Assembly: GCA_028715625.1 (NCBI GenBank)
Contig: JAQURL010000004.1
Span: 2,061-66,060, forward strand
From: Candidatus Margulisiibacteriota bacterium
Lineage (GTDB): Bacteria; Margulisbacteria; Riflemargulisbacteria; GWF2-35-9
Reading direction: 5' to 3'
Length of the DNA stretch: 64,000 nt
In this document: piece by piece, positions 1 to 64,000 of the stretch
Layout of the letters: each line of letters begins with the position of its first letter
Position numbering within the stretch: position 1 is the stretch's first letter
Notes under the pieces: model-generated
Databases searched by the model: none
The model's input: the letters and a program-made list of their open reading frames with translations, nothing else
What the model was told of the DNA's origin: nothing
Translations under genes and position numbers: made by a program

Positions 1-795
1 GGTTTTGGATTTCGTTGCGGGTTTTTAGGCCTGCTGCACCTGGAAATTGTTAAAGAGCGTTTATTCAGGGAATTTAATGTAAACCTTATAGCTACTATTC
101 CGGGCGTTGTTTATAGAATACTTTTATCTGATGATGAAATATTGTTAATTGATAATCCGTCCAAGTTCCCGGACAGAGGCAGGATTCAAAGCATTGAAGA
201 ACCAGTAGTCAAAGCAACCATTCTTTTACCATCAGATTATGTGGGGTCAATTATGGATTTGTGTAACAAACGCAGAGGTAAAATGCTTAACATGGAATAT
301 TTGGCTGAGACCAGAGTGCTGCTTTATTATCAACTTCCCTTAAATGAAATTCTGGTAGATTTTTTTAATCAGCTGAAAGCACTGAGCAAAGGATATGCTT
401 CACTGGACTATGAATTTTCCGGCTACCAGGAGTCTGATATGGTAAAAGTGGATATACTGCTTAATCATGACGTTGTCGACGCTTTTTCATTCATCACCCA
501 TAAAGACAACGCCTATGCCAAAGGTCGTGATATGGTGAATAAACTGAAGGAATTTATCCCCAAACAAATGTTTGAAATACCTATTCAGGCCTCTATAGGC
601 AGTAAAGTTATCGCCAGAGAAACAATTAAAGCCATGAGAAAGAACGTTACAGCCAAATGCTATGGAGGGGACATTACCAGAAAAAGAAAATTGTTGGAAA
701 AACAAAAAGAAGGCAAAAAGAAAATGAAGAGCATCGGTCGGGTAGAAATCCCGGAAGAAGCATTTTTATCCATATTGACCATAGAAAATGACTAG
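1..795 (+). CDS. lepA: Elongation factor 4 (LepA), C-terminal part; the 5' end lies outside the window
   Basis: The frame is open from base 1 and the translation carries the LepA C-terminal domain (…[21 protein letters not shown]…). The conserved lepA-hemW neighbourhood is present. Confidence 0.88.
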
Positions 796-1898
796 TGGGC
801 ATTGCTTTATATATTCACATACCTTTTTGTACCAGAAAATGCGGTTACTGTAGCTTTTTTTCGATATCCCACAATTTTGAGCTTGAAAACAAATATTGTA
901 CAAGCCTGGTCCAGGAAATACGTGGTTATGAAGCGCAAAACATTAATATAGATACCATCTATTTCGGTGGGGGCAATCCGGCCTTGCTTAATCCCGGGCA
1001 TCTGAAAATTATTCTGGAAGTTATCAGGGAGAGTTTTATTTTTGAACAAAAACCGGAGATTACCCTAGAAGCCAATGTGGAAAATCTTGAAGAAAAAAAG
1101 TTGGACTCATACAAAAAAATGGGTATTAATCGCTTGAGCGTAGGCATTCAATCTTTTGATGCTGAAAAATTAAAAATTCTTGGTCGGCACAGAACAGTTG
1201 AGCCCTACGCTATTTTGAATAAAGTTTTAGCAGAATTTAACAATGTCAGCCTGGACCTGATTTATGCGATCCCCAGTCAAACCGCCGAGGATGTTGCTGC
1301 TGATATTAACTCAATTCCTGAGCAAGTAAAACATGTTTCCTATTACTCGCTGATGTTGGAAAAAGGTACAGAACTGTACTCCCGCTACAAAAAAGGAACC
1401 ATCAAATTGCTTTCAGAAAACGAGGAATTGAAAATGCAACAGACAATAATAAAAGAATTAAAAATAAGAAAACTCAGTCGTTATGAAATATCCAACTTTG
1501 CTTTAAAAGGTTATGAATCCAGGCATAACCTGCATTACTGGCGCTATGATGAGTATCTCGGGGTAGGCGCAGGCGCTGTTTCAACCTTAAATCATACCAG
1601 GCTTGAAAATGTCCGGGATATACAAAAATATATAAACGGCCAAAGACTACTTAAAAAATATAAGCTCAATACAAAGACAAGGGAGAAAGAATTTCTTATG
1701 ATGAATTTGCGTCTGATAAAAGGATTTGAATTGCAGCAATACGGTGACAACTTTCAGGCGAACTTCAAAATAAAATACAAAAAATTTATAAACAAATATT
1801 TTAAATATCTAAGTTTAAGCAAGGAAAAACTTGCTTTTAACAGTAAAGGTTTAAATATATACAACTTGTTAATGTCAGAACTTTTTATAGAAGTATAA
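795..1898 (+). CDS. hemW: Radical SAM heme chaperone HemW (coproporphyrinogen III oxidase-like)
   Basis: The GTG start overlaps the lepA stop by 1 nt. The CxxxCxxC motif reads IPFCTRKCGYCSF, the HemN C-terminal domain is present, and lepA-hemW synteny is canonical. Confidence 0.8.
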   Translation: MGIALYIHIPFCTRKCGYCSFFSISHNFELENKYCTSLVQEIRGYEAQNINIDTIYFGGGNPALLNPGHLKIILEVIRESFIFEQKPEITLEANVENLEEKKLDSYKKMGINRLSVGIQSFDAEKLKILGRHRTVEPYAILNKVLAEFNNVSLDLIYAIPSQTAEDVAADINSIPEQVKHVSYYSLMLEKGTELYSRYKKGTIKLLSENEELKMQQTIIKELKIRKLSRYEISNFALKGYESRHNLHYWRYDEYLGVGAGAVSTLNHTRLENVRDIQKYINGQRLLKKYKLNTKTREKEFLMMNLRLIKGFELQQYGDNFQANFKIKYKKFINKYFKYLSLSKEKLAFNSKGLNIYNLLMSELFIEV

Positions 1899-1899
1899 G

Positions 1900-2298
1900 T
1901 CAAATTTTGTTTAAGGTAAGTTGTACAGTTTGACCATCATTGCCGTATAAAACCAGAGAGTAATCATCACCGCTGGACGAAGAATATGTGATTTTACCCT
2001 TAACATCGCTGTTGCTATAAGCATTTTTGTAATAAGGATTAATTGGACAGGAATTCAGGTGTTCACTGTTTTTCAGAACAATATAGAGGTCGGAAGCCGT
2101 TAATTGTCCTACGGGATAAATATTGTTATCAACGTAATAATTTTCCAGCGAAGACTGAAAAGTTTTTAAATTTATTTCCGAGGTGATTTGATAACTTTTT
2201 GTTTGTACCTTCTTAATATTGGGAATTACCAAAGTTCCCAGCAATGCCATAATTGACAGAGCAATTAACAGTTCGATGAGCGAGAATCCTTTACGCAT
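1900..2298 (-). CDS. Prepilin-type N-terminal cleavage/methylation domain protein (type IV pilin/pseudopilin)
   Basis: The N-terminus MRKGFSLIELLIALSIMALL is a class III signal with an F at +1 and an E at +5. An AGGAGG RBS lies upstream on the minus strand. Confidence 0.75.
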   Translation of the reverse strand: MRKGFSLIELLIALSIMALLGTLVIPNIKKVQTKSYQITSEINLKTFQSSLENYYVDNNIYPVGQLTASDLYIVLKNSEHLNSCPINPYYKNAYSNSDVKGKITYSSSSGDDYSLVLYGNDGQTVQLTLNKI

Positions 2299-2533
2299 AT
2301 TTTGCCTCCTTTTATGTGTTTACGTTAATATAGTATAATAATATTTATAAAACGTCAACACGAGAATTTGTGTCTGAGTTGTATTTATTTAAAAAATTGA
2401 ATACAATAAAAACAAATGGATAACACCAGATTAAATATTCTTATTGCCAGCACCTTGGTCTTAACTGTTATATATTCTTTTAAGCTGGCTTTCAACGGAT
2501 TATTCTTGCTTAGATAAAACTACGGAGGCTTCC

Positions 2534-3658
2534 TTGAAAAACCTAATCAGAAAGGCCTTTTTTTTGGTGGGCTTAGGAATATATACCTTTGCTGATTTCG
2601 GGGGATTATCTTTAAGTGACCTGGATTCAGGCGGAGGCACAATATCCCTTATTTCTAACGGAGGAGCCAATGTTTTAAACCTCAATATTGCTAAAAACTT
2701 TAAATTTGGGGAATTTAATATTGAAATGGGCTTAAACCTTGTTACGCCTGAGGATAAAAGACCTGCCGGCCTTAACCTGATTGAATTTCGTCATGCCGAA
2801 TATGATAATAAAACAATAGGGCTGCGCTACGGATTACTCAACAATGTGACCTTGGGCTATGGACTGATTATGGATACCTATGACAGTTCTCCCGGCATTA
2901 CTTATTTTGACGGTTCAAAGGCCGGAATAAAAGCCTACACCAAGCTTTATAAACCCGTATGTGTTTATGCGGTGGCAACCAATAAAAGATTATATGGTAT
3001 ACGACTGTCTTATGACATTGCCTATATGCCTGGCATTAACAAAAGTCTTGTGATTGGAGTTACATCAGTTAGCGACCAGGGTGGGGTAAAGTCAGGTAGT
3101 GCGCTTATCAATCAGAATGTTTCAGGATATAGTTTTGATGCCGGGTTTAATCTGGTGCAGGATTTGATAGATGTATTTTTAGAGTATGGCACACTTTCTA
3201 ATAACAGCAATGGCATTACCACTGGATTAAAATATTACCTAAATGAAAATTTTACCGTGAAGACAGAATTCAGATCTTATGGAAACAATTTTGTGCCGGG
3301 TTTGTTTAATTCGACCTATGAAAAAGCACCTGTTGACCTTAACATATACAGCTCGGGCCCGGTGACTGGTGTTTTTGCAGGGTTTGAAGCCAGATTACTT
3401 CCGTTGGGAATTATTAACGCCGGTTATAGCCTGTATCAGGATAAAGCCCCTGCTTTAAAAGCTGCCGTTGCCTTTAGGGAGTTCATGGGTTATACGGGTG
3501 TGATAAACTACGAAAAGCTGGTATTCTCAGGAGCCCCGTATGTTGTTACCGCAGTTGTTTCCTATAAAATTAATATACTTACCTCCGCACAGATGAGCAT
3601 AGAAAAAATTGGCGATAATGATGCAACATATTCTCTTGCTTATAAATTAAATTTTTAG
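2534..3658 (+). CDS. Hypothetical outer-membrane beta-barrel protein
   Basis: It has an N-terminal signal/TM segment, Gly/Tyr/Asn-rich alternating composition and a C-terminal aromatic residue (…YKLNF). The TTG start sits 5 nt after GGAGG. Confidence 0.4.
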   Translation: MKNLIRKAFFLVGLGIYTFADFGGLSLSDLDSGGGTISLISNGGANVLNLNIAKNFKFGEFNIEMGLNLVTPEDKRPAGLNLIEFRHAEYDNKTIGLRYGLLNNVTLGYGLIMDTYDSSPGITYFDGSKAGIKAYTKLYKPVCVYAVATNKRLYGIRLSYDIAYMPGINKSLVIGVTSVSDQGGVKSGSALINQNVSGYSFDAGFNLVQDLIDVFLEYGTLSNNSNGITTGLKYYLNENFTVKTEFRSYGNNFVPGLFNSTYEKAPVDLNIYSSGPVTGVFAGFEARLLPLGIINAGYSLYQDKAPALKAAVAFREFMGYTGVINYEKLVFSGAPYVVTAVVSYKINILTSAQMSIEKIGDNDATYSLAYKLNF

Positions 3659-3660
3659 TC

Positions 3661-4263
3661 ATGAAAAAAGATTACAAACAAAATATTTATAAAAAAAATT
3701 ATAAAAAGGTTCACCTGAAACCAGGCACCATGGTTTATCCCTTGCCGGCGGCTATTATATCTTGCGGCATATTACCCAGAGAATATAACATTCTTACCAT
3801 TTCCTGGATAGGAACCATTTGCTCTGAACCGCCAATGTTGTCGATTTCCGTAAGGCCTGTCCGATATTCTTATGATATTATTAAAAAAAATAAAGAGTTT
3901 GTTGTAAATCTACCGGACTCAAAAATGGCCAGAACAGTAGATCTTTGCGGAGTAAGATCAGGAAGGGATATCAATAAATGGGAAGTACTCAAATTGAAGC
4001 CCTGTTCTTCAAAAATTATTAAAACACCCCAGATTGAGAATTGTCCGGTCAGTATTGAATGCATGGTTAAGCAAATAATACCCTTGGGCAGCCATGATTG
4101 TTTTATAGCGGAAGTCGTAAACGTTTCCGTGCATGCCTATCTGGTTAACAAAAACGGTTATTGTGATTTGGAAAAGGCTGATTTGTTGTGCTATATGCAC
4201 GGAGCTTATCATGATTTGGGAAAAACTATAGGAAGGTTTGGATACTCTGTGAAAAAATCTTAA
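3661..4263 (+). CDS. Flavin reductase-like domain protein (flavoredoxin family)
   Basis: The N-terminal motif VYPLPAAIIS… is typical of the flavin reductase-like FMN-binding fold. Confidence 0.55.
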   Translation: MKKDYKQNIYKKNYKKVHLKPGTMVYPLPAAIISCGILPREYNILTISWIGTICSEPPMLSISVRPVRYSYDIIKKNKEFVVNLPDSKMARTVDLCGVRSGRDINKWEVLKLKPCSSKIIKTPQIENCPVSIECMVKQIIPLGSHDCFIAEVVNVSVHAYLVNKNGYCDLEKADLLCYMHGAYHDLGKTIGRFGYSVKKS

Positions 4264-5048
4264 GGTTTTTCCAGAATATTAGTCTCTTTGGTTTTAATTT
4301 TATCTTTGTTTAAATAAAAATAATCATGTTGATATTCTAACAGGTCTTTTTCTTTAACAAATTCGTCCCTGATACGTTTACAAACCTTCAGTTTTAAGTT
4401 CAGGACTTTTTCTTGAGTATAATGCTCCGCTTTACCCAGATTGGCCATCTGTGTTTCCAGTTGTGTGCGGATCTCATCCATGATTTTTAGTTCTTTTTTT
4501 ATTTTTTTTCCTGACCCACCCAGAATGCAGATCATTTCCGAATTATATTCGTTTTCTTCGTATAGCAGCTCGTTTTCTTCCTCAGCCCCTTTTAAAGCCT
4601 TTCTTTGCATTTTTTGAAGCTCAGGAATAGTAACTCCTATGTTGGTAAGTAATTGTCCCAAAAACGCAGATTTAAGCTCGGCAAATTTGGCTACGATAAA
4701 ATTGTGGGATTTGGACTGTAAAAAATTTTTCAGATATTTATCTATAAGGATTTCTTTTCTGTCTTCCAAAGATATTTTGTACCCTAATTTGTGGGCAATA
4801 ATCTGAGCAGACAGTGTTTTATCAAATTTTCTGATGCTGCTTATGGTTACGTGATCAACATCCAGCAAAGGATTAGCTTGCATCTCATTATCCTTGGATT
4901 TTGTGATATTCCAGCGGATTCCTGATTGGGCTACTGTTTTAACAGCCTCATGATGCCGGTCATGCTCTGCAGCTTTTTGGTAGCCCTCCAGCTGATTGGC
5001 CTTCATCTGTTTTTGTACATCTAATGGTGTAACTTTGTTTAAGTTCAT
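4260..5048 (-). CDS. DivIVA-domain protein (putative)
   Basis: The N-terminus …VTPLDVQKQ…GY…EHD resembles the DivIVA N-terminal TPLDI/GY motif. The rest is coiled-coil-like. Confidence 0.4.
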   Translation of the reverse strand: MNLNKVTPLDVQKQMKANQLEGYQKAAEHDRHHEAVKTVAQSGIRWNITKSKDNEMQANPLLDVDHVTISSIRKFDKTLSAQIIAHKLGYKISLEDRKEILIDKYLKNFLQSKSHNFIVAKFAELKSAFLGQLLTNIGVTIPELQKMQRKALKGAEEENELLYEENEYNSEMICILGGSGKKIKKELKIMDEIRTQLETQMANLGKAEHYTQEKVLNLKLKVCKRIRDEFVKEKDLLEYQHDYFYLNKDKIKTKETNILEKP

Positions 5049-5076
5049 GATTTTATAGTTGAAAAACTATTCGATA

Positions 5077-5415
5077 TTACTGAGTAATTAACTTGGAAAC
5101 CTCTTCTTCTATCTTTTTTAAGTAATCAAAAGTGGAAACAAGTGTTCGGTTAACGTCCTGAATTTGCTGTAATTTCGTATTAATTAAAAAAATCGCACCC
5201 GGTGTGTTTTTATCTGGAATCAACTCACCGTCAATAGTCATTGAGTCTGAGCTGCTATCCGTCATATCTTTGGTGATTTGATCTATTTTTTTCTGCAGGT
5301 CCTGCATAAATGTTTTTCTATCACCGAGAAAATATTTTTCATTTTTATTTGTAGCTATTAGCGATTGCTTGGAATCATTTATTGAAAATATGTTTTCAGA
5401 ATCTATCTGGACCAT
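5077..5415 (-). CDS. Hypothetical protein
   Basis: An ORF co-directional with the DivIVA-like gene downstream of it; no recognisable motif. Confidence 0.3.
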   Translation of the reverse strand: MVQIDSENIFSINDSKQSLIATNKNEKYFLGDRKTFMQDLQKKIDQITKDMTDSSSDSMTIDGELIPDKNTPGAIFLINTKLQQIQDVNRTLVSTFDYLKKIEEEVSKLITQ

Positions 5416-5496
5416 TTTTTCACCCCTCTTACTTAGTGATTATCGACAAAAATTGCAGGAAGTATGTATTTATATTTCTTAATGTATTTGAAAACG

Positions 5497-7002
5497 TTAA
5501 CAATAAAAATAAGGATATTTTCGCCAGCGCAGGGCTTCCATGGTCTTCTGTAACGTTTTTATTGAAATTGGAGCGGGCAAAAATTCGCTGATTTTTTGTT
5601 GGATTTGTCCATCAGCATTTTTTAATTTTTTTAAGAAATCTTTTTTATTGTTTGCGAGAAGCTTGGTTTTGTTCTGCAAAAGAGATTGTTTGTTCTGTAA
5701 GAGTTTCTCAATTACCCCTTGTTGCTTAGGGTTTAAGTCCAACTCCTGAAAAAATTTTTCAGGATGATAAAATATTTTACGCAAATACTCATCTGAATTG
5801 CTTTTTTGATAACTTTCAGAGATATTTTCTGAAAACAGATATCTGTTTGCGCTTACACAGCCGAAAGCAGGTGGCGTTACTTTCAACTCCTGCTTCATGT
5901 ATTCATCGGTAAAACTGTCATATTTACAACCACCCAGCCCGTGAATAAAGAAATCGCAGCAAAAAAGACGAAGCAGTAAAGACACCATAAATGCGCGAGG
6001 AACAATCAGATAATTTTCGGGCAGATATTTAATGTATAAGTGAATTTGGTCGCCTGGAAGTTCACAGATTTTTTCTCGGAAATTGAAAAAAATAAAATTA
6101 TTTTTATTTCGTTTAATATAAAGTGGTAACCGGGCTTTAGTGGTTTTATCGACGACCCAGAAGGGTGTCTCAAACCTGTCCTGCTGGATATTTAGTCCAG
6201 GAAAGGGTTCAGCAGGATTTTTTAGATGATTTTTGCTCTTAAATTTTTGCAGCAAAACGTTATAGGATCTGGCAAAAATTTGATTATGTAAAAAGAAATA
6301 ACCGAAAATTGCTTGTACCTCTTTAATTTGACAAATAATACTCAAGGGGATCTCCAAAAAGCTTGTTTGTTCCAGATATCGCCGGATAAGTGTGTTAGCC
6401 AAAACAATACTTTTTCCTGCAAAAACTTGATAATAATCACTAGCTGCTTGAAATTTATCCGGCAGCTTGATATTGAAGCCCTGTAAATTTTGATAAACAT
6501 CACCGAATAGCCTGCTGATAGTGTTTTTAGATTTCAATTTTTGAAACATAAAAAGACCTCGCGCTGTTAATGAGGCGGTTTTAATCATAACCTGACCCTC
6601 TTTGGTTTTAACAGGAAAATATAAAAGCCCTCCATCGCCGGCATCAGTATCAATAATTATATTTATGCCCGTGAAGGCTTGTTCTGTTACCATTTGTTGC
6701 AGGAAAACATTTTTTTCCAAAATACCGCAATGATAAATTTCAGGTTGATGACCTGTAGCAACCACGGTTTCATCCTGAACCGGGCTAATATCCTTTAAGG
6801 GCAATCCGCAAGATTGCCCGGTAATATTCAACTCTTTTGTATATTGATAAGCATTTTGCAATAATTGTATTCTTAAGGAATTTTTTTCCTTGGAAGATAA
6901 AATTAAAGCGGTATCTCTCAGGGATTTTTTATTTTCCTGAATTAATTTGTTCCACAAATTGTATTCAGGATTACAAATAGTTTCTTTTAACGTATCAGGC
7001 AT
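5497..7002 (-). CDS. BshC-like putative cysteine ligase (bacillithiol biosynthesis-like)
   Basis: The ~500-aa size and the N-terminal VVATGHQPEIYHCGILEK…IIIDTDAGD pattern resemble the BshC VVIGGQQ…GPLYTIHK…AGEDHD block. It is immediately followed by a BshB-like LmbE deacetylase, overlapping it by 8 nt. Confidence 0.4.
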   Translation of the reverse strand: MPDTLKETICNPEYNLWNKLIQENKKSLRDTALILSSKEKNSLRIQLLQNAYQYTKELNITGQSCGLPLKDISPVQDETVVATGHQPEIYHCGILEKNVFLQQMVTEQAFTGINIIIDTDAGDGGLLYFPVKTKEGQVMIKTASLTARGLFMFQKLKSKNTISRLFGDVYQNLQGFNIKLPDKFQAASDYYQVFAGKSIVLANTLIRRYLEQTSFLEIPLSIICQIKEVQAIFGYFFLHNQIFARSYNVLLQKFKSKNHLKNPAEPFPGLNIQQDRFETPFWVVDKTTKARLPLYIKRNKNNFIFFNFREKICELPGDQIHLYIKYLPENYLIVPRAFMVSLLLRLFCCDFFIHGLGGCKYDSFTDEYMKQELKVTPPAFGCVSANRYLFSENISESYQKSNSDEYLRKIFYHPEKFFQELDLNPKQQGVIEKLLQNKQSLLQNKTKLLANNKKDFLKKLKNADGQIQQKISEFLPAPISIKTLQKTMEALRWRKYPYFYC

Positions 7003-7687
7003 TCAACAGGCTTTCAGGCGTATGAAGCTGAATGTGTTCTTTGCAAACAAACGGTTCGCCAAAAGACTGCCGTATTTGTTTGCCCCAATAAGCATTTTCC
7101 AGTTTTACCGATTCGAAAACATGAATATTTTTTTTATTGGCAACAAACTGAGAAACATAACTATTTAATGCTTTAATTTTAGTTTCCATAAATTCGCTTA
7201 TATTAAAAATGAAAGAAGGTTCAGTTTTAAGCCGCATATGCAAAGTAAGATAATGAAATATTTTTTTCGGGTAATAAGGCGTGTTAGGCATATCGGTTTT
7301 AGAAAGCTTGGCATAGAATCTAGCTGCCTGGCAAAGCTTTGCAGCTTCCAGATGATCCGGATGGCCGTCATCCCAATATGGAATAAATAATATCTTTGGT
7401 TTATATTGCCGGATAACAGATGCTACCTTTTTGCGGTTTTCTACAGAGTCTGTAATTTCTCTGTTTATCAGGTCCAGGGTAATTCTTTTCTCAATTTTTA
7501 GTATCTTGGCGGATTTTTGTGCTTCCTTCATTCTTTTCGTGTGAGTACCCTCAGGCGTCGGTTCGCCATCGGAAAGATCAAGAAGTACAACTTTATAGCC
7601 GGCATTGGTAAAAGCAGCTATGGTTCCGCCCATACCTATTTCAATGTCATCAGGATGTGCACCTATAGCCATTATATCGATTTCCAT
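6995..7687 (-). CDS. PIG-L/LmbE family N-acetylglucosaminyl deacetylase (BshB-like)
   Basis: Carries the AHPDDIEIGMGGT motif together with HxDH and a conserved His. Confidence 0.7.
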   Translation of the reverse strand: MEIDIMAIGAHPDDIEIGMGGTIAAFTNAGYKVVLLDLSDGEPTPEGTHTKRMKEAQKSAKILKIEKRITLDLINREITDSVENRKKVASVIRQYKPKILFIPYWDDGHPDHLEAAKLCQAARFYAKLSKTDMPNTPYYPKKIFHYLTLHMRLKTEPSFIFNISEFMETKIKALNSYVSQFVANKKNIHVFESVKLENAYWGKQIRQSFGEPFVCKEHIQLHTPESLLNA

Positions 7688-8382
7688 TTTTTGACCTCCT
7701 TTTCAATTGTTTGCAAATAATAACGCAAACGCGCATCAGGATCATCCAGGATCTTTCCAAACGAACGTTCGGCATGGAAATATAGCCTGGGCACGGGTAA
7801 CTCTGTCAGCTCGAGCTTAAGAAAAGCAACCTGGACCAGCAGCTGAAGAGGCAAGGCATAGCCTTTTTCAGTTAATTTCAATTTTTTTAAGCTGTTAATA
7901 CTATAAGCTTTAAATCCGCAAAAAGCATCGGTTATTTTTGTCGCTAGAACCTTGTTTAAAGCCTGGGTGACGATTTTGTTTATCCTGAAGCGGTCTTCAG
8001 GAGCGTCAAGATTTTGAGTATACTCTTTTAGGTAACGGCTTCCGGAAACAATATCAGCAGTTACAGAGTTTTTTATGAAAGCGGGGATTTGGGACGGTTC
8101 ATGTTGCGCATCGCAATCCATTGTTATAGCCAGATTGTACCCGTTAACTATAGCGTAATTAAATCCATCAATCAAAGATTTTCCATAACCCTGGTTTTTT
8201 TTGTGTTTAATCATCATTATATCTTTGCGGTTTAGTGCCTCTACAACACACCTGGAAAGGTCTGTTGAGCCGTCATCTATTAGTAAAATGTCGTCGCAAT
8301 AATATTTTATTATTTCATTCAAAACAGGTTTTATTGTTTTTTCTTCATTAAAAAAGGGAATAATCAGCAGATTTTTAGTCAT
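7672..8382 (-). CDS. GT2 family glycosyltransferase (dolichyl-phosphate mannose/glucose synthase-like)
   Basis: Contains LIIPFFNEE, DDGSTD and the DCDAQHEP motif. The likely start is the internal ATG (MTKNLL), 1 nt after the upstream gene stop. Confidence 0.75.
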   Translation of the reverse strand: MTKNLLIIPFFNEEKTIKPVLNEIIKYYCDDILLIDDGSTDLSRCVVEALNRKDIMMIKHKKNQGYGKSLIDGFNYAIVNGYNLAITMDCDAQHEPSQIPAFIKNSVTADIVSGSRYLKEYTQNLDAPEDRFRINKIVTQALNKVLATKITDAFCGFKAYSINSLKKLKLTEKGYALPLQLLVQVAFLKLELTELPVPRLYFHAERSFGKILDDPDARLRYYLQTIEKEVKKWKSI

Positions 8383-8383
8383 T

Positions 8384-9277
8384 TCAGATATTATTCCATT
8401 TAATATAATAAAAAGAAAACAGGTAGCCATACTTCAGATAAAGAAGAAAATTTTTTCTTTTCCAGGCGCCACTACTGATAATAGCTGCTTTTTCTTTGAT
8501 CCACCAATATAGTGCTGTTTTTTGCAGAAGGCTAAGATGTTCCGCGTGTTGCTTTAATAATTTTCGCATGGAGTAGATACGAAAACGGTCCATACCCCAA
8601 TATTTTCGTGATAGCTGATCTGCATGACCACCCTTTTTTACGATTAGTTTTTTTGGATAGAGATAAATAGGATAGAATAAACTGATCCTTAACCACAGGT
8701 CATAATCCTCGACAACTGGTAGTCTGGTATCAAAGCAGCCAACTTTATCGAGAACTTCCTTTTTAATCATAACCGCTGAAGGAGAAACAATACAAAGGGG
8801 CAGACTGTCAAAGAAAATATTCCCGCTGTGTTTGGTGTGTTTTTTCATATGATTGACTCTTTTTCCATTACGGATCCAGGTTTCATCAGTTTGGCAAACA
8901 GCAACTTTTTTCTGCTCCATAAAAGCTAGTTGTTCTTCTAATTTTGTTTTTATCCACAGATCGTCGCTATCTATAAACGCTATATATTTGCCTCTAGCCT
9001 TGGAAATTCCAAGGTTTCGTGCGCTGGAAACCCCTTTGTTCGGTTGTGTAAAACAGTAAATTTTCTGTGGATAACTCTGCTTAAAAAAATCAACAATATT
9101 GACCGAGCGGTCAATAGAGCCGTCATTGATAATCAACAGCTCAAAGTCCTGAAAGCTTTGAATTAAGATGGATTCAATGGTTTCCTTTAAAAATTGCTCT
9201 CTGTTAAATATCGGAAGAATAATAGAAATGAGTGGTTTTTTCCTGTTGTTTATAACTTGTGGATAGCTTTTAGCCAT
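8384..9277 (-). CDS. GT2 family glycosyltransferase
   Basis: Contains ISIILPIFNRE, INDGSIDRS and a DSDD motif. Confidence 0.75.
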   Translation of the reverse strand: MAKSYPQVINNRKKPLISIILPIFNREQFLKETIESILIQSFQDFELLIINDGSIDRSVNIVDFFKQSYPQKIYCFTQPNKGVSSARNLGISKARGKYIAFIDSDDLWIKTKLEEQLAFMEQKKVAVCQTDETWIRNGKRVNHMKKHTKHSGNIFFDSLPLCIVSPSAVMIKKEVLDKVGCFDTRLPVVEDYDLWLRISLFYPIYLYPKKLIVKKGGHADQLSRKYWGMDRFRIYSMRKLLKQHAEHLSLLQKTALYWWIKEKAAIISSGAWKRKNFLLYLKYGYLFSFYYIKWNNI

Positions 9278-9283
9278 AGACTG

Positions 9284-9727
9284 CTAGTTCCAGGGGAATT
9301 CAACCCATATATCACGATTCAGTTTATGGCCCGTAAAATCAACGTTAATGTTGCTTTTACCTTTGTCTATAAGTACAGCCCAGTAGGATTTTTCAGCAAT
9401 TTGTGCCAATAAATCTTTTAATAAGTAATAAGTAGACCCTGTATCCAGAATATCGTCGACAACCAGAACATGGTTCAGCTTTATTTCTTTAGGATAATAA
9501 AGAATTTTAGGGCTTATCAGTTTTTTGTCGGAATACAGCTGAGTATTTATTATATAAAGTTTTTTTATTGAAAGCTGATATGCCAAAAACCCTGAAAGAG
9601 AAAGTCCTCCCCGGGCTATGCCGATAATAGAATCAATCGGCACCTTGCTTTCTATAATTTCTCGATAAATTTTTCGGGATAATTTGTCAAAATCTTCCCA
9701 GCTGAGTTTGTTTGTTTCAGTTAACAT
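9284..9727 (-). CDS. Type I phosphoribosyltransferase (purine PRTase-like)
   Basis: The PRPP-binding motif VLVVDDILDTGST is present. Confidence 0.65.
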   Translation of the reverse strand: MLTETNKLSWEDFDKLSRKIYREIIESKVPIDSIIGIARGGLSLSGFLAYQLSIKKLYIINTQLYSDKKLISPKILYYPKEIKLNHVLVVDDILDTGSTYYLLKDLLAQIAEKSYWAVLIDKGKSNINVDFTGHKLNRDIWVEFPWN

Positions 9728-9771
9728 ATTAATTTATTTATCCAGGCTCTTATTATAGAATAGTTATTATA

Positions 9772-10770
9772 ATGAAAAAAGCAAACTATTACCATTCATA
9801 TCCCGGAAAAAAGGTACAGTGCCTGCTGTGCCCTAACAAATGTATGATCAGCCCTGATAAAAAAGGTTTTTGTGATATAAGACAAAATAAAAACGGGGTG
9901 CTTTATAACAGTATATATAATGCTTATTCATCTATAGCGGTAGATCCTATTGAAAAAAAACCTTTATATCATTTTTATCCGGGTAGTCAAATCCTTTCCC
10001 TGGGTTCAATAGGCTGTAATTTTAAATGCAGGCATTGCCAGAATTGGCAGATATCGCAACCTGGACGTAATTCTGTTAAAAGAGAAATGCAGTGCATAGA
10101 ACCTGAAGAAATTTTAAATATGACCACAAAATATTATCTTGATATGGTAGCTTTTACCTATAATGAACCCAATATTAATTTTGAAACAATTTTCGAAGCA
10201 GCAAAATTATTAAAAAATAATGACAAAAAAGTAGTTTCGGTTACCAACGGATATGTCTGCCTTGAGCCTCTGGCCGAATTAATGCCCTATATCGATGCTT
10301 ATAGCATAGACTTGAAAGCATTTACAGATAAGGCGTATACAAAACTAACAGGAGTAAATGCAAAAGAAAATGTTCAACAGGTTATCGATTTTTTGGTAAA
10401 AAAAGAAAAACATATTGAACTTGTATGGAATCTGGTTACAGACATTAATACTGATCTGGGACAAATAGAAGAGGCATTTGACTGGGTGGCTAGCCTGAGT
10501 AAATATATTCCGTTTCACATAACAGTTTTTTTCCCGAATTTGGATTTTGCTGACAAAATGCCGGTTCCGGGAGATGTGGTATCAGCCGCTACCTGCCTGG
10601 CTAAGGAAAAAGGGCTTAAATATGTGTACAGCTCCAGTTCTGAAGATACATTATGCCCGAATTGTAATTTTTATCTGATAAAACGAAGACATTTTCAGAT
10701 AATCGAAAATAATACTGCAGGGAAGATCTGTAAAAATTGCCACAAGGTTATTCCCTGGTTTATAAATTAA
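9772..10770 (+). CDS. AmmeMemoRadiSam-system radical SAM enzyme (AmrS; PFL-activase-like)
   Basis: Carries the CNFKCRHCQNW radical SAM cluster motif, a KKPLYHFYPG block, and a C-terminal CPNC…CKNC cysteine pair. Confidence 0.7.
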   Translation: MKKANYYHSYPGKKVQCLLCPNKCMISPDKKGFCDIRQNKNGVLYNSIYNAYSSIAVDPIEKKPLYHFYPGSQILSLGSIGCNFKCRHCQNWQISQPGRNSVKREMQCIEPEEILNMTTKYYLDMVAFTYNEPNINFETIFEAAKLLKNNDKKVVSVTNGYVCLEPLAELMPYIDAYSIDLKAFTDKAYTKLTGVNAKENVQQVIDFLVKKEKHIELVWNLVTDINTDLGQIEEAFDWVASLSKYIPFHITVFFPNLDFADKMPVPGDVVSAATCLAKEKGLKYVYSSSSEDTLCPNCNFYLIKRRHFQIIENNTAGKICKNCHKVIPWFIN

Positions 10771-11463
10771 ATGGCGCGGACAACAAATATTATAATCGCG
10801 ATTGACGGGCCGGCGGCTTCAGGAAAAAGTACAGTAGCTGCTCTTCTGGCCAAAAAAATGGGTATTACCTATTTAAACTCCGGACAGATGTATAGAGCAA
10901 TTACCTATAAATGTCTGGCGAACAAGATTTCCTTTTCTGATATTGATAAAATAGTGGAGATTACTAAAAATACTTCTTTTTCCATTTCCGCAAACATGCT
11001 GTTGATTGATGGAAAAAACTATAAAAAACAGGTTAGCTTGCCTGAGGTTGAAAACAATGTATCTATTGTAGCCAAAATACCGGAAGTTAGGGATATATTA
11101 ATCAAAAAACAAAGAGAAATTGCCAGAAATAAAAGTATTATCATGGACGGCAGGGATATCGGGACGATTGTCTTTCCGGACGCTACTTATAAATTCTACC
11201 TGGATGCGTCTATAGAAACTAGGGCCGAAAGAAGATGTAAAGAGCTGGCTCAAAAATTTCCGGACCAGTTATTTAGTTTAAAAAAAATAATAAACGAAAT
11301 CAAAGACAGAGACAATATTGATATGCAAAGAAATGTTTCTCCCTTAAAACAGGCCAAAGATGCAATATTAGTAGACACAACACGATTAAGCATAGAAGAA
11401 ATGATGATTCAATTATATAATACAATAAAACTTGGGAAAGAAAAAAACCATGAACATGCTTAA
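10771..11463 (+). CDS. cmk: Cytidylate kinase
   Basis: Has the IAIDGPAASGKST P-loop, and the YLNSGQMYRA and DGRDIGT motifs are diagnostic of Cmk. Confidence 0.9.
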   Translation: MARTTNIIIAIDGPAASGKSTVAALLAKKMGITYLNSGQMYRAITYKCLANKISFSDIDKIVEITKNTSFSISANMLLIDGKNYKKQVSLPEVENNVSIVAKIPEVRDILIKKQREIARNKSIIMDGRDIGTIVFPDATYKFYLDASIETRAERRCKELAQKFPDQLFSLKKIINEIKDRDNIDMQRNVSPLKQAKDAILVDTTRLSIEEMMIQLYNTIKLGKEKNHEHA

Positions 11464-12079
11464 AAAGAAAATGACCAGGCTAAGAAACTATTTTTTCACA
11501 GGACTCTTTGTCATTCTTCCTACAATAGTGACAATTTGGATAGTTGTTTTTATTTTCAAACTGTTTGGCGCGCCGGTTGGTAAGTTTTTGAATGTTTTAT
11601 TTTTTGCAAAAGGTTTGGACAAGGCGAGCGAGGTTATCCTCGGTTTTTTAATAGCAGTAAGCCTGATTTCCCTGATTGGATATCTGGCTAATATTACCTT
11701 TTTAAAACGTATTGCAAACAGCATTGAGGAGTACTTACACAAAATACCCCTTATAAACATGATTTATCCAGCAGTTAAAAAAATGATTAAGGCAATAACC
11801 ACTGATAACAAAACTTTCCAGAGGGTTGTGTTAATAGAATATCCCAGAAAAGGGTTATATTCGCTATGTTTTGTCACAAAAGAAGTATTTCCTAATGTAT
11901 TAAACGAAAGTGAAAATGAAAAAAGGCTTGTTTCAGTTTTTGTACCGACAACCCCGAACCCTACGTCAGGATTCATCTTATTGGTTCCCAGAAATGAAAT
12001 CAAGTCTGTAGACATCTCTGTAGAAGATGGTATTAAAATGATTGTTTCAGCAGGCTTTGTATCACCAGATGAAGTCTGA
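11450..12079 (+). CDS. DUF502 family membrane protein
   Basis: An N-terminal TM segment with LPTIVTIWIV and a conserved C-terminal fold. The start is taken at the ATG overlapping the cmk end. Confidence 0.55.
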   Translation: MNMLKKKMTRLRNYFFTGLFVILPTIVTIWIVVFIFKLFGAPVGKFLNVLFFAKGLDKASEVILGFLIAVSLISLIGYLANITFLKRIANSIEEYLHKIPLINMIYPAVKKMIKAITTDNKTFQRVVLIEYPRKGLYSLCFVTKEVFPNVLNESENEKRLVSVFVPTTPNPTSGFILLVPRNEIKSVDISVEDGIKMIVSAGFVSPDEV

Positions 12080-12953
12080 TAAATTTAATTTTACCAACGA
12101 AATTCTTAACTTGCTTTTTCTTATAACCGCTGGTTTGTCTGCAAGTTTTGGCTTGAAAAGTTTTTTGATCCCCAATAAATTCCTGGATGGTGGAGTAACA
12201 GGGATTTCGCTTTTGATATATTTTTTAACCAAAATGGACCTGGTGCTGCTGATTGCGGTTATTAACATACCCTTTATAATTTTAGGATATATTTTAATCT
12301 CCAGAGGTTTTGCTCTCAGGACTTTATTGGCAATTATCATTTTAGACGGCTGTCTGCTTTTTATAAGATATCCCATTATAACTTCAGATAAATTTTTGGT
12401 CGCTATTTTCGGAGGTATTTTTTTGGGCGGTGGAGTTGGTCTGGCAATACGTGGTAGCTGTGTGATAGATGGCACAGAGGTTCTGGCTCTTTTAATCAGC
12501 CTAAAAACCCGCTGGATGGTAGGTAGCGTAATATTGTTTCTAAATATTTTAATTTTTAGTCTTGCCGCCTTGCTTGTTAATATTGAAACAGCCCTTTATG
12601 CCATGCTGACATATTTTGTAGCATCTAAAACTGTAGATTTTATAGTACATGGAATTGAAGAGTATACAGGAGTGACCATTATTTCAGATTGTAGCGACCA
12701 GATCAGACGTCATATAATTGATACAATGCAAAGAGGGGTTACTTTGTATAAAGGAAAAAGAGGCCTTAATGATAAGGAATTTGATATCATCTATACGGTT
12801 ATTACCAGGTTGGAAATACCCAAGCTTATTTATCAGATTACCCAGATTGACCAAAATGCTTTTATTATTCAGCAAAGTATCAGCGATACCCAGGGGGGCC
12901 TCATCAAGTCACGGCCTATAATAACAAAACAGGTCCGACAAAAAGGTAGCTGA
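12069..12953 (+). CDS. YitT family membrane protein (DUF161 + DUF2179)
   Basis: Multi-TM with LDGGVTGISLL, followed by a C-terminal soluble DUF2179-like domain. Confidence 0.6.
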   Translation: MKSDKFNFTNEILNLLFLITAGLSASFGLKSFLIPNKFLDGGVTGISLLIYFLTKMDLVLLIAVINIPFIILGYILISRGFALRTLLAIIILDGCLLFIRYPIITSDKFLVAIFGGIFLGGGVGLAIRGSCVIDGTEVLALLISLKTRWMVGSVILFLNILIFSLAALLVNIETALYAMLTYFVASKTVDFIVHGIEEYTGVTIISDCSDQIRRHIIDTMQRGVTLYKGKRGLNDKEFDIIYTVITRLEIPKLIYQITQIDQNAFIIQQSISDTQGGLIKSRPIITKQVRQKGS

Positions 12954-13032
12954 ATATCCCGGAAGCCTTTAAACATATATCCAGTACAAACAAATAATGT
13001 TTAAAAATTTTTAAATTGGGCATAAATAAAAT

Positions 13033-13458
13033 ATGAATATAGATAGCAATATAAGCAGTATTCTTAATAAATACACAAGCACTCAAAATTCAATAAATTA
13101 TAAAGAAACGTCGGTTGAGAATAAAGCTGAAAACAAACAGGAACAACAGACTGTAAAAGTAGAAGTTCAGCATGTTGCCATTCTTCAGGAGCAAAAGCCG
13201 ATAGAAAAGCCACGTGAAAATGAAGATGTGGTTTATGCAAAAATGGCTGAAACAGATACAAAAACAGAACGACATAGAGTTGTAGAAACTGCACTTCGTG
13301 AGGAAGCCGCCAGAAATGCGCAAGCCAGCAGAGCAGGTGAAATGGAAGCGCAAAAGCAAAGCCAGAAAGAAACTTCTTTACATGCCTATCAGGAAGTAGC
13401 AAACCGAACAATCAGTGCAAAAGAAGGCGGAGTAGTTGGTCAAGCCTGGAACGCCTGA
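13033..13458 (+). CDS. Hypothetical charged, low-complexity protein
   Basis: The ORF is rich in E/K/Q/A residues; no motif. Confidence 0.3.
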   Translation: MNIDSNISSILNKYTSTQNSINYKETSVENKAENKQEQQTVKVEVQHVAILQEQKPIEKPRENEDVVYAKMAETDTKTERHRVVETALREEAARNAQASRAGEMEAQKQSQKETSLHAYQEVANRTISAKEGGVVGQAWNA

Positions 13459-13511
13459 AAAGTTATTCAAGAAATTCCCAAAATTTATGATTATGATATA
13501 ATTGAAACGCT

Positions 13512-14210
13512 ATGCGTATTCACTATCTTCAACATGTGCCCTTTGAAGACCTGGCAGCGATTAAACCCTGGGCAGAGAGTAAGGAAATAGTCCTAAGCCG
13601 AACCTGCCTGTTTGACGGAGAGCCTTTCCCGGATGTTAATGATATTGATGGTTTGATAATTGTTGGCGGACCTATGGGGGTGTATGAAGAAAATAAGTAT
13701 CCCTGGATGCATGAGGAAAAAAAATACATAGAAACAGCCATTAAAAAAGATAAAAAAGTTTTAGGCATTTGCCTCGGGGCCCAACTAATTGCCAATGTTC
13801 TTGGAGCTAAAGTTTATAAAAATAAATATAAAGAAATAGGTTGGTTTGACATAAAACTTACAGGACAGGCTAAAACCTCGAAGCTTTTTAAAAGTTTTCC
13901 TGATACGTTTAAGGTTTTTCAATGGCATGGGGATACTTTTGATACTCCTACTGGAGTAAAAAATCTGGCTAGTTCCATAGCCTGTAAGAATCAGGCCTTC
14001 GAGTATAACAGAGGGCAAGTTGCGGCGCTTCAATTTCATATTGAGTCATCAACTGGCAGCATTAAATATTTATTACAAAATTGTAATGATGAACTTATAA
14101 AGGACAGCTATATTCAGTCCTCTAAAGAAATTCAGGCTGGAATAAATTATATAAAAGAAAACAACCGCTTAATGACTGAATTTTTAACACACCTTTTAAT
14201 AGAACCTTAA
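13512..14210 (+). CDS. Class I glutamine amidotransferase-like protein
   Basis: The nucleophile-elbow motif GICLGAQL is present with a downstream His. Confidence 0.65.
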   Translation: MRIHYLQHVPFEDLAAIKPWAESKEIVLSRTCLFDGEPFPDVNDIDGLIIVGGPMGVYEENKYPWMHEEKKYIETAIKKDKKVLGICLGAQLIANVLGAKVYKNKYKEIGWFDIKLTGQAKTSKLFKSFPDTFKVFQWHGDTFDTPTGVKNLASSIACKNQAFEYNRGQVAALQFHIESSTGSIKYLLQNCNDELIKDSYIQSSKEIQAGINYIKENNRLMTEFLTHLLIEP

Positions 14211-14212
14211 TA

Positions 14213-16030
14213 ATGGTAGAACTGCTTGCTCCTGCCAAAAACCTGGAATGCGGAATAGCAGCAATTAATTACGGAGCCGATGCTGTATATATAGGCGGTC
14301 CTGATTTCAGCGCACGCAGTCAGGCAAGCAATTCTATTGCTGATATCCGCAGGCTTGTTCTTCATGCGCATCAATATTGGGCCAAGGTTTATGTAGCTTT
14401 GAATACACTGTTAACGGATAATGAAATATCAATTGCTGGAAAACTTATTCGGGAATTATATGAAGCAGAAATAGATGCGCTGATTATACAGGATATAGGT
14501 TTACTGGAAAGCGATTTACCACCAATTCCTCTTTTTGCCAGCAGCCAAATGACTAATATGACTACAGAAAAAGTACAATTTCTACAAAAGGCAGGTTTCA
14601 AAAGAGTTATTCTGGAAAGAGCATTAAGTCTGGAAGAAATAAAAGAAATCAGAAGAAAAACAACAGTAGATCTGGAATGTTTTGTGCATGGTTCTTTATG
14701 TGTGGCTTATGGCGGATTTTGTAATTTAAGCTATATTCAGGGCAAAAGAAGTGCTAACAAGGGTAATTGTGCCCAACCGTGTCGTAAAAGATACGATCTT
14801 TATGATGAAAACGGATTGGTCTTAGGCAGCAAGAATTTTCTGAGCCTGAAAGATTTGAACCTATCCGAATCTTTAGAACAACTGATGGACGCGGGTATAT
14901 CTTCATTTAAGGTTGAAGGTAGACTTAAGGATGTAAATTATATTAAAAATATCATCTATTATTACAGAAAAAAAATAGACAAATTGAAATCCGCAACAAA
15001 AGTTTCCAGCGGATTCTTCTATGAACGCCCATCAAAATTATCCTTTGAGGTTAATCCGGAAAAAACATTTAACAGGGGCTATACATCTTATTTTTTTAAA
15101 ACCAGACAAAAGATGGCTTCACTTGATAGCCCCAAGTCGTTAGGGGAAGAAATAGGGAAAATAACCGGAATAACACAGAGATATATTGAGCTGAATAAAT
15201 CGGCTGAACTAAATCCGGGTGATGGAATATGTTTCTTTGATCGGGAGAATAAGCTGGTGGGAACCTATATAAACAAAGTTGAGAATAATAAAGTTTTTTT
15301 AGACAAGCACCTCGACAGGGCAAAACGAGGAATACTGATATACAGAAATTTCGACAAACAGTTTAATCAGTGGCTGAAGAGAGATCCCATTCAGAGAAAA
15401 ATTAAGATCCACTTTTTATGTTTCCAGACGAAAAACGATTATTCTATTAGTGTTTTTGACGAAGATGGGATTTCGGTGACCAGATGCATTGCCAGGAAAG
15501 AACAAGGAAATAGTACTGCTGGAGACTTAAAAGAAAGGTTCAAGCGCGGGTTACAAAAATGTGGCGGAACTCTATTTTACTGCGTAAACGTTAAAGTTGA
15601 TTCGCCGGAGCTGCCTGATTTATCTTTGAGTGAGATAAATCTGATCCGCAGGCAACTATTGGATTTGTTGGGGAAAGAAAGGATAAAATTTTTTCAACGT
15701 GTGATAAATTACCCGGAAACAGAACAAAATTTTTCACTAAAATTTGATATTAACCGGGCCGAGAATGTGAGCAACGAGAAAGCTGAACTATATTATAAAC
15801 GTCACGGAGTTGAAAAAACTTATAAAGCCATTGAAAACCTGACAGAGCAGGATGAAAGAAGCTTAATGACCACAAAATATTGTATTAAATACGAGCTGGA
15901 TTTATGTCCTAAGAAATCTAAAATAAAACAAAACTCAAAAAATTTTTATATCAGAGATGAAAAAGGAAGAGATTTTTTGTTGTCTTTTGATTGTGATAAA
16001 TGTGAAATGCAGGTTAGGCAGAAAAGTTAA
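14213..16030 (+). CDS. U32 family peptidase (PrtC/RlhA/TrhP-like)
   Basis: MVELLAPAKN…AINYGADAVYIGG, a Cys-rich CVAYGGFCNLS…CAQPCR segment, and the 605-aa length are all typical of U32. Confidence 0.8.
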   Translation: MVELLAPAKNLECGIAAINYGADAVYIGGPDFSARSQASNSIADIRRLVLHAHQYWAKVYVALNTLLTDNEISIAGKLIRELYEAEIDALIIQDIGLLESDLPPIPLFASSQMTNMTTEKVQFLQKAGFKRVILERALSLEEIKEIRRKTTVDLECFVHGSLCVAYGGFCNLSYIQGKRSANKGNCAQPCRKRYDLYDENGLVLGSKNFLSLKDLNLSESLEQLMDAGISSFKVEGRLKDVNYIKNIIYYYRKKIDKLKSATKVSSGFFYERPSKLSFEVNPEKTFNRGYTSYFFKTRQKMASLDSPKSLGEEIGKITGITQRYIELNKSAELNPGDGICFFDRENKLVGTYINKVENNKVFLDKHLDRAKRGILIYRNFDKQFNQWLKRDPIQRKIKIHFLCFQTKNDYSISVFDEDGISVTRCIARKEQGNSTAGDLKERFKRGLQKCGGTLFYCVNVKVDSPELPDLSLSEINLIRRQLLDLLGKERIKFFQRVINYPETEQNFSLKFDINRAENVSNEKAELYYKRHGVEKTYKAIENLTEQDERSLMTTKYCIKYELDLCPKKSKIKQNSKNFYIRDEKGRDFLLSFDCDKCEMQVRQKS

Positions 16031-16281
16031 AAAGTCATCCCATAACGTTCGCTGAAAAGTTTCTGAATAAACTGATCATTTGTTTTGACCCGATCTACAA
16101 AAGCTACAACCTCCTGAGGCAGTTCTTTTTTATCCATTTTATCGTAGATTTCCATGAGTTTATTAAAGGGCATTGTTTGCAGTTCGCCAAGATTGTATCC
16201 CTGTTTTTCCAGCGCTTTTTTGACAGCGCCCAAATGAGAGTTGTTTATTTCTGGCATATAAGACATATCAAAGGCTGACAT
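16027..16281 (-). CDS. Hypothetical small protein
   Basis: An 84-aa ORF convergent with the U32 gene. Confidence 0.3.
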   Translation of the reverse strand: MSAFDMSYMPEINNSHLGAVKKALEKQGYNLGELQTMPFNKLMEIYDKMDKKELPQEVVAFVDRVKTNDQFIQKLFSERYGMTF

Positions 16282-16439
16282 GATTTATGTATATAATTCC
16301 CTGATTATTCATAATACAAACATGTTTAATTATTGATATTTTTGGGAAAAGTATAATCTAAATGTAGTAAAGACTGGAAAAAACTGATGAAAAACAATAA
16401 AATGTAACATTAAAGAAGCGGGGGAAATTCAAGAGGAAA

Positions 16440-17324
16440 ATGGATAAAGACAGCAGAAGAATATATGATAAACTTGTTTTAAAAGCGGGAGACCTTTTAC
16501 CCTTACCGATTACAATTCATGAATTGATAAAAATAACCAATAATCCTAATGTCAGTAGCAGGGACATAGGAAAAGTAATCGAAAAGGACCAGGCCATGAC
16601 CTCACGCGTTTTAAGGTTGGCAAATTCAGTGTATTACGGTTTTACTCAAAGGATCAGAACGATTTCTCACGCCATTGTTTGTCTGGGATTCAGCAAAGTT
16701 AAAAGCCTTGCTTTGACCGTTTCAACTTATGAAATATTAAATGCAGCTTTGGAAAAATACGCCATGAAAGAGGGCGCTTTATTTAATCACAGCATAGCGG
16801 TAGCTATCGGCGCCAGCACGATAGCAGAAAAAACTGGAATAAAAGACACAGAAGAAGCATACGTTATCGGCCTTTTACATGATATCGGGAAAATGGTTAT
16901 TGACCAGAATTTGCATAAAGATGAGGTGACACCTGTCTGGGAACTGTATAAACAGGGTACTATGAAGTTTCATCAGGCTGAAAAGGAAGTGCTGGGTTTT
17001 GATCACGCTGATGTCGGGTCGGAAGTAGCCAGACGCTGGAATTTTCCTAACGAACTTTGTAACGCCATAGGATATCATCACTCCCCCCTGAGCGCTCCCG
17101 GGGACATAAGGACTGCATATATTGTAAACCTGGCTGATGGCCTGGCTAAAACAATGATTGATTGCAAAGGTATGTCCGAAGAGCAGGATGTCAGCCTGGA
17201 AATAGAAGGAATATTTAAAGAAAAGAACCTGGAAAAACTCGGTTTGGTAAAAGAAAAAGTATTGGATATAAGAAATATTATTGCACAAAAAGTAGAAAAA
17301 GTTTTGGCAGAATTTAAAAATTAG
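16440..17324 (+). CDS. HDOD domain-containing signalling protein
   Basis: HD-related output domain motifs: LHDIGK, GYHH. Confidence 0.7.
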   Translation: MDKDSRRIYDKLVLKAGDLLPLPITIHELIKITNNPNVSSRDIGKVIEKDQAMTSRVLRLANSVYYGFTQRIRTISHAIVCLGFSKVKSLALTVSTYEILNAALEKYAMKEGALFNHSIAVAIGASTIAEKTGIKDTEEAYVIGLLHDIGKMVIDQNLHKDEVTPVWELYKQGTMKFHQAEKEVLGFDHADVGSEVARRWNFPNELCNAIGYHHSPLSAPGDIRTAYIVNLADGLAKTMIDCKGMSEEQDVSLEIEGIFKEKNLEKLGLVKEKVLDIRNIIAQKVEKVLAEFKN

Positions 17325-17338
17325 GCATAGGAAATATT

Positions 17339-19642
17339 ATGAGTCAAACAATAGATATTGAAACACTAAACAACCTACCGGCAGCAGAGTTAGTAAAAAT
17401 CATTATTGATTTGCAGCAACATATACAGGAAAAGGATAATATTGAGGAAGAAATAGAAAAAAACTATCATTTGCAAAATACTATCAGCTCTATATTGCAG
17501 GCATTTCTGGGCAATATGTCATTGGAACAACAACTGAAATACGTACTGGAACTGATCATATCGCTACCCTGGTTTGATATTCTTATTAAAGGCTCAATTT
17601 ATCTGATGGACGAAGAAAAACAGGAATTATTTTTATATACTTATCATAATCTGCCTGAAGAAATTGTCAGAAATTGCGGACGTATAGCATTGGATAAAGG
17701 ATTCTGCGGATTAGCAGCAACAAAAGGAGAAATTCTTTATTCTGACCCCCAGACAAACAAACAACTTTGTCTCAATAATTGTAAAGGTGAGAATGACCAA
17801 TGCCAGTATTGTATTCCTATCATGAATATAAACAAAACCATGGGAATTATTAATATTTATGTAAAAAAAGAACATCAGGAGTCTCAGGATGCCAAGGATT
17901 TTTTCAGCATTGTAGCCAATATTGTGGCTGGTATTATTGATCATAAAAAAACAGAAAAAGAACTGGAAAAGCACCGTAATAATCTTGAGGATATTGTAAA
18001 ACTGCGCACAGAAGAACTTTCCGAGGCAAATATAAATTTAATGGAAGCGATACAAAAGGTTGAAAAGGCCAGCAAACTGAAAAGTGAATTTTTGGCTAAT
18101 ATGTCCCACGAAATAAGAACGCCGATAAATGGCATTTTGGGAATGACCGAACTTCTAAAAAAGGAACCTTTCAATGAAGAACAGAAAGAGAAATTAAGGA
18201 TTATATCGATCTCCACCAACGCTTTGCTGGACTTGGTTAATGATATTCTGGATTTGTCCAAGATTGAAGCAGGCAGGCTGGAGCTGGAAAGTATTCCTTT
18301 TAATATTAACAATTTGATAGAAGAAAAACTAAAGATGTTTCAGTACACTGCCAAAAACAAAGGGCTGGAACTTATGCATCAAATTCAGGATTCTATACCC
18401 GAGTTTGTAAAAGGTGACCCGGCAAGAATACAGCAAATAGTGATAAACCTGGTGAACAATGCTATAAAATTTACAAAAGAGGGCGGCATAACGATTACCG
18501 TTAATATTTTGGAGGAAAACAACAATTCACTTGTGCTTATTTTTTCGGTTAAAGATACCGGTATAGGTATTGAGTCTGATAAAACCGAGGTTATATTTGA
18601 CAGTTTCAGACAAGCTGATGGTTCGCATTCCAGACAATTCGGCGGAACAGGACTAGGGTTGGCTATATGTAAACAACTTGTAACCTTAATGAAAGGCAGA
18701 ATTTGGGTTGAAAGCAAGGTTAATGAGGGCAGTGAGTTTAAATTTACTGTCGAATTCACTAAATTGTCCCCTACAGAATTAAATGAACTTAAAACCGAAA
18801 TAAAAGCCAATGAAGAAGTACAGAAAAAAATAAGACCTTTAAAAATATTGCTGGCTGAAGATTATATAATCAATCAAAAAGTAGCTATAGGGCTTTTAAG
18901 TATTAATAATCACAAGGTTACACTTGCCAATAATGGTAAGGAAGCTGTGGACTGGTATAAAAAAGAACGGTTCGATATAGTATTAATGGATATACAGATG
19001 CCCGAGATGGATGGTATGCAGGCCACGACTATTATCCGAGAACTGGAAAAGCAAAACAATCACAGAACGCCGATTATTGCCTTAACAGCGCACGCAATTG
19101 CCGGTGACAGGGAAAAATATATGGAAAGTGGCATGGATGATTATCTAACCAAACCTATAAATAGCGAGCATATGGAGCAAATGCTGCAAAAACACACAGC
19201 ATTTATTTCTGACCAGGAACTGGAAGTAAATAAAAAACCACAGCAACCCCCGGTTATTATGGAACAACCAAAAGTAATAATTGAAGCGCCTCTTGATATA
19301 GAACAATCAATCAGAGAATTTAAGGGTAACGCAGAATTAGTGCATGCCATACTTGATGAATTTTTGAGCAAGATTATTGAAAATCAGATTGTACTGATAA
19401 AAGAAGCAATTGATACTGGTAATTACGAAACTATCAGGGCGGAAGCCCACTCCATAAAAGGAGGAACTGCCAATATTAAAGCTAATTTTCTATCATTAGC
19501 AGCGAAAGAACTGGAGTTTGCCGCTAAAGACAGCAACCTGGAAAATTGTAAAAATTTTTTCGAGAAGCTATTATATGAAAAAGATAGATTAAAGAATTAC
19601 TACTACCAGGAGGTAAAAAATGAAAGTAATGATAATCGATGA
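17339..19642 (+). CDS. Hybrid sensor histidine kinase / response regulator with C-terminal HPt domain
   Basis: A GAF-like region, an HisKA H-box (MSHEIRTPINGILGMT), an HATPase_c domain (N, G1, G2 boxes), a receiver (LLAEDY…VLMDIQMPEMDG…LTAH…YLTKP), and an HPt (HSIKGG). Confidence 0.85.
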   Translation: MSQTIDIETLNNLPAAELVKIIIDLQQHIQEKDNIEEEIEKNYHLQNTISSILQAFLGNMSLEQQLKYVLELIISLPWFDILIKGSIYLMDEEKQELFLYTYHNLPEEIVRNCGRIALDKGFCGLAATKGEILYSDPQTNKQLCLNNCKGENDQCQYCIPIMNINKTMGIINIYVKKEHQESQDAKDFFSIVANIVAGIIDHKKTEKELEKHRNNLEDIVKLRTEELSEANINLMEAIQKVEKASKLKSEFLANMSHEIRTPINGILGMTELLKKEPFNEEQKEKLRIISISTNALLDLVNDILDLSKIEAGRLELESIPFNINNLIEEKLKMFQYTAKNKGLELMHQIQDSIPEFVKGDPARIQQIVINLVNNAIKFTKEGGITITVNILEENNNSLVLIFSVKDTGIGIESDKTEVIFDSFRQADGSHSRQFGGTGLGLAICKQLVTLMKGRIWVESKVNEGSEFKFTVEFTKLSPTELNELKTEIKANEEVQKKIRPLKILLAEDYIINQKVAIGLLSINNHKVTLANNGKEAVDWYKKERFDIVLMDIQMPEMDGMQATTIIRELEKQNNHRTPIIALTAHAIAGDREKYMESGMDDYLTKPINSEHMEQMLQKHTAFISDQELEVNKKPQQPPVIMEQPKVIIEAPLDIEQSIREFKGNAELVHAILDEFLSKIIENQIVLIKEAIDTGNYETIRAEAHSIKGGTANIKANFLSLAAKELEFAAKDSNLENCKNFFEKLLYEKDRLKNYYYQEVKNESNDNR

Positions 19643-20429
19643 TGACCTTATAAGCCGCAAGAAGTTGATGGAAATATTAAAACCACGCGGTGAATGTGAG
19701 GAGTATGAGAGAGGAGATGTAGCGCTTGTAGCTTTTGAAAAAGCCGTTAAAAATAAAGAATATTATAGTTTGGTTACTATTGATATAAACATGCCTCACT
19801 TGAGCGGAATATCAGTACTTCATAAAATACGTGACATAGAAGATGAGTACAAGTTGTCAAAAGATAAAAAAGTCAAAATAATGATGGTAACCTCCAGTAA
19901 TGAAAAAGAAAAAGTTAGCGATGCGATGGAAATGGGATGTGATGATTATATCTTAAAGCCATTTGATGAAGAAGTTATTTTGGAAAGACTCGAAATAAAC
20001 AACTATATGACAGGGTGGGAAAAGAATAAAAGGCTGAAGATCATGGTTGTTGATGATGAAATGATCAGCCGCAAAAAACTGGTGGAGTCGTTTAAAGATT
20101 ATGGTGACAGCGATGAATTTGAAAAAGGTACGGACGCAATACAGGTTTTTAGAAAATCAGTTGAGGACAAAAAAAAATATGACTTGATAACAATTGATAT
20201 TAATATGCCAGATATAGATGGCATATCGATCCTGCATAAAATTAGAGCAATTGAAATAGAACAGAAAATTCCGCAGCAACAACAGACAAAGGTAATAATG
20301 GTTACTTCAAATACTGATAAAAGCAAGTTTTATGAGGCCTTGTCGTTGCGTTGCGATGACTATATATTAAAGCCTTTCAATGAAAATTTAATTTCAGACA
20401 GAATGAAAACTTATGATATTGAAGAATAG
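19620..20429 (+). CDS. Tandem double receiver-domain response regulator (REC-REC, no output domain)
   Basis: Contains two complete REC domains, each with DD, D(INMP), T/S and K. Confidence 0.8.
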   Translation: MKVMIIDDDLISRKKLMEILKPRGECEEYERGDVALVAFEKAVKNKEYYSLVTIDINMPHLSGISVLHKIRDIEDEYKLSKDKKVKIMMVTSSNEKEKVSDAMEMGCDDYILKPFDEEVILERLEINNYMTGWEKNKRLKIMVVDDEMISRKKLVESFKDYGDSDEFEKGTDAIQVFRKSVEDKKKYDLITIDINMPDIDGISILHKIRAIEIEQKIPQQQQTKVIMVTSNTDKSKFYEALSLRCDDYILKPFNENLISDRMKTYDIEE

Positions 20430-20451
20430 CCAAGAAAAGGGGGAATAATAT

Positions 20452-20853
20452 ATGTTAATAATGGTAATAGATGATGAATTGATCAGTCGCAAAAAACTTG
20501 CGGAGATATTAAAACCATTCGGAGAGTGTATGGAATTCGACCGGGGGGATGTAGCCCTGGTGGCATATGAAAAGGCACGCAAGGAATATAAACAAATAGA
20601 CCTTGTAACCATAGATATTTCCATGCCTTATTTGAATGGTTTATCCGTATTGCATAAAATCAGAGACATCGAAACTGAACTGGGTGTCCCCAAAGAATTA
20701 AAGGCTAAAGTAATAATGGTGACCTCAGAAAATGATCGCAACAAATTTATGGATGCAATGCAGCAAGGTTGTGATGATTACATTTTAAAACCTTTTGATG
20801 AAAACAATATTTTGGAACGCTTGAAAAGCCATAATATTTTACCCAAAACATAA
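20452..20853 (+). CDS. Single-domain response regulator (REC only)
   Basis: A REC domain highly similar to both RECs of the upstream gene. Confidence 0.8.
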   Translation: MLIMVIDDELISRKKLAEILKPFGECMEFDRGDVALVAYEKARKEYKQIDLVTIDISMPYLNGLSVLHKIRDIETELGVPKELKAKVIMVTSENDRNKFMDAMQQGCDDYILKPFDENNILERLKSHNILPKT

Positions 20854-20858
20854 GATTA

Positions 20859-21902
20859 GTGGTATCAATGAAGGCATTACGATTTATTCTGGGAATATTT
20901 TTTCTCCAAAGCATTATTTATTGCGCGGTTTTAGCGCCAGATAAAAGTTTGTTTCCGGATAGATTTTCGGTGTTCGGTAATAAAATTGTGGACAGCCGCC
21001 AGCAGGAGGTTGTTTTTCGTGGAATTTCAGCCATGGACCCAATTTATCACTATTTTAACGGGGATGATATTGTTTGGGGTGAAGATTATTATAACCGGAT
21101 AAAGGATTGGGGTGCTGATATTATTCGTTTACCGATTCACCCATATTACTGGAGAGAATATGGCAAAGAGAAGTGTCTGCAAATATTGGATAAAGTTATT
21201 GACTGGGCTGAAAAAAATAAAGTTTATGTTTATATAGACTTTCACTCTATCGGCTTTCCGCCGGCAGAAGACTATGATGGCAATTTCGACGGCATATATC
21301 TGACTTCAGTTGATGAAACGAGTGGTTTCTGGGAAACAATTGCGGAAAAATATAAGAACAATCCTGTAGTTGCTTTTTACGAAATATTTAACGAGCCGGT
21401 ATATGCAGGATTTTGTTTCAGTGAAGACGGCAGGTCTACACCAGCTGATTGGCTAGCCTGGAAACAAGTGGCTGAGGATTTGACAAAAATAATCAGAAGA
21501 CATGATGAGCATAAGCCGATTATTATTGGGGGAATGTATTGGGCATATGATTTATCGCAAGCTTTAAAAGACCCTTTAAGTGATAAAAACATAATTTATG
21601 CGGCTCATCCTTATCCTGGCAGCAGTCAGTATAAAAGCTGGGATGATGCTTTCGGTAAAATCAAAGAAAAATACCCGGTTTTTGTGACAGAATTCGGGTT
21701 TGAGCGGGAAGGGCAGAAGGCAGAGAATACATACACCGGGCGCGGTCGTTACAGGGATGATATTTATAATTACCTGGAAAGCAGGAAAATAAGCTGGACT
21801 GCCTGGTGTTTTTCCGATAAATGGTCCCCATCATTATTAAAAGATAAAAATTATAATCCTACGGAAGCCGGAGAGTTTTTCAGAGCGCAACTACGTCGTT
21901 GA
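20859..21902 (+). CDS. Glycoside hydrolase family 5 (cellulase-like) with signal peptide
   Basis: Catalytic motifs IFNEP (acid/base) and VTEFG (nucleophile); an N-terminal signal peptide. Confidence 0.75.
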   Translation: MVSMKALRFILGIFFLQSIIYCAVLAPDKSLFPDRFSVFGNKIVDSRQQEVVFRGISAMDPIYHYFNGDDIVWGEDYYNRIKDWGADIIRLPIHPYYWREYGKEKCLQILDKVIDWAEKNKVYVYIDFHSIGFPPAEDYDGNFDGIYLTSVDETSGFWETIAEKYKNNPVVAFYEIFNEPVYAGFCFSEDGRSTPADWLAWKQVAEDLTKIIRRHDEHKPIIIGGMYWAYDLSQALKDPLSDKNIIYAAHPYPGSSQYKSWDDAFGKIKEKYPVFVTEFGFEREGQKAENTYTGRGRYRDDIYNYLESRKISWTAWCFSDKWSPSLLKDKNYNPTEAGEFFRAQLRR

Positions 21903-22010
21903 TATCTAAACCAAATCAACTCGTTTTTGTACTATCAGGACAGGAAAAAGAGGTATTCCGACATATTTGATCCATTGAACTTTATGCTATAATAAACATC
22001 CTTTAGAATT

Positions 22011-22766
22011 ATGAACAAAGCTATAGAGATAAAAAATATCTTTAAAACATATCATCACCGCAGGACAGGGGATGTTCCGGCATTGGAGGATGTCAGCCTG
22101 AACATCGAACAGGGCTCTTTTTTCGGCCTGATCGGCCCTAACGGCGCAGGGAAGTCCACACTTATCAAGATAATAACCGGCTTGAGTATTCCGAATTCAG
22201 GGACAGTTCTCGTTGGCGGGTTTGACGTGATCAAACAATATAAGAAAACCCGTCAGCTTATAGGCGTATCTTTGCAGGAGCATGCATTTGACCCATATCT
22301 GCTGGTTGAAGAGGAGTTATATATAACCGGTGGATATTTCGGCAAGCCCAAGGCTTATTTAAAGAAAAAAGTGCCGCAACTTTTGCAGCAATTAGCCCTG
22401 GAGGAAAAGAAACGGACATTTACCGACAAATTATCCGGAGGAATGAAACGCAGGCTGGCTATTGCCAAGGCGCTGATCCATGACCCCGAGATACTCATAC
22501 TGGATGAGCCTACTGCAGGTCTTGATGTGCAGTTAAGGCACGAACTGTGGGAAATACTGCAGGAACTCAATAATCAGGGGAAAACCATACTGCTGACAAC
22601 ACATTATCTGGAAGAAGTTGAACACCTTTGCAATGAAATAGCCATAATCAACAAAGGTAAGATTATATACACTGACAAAAACAAGAAAAAAAGTTTGTCG
22701 GAAAATTCCGAACTGGAACAATTATTTATGGAGATGGTAAAAGAAGATGAGCCTGATAAGATTTAA
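22011..22766 (+). CDS. ABC transporter ATP-binding protein
   Basis: Walker A GPNGAGKST, signature LSGGMKRRL, Walker B ILILDEPT. Confidence 0.85.
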   Translation: MNKAIEIKNIFKTYHHRRTGDVPALEDVSLNIEQGSFFGLIGPNGAGKSTLIKIITGLSIPNSGTVLVGGFDVIKQYKKTRQLIGVSLQEHAFDPYLLVEEELYITGGYFGKPKAYLKKKVPQLLQQLALEEKKRTFTDKLSGGMKRRLAIAKALIHDPEILILDEPTAGLDVQLRHELWEILQELNNQGKTILLTTHYLEEVEHLCNEIAIINKGKIIYTDKNKKKSLSENSELEQLFMEMVKEDEPDKI

Positions 22767-23508
22767 AGCCTTAATTTACAGGGAAGTAATCAGGTTTCTT
22801 AAGGTTATTAACCAGACAATTTTGTCGCCGGCGATTTCCAGTTTTTTATATCTGGCAGTATTCGGCTTTGTGCTGGGAAGTCAGGTAAGTTCAATAGGGC
22901 CGGTTACATATATGCAGTTCATTATACCGGGCATCATGGTAATGGAAGTAATGATGGCGGCTTTTTCTAACACCTCGTCTTCACTTTTTCTTTCAAGGTA
23001 CCTACATATGATTGACCATATTTTGGTAACACCGGTAACCTATACCGAACTGGTATTGGCCTACATTATAGGAAGTATATTCAGGGGTGTGCTTGTAGGT
23101 CTGCTTATATGGGGTGTGAGTTTGTTTTTTTCACCCTTCAAATTGGAGCATTTTTTTGCTTTTGCCTTTTTTATCACCACTATAAGTATAGTATTTTCAG
23201 GTGTTGGTCTGGTTGTGGCGCTTTGGAGCGAGGAATTTGAAGACCTTTCCATTGTAACAACCTACATTATTACTCCGTTTACGTTTTTAGGCGGTGTTTT
23301 TTATTCTTTAAAAATGTTACCTGCTATTATTTATAAAATAACAATTTTTAATCCTTTCTTTTATATGATTGATGCTTTTCGCTGGTCTATGATCGGATAT
23401 GCCGAGGGAAACATTTTAATAAGCATAGTCCTGCTATCAGGCTTATCTGTCTTTGTAATTCTTTTTAACATATATTTATTTAAAAAAGGTTATAAACTAA
23501 AACAATGA
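22747..23508 (+). CDS. ABC-2 family transporter permease
   Basis: Six TM segments and an overlap with the upstream ATPase gene. Confidence 0.65.
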   Translation: MSLIRFKALIYREVIRFLKVINQTILSPAISSFLYLAVFGFVLGSQVSSIGPVTYMQFIIPGIMVMEVMMAAFSNTSSSLFLSRYLHMIDHILVTPVTYTELVLAYIIGSIFRGVLVGLLIWGVSLFFSPFKLEHFFAFAFFITTISIVFSGVGLVVALWSEEFEDLSIVTTYIITPFTFLGGVFYSLKMLPAIIYKITIFNPFFYMIDAFRWSMIGYAEGNILISIVLLSGLSVFVILFNIYLFKKGYKLKQ

Positions 23509-24692
23509 TAAACCTGACACAGACCACCCGTAATTTAACGGAGTCGGATAAGGTAACTCTGGAAAAATGGCTAGAGCAAAAGTCAAAAGGCCTGACCTAC
23601 CCAATATATGCTTCTATGGATTTGCGTATATCATCGGATAAGGCAGCGGTTGTAGACACGAACCTGTTTCCATCCGGTTTTAATAATTTGTGTGAAACCA
23701 TGATTAATAAGTCCGCTCAGTATTTAGCGGAATATATTAAACAATATTTTTCCGGTGTTAAAAAGGTGGCAGTTTTCTGTGAAGCGCATACGCGCAACCT
23801 TTTTTATTTTCAGAATTTAAAGGCTTTAGGACAAATAATAAATAAGGCCGGATTCGAAAGTTATTTTGTTCACCCTGAAATTGAAGGTACTATTGAAGGG
23901 ATTTATTTCAGCCAGAAATACCTTAAAGAAGCAGACCTGCTTATTAATAATAATGATTTTTCCAGCGGATACCCGCAATTGCTGCAACAGTTGACAATTC
24001 CTGTTATCCCGGGAAAAGAACTGATCTGGGCCAAACGCAGAAAAAGCAGACATTTTTCCATCATCAGGAGTTTATCAGTGGAGCTTGCTGAAAAGATTAA
24101 TATTGACCCCTGGTTTATTTCCGCAGAATTTGAATTTGAACAAAATATAAATCTGAAGGAAAAGGCTTCGCTGGAAAGGTTGAAACAAAAAGCAGAATTG
24201 GTACTGGAAAGGACAAGGCGGAAATACAGAGAATATCAGATAAGTACGGTGCCTACAATTTTTATTAAGGATGATGCCGGTACATACGGTATGGGCATAA
24301 TGACGATTCAAAATATTGACGAGCTGGATAATTTGAACAGCAAAAAATACAATAAAATGAGCGTGGGAAAACAGCATATTATTAAAGATTTGCTTGTTCA
24401 GGAAGGGATTCCCAGTAGTCTGCAATGCAAGGGGGCTGTGGCCGAACCGGTTATTTATTGTATAGGACAACATTTTATCGGAGCCTTTTTACGAGTGAAT
24501 CAATTAAAAAATGAAATGGCGAATTTGAATTCCAAGGGTATGGAGTTTTTCAGGATTTGTAATGAAGATATAGATCATCTGGAAATGCCGGATGAATGCC
24601 AGGGACAGCGAATTATTGATGATTTGGGCATGATCACTATCAGGGTAGCCTTGCTTGCGGCCGCGACGGAAAATAGTGCCGAAAAAGGTTAA
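23505..24692 (+). CDS. Putative glutamate--cysteine ligase (GshA, small T. ferrooxidans-type family), uncertain
   Basis: A ~395-aa protein directly upstream of, and translationally coupled to, a clear gshB. The assignment rests on context plus size, not on a motif I can verify. Confidence 0.35.
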   Translation: MINLTQTTRNLTESDKVTLEKWLEQKSKGLTYPIYASMDLRISSDKAAVVDTNLFPSGFNNLCETMINKSAQYLAEYIKQYFSGVKKVAVFCEAHTRNLFYFQNLKALGQIINKAGFESYFVHPEIEGTIEGIYFSQKYLKEADLLINNNDFSSGYPQLLQQLTIPVIPGKELIWAKRRKSRHFSIIRSLSVELAEKINIDPWFISAEFEFEQNINLKEKASLERLKQKAELVLERTRRKYREYQISTVPTIFIKDDAGTYGMGIMTIQNIDELDNLNSKKYNKMSVGKQHIIKDLLVQEGIPSSLQCKGAVAEPVIYCIGQHFIGAFLRVNQLKNEMANLNSKGMEFFRICNEDIDHLEMPDECQGQRIIDDLGMITIRVALLAAATENSAEKG

Positions 24693-24694
24693 TA

Positions 24695-25585
24695 ATGAAA
24701 ATACTCTTTATTATTGAGAGCATTTCCAAGCATAAGAAAGATATTTATTCCGATGACTTGTTGATGGCTGAGCATCTTAAAAGAAAGCATGAGGTGCTGG
24801 TAGCGGAGCCGAAAGATGTAATCCTTCTGCATAATGAAGTTTTTGTAAGGTGCCATAGCTATCAGAAAATTAAAAAATCAGTGAAATTCAAAGAAAAAGG
24901 AATAATAATCGCTAAAACTCTGGATTTTATTTATTACCGGGCCATGCCGCCGGTTGAAAAAGATGTGCTTTTAGCTACATTAATATTGGATAAGCTGCCG
25001 GTAAAATTTTGCAATGCGCCAGAAGCAATTCGAAACCTTAACGAGAAATTAAGTATTTTTAATTTTAAAGAATTTCTTTTGCCGACACTAGTTACAGGAA
25101 ACTCGCAAGATATTTTAAATTTTGCGAAGCAGTACAAATGGCCCCTAATACTTAAGCCACTGGACAGTTATCAGGGAATAGGCATATACAAAATGGAAAA
25201 CAAGGAACAACTGTCGGCTATTAATCAACTTACAATCGTCCAACCATACTTGAAGTCTGTTGAAACAGAGGGTTCCAAACGTATTTTTGTTTTGAAAGGA
25301 AAAGTTGCGGGGGCCGTTACTTTTTTACCAAAACCGGGGGAGTTTATCACCAATTATCAGGGAATTTATAATCAAACCCAGGTAGCACTTAGCAAAAAAG
25401 AACAGAAAGCTTGTGAATATATCGGGGTGTTTTTGCTGCATCAAAAAGTAAATTTTGCGGCGCTGGATTTTATCGGCAACTATCTGATGGAAATAAACAT
25501 AACCTGTCCAGGAGGAATACCCGAATATAACAAAGCATATGGAACAAGGCTGGAAGAAAAGATTGTAGACGAGCTGCTTGCCTGA
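24695..25585 (+). CDS. gshB: Glutathione synthetase (prokaryotic ATP-grasp type)
   Basis: Colinear similarity to E. coli GshB: NEKL…PLILKPLDSYQGIGIYK, …KRIFVLKGK…, EINITCPGG. Confidence 0.8.
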   Translation: MKILFIIESISKHKKDIYSDDLLMAEHLKRKHEVLVAEPKDVILLHNEVFVRCHSYQKIKKSVKFKEKGIIIAKTLDFIYYRAMPPVEKDVLLATLILDKLPVKFCNAPEAIRNLNEKLSIFNFKEFLLPTLVTGNSQDILNFAKQYKWPLILKPLDSYQGIGIYKMENKEQLSAINQLTIVQPYLKSVETEGSKRIFVLKGKVAGAVTFLPKPGEFITNYQGIYNQTQVALSKKEQKACEYIGVFLLHQKVNFAALDFIGNYLMEINITCPGGIPEYNKAYGTRLEEKIVDELLA

Positions 25586-25712
25586 TTCTGGCAGGAACAT
25601 CTTTACAAATGTTCAAATATTAGTACTATTAATAATAGCTACACGGATTAGTACAGGAAAAATTTTCAAGGAAGAATTTATTAGCTAGTTTGAACACTAA
25701 AGGGGGAAAACA

Positions 25713-26288
25713 ATGGTAACATCTCTAAGTTCTTCCAACAATGATCTGGCTGGAATTATCTGGAAACAGTTAGCGCAAAGCGATGCTGACGGGGACGGTA
25801 AACTGAGCAAGGACGAGCTGCAGGCTGCCATGGCCGATACCGTAGCGGGAACGGAAACAGGGACAGCTTTTGACGATGTATTCACCAAAATAGATTCTGA
25901 TGGTGATGGCTATATAACCAAGGATGAATTTGATGGTTTTTTACAAAGCAGCAAGCCCGACAAAGATGTAATGAGGGGACTGGTAAGTGCGGAAGTGGAC
26001 AAAGCCGTAGCCAATATGCAACAGCAGCTTTGGCAGTCACTTTTGTCACAAAACAGCAGTAGCGGTGATATCGTTGCGCAAAACGGACTTTTTTCTGATT
26101 CGTTGCTGCAGGAAGCTTCTTCAAGCACAGACAGCTTATTTTCTCAACTCGATACTAATCAGGACGGTACCTTGAGCAAGGAGGATTTCAGTAATCTGGG
26201 AAGTACTTTGCTGGGGCAACTGCAAACATACAATAATGCGGCTCAGTCCGGTAGCAACTTGCTTAACTTGTTAAATACAAATACCTGA
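25713..26288 (+). CDS. EF-hand calcium-binding protein (3 EF-hand loops) with S/Q/N-rich tail
   Basis: Three canonical 12-residue loops: DADGDGKLSKDE, DSDGDGYITKDE, DTNQDGTLSKED. Local GC is clearly higher than its surroundings. Confidence 0.7.
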   Translation: MVTSLSSSNNDLAGIIWKQLAQSDADGDGKLSKDELQAAMADTVAGTETGTAFDDVFTKIDSDGDGYITKDEFDGFLQSSKPDKDVMRGLVSAEVDKAVANMQQQLWQSLLSQNSSSGDIVAQNGLFSDSLLQEASSSTDSLFSQLDTNQDGTLSKEDFSNLGSTLLGQLQTYNNAAQSGSNLLNLLNTNT

Positions 26289-26327
26289 CAGGTTTTTTTG
26301 GTTTAAGTTTGTAGAGTCCAACTGAAA

Positions 26328-27053
26328 TTATTTTAAGAAAGCTTTTACCCGACTAAAATGCAAATCGAAAATAGTTTTAATTTCTTCAGGCAAATAAAGC
26401 AGAACATTATAAAAATGTTTTTCTGTTAGAGCAATTGTTTTTTTAGCAAACTCGTCAGTGGTTAAGCTGAGATCAGCCATATTCAGAATGCGATCGGCTA
26501 TTTTGATATACCTGGATTCCATCGGTATAAAATCAAACATGAACTGATGAAGGTGCAAACGCTTGAAATGATTCCTCAATTTTACATATTTTTTATCTAT
26601 TGCCAAAGGTATTTTTGTTACATATAACAGAATCTTACCCAGATCTTCTCCGTGCAGCCTGCAGAAACCGGAAAATTGAACGCCCGAATCTTTGGTGTCA
26701 AAAATTTCAGTGTCTTCTATAGTATCATGATAAATGGCGCCTAAAAGAAGCAGTTTTTTATCAACATTCTGAAAATTTACCATTGTTGCCAGATACCAGA
26801 CAAATATTGCTACGCTTAGCGGATGATGAATATAGGGCACACCGCTTCCTTCGCGAACAGCCCCGGTGCGGGCGTGGGCAAGCTTGGCATTTGTATAAGC
26901 ATTTTTCAGCTCATTTATGTCAGCAGGGGAAAAATTGGATTCGATAATAGAAAACAATTGTTTTTCCAATAAGGAAACAGGCTGACTGATAAGAATAAAA
27001 GGCAAGTCATTTAAATTAAGAGGATTCAGCCAGGCAATTATTTTATAGTTCAT
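26328..27053 (-). CDS. HD domain phosphohydrolase (possible small (p)ppGpp hydrolase-like)
   Basis: Contains the YIHHPLSVA…YHDTIEDT HD motif. Confidence 0.55.
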   Translation of the reverse strand: MNYKIIAWLNPLNLNDLPFILISQPVSLLEKQLFSIIESNFSPADINELKNAYTNAKLAHARTGAVREGSGVPYIHHPLSVAIFVWYLATMVNFQNVDKKLLLLGAIYHDTIEDTEIFDTKDSGVQFSGFCRLHGEDLGKILLYVTKIPLAIDKKYVKLRNHFKRLHLHQFMFDFIPMESRYIKIADRILNMADLSLTTDEFAKKTIALTEKHFYNVLLYLPEEIKTIFDLHFSRVKAFLK

Positions 27054-27222
27054 AGTATATTCCGCATCTAGTTAAGATTATCGTACCAGGATGGTTAAAA
27101 GTTTCAGATTTTAAAAAATTAGCTACTCAAGCGGTTTGATTACAGTTGGTGGAAAAAAGACAGTAATTTAGGGAAGATGCAAATTAATCATATTTAATCC
27201 TTTTGATATTCTGTTTGATAAG

Positions 27223-30200
27223 ATGAGAAAAATTATAAGAAGTTTATTGTCGGTTGTTTTTTCCCTGATTATATTTACACTTCCCCTTCAGGCAAATACA
27301 TTCCAATACAGCGCACGTATTAAAAGCGATGTTGGAGCTCTTCTTCCTGGAACAATAGTAGTTTTCGGTGTATATCAGGATAATGGAACCGCTCAGGGCA
27401 CGTTAATTCAGGAAACAAAAGTAAGCGCCGGAGGTTACTTGCCGGCACCGATATTTGTACCTCCGGTTTCCGATGCCCTGGTTACCTTCGATATAACAAT
27501 TCCCGGGAATTTTTATGTAGAAACAAAGATTATGAAAACCGGATATGTTGGCAATTACGAAATTTATGCTGTAAGTCAAAATCGTATAATAAGCATAGAT
27601 GTTAGCCTTAAAACACCACCATGGAATTGCTATTTCACCGGCTGGATTGGTGATGAGGTTCATAATGGCGTGGTGGATTATTATATGAATGCAATGCCAA
27701 CAGCTGATTTTTTGGCCGCGACAAACTGGCATAATACTACTCCAAAACTGTCCGACTTGGGTTCAAGGGATTTTGTTATGGGATCACCTACTTTTAACGG
27801 TTCATATAGGTCGGATGTGACCAGCGGAGACTGGACTCTATTTTATACACCATCAACAAATGGAACCTCCTGGACAGTTGTTTCAAGTGATGCGCATGTT
27901 TTTCCGGGAGCTAATTATTTTGAGTTTTGTTCGTTCGGCACAATTTATGTAGACCTGCATCCAAGCGTAAATACTTTTTATGAATATACTTCCGTGGTTG
28001 GCTTGATGACGAATACCACAATTGTATTAGATTTTTATTCATTATCACAAAACACCTTAATTAAAGAATCAATAATTACATATAATAATTACGCGGTATT
28101 TGTGTCTCAAACCGATATTACGGGAAATTATTATGTAGAAGCAAGCATAAAAACACCGGGAAGAACCGATTATTTTGCCGGCTACATAGTTACGCAGGAC
28201 AAGTATATTGCCCAGACAGTTTTTAGCAATGTAGGCTCTGACACAATTACAGGAATAATAGGAGACAATATTGGTCGGCCGCTTCCCAATTACTCGGTAT
28301 CCATGGTGATTACACGCAATGCGGCAGATTATACAAACTGGCAGACATCAAGACAATATGAAGTCGGCGTTTTTCCTGAGCTGACGGTTACTACAGATAT
28401 AAACGGAGTATATTCAGCGAATGTACCTTATTATGATTATTTATATGTACCACCCTATGGGAATATTTTTAATCTGGAATGGACAGTTAAAAGCTCTGTT
28501 ACTAAAAATTGGCTGACAGGTGTCGTGATTTCCAATAATGCTTATCCAAACCCAACAGCCGATCTCGGTTTAACGATAATGACTAACGTGGATTCTAATC
28601 CGGGCCTTACTGAATTCAGGTTTACTCTGCTTTCCGCTAGAAATCGCTGGGCGACATTAATCCCCAGCATTAATGTAATCGCGGAGACCTTTTCAGTAAC
28701 CGGAAACCTTTTACACAGCTATAATTTTGTTTCCTCCACTAATGGGCAAGTCGATTTTGTTGTGAGTGAAAATACTGCCTATGGTGTACAAATATTGCTT
28801 TTTGACGCCATAACCTCAGATTTATTACAGGGACAAGCCTTATACTATGCTGTTACTGCCGACCGCTGGGCGCAGACTTCTTTGCTCCTGGCAGATGCAC
28901 CCTATACGATTACCGGAACTATTATGTTGAACCAGATGCAACCTCTGCCCACAATAAATGTTTTTTCTTATCCGCTTGCTGATTTAACGGCGCTTCGTTC
29001 CTGGTTTGCGAGCCCGAGTGTAGACTTATTCACCAATGTGGCATTAGGGTCATCAGATCAAAACGGTGCATATTCCCTGCAAATAGCGGCAGGAGTATGG
29101 GCGTTTTTTATTTCCGATACAGTGGCAACCATGAACCAGTCGCCGATTACTATTAATGCTGGCGTGAATGTTCCGCCATTTGCAGGTCCGCTGAACTTTA
29201 TTTTTTCCAACTCTTTTGTTTATAAAGCAACAATTACAGACCAACTAAGCGCTCCTATAAGCGGCGCAATGGTAAATTTCGGATTCTATAAATGGAGCGG
29301 CAGTTCCAGACAGCTGGTGCAGGAGCAGACCATTTATTCGGACCTGACCGGTATGGTAAGTATTACGCCGAGCATTTTAGGTACATATAACATGGAAGTG
29401 AAAGTTGCAGCTAACAATTATCTGGGCAAGATTTTGGGTTATTCCGTGAGCCAGAATAGAATAATAAATACTATTATCCCCTTAACTACTTCGACAGTTG
29501 CCATGACCGGTAATATAAATGATGACTTCAACAAACCGGTTCCGGGATATTCCGCCACAGCTCTGACAAATACTGATCTAAATGCGCTTAATAACTGGAG
29601 ATCTTCAATGAACCAGCAAAGCGACCTGAGTATGCTGAGCCTGGCAACAACAGTAACCGACATTAACGGAATATATAATCTGAACGTTTTGCCTAACACC
29701 TGGTATGTTTATATCAGCCCTTCTTTAAATAGCAGTCAGACGACAATTGTCAGCTCCAGTGCTCAAATTTCCGGCACAACAGGTTTGGGACAAATTAACC
29801 TGAACCTTTACCCGACACTGAATGTAATGGTTTATCAGGGAACTATAATAAACGGAGCAAGTGCTCCGGTTCCGTCTGCCACTATTTATCTGGATATCTA
29901 TAATGAAAATGGCGGCGCACCGGTATTCATCTCCGAACAAATTTTAACGACCGACAGCCTCGGCCGGTTCGCTATGACACTAAGCCCCGATAATCTTTAC
30001 TCAGCTGAATTGAGAATTATTGCTTCCGGCTATGTAGGAGTTCGTCTCGGATATTCTGTAAAACAGGACCGCCTTCTGTTTCAGACAATTACCTTGAATC
30101 AGGCTACTCTTACTGTGAACAGCCAGTTACTTGATGATTTGGCTAATGGGCTTGTTAATTACGCTGTTTACGGTTATGGAGCATCGGATTTGCCCGCAAT

Positions 30201-32283
30201 AATAGACTGGCATGTTTCGGCTAACAAACAGACCGATATGGGTATTTTTAACATGGCTTTAGCCGCTACTGATCCTAACGGCATGTATGATTTGGGTTTA
30301 ATTACAGGCAACTGGAGCGTATTCTATGCTTCCAGTATCAACTCCAACCTGGTAACAATCAATCCTTTAATAAGTGTTCCCCCGGTTAATTCGTTACCAA
30401 TAACAGCCGTTAATACTCATCCCGGATTAAGCGGGTTTGTTATGACATTATTCGGCTATAACGAAACAGGCACAACGTTAAACAATCTGAACGTAATAAC
30501 GAAAATTTACTCCAGCAGCGGAGCTTTTATCGGACGTTATGATTATGTATCTTCCCCAAATGGTAAGGTGCAGATAATACTCGCAGCCGGTGCAGCTTAT
30601 GGAGTTGAAACAATGGTCTTTGACGGGGTTAATTCTGATTTATGTGCCGGAAATGTATCGTACTTTTCTGTAACTTCCGACAGAATGTTTCAGAAGTCTG
30701 TGACACTTTCCTCAGCTCCTTATCAGATTAGCGGCTATATTATGGCCCCATTATTTAATTTTCTTTCCAATGTTAATGTTTTTGCTTATCCTACAGCCAA
30801 TTTGACCACAATTCAGAATTGGTACTCGAATCCTGTTTCTGATTTTACAACAGATTTGGCAACCGCGCTTAGTGGACAGAATGGCTTGTATTCCCTACAA
30901 GTACCTACCGGTGACTGGGCGGTATTTTATTCCGATACATTAACTACAATGAATCAGGCTCCAATAACACTGACTCCTTCAGTAATAGTGCCGCCATCGG
31001 CAATGTGGATCAGTTCTCCTTCGGCTAACCTGTTTTTTGGACATACATATACCGCAACCAGCGATTACATTTTGGTTGCAGCACCTTTTGGCATAATATC
31101 ATCAGACGCCAGCGGGCTAGCCTGGGTGAACTCCGGAAATACAGGGCAATATGTTAGTATTTCCCTGAACACCATTCAGCCGGGCATGGCTGTATGGGCT
31201 ATAATATCATCCGACATTTCTATCAGTCCGGCTACGAGCAGCTATGTAATCGGCCCCAAAACAGTGCATTTGACCCCAGGATTCAATCTGATTGCCAATC
31301 CGCAGGTAATAACCATCGATTGGGCTAATGTGCTGGTGTCCTATAATAATCAAACCTATTCGGTAATGGCTGCGGCTACCCAGAATCTGATACAAAGCGG
31401 TCTGTGCTATTATGATGGTACAAAATACATTCTTACCGATATTGTTATTCCCTGGAAGGGTTACTGGGTAAACGCAATTCAGCCGATAGACCTGATTTTT
31501 CCGGCAACCAATACCTATGTAACACCTAATAATCCAGGAGGGCTGCTTTTAATTACTAAAGAATTGCAACTCGGTCTTAACTTTGATCAGGATAACTCCG
31601 GGAGTGATTACCTTACCCTGGCAGCGGACGACGAAACACTGGATTTCCGTAGTACTGCTTTAACCCCGGCACAGCCCAGTTCTTCATTGAGAGTTTATGG
31701 ACTTAACAACAACAACCAGCTAATGGTAGACAGAGTGCCTTACGACAATAACAACATGGAATGGAATGTACAGGTAAACACTCAAAAAGCAGGTAATATA
31801 AATATAACCCTGGCTGAGCAAAAGAATACCCTTCTTACCCACTTCAATTATTTTCTGGTGGATGTTCGCAACGGCAAATCAACGACGATAAAGAATGGTG
31901 TGGCCGGAATGGCAGTATATCCGGGCTTAAATCTGATTACCATCCGGGCTGTAAACGCATCCTCAACCGGAACATTACAAAGTCTTATTAACTGGCCCAA
32001 CCCATTTAACCCGATTAACCCCGGTGAAGTGAGCCATATCGATTATGTACTTACAGCAGGTTCATCAATTGAGGCTACAGTAAAAATATATTCCTTGACC
32101 GGAAAATTAATCAGAGGTTTGCACGCGTCAAATCTTTCCCTATCTGGAAGTCTCACCTGGGATGGCCGAGATGATAATGGAATGATGATGCCCAACGATA
32201 TATATTTTTACATTATTAATTTGAAAGACAGCACAGGCAGCGAGATTAAAGCTAAAGGGAAGATAGTATTATGGAAAAAATAG
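27223..32283 (+). CDS. Giant modular surface protein with T9SS type-A C-terminal sorting domain
   Basis: It has a signal peptide, ≥5 copies of an ~200-aa module and a higher-order ~605-aa duplication. The C-terminus VKIYSLTGKLIRGL…SLTWDGRDDNG…IYFYIINL…KGKIVLWKK matches the Por_Secre_tail/FlgD-Ig-like consensus. Confidence 0.7.
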   Translation: MRKIIRSLLSVVFSLIIFTLPLQANTFQYSARIKSDVGALLPGTIVVFGVYQDNGTAQGTLIQETKVSAGGYLPAPIFVPPVSDALVTFDITIPGNFYVETKIMKTGYVGNYEIYAVSQNRIISIDVSLKTPPWNCYFTGWIGDEVHNGVVDYYMNAMPTADFLAATNWHNTTPKLSDLGSRDFVMGSPTFNGSYRSDVTSGDWTLFYTPSTNGTSWTVVSSDAHVFPGANYFEFCSFGTIYVDLHPSVNTFYEYTSVVGLMTNTTIVLDFYSLSQNTLIKESIITYNNYAVFVSQTDITGNYYVEASIKTPGRTDYFAGYIVTQDKYIAQTVFSNVGSDTITGIIGDNIGRPLPNYSVSMVITRNAADYTNWQTSRQYEVGVFPELTVTTDINGVYSANVPYYDYLYVPPYGNIFNLEWTVKSSVTKNWLTGVVISNNAYPNPTADLGLTIMTNVDSNPGLTEFRFTLLSARNRWATLIPSINVIAETFSVTGNLLHSYNFVSSTNGQVDFVVSENTAYGVQILLFDAITSDLLQGQALYYAVTADRWAQTSLLLADAPYTITGTIMLNQMQPLPTINVFSYPLADLTALRSWFASPSVDLFTNVALGSSDQNGAYSLQIAAGVWAFFISDTVATMNQSPITINAGVNVPPFAGPLNFIFSNSFVYKATITDQLSAPISGAMVNFGFYKWSGSSRQLVQEQTIYSDLTGMVSITPSILGTYNMEVKVAANNYLGKILGYSVSQNRIINTIIPLTTSTVAMTGNINDDFNKPVPGYSATALTNTDLNALNNWRSSMNQQSDLSMLSLATTVTDINGIYNLNVLPNTWYVYISPSLNSSQTTIVSSSAQISGTTGLGQINLNLYPTLNVMVYQGTIINGASAPVPSATIYLDIYNENGGAPVFISEQILTTDSLGRFAMTLSPDNLYSAELRIIASGYVGVRLGYSVKQDRLLFQTITLNQATLTVNSQLLDDLANGLVNYAVYGYGASDLPAIIDWHVSANKQTDMGIFNMALAATDPNGMYDLGLITGNWSVFYASSINSNLVTINPLISVPPVNSLPITAVNTHPGLSGFVMTLFGYNETGTTLNNLNVITKIYSSSGAFIGRYDYVSSPNGKVQIILAAGAAYGVETMVFDGVNSDLCAGNVSYFSVTSDRMFQKSVTLSSAPYQISGYIMAPLFNFLSNVNVFAYPTANLTTIQNWYSNPVSDFTTDLATALSGQNGLYSLQVPTGDWAVFYSDTLTTMNQAPITLTPSVIVPPSAMWISSPSANLFFGHTYTATSDYILVAAPFGIISSDASGLAWVNSGNTGQYVSISLNTIQPGMAVWAIISSDISISPATSSYVIGPKTVHLTPGFNLIANPQVITIDWANVLVSYNNQTYSVMAAATQNLIQSGLCYYDGTKYILTDIVIPWKGYWVNAIQPIDLIFPATNTYVTPNNPGGLLLITKELQLGLNFDQDNSGSDYLTLAADDETLDFRSTALTPAQPSSSLRVYGLNNNNQLMVDRVPYDNNNMEWNVQVNTQKAGNINITLAEQKNTLLTHFNYFLVDVRNGKSTTIKNGVAGMAVYPGLNLITIRAVNASSTGTLQSLINWPNPFNPINPGEVSHIDYVLTAGSSIEATVKIYSLTGKLIRGLHASNLSLSGSLTWDGRDDNGMMMPNDIYFYIINLKDSTGSEIKAKGKIVLWKK

Positions 32284-33104
32284 TCAAAACATTATCAATT
32301 CTTCTTATTGCCGGCTCAACACTTTTCGGCGGCTTTTTCCTGGATAACGGTATCGGGTTGAAAGGTATGCAGATGGGTGGTGCTTATACTGCAAACCCGC
32401 AAGGCCCGGATGCTTTGTTCTGGAACGTGGCTAATCTCGCCAATAATTCGTCTAATCAGGCTTATGTTGCTTATGCGCAAAAGTTTGATGACGTAAAAGA
32501 ATATCAGCTTATGTTTAATATGGCTCTTGATGAAAGAAGCGCGATTGGCGTGGCATATTTCTATTCCGGTGTGGATAATATCACCCAATGGTCTACAGCC
32601 AGTCAAAACATGGGAACTTTCAGCTTTATTAACCAGGCACTGCTGGCAGGTTATTCCTTAAAATTCAGTGAAGCGGAAAATGTAGGAATAACCGCCAAAT
32701 TTTTGGGCCAGAGAGCAATAGACCAGGCAGGTTTTTTTGCGATGGACCTGGCCTATCACAGAATATTATTCGGCGATATCAGTTTCGGTCTGGTTTTACA
32801 GGATATTTATTCTACCGGCAGCGATATTCAGCCAATAGTTCGTGTTGGTCTGTCCAAGCCGTTCGGAGAAATTACCCTGGCTGGAGATTATATGTATTCT
32901 TCTATTTTTCAACGGGGTTTTTATAAGCTGGGCGTTAATTACACAGGTCTTAAGCTGGTAGATTTGAAAGCAGGCTATAGTGATTACGATAAGCTGTTTT
33001 ATGCCGGCATGTCGATTAACTTCAATGGAATAAATCTGGATTACCTTTATTCCAATCCTGACCTGGGTACGGTACATCAGTTCGGTGTCGGTATTAATTT
33101 CTAG
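32271..33104 (+). CDS. Putative outer-membrane beta-barrel protein with FadL/PorV-like N-terminal motif (possible T9SS partner of upstream adhesin)
   Basis: A signal peptide, [22 protein letters not shown] (FadL/PorV-type motif), and a C-terminal aromatic (GVGINF). It overlaps the adhesin stop. Confidence 0.4.
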
Positions 33105-33124
33105 GCCTGGCCGAGAGAATTTTT

Positions 33125-34114
33125 ATGAAAAAACTGTTTTTCCTGTTTTTGTTAATAATCTGTATTTCATTTACGGAGGTGAAAACCATGGACCTGTCCA
33201 AATTAACTCCGCTGCAATATAAAGTAACCCAGCAATGCGGCACAGAACCGGCTTTCAACAATGAGTTCTGGAATAATAAAAAACCAGGTATTTATGTGGA
33301 TATTGTCAGTGGCGAAGCGCTGTTCAGTTCGCTGGACAAGTTTGATTCGGGCACAGGCTGGCCCAGCTTTTTTCGCCCCATCGAAAAAAATTCACTGGTT
33401 ACAAAAGAAGATACTACTTTTGGAATGTCGCAAACGGAGGTTAAATCCAAGGTTGGTTCACATCTCGGGCATGTGTTTAATGACGCCCCGAAAAGTGAGG
33501 GCGGGCTTCGTTACTGCATAAATTCAGCATCATTGCGTTTTATCCCGCTTGCGGATATGGCAAAAGAAGGTTACTCCAGGTATTTATATTTATTTGATAA
33601 AAAACCGGAAAAGACTGTTAAAACCGAAACCGCCATTTTTGCCGGCGGCTGTTTCTGGGGCCTTGAAGATCTTTTTTCCAAACAGAAAGGCGTGGTTAAA
33701 ACTACCGTCGGATACACCGGTGGCACAACCGAAAACCCGGATTATTCCCTTGTTAAAACCGGTAGTACCGGACATGCGGAATCTATAAAGATTGAGTTTG
33801 ATCCCCAGGTTACTTCTTATGAAAATCTTGTGGTTTTTTTCTTTCAGATACATGACCCCACCACACTGGACAGGCAAGGCAATGACATCGGAACTCAGTA
33901 CCGTTCAGAAATATTTTATATGACTGATGAGCAAAAAAAGATAGCCCAAAAAGTAATAGATCGTGTGAACAAATCCAAAGTTTGGGGCCGTCCGGTAACT
34001 ACCAAATTAGAAAAATCCAAAAAGTTTTATACGGCTGAGGACTATCATCAGCAGTATCTGAAAAAGCATCCGGGTGGATATACCTGCCACTTCATTCGCG
34101 ATAAAAAGTTTTAA
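33125..34114 (+). CDS. msrAB: Bifunctional methionine sulfoxide reductase MsrB-MsrA fusion, exported
   Basis: An N-terminal signal peptide; MsrB motifs (CGTEPAF, GWPSF, RYCINS); MsrA motif GGCFWG in the C-terminal half. Confidence 0.85.
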
Positions 34115-34118
34115 AATT

Positions 34119-34694
34119 CTACAGGTTTGCAGTGGCCAGATAAGATGATCTGCCCAGGGCTGAAAACACAATGTTTTGGAATCCTGCCCGCTCCAGCATG
34201 CCGCTCAATTCCACCTCACTAATCCTTTCATGAGCCGGTGGACCAAATGCAGTGCTGCCGTCTTTATTAAACTCTATAATTGCCAGTTTGCCTTTCTTGT
34301 TCAATGCCTTTTTAATTAAAAGCAGCATCTCTTTTTTGTTATCAACTTCATGGAAAACTTTGCTTAACAAGGCAATAGAGCCTATACCATCCGGGATGCC
34401 AAGATCACTATCTGTAGTCAGAATTACCTCAAGATTATTTTTCTTAAGCACTGACTTTTTTCTGGAAAGTACATTAATCATTTCCGGCTGGCTATCAAGC
34501 GCATATACCTTACCCTTACTGCCAACCAGCTTTGCAGCAGGAAACGCATAAAAACCGCCACCTGCGCCTATATCAATAAAGGTGTCACCGGCTTTAAGCC
34601 CAATCCTGCGCAAGATTTTTAACGGAGGGTTCACGATACGCCGCAAGGGATTATTAAGGAAAACCAAATGCTTGGGATCAAACTTGTGGGTCAT
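34119..34694 (-). CDS. Class I SAM-dependent methyltransferase
   Basis: Carries the IDIGAGGGFY motif I. The start is taken at the ATG (MTHKF) preceded by AAGGAG; the longer ORF is probably not used. Confidence 0.65.
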   Translation of the reverse strand: MTHKFDPKHLVFLNNPLRRIVNPPLKILRRIGLKAGDTFIDIGAGGGFYAFPAAKLVGSKGKVYALDSQPEMINVLSRKKSVLKKNNLEVILTTDSDLGIPDGIGSIALLSKVFHEVDNKKEMLLLIKKALNKKGKLAIIEFNKDGSTAFGPPAHERISEVELSGMLERAGFQNIVFSALGRSSYLATANL

Positions 34695-34862
34695 TTTTTC
34701 TCCTTTTAGAGTAATGGATAAGTTATCTAAAATTAAAATCAATATATAGTATATCAACAGGTTACCGCTATTTAAACCATTTGTTTTGTCTTTTTACAAA
34801 ACAAAGCAATTATTTCTTGGTTTGTACGATAAATTATATGAATATGTAAACAGGGGAGAAGT

Positions 34863-36392
34863 ATGTTTTCAAAAATTATCGCAAACAAATCCAACAAAAA
34901 CTTTGATATGGTTGAGTTTATAAAGCAGATGCTATGCAGAAACAAATGGTACGTTGCTGATCTGTATTTTGAAAACGAAGCCGGAAGCCTTTGCCTAAAT
35001 ATTCTTACACCAAATTGCAAAATATTTGGGGACGAAAATGAAACAAGATTGATTTACAAAAATGATTTTTATAAGAAAAAAGCAAGTATTGAAATAATAC
35101 AGCCCGGGAAAGCCAGCCAGCATACAATCATTCCTGTGAATATTGATTCGGAGCTGTTCAAATTTTTTTCACAAATAATCTGTGACTTCAATAAAAACAA
35201 TCTGGACAATCCGCATAGCAGAAGAAATTATTATGAAAAGTGTTTAGCCAACCGTTTTCTGGGTAAAAAAGTTAATTATGAGGTAACGCAGCTGGAAGAA
35301 TATTTTCCTTATATTTTAAGCACGGGATTGGCTTCGTTTGGCTTTAACTGGACAGAAAAACAGTTGCTGCAGTATATGCCGGTTATGAACTTACTGCTTC
35401 AGTTTGGCCTGGATAATCTGCCGCCGGAGTTCAAGCTTACAGCCAGGATACTGACCAAATGCGAGTTTTCTGAGGTGAGTGCTTTGGCAACCAGGATAGC
35501 AGTGATTTGTGATGGCAAGGAGGTTAGCCAAAAATTTACCGAAACCATGCTGAAACTTGCTCCTATCATGGAAGAAGCGATAATTATTGCCCTTAAAGAA
35601 AACCGGTCTTTGGGTGCACCTAAGATCCGTCTTGCCAGCGAGGTTGACGAAGAAATCAGTACAGATGACGATAATTTTTATTATAAATTTTTTGGGGATG
35701 AGAATAGTGAAATACAGCAATTTTTAAAACTGCTTATGACCCTGTTTCAAACAGATGAAAAACTAATTAAACTGCCGCCTATTTATGAAGATATTTTCTG
35801 GGCAATAAAAGGTGTGCATAAGTTAATAAATGAAACCAGTATCAAGGAACCGGAAAAGTTAAACAGACTAAACGCTCAACTGTTATCAGAAATACAACAT
35901 ATTGATTACCTGATGGGCTCAAAAAAGCAGATATTGGAAATAGAAGCATTGTTTATGGAAGTAAAAGCTTTATACTTAATGGGTTTGGTGGATGAAAGAA
36001 AATTTCAGCCGATACAGCAGCAAATTAAGGATAGAGCTCATATATATGACTTTCAGAGCGCAATAGAAAGACTAAAAGAGAAATTAATTGAATGCAAAAA
36101 AGATGCGCAAGATGGCAAAGTTAAAGGAAAAAGGTCAGCTGAGAACAAAGGCAGCGAGATGCCGCCACACCTGCAGGAATTGATAAATTCACTGGGAGAC
36201 AAGGTTGAGGGCCTGAAAAAATTAATAAACAGTTATTTAAAGGCAACAACGCTAGAGGAACTGAAAACATATTACAGAAGGATTTTTTTAAAAATACATC
36301 CAGATAAGTGTGACCAAACCACCACTACTGATTGGGTAAATTTTTATGATGACTATACCTTTCGCAAAATGAATTTTGACAAAGCAGTCTGA
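34863..36392 (+). CDS. Hypothetical protein with C-terminal J-domain-like HPD motif
   Basis: A 509-aa protein with no clear domain other than …YYRRIFLKIHPDK… near the C-terminus (DnaJ helix II-HPD-like). Confidence 0.3.
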   Translation: MFSKIIANKSNKNFDMVEFIKQMLCRNKWYVADLYFENEAGSLCLNILTPNCKIFGDENETRLIYKNDFYKKKASIEIIQPGKASQHTIIPVNIDSELFKFFSQIICDFNKNNLDNPHSRRNYYEKCLANRFLGKKVNYEVTQLEEYFPYILSTGLASFGFNWTEKQLLQYMPVMNLLLQFGLDNLPPEFKLTARILTKCEFSEVSALATRIAVICDGKEVSQKFTETMLKLAPIMEEAIIIALKENRSLGAPKIRLASEVDEEISTDDDNFYYKFFGDENSEIQQFLKLLMTLFQTDEKLIKLPPIYEDIFWAIKGVHKLINETSIKEPEKLNRLNAQLLSEIQHIDYLMGSKKQILEIEALFMEVKALYLMGLVDERKFQPIQQQIKDRAHIYDFQSAIERLKEKLIECKKDAQDGKVKGKRSAENKGSEMPPHLQELINSLGDKVEGLKKLINSYLKATTLEELKTYYRRIFLKIHPDKCDQTTTTDWVNFYDDYTFRKMNFDKAV

Positions 36393-36419
36393 TTAGTCAG
36401 ACAACCCGCAACTGAGTGG

Positions 36420-36608
36420 TTATTTATCTTTTTTACAGGTATTTACTCCGAAAGGCATATAAAAAAGACACTTGCCTAAAAGAGCTGTTACCAAAGGTAT
36501 CACGCCGATAAGCCCCCACCAGGACTTAAATATAACTCCAACAAGAACTATAGCCACGCCAATTATAATTCGCACAACCCTATCAACTGGTCCTACATTA
36601 CATTTCAT
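36420..36608 (-). CDS. DUF2892 (YgaP-like) small membrane protein
   Basis: Carries the NVGPVDRVVRIIIG motif and two TM helices. Confidence 0.55.
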   Translation of the reverse strand: MKCNVGPVDRVVRIIIGVAIVLVGVIFKSWWGLIGVIPLVTALLGKCLFYMPFGVNTCKKDK

Positions 36609-36844
36609 TTTTTCCTCCTTTTAATATCGCTGTTTATATATATTTAATGATATTAACTTTAATCTTACGCTAAAGCAACAATATGTTTTAGAGAACGAAG
36701 CTGAATTATTTTGACCTTTTTCCACATACTCGCTAATAATATTTTTTGACCACATTTTTAAGATATCTTTCTAAATAAGACGATATATTATTTGAAAACA
36801 GAACCTTATTTTCCAGGTTCATATAAAAAATATAAGGTAACAGT

Positions 36845-38308
36845 ATGCAAAAAAAAATAATAGCGGTGGTTAATAACATTGAAGGCTCGGATTATTTAAA
36901 AGAGCAAATGGAACTATTAAAATTAAAAATCAATATTTTTGCGGTCCGGGAAGCAGGCTTATTGATTTTAAAAGAATTAGACAATGCGAGACGAAATGGC
37001 AAGAATATTCTTGATATGTTATCTTCTTGTCCGGGACTCGAATTTTTACAGGCCGGGAAGCCGGTTGTAACCAAGGAGCAACCAGAATCCCTAGCCCAGG
37101 TGTCCATATATTCCTGCCTGCAGGGCCTTAATGCTAATAATATTGAAAACATTGCTGCACGTATGAATATCAACCTCAGCAAACTCGGATTTATGGACGG
37201 ATCTTTCCCCGGCCCATATGAGATAGCGCAAACATTGTGTGATCTGGCATTATACTTGGTGCATAAAAACATCGGTCGTGCACACAATAAGCTGGCTGTA
37301 GCGTGGTTATCAACAGAGGACAGTATTCTCAAGAAGATTATCAGTTCATACGAGCAAGACCAGGGTTCTATTGGCGAGACATCCGAAACGTATAACGAGC
37401 TGTGTTCATTATATAGGCAATACCTTATAGAATTGCAGGAATGCCTGGAGTTTTGCGCTTATCGAGAGAACCTTGAAGACAAGGAGCCTTTAGCCCAAAG
37501 ACTTATTGCCAGGTGCAGAAGATTTGAAGGATTTAGAGGTATAACCCATTTGGCGGTCACAGATATAATTCGTGAAAACATGGAATTTATAAACAAAACT
37601 CTCCGACATCAGTCTGAGCAATATATAGCGCCGAAAGTGCCCAGAGTGGATTTAATCAACTCCATTAATTATGCTTATGATTGGTTAAATAACAGATGGC
37701 TCCCTGTAGATAAAGACACTATGGAAGCTGTTTTATTAATCGGGAGCAATGATAAATACGGTGAAAGCAAATATCAGAGGCTGGCTATGTATAAAGCATC
37801 TTTGGAGGAAGGTTTTCGCAGGGGCGATATGGACGTAGACGTTAGCATAAGGCTGGGAAAGACTTATGGAGAAGATGCTGTGGTTATCAGGGCCTCTATG
37901 GATGAATATCTTACGAAATTTATACCTGGCAAGACGGGTGAACTGAATATGGATTTGCGCTATGAAGGTACAGAAAATTATGTGCCAGGCACAACGACCT
38001 CTCCTGAATACAAGGGCTTTAAACCAGACAAAACCGTTTTTTACGCCGACAAGGAAGCGCTGTACGTTTCAGGAGATAGAATAAATGCCAGGGTTATCAA
38101 AAAGGAGTTAGGCTTTTTAAGAGCATCCGGGTTTGTGGAAGAAAAACAGATAAGATTGAATAATAAATTGTATTATAAATTTAAAATATTGAATACTCAC
38201 ATTAGCCCAAAACCGATAATTATCAAAGGAAAAGAATGGAGTGCTGTGGGCTTGCATAACGAGCTGCATAGCATTCTGGGTAAAATATATAATAGTATTA
38301 ATAGTTAG
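36845..38308 (+). CDS. Hypothetical protein (487 aa)
   Basis: A long ORF with no recognisable motif, sitting immediately outside the island's attL. Confidence 0.3.
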   Translation: MQKKIIAVVNNIEGSDYLKEQMELLKLKINIFAVREAGLLILKELDNARRNGKNILDMLSSCPGLEFLQAGKPVVTKEQPESLAQVSIYSCLQGLNANNIENIAARMNINLSKLGFMDGSFPGPYEIAQTLCDLALYLVHKNIGRAHNKLAVAWLSTEDSILKKIISSYEQDQGSIGETSETYNELCSLYRQYLIELQECLEFCAYRENLEDKEPLAQRLIARCRRFEGFRGITHLAVTDIIRENMEFINKTLRHQSEQYIAPKVPRVDLINSINYAYDWLNNRWLPVDKDTMEAVLLIGSNDKYGESKYQRLAMYKASLEEGFRRGDMDVDVSIRLGKTYGEDAVVIRASMDEYLTKFIPGKTGELNMDLRYEGTENYVPGTTTSPEYKGFKPDKTVFYADKEALYVSGDRINARVIKKELGFLRASGFVEEKQIRLNNKLYYKFKILNTHISPKPIIIKGKEWSAVGLHNELHSILGKIYNSINS

Positions 38309-38405
38309 AGCTGGCCGGGATTTTTGAAATATTGCCAAAAGCACAAAACATTGAATTTGTTGATAAGATCTATATAAACATGTTCTCAGGGCCCTTGATT
38401 TAATT

Positions 38406-38450
38406 TGGTTGCGGGGGTAGGACTTGAACCTACGACCTTCGGGTTATGAG
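38406..38450. repeat. attL: 45-bp direct repeat identical to the 3' half of tRNA-fMet (49239-49283)
   Basis: A perfect 45/45 match to the tRNA 3' end through the anticodon loop; the sequence diverges immediately on both sides. Confidence 0.75.
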
Positions 38451-38697
38451 AACTAGAAAACATGATTACTGTAAGCCTTGCAATGATTGACAGATGGGTT
38501 GTTTATGCTGATTATGTGGAAAATGTATTTTCTTCCAGAATTTCTACCTTTTCTATTATTTGTATATTCCTCACTAAATATTATTAATTGTGTGTATGGT
38601 TAGTGTATAGAGTTCTATTGGGAATATGTAATCGTTTCTTTATTTATTATAACGCAGTATGATTATTAATAGATTTAACTATCCGGAGGTGTAATTA

Positions 38698-38985
38698 ATG
38701 CATATTCAATTAAAAGGTAAAGATAGTGGATTGTTAAAGGAAGTTAAACTTGGGTTTTCTTGGACAACTTTCTTTTTTGGATTTTTACCGGCATTATTCC
38801 GTGGTGATTTAAAGTGGGCTATTATTATGCTTCTTCTTGCACTTTGTACTTTTTATATCACATGGTTAATGTTTCCATTTATCTATAACAAATTGTATAT
38901 AAAGGAACTCCTTGAAAAAGGATACGTCCCAGCTAATGAACAAAGCAAAACAATGCTAATTAATAAAGGAATAATTTCAAGCTAG
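38698..38985 (+). CDS. DUF2628-like small membrane protein
   Basis: The N-terminal GFSWTTFFFGFLPALFRGDLKWAII pattern and a strong GGAGG RBS. Confidence 0.5.
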   Translation: MHIQLKGKDSGLLKEVKLGFSWTTFFFGFLPALFRGDLKWAIIMLLLALCTFYITWLMFPFIYNKLYIKELLEKGYVPANEQSKTMLINKGIISS

Positions 38986-39000
38986 GTAAGGAATTGATCT

Positions 39001-39723
39001 ATGAAAAGTAAATTCTTTATTACATTATTAGGTCTTTTGTGTTTTTCTGTAATCCTTGCTGAAGAGATTGAAAATTCTAATATTTACTTCTTACAAGGAA
39101 ATGACAAGTCCTTACGCTCAGATTACACAGGAGCGATAGAAGACTATACGGTAGCGATCGAGCTGAATCCTGAAAACGAAGAGGCTTATACTGCTCGGGG
39201 GTCGTGTAAATCAATACAAAAGGGCTATATTGAAGCCATTCAAGACTTTACTAAAGCAATACAGATTAATTCAAAAAAAGAAGAATATTATTATTATCGA
39301 GGGAAAGCAAAGTTTAGTCTAAAAGACTACCTGGAAGCTATAAAAGATTTTAGCAAAGCAATCGAACTTAATCCTGGATATGCAGATGCTTATTGCAATA
39401 GAGGATCTGCTAAATACAATGTAAAAGAAGATGTTGCAGCCATAAAAGATTACAGCAAAGCAATCGAACTTAATCCTAAATATTCAGAAGCCTTTTATTA
39501 TCGAGGGAAAGCAAAGTTAAAACCAAAAGCCTACTCAGCGGCCATAAAAGATTTCAGCAAAGCAATTGAACTTAATCCTAGATATGCGCTAGCTTATTAC
39601 GCTAGAGGATCTGCTAAAATAATGCTCAACGATAAACAAGGGGCATTAGAGGATTTAAGTATTGCAGGAGAACTTGGTTATATCGAAGCTTACATAGCCA
39701 TAAGAAGTATACAAAATTTCTGA
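39001..39723 (+). CDS. Exported TPR-repeat protein (≥5 TPR units)
   Basis: A signal peptide and repeated A..Y…AI.D..KAIELNP.Y..AY..RG.AK units encoded by near-identical 102-bp DNA repeats. Confidence 0.75.
   Translation: MKSKFFITLLGLLCFSVILAEEIENSNIYFLQGNDKSLRSDYTGAIEDYTVAIELNPENEEAYTARGSCKSIQKGYIEAIQDFTKAIQINSKKEEYYYYRGKAKFSLKDYLEAIKDFSKAIELNPGYADAYCNRGSAKYNVKEDVAAIKDYSKAIELNPKYSEAFYYRGKAKLKPKAYSAAIKDFSKAIELNPRYALAYYARGSAKIMLNDKQGALEDLSIAGELGYIEAYIAIRSIQNF
39241..39648. repeat. Tandem 102-bp DNA repeats (4 units) encoding TPR motifs
   Basis: AAAGATTT(T/A/C)AGCAAAGCAAT(C/T)GAACTTAATCCT recurs at 39343, 39445 and 39547, with a more divergent copy at 39241. Confidence 0.6.
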
Positions 39724-40033
39724 TAAATCACAATAAACATATAAAAATTTATAGTATTAGTCTTTTAGAGTATTAGGTTTTATTCACCAGTTTCATTATT
39801 TTGATAAATAACTATTATATCGATAATTTAGACTTATTATAATCTTTACTTTTTCTTTTTTTCTATTCATTATTTTATTATAAAAGAAAAGTGATTGTTA
39901 TCTATATTATATGAATTATAGGCTAATTACTATAAGGCTTAAAGAACAATATCGATTTATTAATAATCGATATTAAAAACAAATCATTAAATAATCAGAG
40001 ATAATTAAAAAAAGAAAGTAACAGGGAGTAAAT

Positions 40034-40474
40034 ATGATAAACGAGAAAATTAAGGATAAAAAACAAATACCCGTATTATTTGTCATGCGAACCAATAAAA
40101 ATGGTAATTTAACGAAAAATTCTACCAATGAAGACTTTAGAGAGGTTGCATTAACGCCTATTGATATTTATAGCTCCTACATAGACATCGGAATGTCTAA
40201 AAGAAATGATATGAAATATAAAGAAGCTCTTAAGGCTTTCTCTGCAGCGATTGATATTGATGATTCTCAAGCATCTGCATACTTTAATCGGGCAATAGTA
40301 AAAGAAGAATTGAAGGATTATGAGGGTGCATTGAATGATTACGATCAAGTTATTTATTTAGACAATCATTACACAGAAGCATATATATATCGGGGAGAGT
40401 TAAAAGCCATATTGAAAGATGATATGGGATCAATTAGAGACTTTTTATTAGCAATATATTACAAAATTAAATGA
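40034..40474 (+). CDS. TPR-repeat protein (cytoplasmic)
   Basis: Three TPR-like units (…AYFNRAIVKEELKDYEGALNDYDQVIYLDNHYTEAYIYRG…). Confidence 0.6.
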   Translation: MINEKIKDKKQIPVLFVMRTNKNGNLTKNSTNEDFREVALTPIDIYSSYIDIGMSKRNDMKYKEALKAFSAAIDIDDSQASAYFNRAIVKEELKDYEGALNDYDQVIYLDNHYTEAYIYRGELKAILKDDMGSIRDFLLAIYYKIK

Positions 40475-40615
40475 TTTTTTTACACTATTTATAAGGGATA
40501 TATGTTAAATCAGCAAAAAGACACTTCTAAGACCAGACAAAACACTGTTCTAGTACCTTCTAACCCCATGCAAAACACTTCTAATACCATGCTTTTTGTT
40601 CTAAGACGCTCTACC

Positions 40616-41182
40616 CTATGATTTTGAGAAACCCGCAGAATGTGTGAGACTTGATATAATAAATCCGGTATTGATGACACGCATACAACTTTCAATCCCA
40701 TTATCTATTTTTTCTAAAGAACTCTTGATAGCTTTTGGATCATTTTTCCAGCAGGAAATATCTACCTTGAAACCAATATTTATTCCAAAATGAAAACAAA
40801 TACAGTAATGTACAAAAGTAATTTCTAATAATTTTTTTTGATTGACAAGTCTACATTGACGATTTATTGAAATTTTGGCAAGTTTATATAGCAAATCAAT
40901 TGTTTCAAGAGATAAAAAAGCAGCGAACCCGATTTTTGGAAAGTGATTATTGAAGCAAAAAGCTTCTTTATCTGTTTTTATATTAGACAGATTTTCAGCA
41001 CAAAAGGGCATATTGCCATAAAGTCTAATATAATCCCAAATGATACAAACAATACTCTTAGTATTGATTTTGCTGGCCTTAGCCATCAACAATAATTTAA
41101 ATTCTTCATGTTTTATTAGTTTTAGTCTATCCCTCAAGAGTATTGAAGTTTTTCTAGTCATAAATTTCTTCCTTTTAAACAT
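40616..41182 (-). CDS. Hypothetical protein (possibly degraded mobile-element gene)
   Basis: An ORF on the opposite strand inside the island, flanked by degenerate short repeats; no motif. Confidence 0.25.
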   Translation of the reverse strand: MFKRKKFMTRKTSILLRDRLKLIKHEEFKLLLMAKASKINTKSIVCIIWDYIRLYGNMPFCAENLSNIKTDKEAFCFNNHFPKIGFAAFLSLETIDLLYKLAKISINRQCRLVNQKKLLEITFVHYCICFHFGINIGFKVDISCWKNDPKAIKSSLEKIDNGIESCMRVINTGFIISSLTHSAGFSKS

Positions 41183-41294
41183 TTCTAAATTAAAGAATAA
41201 AAAAGACCTTTTTGGATTTAATCAACACAGACGCAGAAATGATTAAACTAAATTCTGTAATGTATAAAAGTTATTTATTTATAGCATCTATTAA

Positions 41295-41528
41295 ATGGAA
41301 GTGATGAAAATGAAATTAAAAAATAAAAAATTTGATTTCCAAGAATATACTGAAGCATTTATAGATTCCTCTGACAACGACGATCTTGAAAGTTATATAT
41401 CTCAAGACTTTGAAGAGTCCGTTAAGATTGAACAGGAATTGTTGCCAGAACTATGTGAAGAGGACCTTCGTAAAGTCATAAAATATATGAAAAGGAATGC
41501 GAAAAATGTCATCAACAATAAAAGATAA
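41295..41528 (+). CDS. Hypothetical small acidic protein
   Basis: A 77-aa ORF rich in D/E residues, directly upstream of the recombinase. Confidence 0.25.
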   Translation: MEVMKMKLKNKKFDFQEYTEAFIDSSDNDDLESYISQDFEESVKIEQELLPELCEEDLRKVIKYMKRNAKNVINNKR

Positions 41529-42273
41529 ATTATCTGTAAAAGTTGTAGGTTATTGTAGGGTCAGCACAGAGAACCAAAGAGAAGAGGGCACTATCCAAAT
41601 TCAAGAAAAGGCTCTTATCGACTACTGCCGAGAGAACAGACTCGAGCTTATGGCTCTTTTTAAAGATAATGGTGTCAGCGGTGGACTGGAAAACCGTCCA
41701 GCCCTTTCAGAACTCTTTGATTATCTGGAAAATAATTCCGATATTGAAAGCGTAGTTATCTTTAAATTAGATCGATTAGCCAGAGATTTATACATCCAAG
41801 AACATCTTATCAAAAAATTGGAGTTGTTGGATAAGAAGCTTATCAGTATTAAAGAGCCAAACCTTGATAGCAAAGACCCAATGAGAAAAGCTTTCCGTCA
41901 ATTTATGGGTATCGTTTCAGAGCTTGAAAAAGCCTTTATTACAATGAGGTTAAGTGGGGGACGAATTAATAAAGCCAAGAAAGGTGGTTATGCTGGTGGA
42001 GGCCCAGCATTTGGCTATTTGGCAAAAAACAAAGACTTAAAGGTTAATGATGGACAAACTGAAATCGTTAAACAAATCTTTAAAATTAGACGATATAAGA
42101 AATTAAGTTTTGCTAAGATTGCAAGATATCTCAATAACCTTGGAGTAAAAACTGTTAAAGGCGGAAAATGGTACGCCAGTACAGTGAAGTATATAGTAGG
42201 GAATCCTATTTATAAAGGAAAGCTAAGATATAAAGACCAGTTAAATAAACGTAAGGACCTAGGGATAGTCTGA
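41506..42273 (+). CDS. Serine recombinase (resolvase catalytic domain + partial recombinase domain; appears C-terminally truncated)
   Basis: VVGYCRVSTENQ carries the active-site Ser, and ~110 aa of recombinase domain follow with a premature end. AAGGA lies 9 nt before the ATG. Confidence 0.6.
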   Translation: MSSTIKDKLSVKVVGYCRVSTENQREEGTIQIQEKALIDYCRENRLELMALFKDNGVSGGLENRPALSELFDYLENNSDIESVVIFKLDRLARDLYIQEHLIKKLELLDKKLISIKEPNLDSKDPMRKAFRQFMGIVSELEKAFITMRLSGGRINKAKKGGYAGGGPAFGYLAKNKDLKVNDGQTEIVKQIFKIRRYKKLSFAKIARYLNNLGVKTVKGGKWYASTVKYIVGNPIYKGKLRYKDQLNKRKDLGIV

Positions 42274-42297
42274 ATGAAAACATCTGGTTTTCTAAAT

Positions 42298-42558
42298 TTA
42301 TTTATTAGACTCGTTTAATATTCGCTTAATAAGATCATCTGCATTAATACCAAGGCCTTTAGCAAGGCTGATAAAGGAACATAAAGATGGATTAAGTTTA
42401 TCTGTTTCAAAACGTTGGATGTGTCGCCAATGCAAGCCTGATTTAATTGCCAATGATTCTTGTGTAAGACCTTGCTTCTTGCGTTCATCACGAACTACTT
42501 TAGCTGCTGCTTTTAATATCGATTTATCAGGTGCGAAGTGGATATCTGCTCGAGCCAT
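42298..42558 (-). CDS. XRE-family helix-turn-helix transcriptional regulator
   Basis: Contains GLTQESLAIKSGLHWRHIQRFE (HTH_3). Confidence 0.75.
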   Translation of the reverse strand: MARADIHFAPDKSILKAAAKVVRDERKKQGLTQESLAIKSGLHWRHIQRFETDKLNPSLCSFISLAKGLGINADDLIKRILNESNK

Positions 42559-42644
42559 ACCTACATTTTATAGGGTAGCTTCGTTTACTTTTACGACGAC
42601 GTTGTCGTATTATATGGATGTACACTTAATTAAAGGAGTGAACA

Positions 42645-43115
42645 ATGAGAATAATAAATAGAATATGCACTACAATCTTTCGTTATATAATGGTGTGTTT
42701 GATCCTAGTACCAATAACCGTCTTTGCAACGCAGGGATTAGACTCTATTAGGGTTGGGATGAGCGGAGATCAGGTTAAACAAATACTGTCTGAGCAAAAT
42801 GTAACCTATGAATTCATGTATATTAAGAGTAGTTTCTATATGATTTTATACGAATCAACTTGGAAAGGTTATATGGCCGCGACAACTGTTTCAGTAAAAT
42901 ATGATATTGTGGATCATATTACATATGACTTTGCCCCATTTAAAATAATGGCAAGTGCTCAGAGTGATTTAAAAATGAAGTTATTTAATGCTGTTGGTGT
43001 CGGTTCTAATGAACCGATCGAGACCACAGATGGGTGGATTAAAAGCAATCCAAAAAGAGGGGTAACAATTTCTTATAAAAAAGCATCTGAAATGCAAATA
43101 ATCTATGGGAAATAG
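42645..43115 (+). CDS. Hypothetical exported/membrane-anchored protein
   Basis: An N-terminal hydrophobic segment; divergent from the XRE gene. Confidence 0.3.
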   Translation: MRIINRICTTIFRYIMVCLILVPITVFATQGLDSIRVGMSGDQVKQILSEQNVTYEFMYIKSSFYMILYESTWKGYMAATTVSVKYDIVDHITYDFAPFKIMASAQSDLKMKLFNAVGVGSNEPIETTDGWIKSNPKRGVTISYKKASEMQIIYGK

Positions 43116-43578
43116 TACCGGAGTTATAATAAAACTATCTATACTAAGCCTCTTAATTTCTTTTGGATTTAGCTTTTATAGCCCCAAACTTAAAGGTGTA
43201 AAAACCAGAGCTGAATATGTTAAGGTTTTAAATTTACAACATATTGAATATGATGAATCTCCCTTTATAGAGAATGATGAGGATAGGGATCGTTATCGTT
43301 ATTATCGAAATGTTCAATTTGAGGGTTATCCCGCACGGCAGGTAGTTTCTTTTTATAAAGATGATACGATAGATTCTGAAATGTATTCCTTTAAGTCTTG
43401 GGTTGTTGATGTAGACCAAATAGCTTTTTCTTCAGCCATATTCAATGTGTTTGCCAAAATGGATGCTCCTAAGCCCTTACAATTAAACGACAGTTTCAAG
43501 TTCGGCGACATAGGAGAAATTACTGTTTTTGAACCAGAATATATGGGCTATAAGGTGGCTGTTGTTTTCTTCAAATAA
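43105..43578 (+). CDS. Hypothetical exported protein
   Basis: A signal-peptide-like N-terminus; the start overlaps the previous stop (ATGGGAAATAG). Confidence 0.3.
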   Translation: MGNSTGVIIKLSILSLLISFGFSFYSPKLKGVKTRAEYVKVLNLQHIEYDESPFIENDEDRDRYRYYRNVQFEGYPARQVVSFYKDDTIDSEMYSFKSWVVDVDQIAFSSAIFNVFAKMDAPKPLQLNDSFKFGDIGEITVFEPEYMGYKVAVVFFK

Positions 43579-43714
43579 TAGGAACTATGACATTGCATTA
43601 ATTCTTATGATGATCGCTTTTATAACAAATATAAATTAGCCTAGTAATCTCAAGGAATATAACATATATGCGTACAAAGAACCTGTATTCTTTGTATGAT
43701 AAGACCTAAAATTT

Positions 43715-44158
43715 TCATTTATTGTTAAGAGATTCCTTTTTCTTTTTTTTACGATATTCTCTCATGTACTCACGAAAATACTTTTTTTTATTTACTCCTA
43801 ACGATTTGGGAATAGCAATAGTTAATCTATGATACGCATTATTTTTTCTATCAGCTAGCCCTCCAATTTTGTAATAACTATATTCTTTATAATGTGAAAC
43901 CCTTAAATTTTCACAGCTTCCTATATATGCCCCATACACCAACCTATGAACTAGATACTTTTTACGCACTCCCAATTTAGACAAGGAAACAACTTCATAT
44001 CCTTTTGAAGTAATGCTAAGTTTAAGCCATTTCTGAGATTTAACAGAGAAAATTCTTCCTCTATTCGAGATAATATAGAGCTTTTCATATCCTTTAACAT
44101 ATTTTGGTCTTTCGTCCCAGGGAATAACCGACCCTCGAAGGTTGGAAACATAGTTCAT
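43715..44158 (-). CDS. NUMOD4 / HNH_3 homing-endonuclease-like protein
   Basis: Contains IPWDERPKYVKGYEKLYIISNRGRIFS (NUMOD4) and KGYEVVSLS…VHRLVYGAYIG (HNH_3). The internal Met start is preferred. Confidence 0.55.
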   Translation of the reverse strand: MNYVSNLRGSVIPWDERPKYVKGYEKLYIISNRGRIFSVKSQKWLKLSITSKGYEVVSLSKLGVRKKYLVHRLVYGAYIGSCENLRVSHYKEYSYYKIGGLADRKNNAYHRLTIAIPKSLGVNKKKYFREYMREYRKKKKKESLNNK

Positions 44159-44379
44159 ACGTGTATTATACAGCAGTATTTGTGGTGTACACAATTTAAC
44201 ACCATCTATGGCTTTGTTTAAAAAGAGTAAAAATAAGTATACCACCATTATTGGATACATCTCTTTATAAACCGCATACTAGTTGGATGCATTGATGAAA
44301 AATAAAATAAGTTTTTAAAACATTATTAGTAAACTTTTGAAAGGAAAATATAAAAACTAAAAAAATAAAGGAGTAAAAA

Positions 44380-44508
44380 ATGATAGCTAAAGGTAACACA
44401 CTAAGAAATGACAACAACAACGAAGCAATAATTAGAAAACTAACTAAATTAAATCGTAGAGCCCCAGTAATTGTCTATAGACTGTCTGCTTTGGGGGCAA
44501 AACAATGA
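44380..44508 (+). CDS. Tiny ORF (42 aa) upstream of primase
   Basis: AAAGGAG RBS; the stop overlaps the next start (ATGA). Confidence 0.25.
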   Translation: MIAKGNTLRNDNNNEAIIRKLTKLNRRAPVIVYRLSALGAKQ

Positions 44509-44639
44509 GAAAGATTTATAAACCAACTTACTCGAGGTACTACGAAAAAGAGATTATAAAAAAGCACAAAAAGCTGAACAGAAAGAATCCAGTGAGAGCC
44601 TATACCCTATATAAATTGGAGGGAAAGCGCTATGTGTAA
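44505..44639 (+). CDS. Tiny basic ORF (44 aa)
   Basis: Translationally chained between the two neighbouring small ORFs; K/R/Y-rich. Confidence 0.25.
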   Translation: MRKIYKPTYSRYYEKEIIKKHKKLNRKNPVRAYTLYKLEGKRYV

Positions 44640-44775
44640 AGGCGTAAAAAAACGCAGAAGAGCCAGGAGGGAAAAGCGACAACGAATGGGCAAAGCACAG
44701 GCAAGTTGGCTTAAGGCGTTGACTAGAATGCACAATAAGTTAAAGGCTGAAGAGCTTAATAAAAAAATTAAATAA
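44632..44775 (+). CDS. Tiny highly basic ORF (47 aa; MCKGVKKRRRARREKRQR…)
   Basis: Overlaps the previous ORF's stop; Arg/Lys-rich, like small phage DNA-binding proteins. Confidence 0.25.
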   Translation: MCKGVKKRRRARREKRQRMGKAQASWLKALTRMHNKLKAEELNKKIK

Positions 44776-44789
44776 AAAAGGGGATATAC

Positions 44790-47063
44790 ATGTTTAGACC
44801 AAATAACAATAATAATTATTATGCGATGTTTGAGGATCAGACTCTTATTGCCGATTTAAAAAAAAATGGAAAAATCACAGAATTTGGTCATGCACCAAAA
44901 CCTATAAATCCTATTCTTGCTAAAACAGCAAATGAGGAGGGTTATGGAATTTTTTTTCCAATTCAAGAAACGCTACCAAATAGAAGAGCTTTAAAAGATA
45001 TTACGGCAATTCGTTGTTGGGCAATAGACCTTGATAATGGCTCGAAAAATGAGTTGACAGAATTAATATATAAATCACCACTTAAACCAAGCTTAATTGT
45101 CGAAACCAAGAATGGTTTCCATGTATATTTCTATGCTAACGAGAAAATAGTAATAAACAATGAAAATCGAGAGGAAATGATTAAGCGATACAGGGAAATC
45201 GTTGAAAAACGTCTTGTTCCCTTTTTTCGCTTGAAGGATGAGAAAGGAAATCTCATATATCAAAAGGATCAAAAAGGAAATAAAAAAGAAGTTGGCGCTG
45301 ATGGCAATGCTAAGGATTTATCAAGGATGCTTCGAGTCCCTGGATATTATCATTGTAAAGATAACAATAACCGTTTCTTGGTTAAAGTCGTCGCGGAGAA
45401 TGGGGCTAGTTATAGTGAACAACAAATGCTTGAGTCTTTTCCTGTTAATGAAACAAAACCTGAAAACCCACAAGAGAAATCAAAAAACTTAAAAGAGCCT
45501 ACAACTCCATCATTATATCAACTTTCAAAATTTGATAGCAAAAAGGGTCTTGAGCTTCTTTCGGGAACTGAGGCTGTAGGCTTCGAAGAATATTCTTTTA
45601 AGCCAAATAGCAATGGGACCTTACAAATTTTTGTAAATGGAAACAGCTCAAGTTGTTGGATAACAAAAGAAGGATTTATTGGAAGCCACGATAAAGGTGG
45701 ACCGACTCTTGTTCAGTGGCTGAAGTATTTTGGCCATGATTCCAAGAAAATCTGTGAAATTACCAAACATGTTTTTGGATTTGATAATAACTTGAGTGAA
45801 CAAAACATTGCAAATCTATTAACTATCGATGATTCAATAATTTATGATTCTCATGGATTTTATATGTACCTTAAAGATAAAGGAGTTTGGGAAAGTATTT
45901 CTAATGAGTATATAGGTAAACGAATTATTGTTTTGTTAAATAAATTTGCTTTCTCACCAAAAAACAGAGATTTAGATAATACCATCAATTTTATGAAAAA
46001 GTATTTTCTACCTTCAACATCGAAGGGTAAAAAAAGTGTTTTAAATCAAAACAAAGATATTTTTGTTTTAAAAAATACCATATTGAATCTCAAGATACTA
46101 GTTCCCCAACCTTTTAACAAGGAGCTATATTCGACGATACAAGTAGACTACACATATAATCCAAAGGCGCAATGCCATCGCTGGGAAAAGTTTATTTCAG
46201 AAGTTCTTCCCGACCCAAAGTTACAATTATTAATTCAGGAAATTGCCGGCTACTGTTTAACAGCTGAGACAAAACATCACAAAGCGTTTTTTCTGGTTGG
46301 AGATGGACGAAATGGAAAGTCTGTTTTTTTAAATATTTTAATAAAAATGGTCGGCAAACAAAATTGCTCACATGTCGACTATAGTAAATTGGAGGATAAT
46401 TTTGGTTTGGCTACTATGGTGAATAAGTTGTTAAATGTGAGCAGTGAGATCAGTGGATTATTCAAGAAAGAAACAGAGAATTATAAAAAAATTGTTGGTG
46501 GCGACCCTGTTGAGATAAACGAGAAACACAAACCGCAGTATGAAACAACGCTTTTTTGTAAGCTAGTATATGCTGCCAACAGCCTTCCAGCTTCGGCGGA
46601 TCGAACATATGGTTTTTTCTCCAAATTCTTAATAATTCCTTTTGAACAGAGGTTTACCGAGAAACTTGGAAATCAGGATAAGGATTTATCCTTAAAACTC
46701 GAGGAAGAACTGTCAGGAATATTTAATTGGGCTCTTACAGGGTTACAAAGGTTAAATAACCAGAATTTTTTTACGGAATCAGAAAAATCAGAAAATGTCC
46801 GTCATGAATATGAGAAGGACTCAAATAATTTCTTGATTTTTTTTGAAGATACCTTTGAAGCGTCTGAAACCGGCAATATAAACGCTGGTATCCTTTACAA
46901 ATTGTATAAAGAATATTGTGAAGAAAATACATATAAACCATTCTCAAAAAGAACAGTTGGCATTGAATTAAGCAAATTTCCTTTCTTTTCTAAGAGTAAG
47001 ATAAATAATGAACTCTTCTATTTTGGGTTTACAACTATTAAAGGAGAGAAACTTAATGACTAA
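44790..47063 (+). CDS. Bifunctional primase-polymerase / P4-family primase-helicase (Prim-Pol + D5_N + P-loop C-terminal domain)
   Basis: The N-terminal Prim-Pol motif is RCWAIDLD, and the central P-loop is GDGRNGKSVF. The 757-aa architecture is typical of phage/plasmid P4-type primases. Confidence 0.8.
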   Translation: MFRPNNNNNYYAMFEDQTLIADLKKNGKITEFGHAPKPINPILAKTANEEGYGIFFPIQETLPNRRALKDITAIRCWAIDLDNGSKNELTELIYKSPLKPSLIVETKNGFHVYFYANEKIVINNENREEMIKRYREIVEKRLVPFFRLKDEKGNLIYQKDQKGNKKEVGADGNAKDLSRMLRVPGYYHCKDNNNRFLVKVVAENGASYSEQQMLESFPVNETKPENPQEKSKNLKEPTTPSLYQLSKFDSKKGLELLSGTEAVGFEEYSFKPNSNGTLQIFVNGNSSSCWITKEGFIGSHDKGGPTLVQWLKYFGHDSKKICEITKHVFGFDNNLSEQNIANLLTIDDSIIYDSHGFYMYLKDKGVWESISNEYIGKRIIVLLNKFAFSPKNRDLDNTINFMKKYFLPSTSKGKKSVLNQNKDIFVLKNTILNLKILVPQPFNKELYSTIQVDYTYNPKAQCHRWEKFISEVLPDPKLQLLIQEIAGYCLTAETKHHKAFFLVGDGRNGKSVFLNILIKMVGKQNCSHVDYSKLEDNFGLATMVNKLLNVSSEISGLFKKETENYKKIVGGDPVEINEKHKPQYETTLFCKLVYAANSLPASADRTYGFFSKFLIIPFEQRFTEKLGNQDKDLSLKLEEELSGIFNWALTGLQRLNNQNFFTESEKSENVRHEYEKDSNNFLIFFEDTFEASETGNINAGILYKLYKEYCEENTYKPFSKRTVGIELSKFPFFSKSKINNELFYFGFTTIKGEKLND

Positions 47064-47268
47064 TCTACAACCGTATCTTACAGCGAAGGACGTCTCAAGA
47101 GTCCTTCGTATCGGACTCTCAACGGTTTATGCCTATGTTTGCAATGGTGCGCTAAATGCTGTTGAGCTTCCTCACACACGAGATTCTGTAGCTAAAAAGC
47201 GCAACAAAAAGTCAATTAGATTTAAAGTTGAGGATATCCAGAACTTTATGGATAATCTCAGTAAATAG
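47056..47268 (+). CDS. AlpA/Xis-like helix-turn-helix excisionase/regulator
   Basis: YLTAKDVSRVLRIGLSTVYAYV (HTH_17-like), sitting immediately upstream of the integrase. Confidence 0.55.
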   Translation: MTNLQPYLTAKDVSRVLRIGLSTVYAYVCNGALNAVELPHTRDSVAKKRNKKSIRFKVEDIQNFMDNLSK

Positions 47269-47280
47269 GAAAGAAAAGCT

Positions 47281-48285
47281 GTGGCGTTTATCAAAACAAT
47301 TTCTGGTAAAAAAGGCGTTACTTACCACATTGATGAGTATATCAATGGTAAACGTCGCAGCAAAAAAATCCCTGCACGGAATATGAAAGAAGCTAAGGAG
47401 TTTTTGAATAGTTATCTTTGGGAAAGGGTCAACTTCAAAACCCCTAGTCTGATGATGAAAGATATTCTGTTTAGTGAGTTAGCAAAAGAATATAGGGAAT
47501 TCTCCATGACAAGGAAAACAGTTGTTACTTTGTCCAGAGAACAGTCGATTATAAAAATCCTCAATACAGAAATTGGCAATATGTTGCTTAAACAAATTAA
47601 TTCAAATATTGTCGAAGCTCTTCAAACAAAGTGGAGCAATCATGGTAAAGCCAATAAAACCATAAATAATAGAACAGTATTGCTATCATCCATATTAAAC
47701 TACGCTATAACAAAAGAATACATACCTTATGCCCTCAAAATTAAACCTTTAAAAACAGATATTATCAGACCAAAATTCTATACTGATGGTGAGTTAAAAC
47801 TAATTCTCGAAAGTGCTGATGAAATGTTAGGTAACATTATTAAGGTTCTAATAAATACAGGGCTAAGAACAAATGAACTAAGACATTTAAAATGGGAAGA
47901 CATTGATTTTAAGAATAAATTATTAAGAGTTGAAAAATCAAAATCTCACAAATTCCGTGTAGTCCCAATAAACAATAAACTTCTAGAGTTATTGAATTTC
48001 TTAAGGAAAAAGAAAACACACAAACAAATATATCTCTTTGAATTTAATGAGGGCTTACCTATAAATGACTATTACCATAAATTTAAACGGTTATTAAAAA
48101 AGCTAAATATATCGGGCGATGTGCATCAGTTTCGCCATACTTTCGCCACACAATTAGTAGAGAGAAACGCTAACATTTACGAAGTCCAACACCTTCTTGG
48201 TCACGCCAGTGTTCAGACTACCCAGCGTTATGCCCACGTTAAACAGGATAAACTATTTCAGACAGTTAATCTGTTGTGTGGTTGA
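47281..48285 (+). CDS. int: Tyrosine-type site-specific integrase
   Basis: R (GLRTNELRHL), H-x-x-R (HQFRHTFAT) and H…Y (LLGHASVQTTQRYAHV) catalytic residues; GTG start. Confidence 0.85.
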   Translation: MAFIKTISGKKGVTYHIDEYINGKRRSKKIPARNMKEAKEFLNSYLWERVNFKTPSLMMKDILFSELAKEYREFSMTRKTVVTLSREQSIIKILNTEIGNMLLKQINSNIVEALQTKWSNHGKANKTINNRTVLLSSILNYAITKEYIPYALKIKPLKTDIIRPKFYTDGELKLILESADEMLGNIIKVLINTGLRTNELRHLKWEDIDFKNKLLRVEKSKSHKFRVVPINNKLLELLNFLRKKKTHKQIYLFEFNEGLPINDYYHKFKRLLKKLNISGDVHQFRHTFATQLVERNANIYEVQHLLGHASVQTTQRYAHVKQDKLFQTVNLLCG

Positions 48286-48321
48286 AGTATGCTATGAATT
48301 CGAGTTAATATGTAAAAAGAA

Positions 48322-49155
48322 ATGAAAATTGGTTCGACTAAAACTTTTATTGATGCTTTAAATAACATAACAACAAGTGATGATTATGAGTTGTTTTTTC
48401 GAGGCCATTCACAAGAAAAAAAATATAGTTTGATTCCTGCAATTTATAGGCCTAAATATATAAATTTTTTAAGGAATGAGGATCGAATATTCAGAGAAAT
48501 TCTTTCATATCTGCCTGAAGATTTCAGAAATGAAAAAACTACATTTGATTGTCTTGTAAAAATGCAACATTATTCAATACCTACTAGACTGTTGGATTTG
48601 ACAAAAAATCCTCTTGTAGCCCTTTACTTTGCAGCGAGAAAAGATATAAAATTAAGAGGCGAAGTAGTCGTTCTTAAAATACCCAAAAAAGAAATTCGTC
48701 ATTTTGAAAGTGACAGTGTTTCAATTGTATCAAATCTTTCAAAACGTCCATTCAATTTTGATATTTCAGGATACAAGATCAATCGAATTAATATATTCAA
48801 CAAGAAAAAAGAGATAAGCTACCTTCTTCATGAAATAAAAAGTGAAAAACCATATTTTTTGTCAATTATTGAGCCAAAAACGATTGGTTCCGTTTTATGT
48901 GTTAACCCCAAAATGAATAATCAAAGAATACTACGACAAGAAGGTGCATTTCTTTTGTTTGGTATTAATCAAACAAAAGAAATGCCTGCAACAATTCAAA
49001 AAGATTGGATATTATTTAATAGCGAAAAGAAAAAATTTTTAATCTATCAGAAAGAAAAAATTTTGAATGAATTAAATCGCGTAGGCATAAACGAAAGGTT
49101 TTTATTTCCGGAGCTAGATAAACAAGCAGAATTTTTAAAGGCAAAATACGCTTAA
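48322..49155 (+). CDS. FRG-domain protein
   Basis: ELFFRGHS, MQHYSIPTRLLDLTKNPLVALYFAA and NQRILRQEGAFLLF match the FRG domain (PF08867) conserved blocks. Confidence 0.75.
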   Translation: MKIGSTKTFIDALNNITTSDDYELFFRGHSQEKKYSLIPAIYRPKYINFLRNEDRIFREILSYLPEDFRNEKTTFDCLVKMQHYSIPTRLLDLTKNPLVALYFAARKDIKLRGEVVVLKIPKKEIRHFESDSVSIVSNLSKRPFNFDISGYKINRINIFNKKKEISYLLHEIKSEKPYFLSIIEPKTIGSVLCVNPKMNNQRILRQEGAFLLFGINQTKEMPATIQKDWILFNSEKKKFLIYQKEKILNELNRVGINERFLFPELDKQAEFLKAKYA

Positions 49156-49200
49156 AGACGGTTACCCCATTGTGTGTATAGACTGTGTAAAATCTTAAAA

Positions 49201-49228
49201 ATAAAAAACCTCTAGTTTCCTAGAGGTC
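49201..49228 (-). terminator. Rho-independent terminator of tRNA-fMet (minus strand)
   Basis: A 7-bp perfect stem CCTCTAG/CTAGAGG with a 4-nt loop, followed on the minus strand by TTTTTTAT. Confidence 0.45.
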
Positions 49229-49238
49229 GCATAATTAC

Positions 49239-49314
<76 letters not shown>

Positions 49315-49364
49315 TCATTGGTTATTTTTTTCGCAAGGTCATAATTATAGCAGCGAATAAAAGC

Positions 49365-50225
49365 CTAGTCAAACACTACGGTTTTGTTCTGGTATACAAG
49401 AATCTTGCGTTCGATGTGTTTTTTTATAGCGAAAGAAAGCACCTGCTTTTCCAGTTCTTTGCCTTTTTCAATGTAATTTTGCAAACTATCCTTATGATTA
49501 ATATTTACAACCTGCTGGGCAATAATCGGCCCGTCATCAAGGGCTTCGGTAACATAATGCGCTGTTGAGCCCAACACCTTAACCCCCCGATCGTAGGCCT
49601 GTTTGTAAGGGTTTGCACCGATAAAGGCGGGCAGAAAGGAATGATGTACATTTATGATTTGTTGTGGATAAGCCCGAACAAACCCCGGTGTCAGTATCTG
49701 CATATAACGCGCCAGGATAATCAGCTCAACACCATGATCTGTCAAAAGTTTCATCTGCGCCTGTTCCTGTTCTTTTTTGTTTTCACGAAACATAGGAAAA
49801 AAATAAAAGGGAGTCTGGTAATAACCGGCAATTGTTTCATTATCCTGGTGATTACTAACTATCAGTTGAACATCCATAGCCAACTCGGAATTTTTTATTT
49901 TATAAAGCAGGTCATGCAAACAGTGGTCATCTCTGGAAACAAACACAGCCGTTTTTATTAAAGAGTCACTGAAATAGAGTTTCAGGTCCATATTCCAGTG
50001 TTTTTTTATGGATTGCAGGGAACTAAGGATATTCTCTTTTTGTATTAAGAAATGAGAAAGGTCCCATTCTATGCGCATAAAAAAAATATTATTTACCGGA
50101 TCTATATGCTGCTCGGCATGCAGTATGTTGCCTTTATTTTGAAAAATGTATTCGGTTATGGTAAAGACCAAACCTTCTTTATCCGGAGCCGAGATTAGCA
50201 GTATTGCTGATGTTGTTTTATCCAT
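49365..50225 (-). CDS. purU: Formyltetrahydrofolate deformylase
   Basis: An N-terminal ACT domain plus a formyl-transferase domain (HHSFLPAF…, 286 aa). Confidence 0.8.
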   Translation of the reverse strand: MDKTTSAILLISAPDKEGLVFTITEYIFQNKGNILHAEQHIDPVNNIFFMRIEWDLSHFLIQKENILSSLQSIKKHWNMDLKLYFSDSLIKTAVFVSRDDHCLHDLLYKIKNSELAMDVQLIVSNHQDNETIAGYYQTPFYFFPMFRENKKEQEQAQMKLLTDHGVELIILARYMQILTPGFVRAYPQQIINVHHSFLPAFIGANPYKQAYDRGVKVLGSTAHYVTEALDDGPIIAQQVVNINHKDSLQNYIEKGKELEKQVLSFAIKKHIERKILVYQNKTVVFD

Positions 50226-50272
50226 GATTAAGGTTTAAAGTTGCACTGAAAAAGATTATAATACAAAAATAG

Positions 50273-53200
50273 ATGAAAAAGAATCTTCTGCTGGGTATTA
50301 TTTTCTTTGTAGTTCTTGGTTTTTTGGCAAAACTGGTATTGGAAAACTGGGTTAAAAACGAAGTTACTAAAACATTGTCCGGAATTTTAACGACTCCAAT
50401 AAAGATTGCTTCAATCGACATAGGCTTTTTGTCTTCAGCGACAATTAAAGGAATCACTATTGGCGATCCTCTGAGCCCCAGCAGTAACATGGCTCAAATT
50501 GAGGAGCTAAAAGTAAATTACAGCCTGCTCAGATTACGCAGAACCAGGGATCCCCTGCAGTTAATTAATTCCTTACAGATCAGTAATGGCAATATAAACA
50601 TTCACCATAGCAGTGATGACCGGTATAATCTGATCCAACAGTTGAAACCTACGCCACCCAACGCGAAACCCTTTCAGATTCCGCACATTAAAATATACTT
50701 CAGAAAATCTACAGTGACCTATACTGACGAAAGAGGATTTGGACCCAAGGCGCTGGAAAGCCCGGAAGTTAATGTTTTATATAATGCAGTAGGCAACGTT
50801 CAGTTGAAAAAAAATCAGGTGATGATTAACCTTGAAGGAAATCTGAACCGAAAAAGAGACAACAAGGTTGTAATCAATGGTTCTTTGCAGGGCGAGGATT
50901 TTAAATTTCATATTTTTTCCAGAAAAGCCGATGTGGCGAACTTGATAGGTTATTTTTCAGGATTAAAAGAAATCAAATTTTACAAAGCTATTTCCAGAGT
51001 TGAAGCCCAGCTGCAATCAAAAAAGGTACAGAAGCTCACAGATATTCCGCTTGATTTTCAGGTGAGCATGGACGTTAAAGAAGCTGAATTCGCGACTGTT
51101 TGGGTGCCACCGACCATGTCTTTGCAGGCCGGGCAGGTATTTGTTTCCAATCGTGGAGTTATTTTTAAAGATATACAAGGCAGGGCTAACGGTCAGAAAT
51201 TTAGCCTGCAGGGTGATATTAAAGACTTTATGATTCTTAATCTGGCCATCAGAAGCAAAGAAATAGACAACCATTATTCGGCTGAATTTTTGCCATTTCT
51301 GAAAAACTGGAACCTGGATGGCAAGTGCGACTTTTTGTTGAACATAAAATCCATTGCAACAGGGAATATTGTTCTGGAAGGAAAAGCTAATAATTACTCG
51401 GGTCATTTTTTTAATTATGTTGTACAGAAAGCAGATCTGCAGTTTAGAAAAGAGAAAAACGATATTTCTTTAAGCTTGCCTCTTATTCAGGCTTATAACG
51501 GGACCGGTACAGCCACTGGTAGTGTAACCATTATACCGAACCATACTCCCTATCTGGATATAACCATGGCCTTAAAAAAGGTTTTACTTCCGGAATATTT
51601 TCAGTCCAAACACTTTACCGGCCAGGGTGATATTGACCTGCATCTGGACCATTATGCGGACGACATCAAAGGCCAGCTGTTCTTTTGGGGTAAAGACGCT
51701 TCCGCCTTTGGGCAGAAGATTAACCATATGGTGGTTATGTGGGAAAAAACGCCGGAAAAGCTTGTTTTTGGTCCAGGTTCATATGTTGCGATAAATAATG
51801 ATGAATCAAAACTTTATTTCACTGGCTTTTTGAACAATCACGCTTTTTTTGATATAACCTTCAAGGGTAATGATCTGTTAACCGACAACTTTTATTTTTT
51901 TTACTCCAAAGTTGGAGACTACAAGGCCAGGTTCAAAGCCGATGGGCGTGTAACCGGAGTCTTTGATGAGGCATTTAAACGCAATCCTCTGCAGCATACC
52001 AAAGGCTTGGTTAAAATCAACGTATCTAACTTCGCCGTGAAGAACAGCACGGAATTATTTAGCGGTGAAGGCACGGTTACTCTGGATGAATACGCTTATT
52101 TGGAATTCGCTTTAAAAAACAAAACATCTTTTTTCAACATAAAAGCCAAGACTACCAATAAGAGCCTGGTATACAGCAACTTTACACTGGGCAATGTTTC
52201 TCTGGTCAACGCCAAACCGTTTGTAAAAAACCAGAAATACGATTTTAACGGTATAGCCAGCGGCAAGTTAACAATGTTCCCTGACCAAAACCAGCTTTTC
52301 TTAAACAACTATGGTGTAACCGGCAGTATTCAAATAGTAAACGGCCAGCTGGGCAGCCAGACAGTTCAGTATGTTTCCGGGAACATAGCGCTACAAAACA
52401 ACAAGTTCAGTATTGGTGCCGGCCAGTTTGTACAACCTTTTTCCAATATCAGGTTAATACAGGCAGAATATTTCTCATCACATAATTTCAGCGTAATTTT
52501 TGATCATGCCAAGATTCGCAGTAACGAATGGCAAGGCTATATGCCCAAGAACATAAAGCTGTCTCTGACAAATTTAAATGGTAAACTAACAGTTGATGGG
52601 GCTTCGGTTACAGCTGATTTGGATGTGGAAACAGATCTTTTTATTTACAACAATGTTACTATGCCGAATTTTAAAGGACACATTAATTTGCAGAATAAAC
52701 AGGTCCGCCTGAGCGATTTCTCAATAATTAATAAAAATGACACTTATCAGATTTCCGGCTATATTGACCTGGATTTCAAAAAACAAACCATTCCCAAACA
52801 TAATCTGGAAGTTAATCTGACCTCTGCCAAGCTGGAGAATTTATCTGAATTGTATCAGCAGTTAAGGCCGTTATGGACAAAAGAAACAATACCCAAAGAA
52901 ACCAAGGAAGACAAACGCACAGAAGTATTTGGCAAATATAACCAGCTGGTAAAAAAGAACTCCCTAAATCTTTATTCAATTGATGGCGGAAACATTTCCG
53001 AACTGCTATATGACCTGAAATCTGTAAAACAAAAGGATCGTCTCAATGATTTGCCTAAAGCCGAAGGAAAAATTTCGGGTATATTGCGGTCTTCTTATAA
53101 AGACAAGTGGGTAATTTTCAGTGATCTGAATGTTAATTCCGGACGTATTGTACAAACGCAGGTAGAACAGTTGAATTTTCAGGCAAGGCTTGAAGACAAT

Positions 53201-55132
53201 GACATTCATATCGGAATAAAATGCAGTAAAGTTAAGCTTCTGGAGAGTAATTTTGAAAACCTCGATTTCGAATCATTTTTTAACCCTGACAGCGAGATAT
53301 TAAAGGTTAATAAGCTTAATGTTGATTTTGAGGGAACAACCTATAAAGAAATTTTAAAGGGACAGATTAATTTGTCTCCCCTGTTGTCAAAAACAGAAGC
53401 CCATCGTAATGACCTTGATTTACGACTAAATTTACATAAAGATAACATAAACATTTTATCCATGATGAACAGTTCCCTGAAAAGGATATCCAATCAGGGA
53501 GATGTGGTGCTGGATATTACCGGACCCTTCTGGAGCCCTGTCTTTAATTCTCAGAAGGTAAGTTTGAAAAAGTTCCAAATTCAATTCGTATCAGGTTTTG
53601 CCATAAAAGCCCCATTAACGGTAGACAATGCAGAGCTGAATATTGTTGACAATATTATCAACATCCCTTCTTTGGAAGTGGTCTGGCAGGGTGATGACAC
53701 CAATGGGGCCAGAAACGTTTTTGTGGCGTCAGGCAATATAGCTGCCGATTTATCATTTAAAGACGCTGCAAATATACCGCTGATAATGAATTTGACCATA
53801 AAACCAACCCAGCTAAACCTGAACATAGAAGACTTATATGTTGGCAAAGCGGAAACTGAGGAAACCCGTGTACAGGGAACATTTTTAATTCCTGTAACCA
53901 AAAAAGCCAAAGAAATCGCTAAACAAAATATTCTTGAGGAAAAGGAGGAAGGTCCTGTGCTCAGGACCAAAGCAGTGCTATCTGACGGCCGTTTTATTAT
54001 TCTTAGCAATCGTCCTGCTGTGGTGGATAAACCTGCCATGAAGCTGGACATGTGGGTTTATTTAAGCAAGGGACTGTTTATTACCGGAAAAAATATCGGG
54101 GCAGGAGTGAACAACTTTATAAATAATATCAATATTGAGTTTGATGAAGAGCCCATGGATATGCACATAAAAGGATCGCTGAATACAATTGATTTTGAAA
54201 AAAAATTCAAGCTAAAGAGCGGGAAAATTGTTTTTATGGACCAGATGTTCCAGCTGCTGGAGAAGTCCAAACAGAGGGAAATTTTCAGTAATAAACCTGA
54301 AAATATAGATGATAATTATGTGGATATCAGAATGCTGCCGGACCCGGATTATCCGACAAAACGCAAGGCCACACCTTACTTTAATTTAAAAGCTTATTCC
54401 ATTGTAAAAAAAGTTATTTCGGTTACGGACAACACAAATATAGCCTCTAACAACATGGTAACCAAAATTGAGGATCACGTATTTGTTGTTTATGTTAACG
54501 GCTTTCTGAACACTCCCAAATCTTTCGCCATCGAACATTATCTTTATGAAAACAATACCTATAAACTGGTAGAGGAAAAAATATATATGGATAAAATATC
54601 CGCGGAACAGCTGGATACTATTTCTTCATATTTATTACCCGTACTTTTAAAGCCTCAGTTTTATCAGAATTTACTGAACAAAGGATTGGTAAACAACAAA
54701 GAAGCCAATGAGCTTTTAAAGAGTTATTCGGCTTCGCAAATAGACCTGTGGATAGATCAGCAGTTAAGACCTTTTGAAAAAGAAATAGCCAGCGCCATCG
54801 GCCTTTATGATGTAAAGATTGAGCATAAGTTCGGAGAGGAAATAGTGAACTCGGTTCCGGTTTTTCAAACGGATACTGCCATTGATACCAATAATTCCAG
54901 CAAAGTATCTGTGGAATACATAAAAGATCTGTTTTTAAAGAAACTGTTTGTCAAACTAAAAACCGGAGTTAACCAGGACCCGCAATCCAAGAGTTACTCA
55001 CTACAGCTCACAGAGTATGAGCTGATGTGGTTTTTGTCAGATTTTATCAGCGTAAATTATGGCAACCATAATTTACAGAATAGCGATAGCGTATATGGAG
55101 CTTTTTCAATCAATGCGAATTTTGATTTCTAG
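50273..55132 (+). CDS. TamB/AsmA-like giant inner-membrane-anchored periplasm-spanning protein
   Basis: A single N-terminal TM anchor, 1619 aa of beta-rich sequence, and a position immediately upstream of two Omp85 genes. Confidence 0.5.
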   Translation: MKKNLLLGIIFFVVLGFLAKLVLENWVKNEVTKTLSGILTTPIKIASIDIGFLSSATIKGITIGDPLSPSSNMAQIEELKVNYSLLRLRRTRDPLQLINSLQISNGNINIHHSSDDRYNLIQQLKPTPPNAKPFQIPHIKIYFRKSTVTYTDERGFGPKALESPEVNVLYNAVGNVQLKKNQVMINLEGNLNRKRDNKVVINGSLQGEDFKFHIFSRKADVANLIGYFSGLKEIKFYKAISRVEAQLQSKKVQKLTDIPLDFQVSMDVKEAEFATVWVPPTMSLQAGQVFVSNRGVIFKDIQGRANGQKFSLQGDIKDFMILNLAIRSKEIDNHYSAEFLPFLKNWNLDGKCDFLLNIKSIATGNIVLEGKANNYSGHFFNYVVQKADLQFRKEKNDISLSLPLIQAYNGTGTATGSVTIIPNHTPYLDITMALKKVLLPEYFQSKHFTGQGDIDLHLDHYADDIKGQLFFWGKDASAFGQKINHMVVMWEKTPEKLVFGPGSYVAINNDESKLYFTGFLNNHAFFDITFKGNDLLTDNFYFFYSKVGDYKARFKADGRVTGVFDEAFKRNPLQHTKGLVKINVSNFAVKNSTELFSGEGTVTLDEYAYLEFALKNKTSFFNIKAKTTNKSLVYSNFTLGNVSLVNAKPFVKNQKYDFNGIASGKLTMFPDQNQLFLNNYGVTGSIQIVNGQLGSQTVQYVSGNIALQNNKFSIGAGQFVQPFSNIRLIQAEYFSSHNFSVIFDHAKIRSNEWQGYMPKNIKLSLTNLNGKLTVDGASVTADLDVETDLFIYNNVTMPNFKGHINLQNKQVRLSDFSIINKNDTYQISGYIDLDFKKQTIPKHNLEVNLTSAKLENLSELYQQLRPLWTKETIPKETKEDKRTEVFGKYNQLVKKNSLNLYSIDGGNISELLYDLKSVKQKDRLNDLPKAEGKISGILRSSYKDKWVIFSDLNVNSGRIVQTQVEQLNFQARLEDNDIHIGIKCSKVKLLESNFENLDFESFFNPDSEILKVNKLNVDFEGTTYKEILKGQINLSPLLSKTEAHRNDLDLRLNLHKDNINILSMMNSSLKRISNQGDVVLDITGPFWSPVFNSQKVSLKKFQIQFVSGFAIKAPLTVDNAELNIVDNIINIPSLEVVWQGDDTNGARNVFVASGNIAADLSFKDAANIPLIMNLTIKPTQLNLNIEDLYVGKAETEETRVQGTFLIPVTKKAKEIAKQNILEEKEEGPVLRTKAVLSDGRFIILSNRPAVVDKPAMKLDMWVYLSKGLFITGKNIGAGVNNFINNINIEFDEEPMDMHIKGSLNTIDFEKKFKLKSGKIVFMDQMFQLLEKSKQREIFSNKPENIDDNYVDIRMLPDPDYPTKRKATPYFNLKAYSIVKKVISVTDNTNIASNNMVTKIEDHVFVVYVNGFLNTPKSFAIEHYLYENNTYKLVEEKIYMDKISAEQLDTISSYLLPVLLKPQFYQNLLNKGLVNNKEANELLKSYSASQIDLWIDQQLRPFEKEIASAIGLYDVKIEHKFGEEIVNSVPVFQTDTAIDTNNSSKVSVEYIKDLFLKKLFVKLKTGVNQDPQSKSYSLQLTEYELMWFLSDFISVNYGNHNLQNSDSVYGAFSINANFDF

Positions 55133-56837
55133 TTTAATAATAATTTTTTTAACAGCTTTTTCTCTGGCAATTGAAATAAGCCCGGAAAAGCCGCAAATTT
55201 TTAATGGTTACCCCATCAAAAGCATGGCTATATCCACTAATCCTCAGACAACAGTAAATTTTGCCGAATATATGCCTTATATGCAACAGGATAATGAATT
55301 TTACCTTAGCTATATGGTCGATGATATCGGCAGCCTGATGAATAGCGGTTATGTTCAGGATATTAATGTGAATATATCGGCAAACGAAGAATCGGCAGTG
55401 GATATTACTTTTAATATAAAGCTGAATCCCATGGTTCGTTATATAGAGCTTAGCAATATGACTATTTTAAACCAGAACATTATTAAGAGTAAATTGTATA
55501 ACAAACTTAATACCCCTTTAAATTATGCCTATATTTCCAGCGACATACAGATAATTGAATCAGCTTATCATGATCAAGGTTATGTGCTGGCCAAGGTGAC
55601 CAATGTGTTTTTTATAAAAAGCGTTAATTCTCTGATTTTTAACGTTGATGAAGGCTTGGTAGATAACATCGTATTAAGCGGTGCGGGACAGCTTAATCCG
55701 ATGATTATTCTGCGGGAATTGAATATGCAGCCAGGCAAGGTTTTTAATATTAATCTGGTTAATGAAGACAAGGATATTATTTTCAGAAGCGGATATTTTT
55801 CACAGGTGAGCATGCCCAAGGTAGCGCCATCGTATGTAAATCCGGGCAAAGTTGATATCTTATATGAGGTTCAACAGCGCAAGATAAACAACTTGCAACT
55901 GGGGCTGGAACAACTGCAAAACAGCAAGTTGAGCCTGGCTCTTTCCCTGAAGCTGCCGAATTTTAGAAATTCCGGTGAAGGTTTATATTTTAAAGGTCAG
56001 GGCATTATTGAATCTTATTTTAAGGAATATAGCTACTATGTGAAATATAGCGATCCCTGGTTTACCGGACGCAAGCTACCGCTAAATCTTATGGTCTGGC
56101 ATCAGATAAATGATGAAATCGTCAACAATCTGGCCACAGTCAGGGTTCAGCGTATCGGAGGAGAAGCTAATCTGGAGCCGTATTTCTTCAAACAGGTGAA
56201 AACAATTGTGGGTTATCGTAATGAAGCTGTGTCAGACGTTGCCGGTGTGTACAGTCCTTATCAGAAAAACAGTTTAAAATTAACGCTGCTCAGTGATACA
56301 ACAAACGATTATAATAATCCGCTGAGCGGAAGCAAGACTACAATTGAAATGGAAAAAGGTAATAACCTCTTTAATTTAATCAATTTCGGAGGCATTGATT
56401 TTTCCAGATATACTTTTGAACATTCTGTTTATTATAATTTGTACAAGAAAGATGTTTTAGCAATTCGCTTCAGTACCGGGTTCATGCAATTTAATACTCA
56501 GAGCCAGATTTTCGAACAGGACAAATTTCTTATAGGGGGGGCATATTCTCTGAGAGGCTATCCGGAATCATACGCTAATCTTGCCAATGCTATTATCGGC
56601 AATAAAAAAATCCTTTTGAATGTCGAATATCGGGTGTTTCTTACAGAATGGCTGCAGGGTGCTATATTTATTGATGGAGGCATTGCTACTGATAACGATC
56701 TGCAATTAGATAAACTCAAATGGGGAAAAGGTGTCGGTATCAGGATTTTAACGCCACTGGCCCCATTGCGTTTTGATTTTGCAATAGGGGATAACAATCA
56801 GTTCTTGCTGCATTTCGGGTTAGGACAATTGTTTTGA
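55113..56837 (+). CDS. Omp85 family outer-membrane protein (TamA/BamA paralog; POTRA + surface antigen D15 barrel)
   Basis: A signal peptide, POTRA-like repeats, a C-terminal beta-barrel ending …HFGLGQLF; it overlaps the TamB-like gene's end. Confidence 0.7.
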   Translation: MRILISSLIIIFLTAFSLAIEISPEKPQIFNGYPIKSMAISTNPQTTVNFAEYMPYMQQDNEFYLSYMVDDIGSLMNSGYVQDINVNISANEESAVDITFNIKLNPMVRYIELSNMTILNQNIIKSKLYNKLNTPLNYAYISSDIQIIESAYHDQGYVLAKVTNVFFIKSVNSLIFNVDEGLVDNIVLSGAGQLNPMIILRELNMQPGKVFNINLVNEDKDIIFRSGYFSQVSMPKVAPSYVNPGKVDILYEVQQRKINNLQLGLEQLQNSKLSLALSLKLPNFRNSGEGLYFKGQGIIESYFKEYSYYVKYSDPWFTGRKLPLNLMVWHQINDEIVNNLATVRVQRIGGEANLEPYFFKQVKTIVGYRNEAVSDVAGVYSPYQKNSLKLTLLSDTTNDYNNPLSGSKTTIEMEKGNNLFNLINFGGIDFSRYTFEHSVYYNLYKKDVLAIRFSTGFMQFNTQSQIFEQDKFLIGGAYSLRGYPESYANLANAIIGNKKILLNVEYRVFLTEWLQGAIFIDGGIATDNDLQLDKLKWGKGVGIRILTPLAPLRFDFAIGDNNQFLLHFGLGQLF

Positions 56838-56883
56838 TTTGTGTTAAAATGTTTTCCTAGTCTTTTATGAGGTAGGGGATAAG

Positions 56884-58554
56884 ATGTTAAGACTTTTTTT
56901 TATATTATTGATCGGTTTATTTTCATTTTTGCAGGCCACTACATTAAACAGTATCATTATCAGTGGCAACAAGGCCATTTCCTCTCAGGATATTTTGGCT
57001 GTAATTACCAATAAACCCGGAGAAGAACTGGTTACTGAAAATATCCTTGCCGACATCCATAATATCTATAATATGGGCTACTTCAAGGATTCAGTAAGCG
57101 CAGAAACTGTTTTTGTCAGCGGGAACAAGGCGGACCTGATTTTTACAATTGAAGAAAACCCTGTTGTTAACCAGATATATTTTGTAGGATTAACAGCCTT
57201 TAAACAGGAAGAACTTATGGCCAGCATGAACATGAAAAAAGGTAAAATCCTTAACTATAGTGAGCTAAGGCAGGATATTCAGAATATTACCAATTTTTAC
57301 CATGAACGGGGATATGTACTGATGAATGTAAAAGAAATTTCCGAACCGCAGGATGACAATATTTTAACTATTGTTCTCAAAGAAGGAATAATAGAAGATA
57401 TATTCTTTAAGGGTATGGCTTTTACCAAGGAATACGTACTTACCCGAGAAATGGAAACTCAGATCGGTACCGCCTTCAATATCAACACAATTCAGGAAGA
57501 TATGCGCAACATTTATAATACCGGCTACGTGGACAATATAAACATTGACCCACCCATGGCCGGTGTAAATCCGGACAAAGTAGTAGTCGTAATAAATGTT
57601 CAGGAAAAAAGGTCCGGTTCATTGCAGTTCGGAGGAGGAATAGGTTCTGCTACCGGCTTTTTCGGTTTTATTCAATTGTCATTCATAAACTTTCTTGGAG
57701 AAGGCTATAACATGTCTACAAAAGGGCAGTGGGGGGAGAAGCAGCTTACTTATGAATTTAAATATTTTAACCCTTGGTTTTTTAAAGACCACACATCAAT
57801 GACGTTTAGGTTATGGAATACCGATGGTCTCATTGATGAAGGACAGGGGCTGAAAGCTTTCAATACCGGCGGAGAAGTTATCTTGGGCAAGCCTTTGACT
57901 AAACAGATCAGCGGTTTTGTTTCAGCTCGCGTGAATAACGTTATCCCTCAGGAAACTTCCATTAACAGTTATGAGGTCAGAAGTATTGGTGGAGGGTTGA
58001 GCTATGATACCCGGGATTATATTTTTAATCCCTCCAGCGGTGACTATGCTCTGGTTAATGCCAATGCTTCTCTTAAAGTTTTGGGTGCTTCCATTGAGTT
58101 TATAAAATACAGGATAAAATATAATAAATATTTTCCGCTTGGGAATGATTTTGCGTTAGGATTTAAGGGCACTATTGATGATTCCTTCGGAACCATATTT
58201 GACACTGAGCGTTATTTCGCCGGCGGTGCTACTACCGTGAGAGGTTATCGGGATGGATCTCCATTTGCGATAGGCGGCAGAAGGTTCCTGGGCACTGTGG
58301 AACTTAGATATAATATTAATCAGCAGATGCAGTTATATTTTTTCTATGATCTTGGTAAAGTAACCAAAGGTCTGGCAGATTGTAATTTTACAGGAGATCC
58401 GACATGGAGAACAGGTAAGGGCATAGGTTTTAAAATTATTACTCCGATAGGTCCGTTAAGGTTTGATTATGCCTGGGGAGATGGCAAGCCCTATAGCGAC
58501 AACCTGGACAGCAGCAGCGGGGTAATACATTTTAATATTGAGAATACTTTTTAA
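56884..58554 (+). CDS. BamA-like Omp85 outer-membrane protein assembly factor
   Basis: A signal peptide, POTRA domains, a barrel with TVRGY and a C-terminal …HFNIENTF. It is followed by skp-lpxD, as in bamA-skp-lpxD clusters. Confidence 0.7.
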   Translation: MLRLFFILLIGLFSFLQATTLNSIIISGNKAISSQDILAVITNKPGEELVTENILADIHNIYNMGYFKDSVSAETVFVSGNKADLIFTIEENPVVNQIYFVGLTAFKQEELMASMNMKKGKILNYSELRQDIQNITNFYHERGYVLMNVKEISEPQDDNILTIVLKEGIIEDIFFKGMAFTKEYVLTREMETQIGTAFNINTIQEDMRNIYNTGYVDNINIDPPMAGVNPDKVVVVINVQEKRSGSLQFGGGIGSATGFFGFIQLSFINFLGEGYNMSTKGQWGEKQLTYEFKYFNPWFFKDHTSMTFRLWNTDGLIDEGQGLKAFNTGGEVILGKPLTKQISGFVSARVNNVIPQETSINSYEVRSIGGGLSYDTRDYIFNPSSGDYALVNANASLKVLGASIEFIKYRIKYNKYFPLGNDFALGFKGTIDDSFGTIFDTERYFAGGATTVRGYRDGSPFAIGGRRFLGTVELRYNINQQMQLYFFYDLGKVTKGLADCNFTGDPTWRTGKGIGFKIITPIGPLRFDYAWGDGKPYSDNLDSSSGVIHFNIENTF

Positions 58555-58566
58555 GGAGGTCTGGAC

Positions 58567-59007
58567 ATGAAAAAAATTTTAATAGGTGCGGTTCTGTTTT
58601 TGTTCTCTATTGCTTTGTGTGACACTGTAGGTTATATAGATTCACAGCAGATTTTAAAACAATATAACAAAGCTGTTACGGCGCAAGCTGATCTTGCAAA
58701 AAAACAAAAAGATTTCCAGGATTTTTTCTTACAGAAGCAGCAGGAGTTGGAAAAAGCTAAAGCTACCAGTAAAAATGAAGAAGAATTAACACAGCTCAAG
58801 GATTCTTTGGAAGCAGAGCTGCAACCCAAAAGAGATGAGCTTTTACAATTAAACCAAAAATTGTCGGGCGATATTGAAAAAGATATAATTGAGGCAACCA
58901 AGAAAGTAGCCAAACAGTTACGTATAGATATAGTTTTGGATAAACAAATTGTGATTTCCGGAGGCATGGATTTAACCAGTCTGGTGATCAGCAGTTTGAA
59001 TAAATAG
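58567..59007 (+). CDS. skp: OmpH/Skp periplasmic chaperone
   Basis: A signal peptide, a ~17 kDa coiled-coil K/Q/E-rich protein, and the bamA-skp-lpxD context. Confidence 0.7.
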   Translation: MKKILIGAVLFLFSIALCDTVGYIDSQQILKQYNKAVTAQADLAKKQKDFQDFFLQKQQELEKAKATSKNEEELTQLKDSLEAELQPKRDELLQLNQKLSGDIEKDIIEATKKVAKQLRIDIVLDKQIVISGGMDLTSLVISSLNK

Positions 59008-59029
59008 CAAAACACCTTATAATTAAAAT

Positions 59030-60022
59030 ATGAAATTATCAAAAATCGCTAAAACGATTGGCGGGAAAATTTTTGGCCAGGATATTGAGGTTAAAAACAT
59101 AAAAAGTATCCTAACTGCCAGAGCTGAAGATTTAACAATTTTACTCGACAAACTGTATTTAAAAGATGCGCAAAAATCCAAAGCCTGTGCTATCGTTACC
59201 TTTACGACAGAGGTAAAACCAAAAAACGGCATCCTTGTGAAGAATCCCAGAAAAGTTTTGCCTAAACTTTTAAAGTTATTCGCCTATGAAGATAAGCAGC
59301 TTGGAATATCAAAAACAGCCAGCATTGATGATTCTGTAAAGCTGGGTAAAGCGCTTTTTATAGACGATTATGTACGAATTAAAGAAAAAACCGTTATTCA
59401 GGATAATGTGAAAATTTACAGCGGAGCAACTATAGGTAGAAATGTGGTCATAGGGGCAGGCACCATCATTTACCCGAATGTCACAATTTATAATAATACT
59501 CAAATTGGTAAAAATTGTATAATTCATGCCGGAGCAGTTCTTGGCGCGGACGGCTTCGGATTTGAAAGAAATGAAAAAAAAGAATGGGAAAAAGTAACAC
59601 AACTGGGCAAAGTAGTAATCGGTAATGATGTGGAAATAGGGGCAAACAGCTGCGTAGATCGCGGAGCAATACAAGATACCGTAATAGGTGACGGTACAAA
59701 AATCGACAATCTCGTGCAAATAGGGCACAATTGTATAGTAGGTAAGCATAATGTTTTTTCCAGCATGGCAGGTTTAGCTGGTAGTACAATTGTCGGAGAT
59801 TACTGTATATGGGGCGGGCAAGCTGCCACAGCCGGCCATTTAACTGTTGGAAACGATGTTACTATTATGGGACGTTCCGGAGTTACCAAGAATATTAAAG
59901 ATAACGAAGTCATTCAGGGATTCCCGGCTCAAAATTATAAAAAAGAATGGAAAGAACAGGCAGTGCTACGAAAATGGGCGCGCCGGCAACTAAATAAGGA
60001 GGAAAAAACAGATGAGGAATAA
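59030..60022 (+). CDS. lpxD: UDP-3-O-acylglucosamine N-acyltransferase
   Basis: An N-terminal LpxD domain plus left-handed beta-helix hexapeptide repeats (…[20 protein letters not shown]…). Confidence 0.8.
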
Positions 60023-60680
60023 ATTTGCGTTCTGGAGTTTGATTTTGGGAGGGGCACTGCTCTTTGGCGCACCATCTGCCATAGGTACAAACGGTCTAAT
60101 CAATATGCCCACCGCGATGTCTATTCAGTATAAGGCTTTTGATCTTGGTTCAAACTGGACATTGGTACAGAATAATTCCAGCAGTGCTCAAAACCAGATA
60201 CATTATTATGGTAATCTGGGAATTTTTGAGGGTGTGGAACTGGGTTTTTTAGGTAACAACCAGACTGAAGGAGTATTTTTAAATCTAAAATATTATATGC
60301 TCAGCGACAAATCGAACTATCCTTTAGGATTAGCTGTCGGACTTACAAATATATCCTCACACAGCAATTCTAATCTTTATCTGGTGCTAAGTAAAAAGTT
60401 TCCCAATCAGTTAACGGGTCATTTCGGCTTTGCTTCCAATATTCTGGCTACAAAGATACAAGCCAATGTAATGTTTGGGTTGGAAATGCCCTTTAGTAAT
60501 TATGTTAATGCTTTTGCCGAACTTATCGGTTCACAGGATTCCTGGGTGCTTTCAGCCGGAACCAGGCTTAAGTTGGCGGACGATTTGTTGCTTAACGCCT
60601 ATTGGGATGATATTGGCAACAGCTCTGCCGGCAAATCTACTTTTTCTCTGGGAATATCCTGGCACGGTATCCTGCAGTAA
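60012..60680 (+). CDS. Hypothetical exported protein (likely small OM beta-barrel) occupying the usual fabZ slot
   Basis: A signal peptide; alternating hydrophobic, G/N/S-rich strands; translationally coupled to lpxD and lpxC. Confidence 0.35.
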
Positions 60681-61487
60681 ATGGGATACACGGTTAAAGC
60701 TCCGGTCACCATCAGAGGGACCGGAATACATTCGGGTAAAACAGCTGAAATAATACTGAATCCAAAGCAAGCTGGAGGAATTGTTTTCAACCTTTCTAAG
60801 GTTAATGTAAAAATACCATTAACTCTGCGCTATATAAAGCCGCAAAACCTTGGAACCAATTTGTTTAAAAACAACCAATGGCTTAAAACTATTGAGCATT
60901 TCCTGGCCGTTTTGTGGTATTTCAGAATAACCGATTTGCAGGTGGAAATAAAAGGTGATGAAGTCCCTATTGCCGATGGAAGCGGATTGCCTATATATGA
61001 AGAAATACAGAAAAAAGGACTGAAAAAGACCGCTACCACTGAAAAGAAACTGATTATCAAAAAACCGGTCGCGGTTTTTTATAATGATTCATATTTGATA
61101 GGGTATCCGGGCAAAGGGCTGAACATCAATTATACAGTCTGCTTTCCTAATAATCCCATACAAACCCAGAACTATATTTTTACGGGAAAAAACAATTTTG
61201 TTGCAGAGGTTTTAGCGGCCAGAACTTTTGGTAATATCGAGGATGTGGAAAAACTGCATCAGTCCGGCCGGGCTCTTGGAGCCAGCATGGAAAACGCATT
61301 AGTCTATAATTCCAAAGGCTATATCACACCACAACGTTTTGCGGGAGAAGCCGTGCGCCATAAGGTTTTGGACCTGTTGGGTGATTTGTACTCATCAGGA
61401 TATTTTGTGCAGGGCAAAATGTTGGCGTACAAGACCAGCCACGTATTAAATAACAAATTTATAAAAAAACTGCTAAAAGCGTCTTAA
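60681..61487 (+). CDS. lpxC: UDP-3-O-acyl-N-acetylglucosamine deacetylase
   Basis: VTIRGTGIHSGK…, …HKVLDLLGDL; 268 aa. Confidence 0.85.
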   Translation: MGYTVKAPVTIRGTGIHSGKTAEIILNPKQAGGIVFNLSKVNVKIPLTLRYIKPQNLGTNLFKNNQWLKTIEHFLAVLWYFRITDLQVEIKGDEVPIADGSGLPIYEEIQKKGLKKTATTEKKLIIKKPVAVFYNDSYLIGYPGKGLNINYTVCFPNNPIQTQNYIFTGKNNFVAEVLAARTFGNIEDVEKLHQSGRALGASMENALVYNSKGYITPQRFAGEAVRHKVLDLLGDLYSSGYFVQGKMLAYKTSHVLNNKFIKKLLKAS

Positions 61488-62533
61488 ATAAGACCGGCAA
61501 TCATATCGCCAACTTCTGACGTTGAATAGCCCATTTTCCCGGCGGACATACTTTCCATTTTGGAAATTGCCGTCATAACTGCCTTTTCAATTGCGGCAGC
61601 GGCTTCTTTTTCGCCCAGATAATCAAGCATCATTTGCCCGGCCATAATGGCTGCGATAGGATTAATTACTCCAAGTCCGGTATATTTGGGGGCGCTACCG
61701 CCAATAGGCTCAAACATGGAAGTACCAACCGGATTTATATTGCCACCGGAAGCTACACCCATTCCGCCCTGTATCATGGCGCCCAGGTCTGTAATAATAT
61801 CGCCGAAAAGATTATCGGTTACAATTACGTCAAACCATTCGGGATTTTTTACAAACCACATAGTTGTAGCATCTACATGGGCATAATCGGTTTCAATTTC
61901 AGGATAATCCTTGGCAACATCATTAAAAGCTCTTTGCCAAAGGTCAAAAGCGTAAGTTAGCACATTGGTTTTTCCAACCAGAGTTACTTTTTTTCTGTTA
62001 TTCTTTTTGGCGTAATCAAAAGCAAAGCGAATACAGCGCTCTACACCTTTTCTGGTATTAATGGATTCCTGTATAGCAACTTCATCGGCAGTACCTTTTT
62101 TTAAAATGCCGCCAGCGCCGACATAGAGACCTTCTGTGTTTTCCCTGACCACGACAAAATCAATCTCTTTCGGACCTTTATTTTTTATAGGAGTTTCTAC
62201 CCCAGGATAAAGTTTTACAGGTCTTAAGTTCACATACTGGTCCAGCTCGAAGCGCAATCGGAGCAGAATTCCTTTTTCCAGTATGCCGGGCTTCACATCA
62301 GGATGTCCGATCGCTCCCAGAAAAACAGCCTTATATTTACGAAGGTTTTCAATATCATTTTCGTTTATGGTTTCACCGGTTTTCAGATAACGTTCACCAC
62401 CGAAATCAAACATGTCAAAAGTAAAGGAAAGGTTATGTTTTTTCCCTGCCGCCTTGAGTACTTTCATACCTTCGGCAATAACTTCTGGTCCTGTCCCGTC
62501 ACCGGGAATAACGGCAATTTTATAGGTCTTCAT
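61484..62533 (-). CDS. 3-isopropylmalate/tartrate dehydrogenase family (LeuB/TtuC-like) NAD-dependent decarboxylating dehydrogenase
   Basis: [13 protein letters not shown], …NLFGDIITD…; no other leu genes are adjacent, so the substrate is uncertain. Confidence 0.7.
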
Positions 62534-62612
62534 GTTAGCCTCCTTGAGCTCTGTAGTGTATAGATACTATAAAGGATAGCCAAAATATAGGCAAGATGGT
62601 TTTTGGGAAAAC

Positions 62613-63584
62613 TTAACTGTTTTTACTGAAACGATTACGTAAACGCTTAACGCTTTTTGTCTGCGGAACATTAAATATTTTACTAGGTTTTTTATCCCAG
62701 AAGGTTTGCAGTTTTTCAATTCTTTTTTCTATATCTTTAATAAGGTTATGGTCCAGACCATCTTTTTTATCCAGCACGGCGCCGATAGATAATATCCTTT
62801 TTTCCACTTCGATATCTGAAATGTCTTCAGAGTTTTCATTAACGGTTGAGCCTTCAGCGTAAACATCATTTATATTCAAAGAATTATGTAAATGATTAAA
62901 AAAGTCTTTATCTTTTTGGTCAGGGAACAAATCCAGCACCTCATCATTCTCCAGTTGAATGATCTTGCTGTTTTCTTTTTTTTGCTTATCTGCCGAATCT
63001 TTTTCTTGTTGTTCGTCTGCTTTTTCTTCTTTGCTTTTTACTGTTTCTTTATTTTTATTGTTCTCAGCACCTATAAATTCTTCATGAAATTCTTCGGAAG
63101 AGTTGGGTACAGCATAAATGTCTTCACCCTGCACAATAGTTGCCGCGCTTAACTGTTTTTCAGTATGACCGGGTACAGGCAGATCTTTTTTATTGATATT
63201 CATAACTACTGCATCGTCCATATTTCTGGAGTAACCGTCACCGGACAATTTTTCTTTGCGTAAACTCATTAATATCTGTTTCTGTTGAAATTTTTGTAAG
63301 CGATCCTGTTCAAGGTTATTTATATAGGCCTCTTTTTGCTCAACGATATTTTCATTAGGTTTATAAACAACATTTTCTTCCAAGTCTTTTTGTTCATTAA
63401 TGTTTGTTTGAACTTTTAGGTTGTTTGTATACGAAGCATTGGTATTGTTGGGTGTTAATATTCCTTTCAGGCCTTCAAATATTCGTTCCAAATCAGCCAA
63501 ATTGCTGGCATTCTCGGTTCTTGCCATGTCTGAAGTTGAGGCTAATTGAGCCTGAGTAACTTTAAAAGGATTATTTGTATCCAT
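62613..63584 (-). CDS. Hypothetical acidic low-complexity protein
   Basis: An ORF rich in E/K/D/N residues; no motif. Confidence 0.3.
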   Translation of the reverse strand: MDTNNPFKVTQAQLASTSDMARTENASNLADLERIFEGLKGILTPNNTNASYTNNLKVQTNINEQKDLEENVVYKPNENIVEQKEAYINNLEQDRLQKFQQKQILMSLRKEKLSGDGYSRNMDDAVVMNINKKDLPVPGHTEKQLSAATIVQGEDIYAVPNSSEEFHEEFIGAENNKNKETVKSKEEKADEQQEKDSADKQKKENSKIIQLENDEVLDLFPDQKDKDFFNHLHNSLNINDVYAEGSTVNENSEDISDIEVEKRILSIGAVLDKKDGLDHNLIKDIEKRIEKLQTFWDKKPSKIFNVPQTKSVKRLRNRFSKNS

Positions 63585-63586
63585 AA

Positions 63587-64000
63587 TTATTTATTATAAA
63601 AACCTTCTATTTGGCCGACTTCCCGAAGGGCATTGTTCTCTTTTAGAAATACCATAACCCGTTCGAGTTTGATCAAACTTAATTCTTTATTCAGATAACG
63701 CACCATTTGAGAATACTTCTCAATTGCTTTGTCATTAAGGCCTTTGTCAGCGTAAAAGTCACCAAGGACCTTGAAAGGCAAAGGGGAGTACAAATATTTT
63801 CTTTGCAAAGTTTTAAACAAAGCTTCAGCTTCATTAATGATTTCCTGCCTGTCCGCAGTTTTGGTTTTTTTAACTTGCTGATTATCAATAATAATACTGA
63901 TGATGCCTTTTTCCAGCGGCCTTCTGTTTTTTTTATTAATATACAGAACACAGGCTATGGTTACAAAAAAAAGAATAGTAATAATAATTATATCCAGCAT
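63587..64000 (-). CDS. Hypothetical membrane-anchored protein (ATG at window edge; may extend)
   Basis: An N-terminal TM segment, then a TPR-like helical segment. The start codon sits exactly at position 64000. Confidence 0.3.
   Translation of the reverse strand: MLDIIIITILFFVTIACVLYINKKNRRPLEKGIISIIIDNQQVKKTKTADRQEIINEAEALFKTLQRKYLYSPLPFKVLGDFYADKGLNDKAIEKYSQMVRYLNKELSLIKLERVMVFLKENNALREVGQIEGFYNK

What the first reader, a model, noticed from the sequence alone, without database searches (positions are those of the whole stretch)
48322..49155. FRG-domain protein inserted between integrase and attR
Integrases normally abut their att site. Here an 834-bp gene encoding a stand-alone FRG-domain protein (FRGH, QHYSIPTRLLDLT and NQRILRQEGAF blocks) sits in that position, i.e. 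in a terminal accessory slot of the satellite-like island. FRG-domain proteins are poorly characterised. A terminal position on a mobile element is where defence or superinfection-exclusion cargo tends to sit, so this is a candidate single-gene anti-phage or abortive-infection function.
Basis: partly seen in the sequence, partly recalled or inferred. Interest (0 to 1): 0.6.

Follow-up and report, generated by a model that had tools for sequence, protein, structure and literature searches.

The report
FRG-domain defence candidate on integrated island

Summary
ORF 48322-49155 (+) encodes a 277-aa protein with a clear Pfam FRG hit (E=7e-21). It lies between a tyrosine integrase (47281-48285) and tRNA-Met (49239-49314, minus strand). 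The 3' 45 nt of that tRNA are repeated perfectly at 38406-38450, which bounds a 10.8-kb low-GC island.

In the integrase's nearest relatives a tRNA lies only 75-154 bp past the integrase. Here the 953-bp gap is filled by the FRG gene, so it does occupy an extra slot.

The defence-candidate reading is supported but already catalogued. The protein matches PADLOC PDC-S15 over its full length (E=4.7e-99). PDC-S15 is one of 145 untested candidates found by embedding in type I RM, BREX and DISARM systems.

Homolog contexts agree:
- nested in type I RM operons, and once fused to HsdM;
- in the old/tin hotspot of P2-like prophages, in 60 of 5,426 complete E. coli genomes;
- terminal in Firmicutes islands at guaA;
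- on 306 plasmids and next to toxin-antitoxin, TIR, Abi and Wadjet-like genes.

There is no conserved partner gene.

The likely mechanism is inferred, not shown: an NAD+-consuming or ADP-ribosylating effector. The Aravind lab places Frg in the ADP-ribosyltransferase (ART) superfamily, and my Foldseek hits to ART and RES toxins are only weak. I found no experimental test in the literature library searched. This is a new member of a known candidate family, of modest interest.

The parts
48322..49155 (+). FRG-domain / PADLOC PDC-S15 gene (277 aa), a stand-alone candidate anti-phage effector
   Evidence: ORF, translation. Pfam FRG E=7e-21. PADLOC PDC-S15 E=4.7e-99 over the full length, with 14 PDC-S15 HMMs hit. 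phrog_4962 E=8e-44. AF2 model pLDDT 87.2, pTM 0.85.
47281..48285 (+). Tyrosine integrase of the island, 36 bp upstream of the FRG gene
   Evidence: Pfam Phage_integrase E=1e-33. phrog_1 integrase E=5e-62.
47008..47268 (+). HTH_17 protein, excisionase/AlpA-like
   Evidence: Pfam HTH_17 E=1.8e-8. phrog_66 'excisionase and transcriptional regulator' E=2e-4.
44790..47063 (+). Primase-helicase (D5_N + DUF5906 + Pox_D5), the replication module of the island
   Evidence: Pfam hits. phrog_864 DNA primase E=3e-88.
49239..49314 (-). tRNA-Met(CAT), the integration target; its 3' end faces the island
   Evidence: ARAGORN. A promoter-like site at 49372..49344 (11 of 12 positions) and a terminator-like site at 49228..49207, both on the minus strand.
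49239..49283 (.). attR core: the 45-nt repeat, equal to the 3' 45 nt of tRNA-Met
   Evidence: the repeat finder family D1, 100% identity.
38406..38450 (.). attL core: the displaced copy of the 45-nt tRNA 3' end, marking the far end of the island
   Evidence: the repeat finder family D1, 100% identity. Sequence read directly.
49207..49228 (-). GC-rich hairpin followed by a T-run. It is the terminator of tRNA-Met and lies inside the island edge, 52 bp after the FRG stop codon. It has an A-run on the other side, so it may also end the FRG transcript (inference).
   Evidence: Terminator-like site. Sequence.
48946..48985 (.). Perfect 16-bp inverted repeat with an 8-nt loop inside the FRG coding sequence (codons G208-P222). 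Significance uncertain.
   Evidence: it is the only stem-loop with arms of at least 13 nt in the 64-kb window; it is not conserved in 80 homolog genes, and 4 of 300 synonymous-codon shuffles reach a stem of 16 or more.

Best explanation
The gene encodes a stand-alone member of the FRG / PDC-S15 family. It is carried as accessory cargo at the integrase-proximal end of a 10.8-kb element integrated in tRNA-Met. Its most likely role is anti-phage defence of the abortive-infection type, or exclusion of competing mobile elements.

Proposed mechanism (inferred). The compact 277-aa protein is an ADP-ribosyltransferase-superfamily enzyme. Its candidate active-site residues are the invariant R27-G28-H29 at the end of the first strand, Q82-H83-Y84, T88-R89 and D92 around the second strand, and N200, R202 and Q206 just before a later strand. 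It is kept inactive until a phage cue appears. It then either depletes NAD+ (as an NADase or NAD+ phosphorylase, like RES toxins) or ADP-ribosylates an essential host or phage macromolecule, which stops phage replication.

No partner gene is needed. Expression is probably by read-through from the integrase operon, or from a weak promoter in the 36-bp spacer.

What is shown: family membership, an intact gene, its position in the island, the mobile and defence-linked distribution of homologs, and the absence of a conserved partner.

What is inferred: the ART fold, NAD+ chemistry, phage triggering and the defence phenotype.
For: Family membership:
- Pfam FRG E=7e-21.
- PADLOC PDC-S15 E=4.7e-99 over the full length.
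- PDC systems are candidates derived from genes embedded in type I RM, BREX and DISARM systems.

Independent context evidence from my own sampling of 80 species genomes:
- Immediate neighbours fall in 109 different Pfam families, so there is no conserved partner. The commonest are type I RM subunits (N6_Mtase 5, Methylase_S 4, HSDR_N 2).
- HsdM- or HsdR-like genes lie within the fetched flanks in 12 of 80 loci. In 9 of these FRG is on the same strand, directly after hsdM or between hsdM and hsdR.
- One protein, P0155, fuses HARE-HTH, HsdM_N and N6_Mtase to a full FRG module.

Phage and plasmid evidence:
- A 38%-identical homolog sits between gpA and the cos end of P2-like phage P2_2H1.
- In E. 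coli prophages it sits between gpA and portal gpQ, next to an HTH + reverse transcriptase pair. This is the old/tin anti-phage hotspot of Rousset et al. 2022 (PMC9122126).
- Their supplementary table lists 'hypothetical + FRG + RVT_1' with the same accessions.
- 60 of 5,426 complete E. coli genomes carry this allele.

Other contexts:
- Wadjet-like MksE/DUF3584 plus DUF4145.
- Type I RM + GmrSD + PemK + integrase, with FRG as the last gene before guaA.
- A type II RM system.
- Abi_C plus IS110.
- A 13-kb plasmid carrying HicAB, RelE/HigA, TIR and caspase genes.
- 306 plasmids, of which 201 are conjugative.

Distribution. The family has 24,118 clusters at 50% identity with E<=1e-3. It is spread patchily over many phyla at about 40-52% identity.

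Mechanism:
- The Aravind lab classes Frg as an ART-superfamily clade and a predicted antiviral effector or NADase (PMC9503650).
- For the AF2 model (pLDDT 87), nine of the ten top-ranked Foldseek PDB hits come from ART-superfamily toxin or enzyme entries. These are the TreTu complex, ParT (four chains), VPA0770, the NatRT complex and Arr (two entries).

Slot. Relatives of this integrase abut their tRNA at 75-154 bp, against 953 bp here.
Against: - No experiment on any FRG protein was found in the held literature. PDC-S15 is explicitly among the 'untested' candidates.
- I could not inspect 3D clustering of the invariant residues.
- A canonical catalytic Glu at the 'ExE' position is not conserved: residue 207 varies and G208 is invariant.
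- The window copy is not next to any other recognised defence system.
- A few homologs sit among housekeeping genes, for example L002/L017 between trmD and an unknown gene.
- No close relatives of this island exist in the collections (best integrase identity 37%). Whether this slot is a variable cargo hotspot could therefore not be tested.
Confidence: 0.6

Rival explanations
1. The gene is an addiction or stabilisation toxin. On this view FRG is a toxin whose main role is post-segregational stabilisation of the island or plasmid (toxin-antitoxin-like), not phage defence.
For: - In Firmicutes homologs an HTH_19/Xre-type gene overlaps the FRG start by 4 nt (L003, L005, L006; L019). This resembles Xre-RES toxin-antitoxin pairs.
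- The weak structural neighbours include RES toxins (ParT, VPA0770, NatRT complex).
- On the Thiolapillus plasmid FRG follows two toxin-antitoxin modules.
- FRG is common on conjugative plasmids.
Against: - In the window no antitoxin-like gene adjoins FRG. The upstream gene is the integrase, the downstream feature is the tRNA, and no ORF of 50 aa or more overlaps.
- Across 128 immediate neighbours only 2 are HTH_3/HTH_19 proteins, so a cognate antitoxin is not a family feature.
- Embedding in RM operons and in the P2 old/tin hotspot fits defence better.
- Toxin-antitoxin and abortive-infection roles are not mutually exclusive.
Confidence: 0.15
2. The gene serves the element's own life cycle or inter-element warfare. 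On this view FRG serves the island itself, for example by modifying a helper phage or host factor to favour the island's induction or transfer. Alternatively it acts as an anti-defence enzyme, rather than protecting the host.
For: - It sits directly after the excisionase-like gene and the integrase, on the same strand with a 36-bp gap, so it is probably co-transcribed with them.
- Phages themselves carry FRG proteins (phrog_4962; 10 phage records).
- ART enzymes are used by phages to reprogram hosts (T4 Alt and Mod; my own knowledge).
- Long-form FRG genes lie in Bacteroidales ICE regions with DUF3945, DUF4099 and Hcp.
Against: - Relatives of the integrase do without it.
- The phage copies are in accessory moron or hotspot positions on the opposite strand to core genes, not in core modules.
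- Many homologs are in RM operons with no mobile element nearby.
Confidence: 0.15
3. The gene is a hitch-hiking or decaying gene with no current function, or an ordinary cellular enzyme that happens to be on the island.
For: - There are no expression data.
- No sigma-70-like promoter passed the scan immediately upstream.
- Some homologs lie among housekeeping genes.
Against: - The ORF is intact and full length relative to the family HMM.
- All 43 invariant family positions are retained.
- A 277-codon ORF in 31% GC DNA is unlikely by chance.
- The att repeats are perfect, which suggests a recent or active element.
- The patchy distribution across phyla, with about 50% identity between distant phyla, argues against a housekeeping role.
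Confidence: 0.07

Closest known systems
PADLOC phage defence candidate PDC-S15 (Payne et al., bioRxiv 10.1101/2024.01.29.577857)
   Same: There is a full-length HMM match (PDLC04933, E=4.7e-99, positions 8-280 of 286; 14 PDC-S15 models hit). It has a single-gene architecture with no conserved partner. Family members are embedded in type I RM operons.
   Different: PDC-S15 is an untested candidate, not a validated system. The window copy is not embedded in an RM, BREX or DISARM system. It sits between the integrase and att of a tRNA-Met island in a Margulisbacteria MAG.
Pfam FRG domain (PF08867), the 'Frg' clade of the ADP-ribosyltransferase superfamily (Aravind lab, PMC9503650)
   Same: The HMM hit is above the gathering score. 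The FRG(H) motif and the QHY..PTRLLD block are invariant. The role predicted there, an antiviral effector and possible NADase, matches the contexts found here.
   Different: Pfam models only aa 24-108. The remaining 170 residues, which are conserved across this subfamily, are unannotated. The ART assignment could not be reproduced with significance using the tools available.
RES-domain toxins of Xre-RES toxin-antitoxin systems (ParT, NatT, VPA0770; MbcT from my own knowledge)
   Same: They are among the best, though non-significant, structural neighbours. They are NAD+-dependent toxins that either degrade NAD+ or ADP-ribosylate a target. Some Firmicutes FRG genes have an overlapping upstream Xre-type HTH gene.
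   Different: There is no Pfam RES hit. No adjacent antitoxin is present in the window or in most homologs. The protein is larger (277 aa against about 160-250) and has a distinct motif set.
Cargo of the old/tin hotspot of P2-like prophages (Rousset et al. 2022, PMC9122126), including E. coli FRG protein WP_016239053
   Same: A homologous FRG module (38% identity) occupies a validated anti-phage hotspot at the end of a mobile element. It shares the logic of terminal accessory cargo.
   Different: The E. coli protein is a 454-aa long form with an N-terminal extension of about 170 aa. It was listed in that study's supplementary table, but the main text does not name it among the systems with activity. 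The element and the slot differ (gpA-gpQ, not int-att).
Stand-alone NAD+-depleting defence proteins such as DSR1/DSR2 (SIR2) or TIR-domain effectors (my own knowledge)
   Same: This is a functional analogy only: a single polypeptide that would combine sensing with NAD+ consumption to abort infection.
   Different: The catalytic folds are unrelated (SIR2 or TIR against a putative ART fold). Those proteins are much larger and have recognisable sensor domains. No activity is shown for FRG.

Membership tests
Pfam FRG (PF08867) | HMM score above the curated gathering threshold | tested here: met
   75.4 bits against a cut-off of 25, E=7e-21, aa 24-108.
Pfam FRG (PF08867) | Conserved N-terminal F-R-G motif | tested here: met
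   F26-R27-G28-H29 are present. R27, G28 and H29 are invariant in 25 aligned homologs.
PADLOC PDC-S15 | Full-length match to PDC-S15 HMMs | tested here: met
   PDLC04933 E=4.7e-99, protein positions 2-276 against profile positions 8-280 of 286. Thirteen further PDC-S15 models also hit.
PADLOC PDC-S15 | Single-gene system with no obligatory partner | tested here: met
   128 immediate neighbours from 79 loci fall in 109 Pfam families, none present in more than 5. In the window the flanks are the integrase and a tRNA.
PADLOC PDC-S15 | Members embedded in type I RM, BREX or DISARM systems (the basis of the candidate call) | tested here: met
   This holds at family level. FRG is on the same strand, directly after hsdM or between hsdM and hsdR, in 9 of 80 loci, and there is an HsdM-FRG fusion, P0155. 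It does not hold for the window copy itself.
PADLOC PDC-S15 | Anti-phage activity | not testable with these tools
   The authors list it as untested. No experimental paper was found.
ADP-ribosyltransferase (ART) superfamily | Split beta-sheet ART fold recognisable by structure comparison | tested here: inconclusive
ADP-ribosyltransferase (ART) superfamily | Catalytic triad ([HR] on strand 1, [YS] motif, [EDQ] at the start of strand 5) lining an NAD+ pocket | tested here: inconclusive
   Invariant R27/H29, H83/Y84 and Q206 occur in the expected order relative to the predicted strands. Their 3D clustering could not be inspected, and a catalytic Glu is not conserved.
ADP-ribosyltransferase (ART) superfamily | NAD+ binding or turnover | not testable with these tools
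   This needs biochemistry.
RES-Xre toxin-antitoxin | RES-domain HMM match | tested here: not met
   No RES hit for the window protein or for any of 25 homologs, even at E<=10.
RES-Xre toxin-antitoxin | Adjacent co-oriented Xre/HTH antitoxin gene | tested here: not met
   The window has none adjacent. An adjacent HTH gene occurs only in a Firmicutes subset.
Phage satellite (P4-like or PICI-like), the host element | Integrase, excisionase/AlpA-like regulator and primase-helicase replication module | tested here: met
   Integrase, HTH_17 and a D5_N/DUF5906 primase-helicase are present.
Phage satellite (P4-like or PICI-like), the host element | Genes for hijacking helper capsids or packaging (for example sid/psu, cpm, small terminase), or a cos/pac site | tested here: not met
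   No Pfam or PHROG hit to capsid, packaging or hijacking functions among the island ORFs; five ORFs have no hit or unknown function. Absence of evidence only.

The most novel reading that the evidence does not exclude
FRG/PDC-S15 proteins would be a widespread class of self-contained sensor-effector immune enzymes, comprising more than 24,000 clusters at 50% identity. In this reading a divergent ART-fold core with an H/R-Y-Q type active site, lacking the canonical catalytic Glu, is switched on directly by a phage component. It would then perform an NAD+-dependent reaction not yet described for defence, for example a new ADP-ribosyl acceptor or NAD+ phosphorolysis. The compact 277-aa stand-alone form seen here would be the minimal unit. 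Integrative elements in lineages as remote as Margulisbacteria would carry it in the int-att slot so that it is expressed with the integrase operon.
Probability: 0.25. Interest if true: 0.6.

Novelty: new member of a known kind. Interest (0 to 1): 0.3.

Why it matters
If FRG/PDC-S15 proteins are shown to defend against phages, they would add a very abundant single-gene system to the known immune repertoire and widen the set of NAD+/ADP-ribose-based immunity. The family has about 24,000 clusters at 50% identity. It is found on plasmids, ICEs, prophage hotspots and RM operons across many phyla.

The window copy adds little on its own. It is a clean example of the minimal 277-aa form as the only recognisable defence-type cargo of a small tRNA-integrated element in a poorly studied phylum.

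The more practical lead from this work is a natural E. coli allele, WP_016239053. It sits in the validated P2 old/tin hotspot in 60 complete genomes and could be tested directly in a model host.

Tried and rejected
1. Sequence link to solved structures. phmmer with the protein and hmmsearch with the 25-sequence profile found nothing meaningful in PDB sequences.

3. Pfam at E<=10 on 25 family members, to find a bridge to RES or ART families. None appeared.

4. A profile search of 1.84 billion representatives, to reach distant relatives. The 150 listed hits were all strong FRG proteins, so it gave family size and fusions but no bridge to another family.

5. Looking for relatives of the island, to test whether the int-att slot is a variable cargo hotspot. 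The best integrase relative is only 37% identical, and the primase has no close relative in viral contigs. Only the weaker 'relatives abut their tRNA' comparison was possible.

6. NCBIfam. No named family matched.

7. Aravind-lab primary papers (PMC7685563, PMC4678834). Not held in the library.

8. DNA of the closest homolog, P0002 (66% identity), to test conservation of the internal hairpin. No DNA was available.

9. Considered and rejected:
- That FRG is part of a retron with the neighbouring reverse transcriptase in E. coli. The two genes are convergent, on opposite strands.
- That the weak TPR-protein hit to a PDC-S15 HMM means anything. E=4e-4 over 40 residues of a repeat.
Full report
**1. 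The observation**

The window has an ATG-started ORF at exactly 48322..49155 on the plus strand, encoding 277 aa.

- Pfam FRG (PF08867) matches aa 24-108 at E=7e-21, 75.4 bits against a gathering score of 25.
- The identical protein is in NCBI as 'FRG domain-containing protein [Candidatus Margulisbacteria bacterium]' on a 66-kb contig.
- The N-terminus aligns with the start of the other stand-alone homologs.
- The match to the best family HMM covers positions 8-280 of 286, so the gene is intact.

**2. The setting**

On the same strand, upstream, lie four genes:
- a primase-helicase (44790..47063; D5_N, DUF5906, Pox_D5);
- an HTH_17 excisionase-like gene (47008..47268);
- a tyrosine integrase (47281..48285);
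- the FRG gene, 36 bp after the integrase.

Eighty-three bp after the FRG stop codon is tRNA-Met(CAT), at 49239..49314 on the minus strand. The 3' 45 nt of that tRNA (49239-49283) recur perfectly at 38406-38450. This bounds a 10.8-kb element whose GC is 0.30-0.35, against 0.38-0.42 in the flanks.

The tRNA has its own strong promoter-like site. Its terminator hairpin (49228..49207, minus strand) lies inside the island edge.

The rest of the island encodes two TPR proteins, a 258-aa serine-recombinase fragment, a repressor-like HTH, an HNH/NUMOD4 protein and several unknowns. No capsid or packaging function is recognisable, and no other PADLOC system is present. 'Satellite-like' is therefore plausible but unproven.

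**3. Is the slot unusual?**

No close relatives of this integrase exist in the metagenome collection; the best is 37% identical. I examined 22 of its relatives. In 8 of them a tRNA gene starts 75-154 bp after the matched integrase segment. In L090 and L091 the geometry is the same as here, with the integrase on the plus strand and the tRNA on the minus strand. In the window the distance is 953 bp, and it is filled by the FRG gene.

Whether the slot is a variable cargo hotspot could not be tested, because there are no close island relatives.

**4. What the protein is**

PADLOC-DB gives a full-length match to PDC-S15 (PDLC04933, E=4.7e-99), and 14 PDC-S15 models hit in all. PDC systems are 145 phage defence candidates. 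Payne et al. derived them from genes embedded in BREX, DISARM and type I RM systems and explicitly call them untested (bioRxiv 10.1101/2024.01.29.577857).

- PHROGs places the protein in phrog_4962, of unknown function.
- NCBIfam has no model for it.
- Searches for 'FRG domain', PF08867, PDC-S15 and 'FRG' with 'anti-phage' found no experimental study.

**5. Family size and distribution**

- A word-index search found 1,442 homologs. The next best after the self-hit is 66% identical, and the rest are about 45-52% identical, in Flavobacteriia, Bacteroidales, Erysipelotrichia and Betaproteobacteria.
- A full HMM scan of 1.84 billion representatives found 24,118 clusters at 50% identity with E<=1e-3, of which 2,110 have E<=1e-30.
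- A scan of one genome per species found at least 568 species with a relative. They include Proteobacteria, Bacteroidota, Firmicutes, Acidobacteriota, Planctomycetota, Gracilibacteria, Spirochaetia and Thermotogales.

About 50% identity between such distant phyla, with patchy presence, indicates horizontal spread.

**6. Contexts of homologs**

I called ORFs in the 80 genome loci and analysed the neighbours.

No conserved partner. The 128 immediate neighbours fall in 109 Pfam families.

Commonest neighbours:
- type I RM subunits (N6_Mtase 5, Methylase_S 4, HSDR_N 2);
- guaA (4);
- Hcp/TssD (4), together with DUF3945 and DUF4099, which mark Bacteroidales ICE regions carrying long-form FRG proteins of about 495 aa.

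Type I RM. HsdM- or HsdR-like genes occur within the fetched flanks in 12 of 80 loci. In 9 of them FRG is on the same strand, directly after hsdM or between hsdM and hsdR; in L068 and L087 the genes overlap by 4 nt. My rough expectation for a random 20-kb window is about 1% (own estimate, not computed). One database protein, P0155, fuses HARE-HTH, HsdM_N and N6_Mtase to a complete FRG module.

Other neighbourhoods:
- Wadjet-like MksE/DUF3584 with DUF4145;
- a type II RM pair;
- Abi_C with IS110;
- a 13-kb plasmid carrying HicAB, RelE/HigA, a cytidine deaminase, TIR and caspase genes.

Plasmids. 306 records carry a homolog, and 201 of them are conjugative.

The terminal layout. In Solobacterium (L003) and Colibacter (L019) the order is integrase, HTH, FRG, then guaA convergent, so FRG is the last gene of an island at the 3' end of guaA. 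Three further Firmicutes loci show FRG next to convergent guaA at a contig edge. In L082 an integrase ends 90 bp upstream of FRG on the same strand. Overall, however, a tyrosine recombinase lies within 2 kb in only 6 of 80 loci, and a tRNA within 2 kb in 2 of 80. The terminal slot is one of several habitats and not the rule.

A few copies lie among housekeeping genes, for example in Flavobacterium between trmD and an unknown gene.

**7. Phage evidence**

Ten phage records carry homologs.

- In P2-like phage P2_2H1 a 454-aa FRG protein lies between the replication endonuclease gpA and the right genome end.
- In E. coli prophages the same gene (WP_016239053) lies between gpA and portal gpQ, beside a convergent HTH + reverse transcriptase pair.
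- This is the locus Rousset et al. defined as the P2 anti-phage hotspot, which holds old and tin in P2 itself (PMC9122126). Their supplementary table lists 'hypothetical + FRG + RVT_1' with the same accessions. The main text does not name it among the systems with activity.
- The allele is present at 99% identity or more in 60 of 5,426 complete E. coli genomes.
- In the lambdoid phages Tritos and PhiR11_1 the gene sits in moron-like positions: opposite strand next to hokD and ImmA, or after the side tail fibre next to IS2.

**8. Structure and mechanism**

An AF2 model built from the 25-sequence alignment is confident (pLDDT 87.2, pTM 0.85) and forms one compact alpha/beta unit.

Invariant polar residues are R27-G28-H29 at the end of strand 22-29, Q82-H83-Y84, T88-R89 and D92 around strand 90-94, N200, R202 and Q206 just before strand 208-213, and P263-E264.

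Foldseek against PDB gives no significant match; the best E-value is 0.46. Nine of the ten top-ranked hits nevertheless come from ART-superfamily entries:
- the TreTu toxin complex (I did not establish which protein chain B is);
- ParT (four chains);
- VPA0770;
- the NatRT complex;
- rifampin ADP-ribosyltransferase Arr (two entries).

The order R/H on strand 1, then H-Y, then Q before a later strand resembles the three ART motifs. I could not check 3D clustering, and the canonical catalytic Glu is not conserved.

The mechanism I commit to is an NAD+-dependent abortive-infection effector. It would be either an NADase or NAD+ phosphorylase like RES toxins, or an ADP-ribosylating enzyme like ParT or DarT. 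I hold this at moderate confidence, as inference from family classification and context.

**9. Regulation**

There is no adjacent antitoxin-like gene in the window. A Firmicutes subset has an overlapping upstream Xre-type HTH gene, which recalls Xre-RES pairs.

N-terminal fusions occur to DUF1508/YegP, to pentapeptide repeats and to unannotated segments of 100-290 aa. These may be sensor or regulatory modules, which the 277-aa form lacks.

No sigma-70-like promoter passed the scan in the 36-bp spacer. By eye, TTGAAG-N18-TAATAT at about 48283-48312 is a weak candidate, reading the sequence. Co-transcription with the integrase is the simplest expectation.

**10. Rivals**

- An addiction-toxin role, 0.15.
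- A role in the element's own life cycle or in anti-defence, 0.15.
- No function, or a housekeeping function, 0.07.

The first two overlap with defence in practice.

**11. Verdict**

It is already known as a prediction, through PADLOC PDC-S15 and the Aravind Frg clade, and it is still untested. The window copy is a new member of a known candidate family. It is notable mainly as the minimal stand-alone form in an int-att slot of a Margulisbacteria element.

Interest is modest at 0.3. The most useful by-product is the E. coli P2-hotspot allele as a direct experimental handle.

Noticed in passing
window 48946-48985: A perfect 16-bp inverted repeat with an 8-nt loop lies inside the FRG coding sequence (GCATTTCTTTTGTTTG gtattaat CAAACAAAAGAAATGC; codons G208-P222). 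It is the only stem-loop with arms of at least 13 nt in the whole 64-kb window. It is not conserved in 80 homolog genes, and 4 of 300 synonymous-codon shuffles reach a stem of 16 or more. It could be an RNA hairpin, an operator or chance.
   Followed up: partly
window 41497-42273 (+): A 258-aa serine recombinase (Resolvase plus the start of the Recombinase domain; phrog_95 integrase, E=3e-60). It matches only positions 84-325 of the 651-position phrog_95 profile, so it may be a truncated remnant of a second recombinase inside the island.
   Followed up: no
window 39001-39723 and 40034-40474 (+): Two TPR-repeat proteins near the attL end of the island. The first has a hydrophobic N-terminus. 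Both match phrog_7590, a phage family of unknown function.
   Followed up: no
window 43715-44260 (-): An HNH/NUMOD4 homing-endonuclease-like ORF on the opposite strand, just upstream of the primase-helicase gene (Pfam NUMOD4 E=9e-9; PADLOC HEase E=5.5e-14).
   Followed up: no
window 49207-49228 (-) and 49344-49372 (-): tRNA-Met has a near-consensus promoter-like site (11 of 12 positions, with an extended TG). Its terminator hairpin lies within the island-side DNA, so the element supplies the tRNA's transcription terminator after integration.
   Followed up: no
L178 6001-8710 (E. coli NZ_AP022173.1); L173 (phage P2_2H1): In the old/tin hotspot of P2-like prophages, a 454-aa FRG protein (WP_016239053) lies convergent to an HTH + reverse transcriptase pair. 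The allele is in 60 of 5,426 complete E. coli genomes and is listed in the supplementary table of Rousset et al. 2022 as 'hypothetical + FRG + RVT_1'. It offers a ready model-host test case.
   Followed up: partly
protein P0155 (868 aa): A single predicted protein fuses HARE-HTH, HsdM_N and N6_Mtase (a type I RM methyltransferase) to a complete FRG module. It could be a Rosetta-stone link to RM systems or a gene-calling or frameshift artefact; I did not check which.
   Followed up: no
L018 621-1823, L056 692-1864; proteins P0018, P0070: Recurrent N-terminal fusion of two DUF1508 (YegP) repeats to the FRG module. P0146 carries pentapeptide repeats instead. These are possible sensor or regulatory domains.
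   Followed up: no
L003 9567-10843, L005, L006, L019 9513-10834, L020: In Firmicutes an Xre-type HTH_19 gene overlaps or abuts the FRG start (a 4-nt overlap in most; a 1-nt gap in L020). The pair is the last unit of an integrase-bearing island next to the 3' end of guaA. This two-gene variant is reminiscent of Xre-RES toxin-antitoxin modules.
   Followed up: partly
window 50273-55132 (+): A very long ORF of 1,619 aa with a hydrophobic N-terminus lies just beyond purU, outside the island. Not analysed.
   Followed up: no
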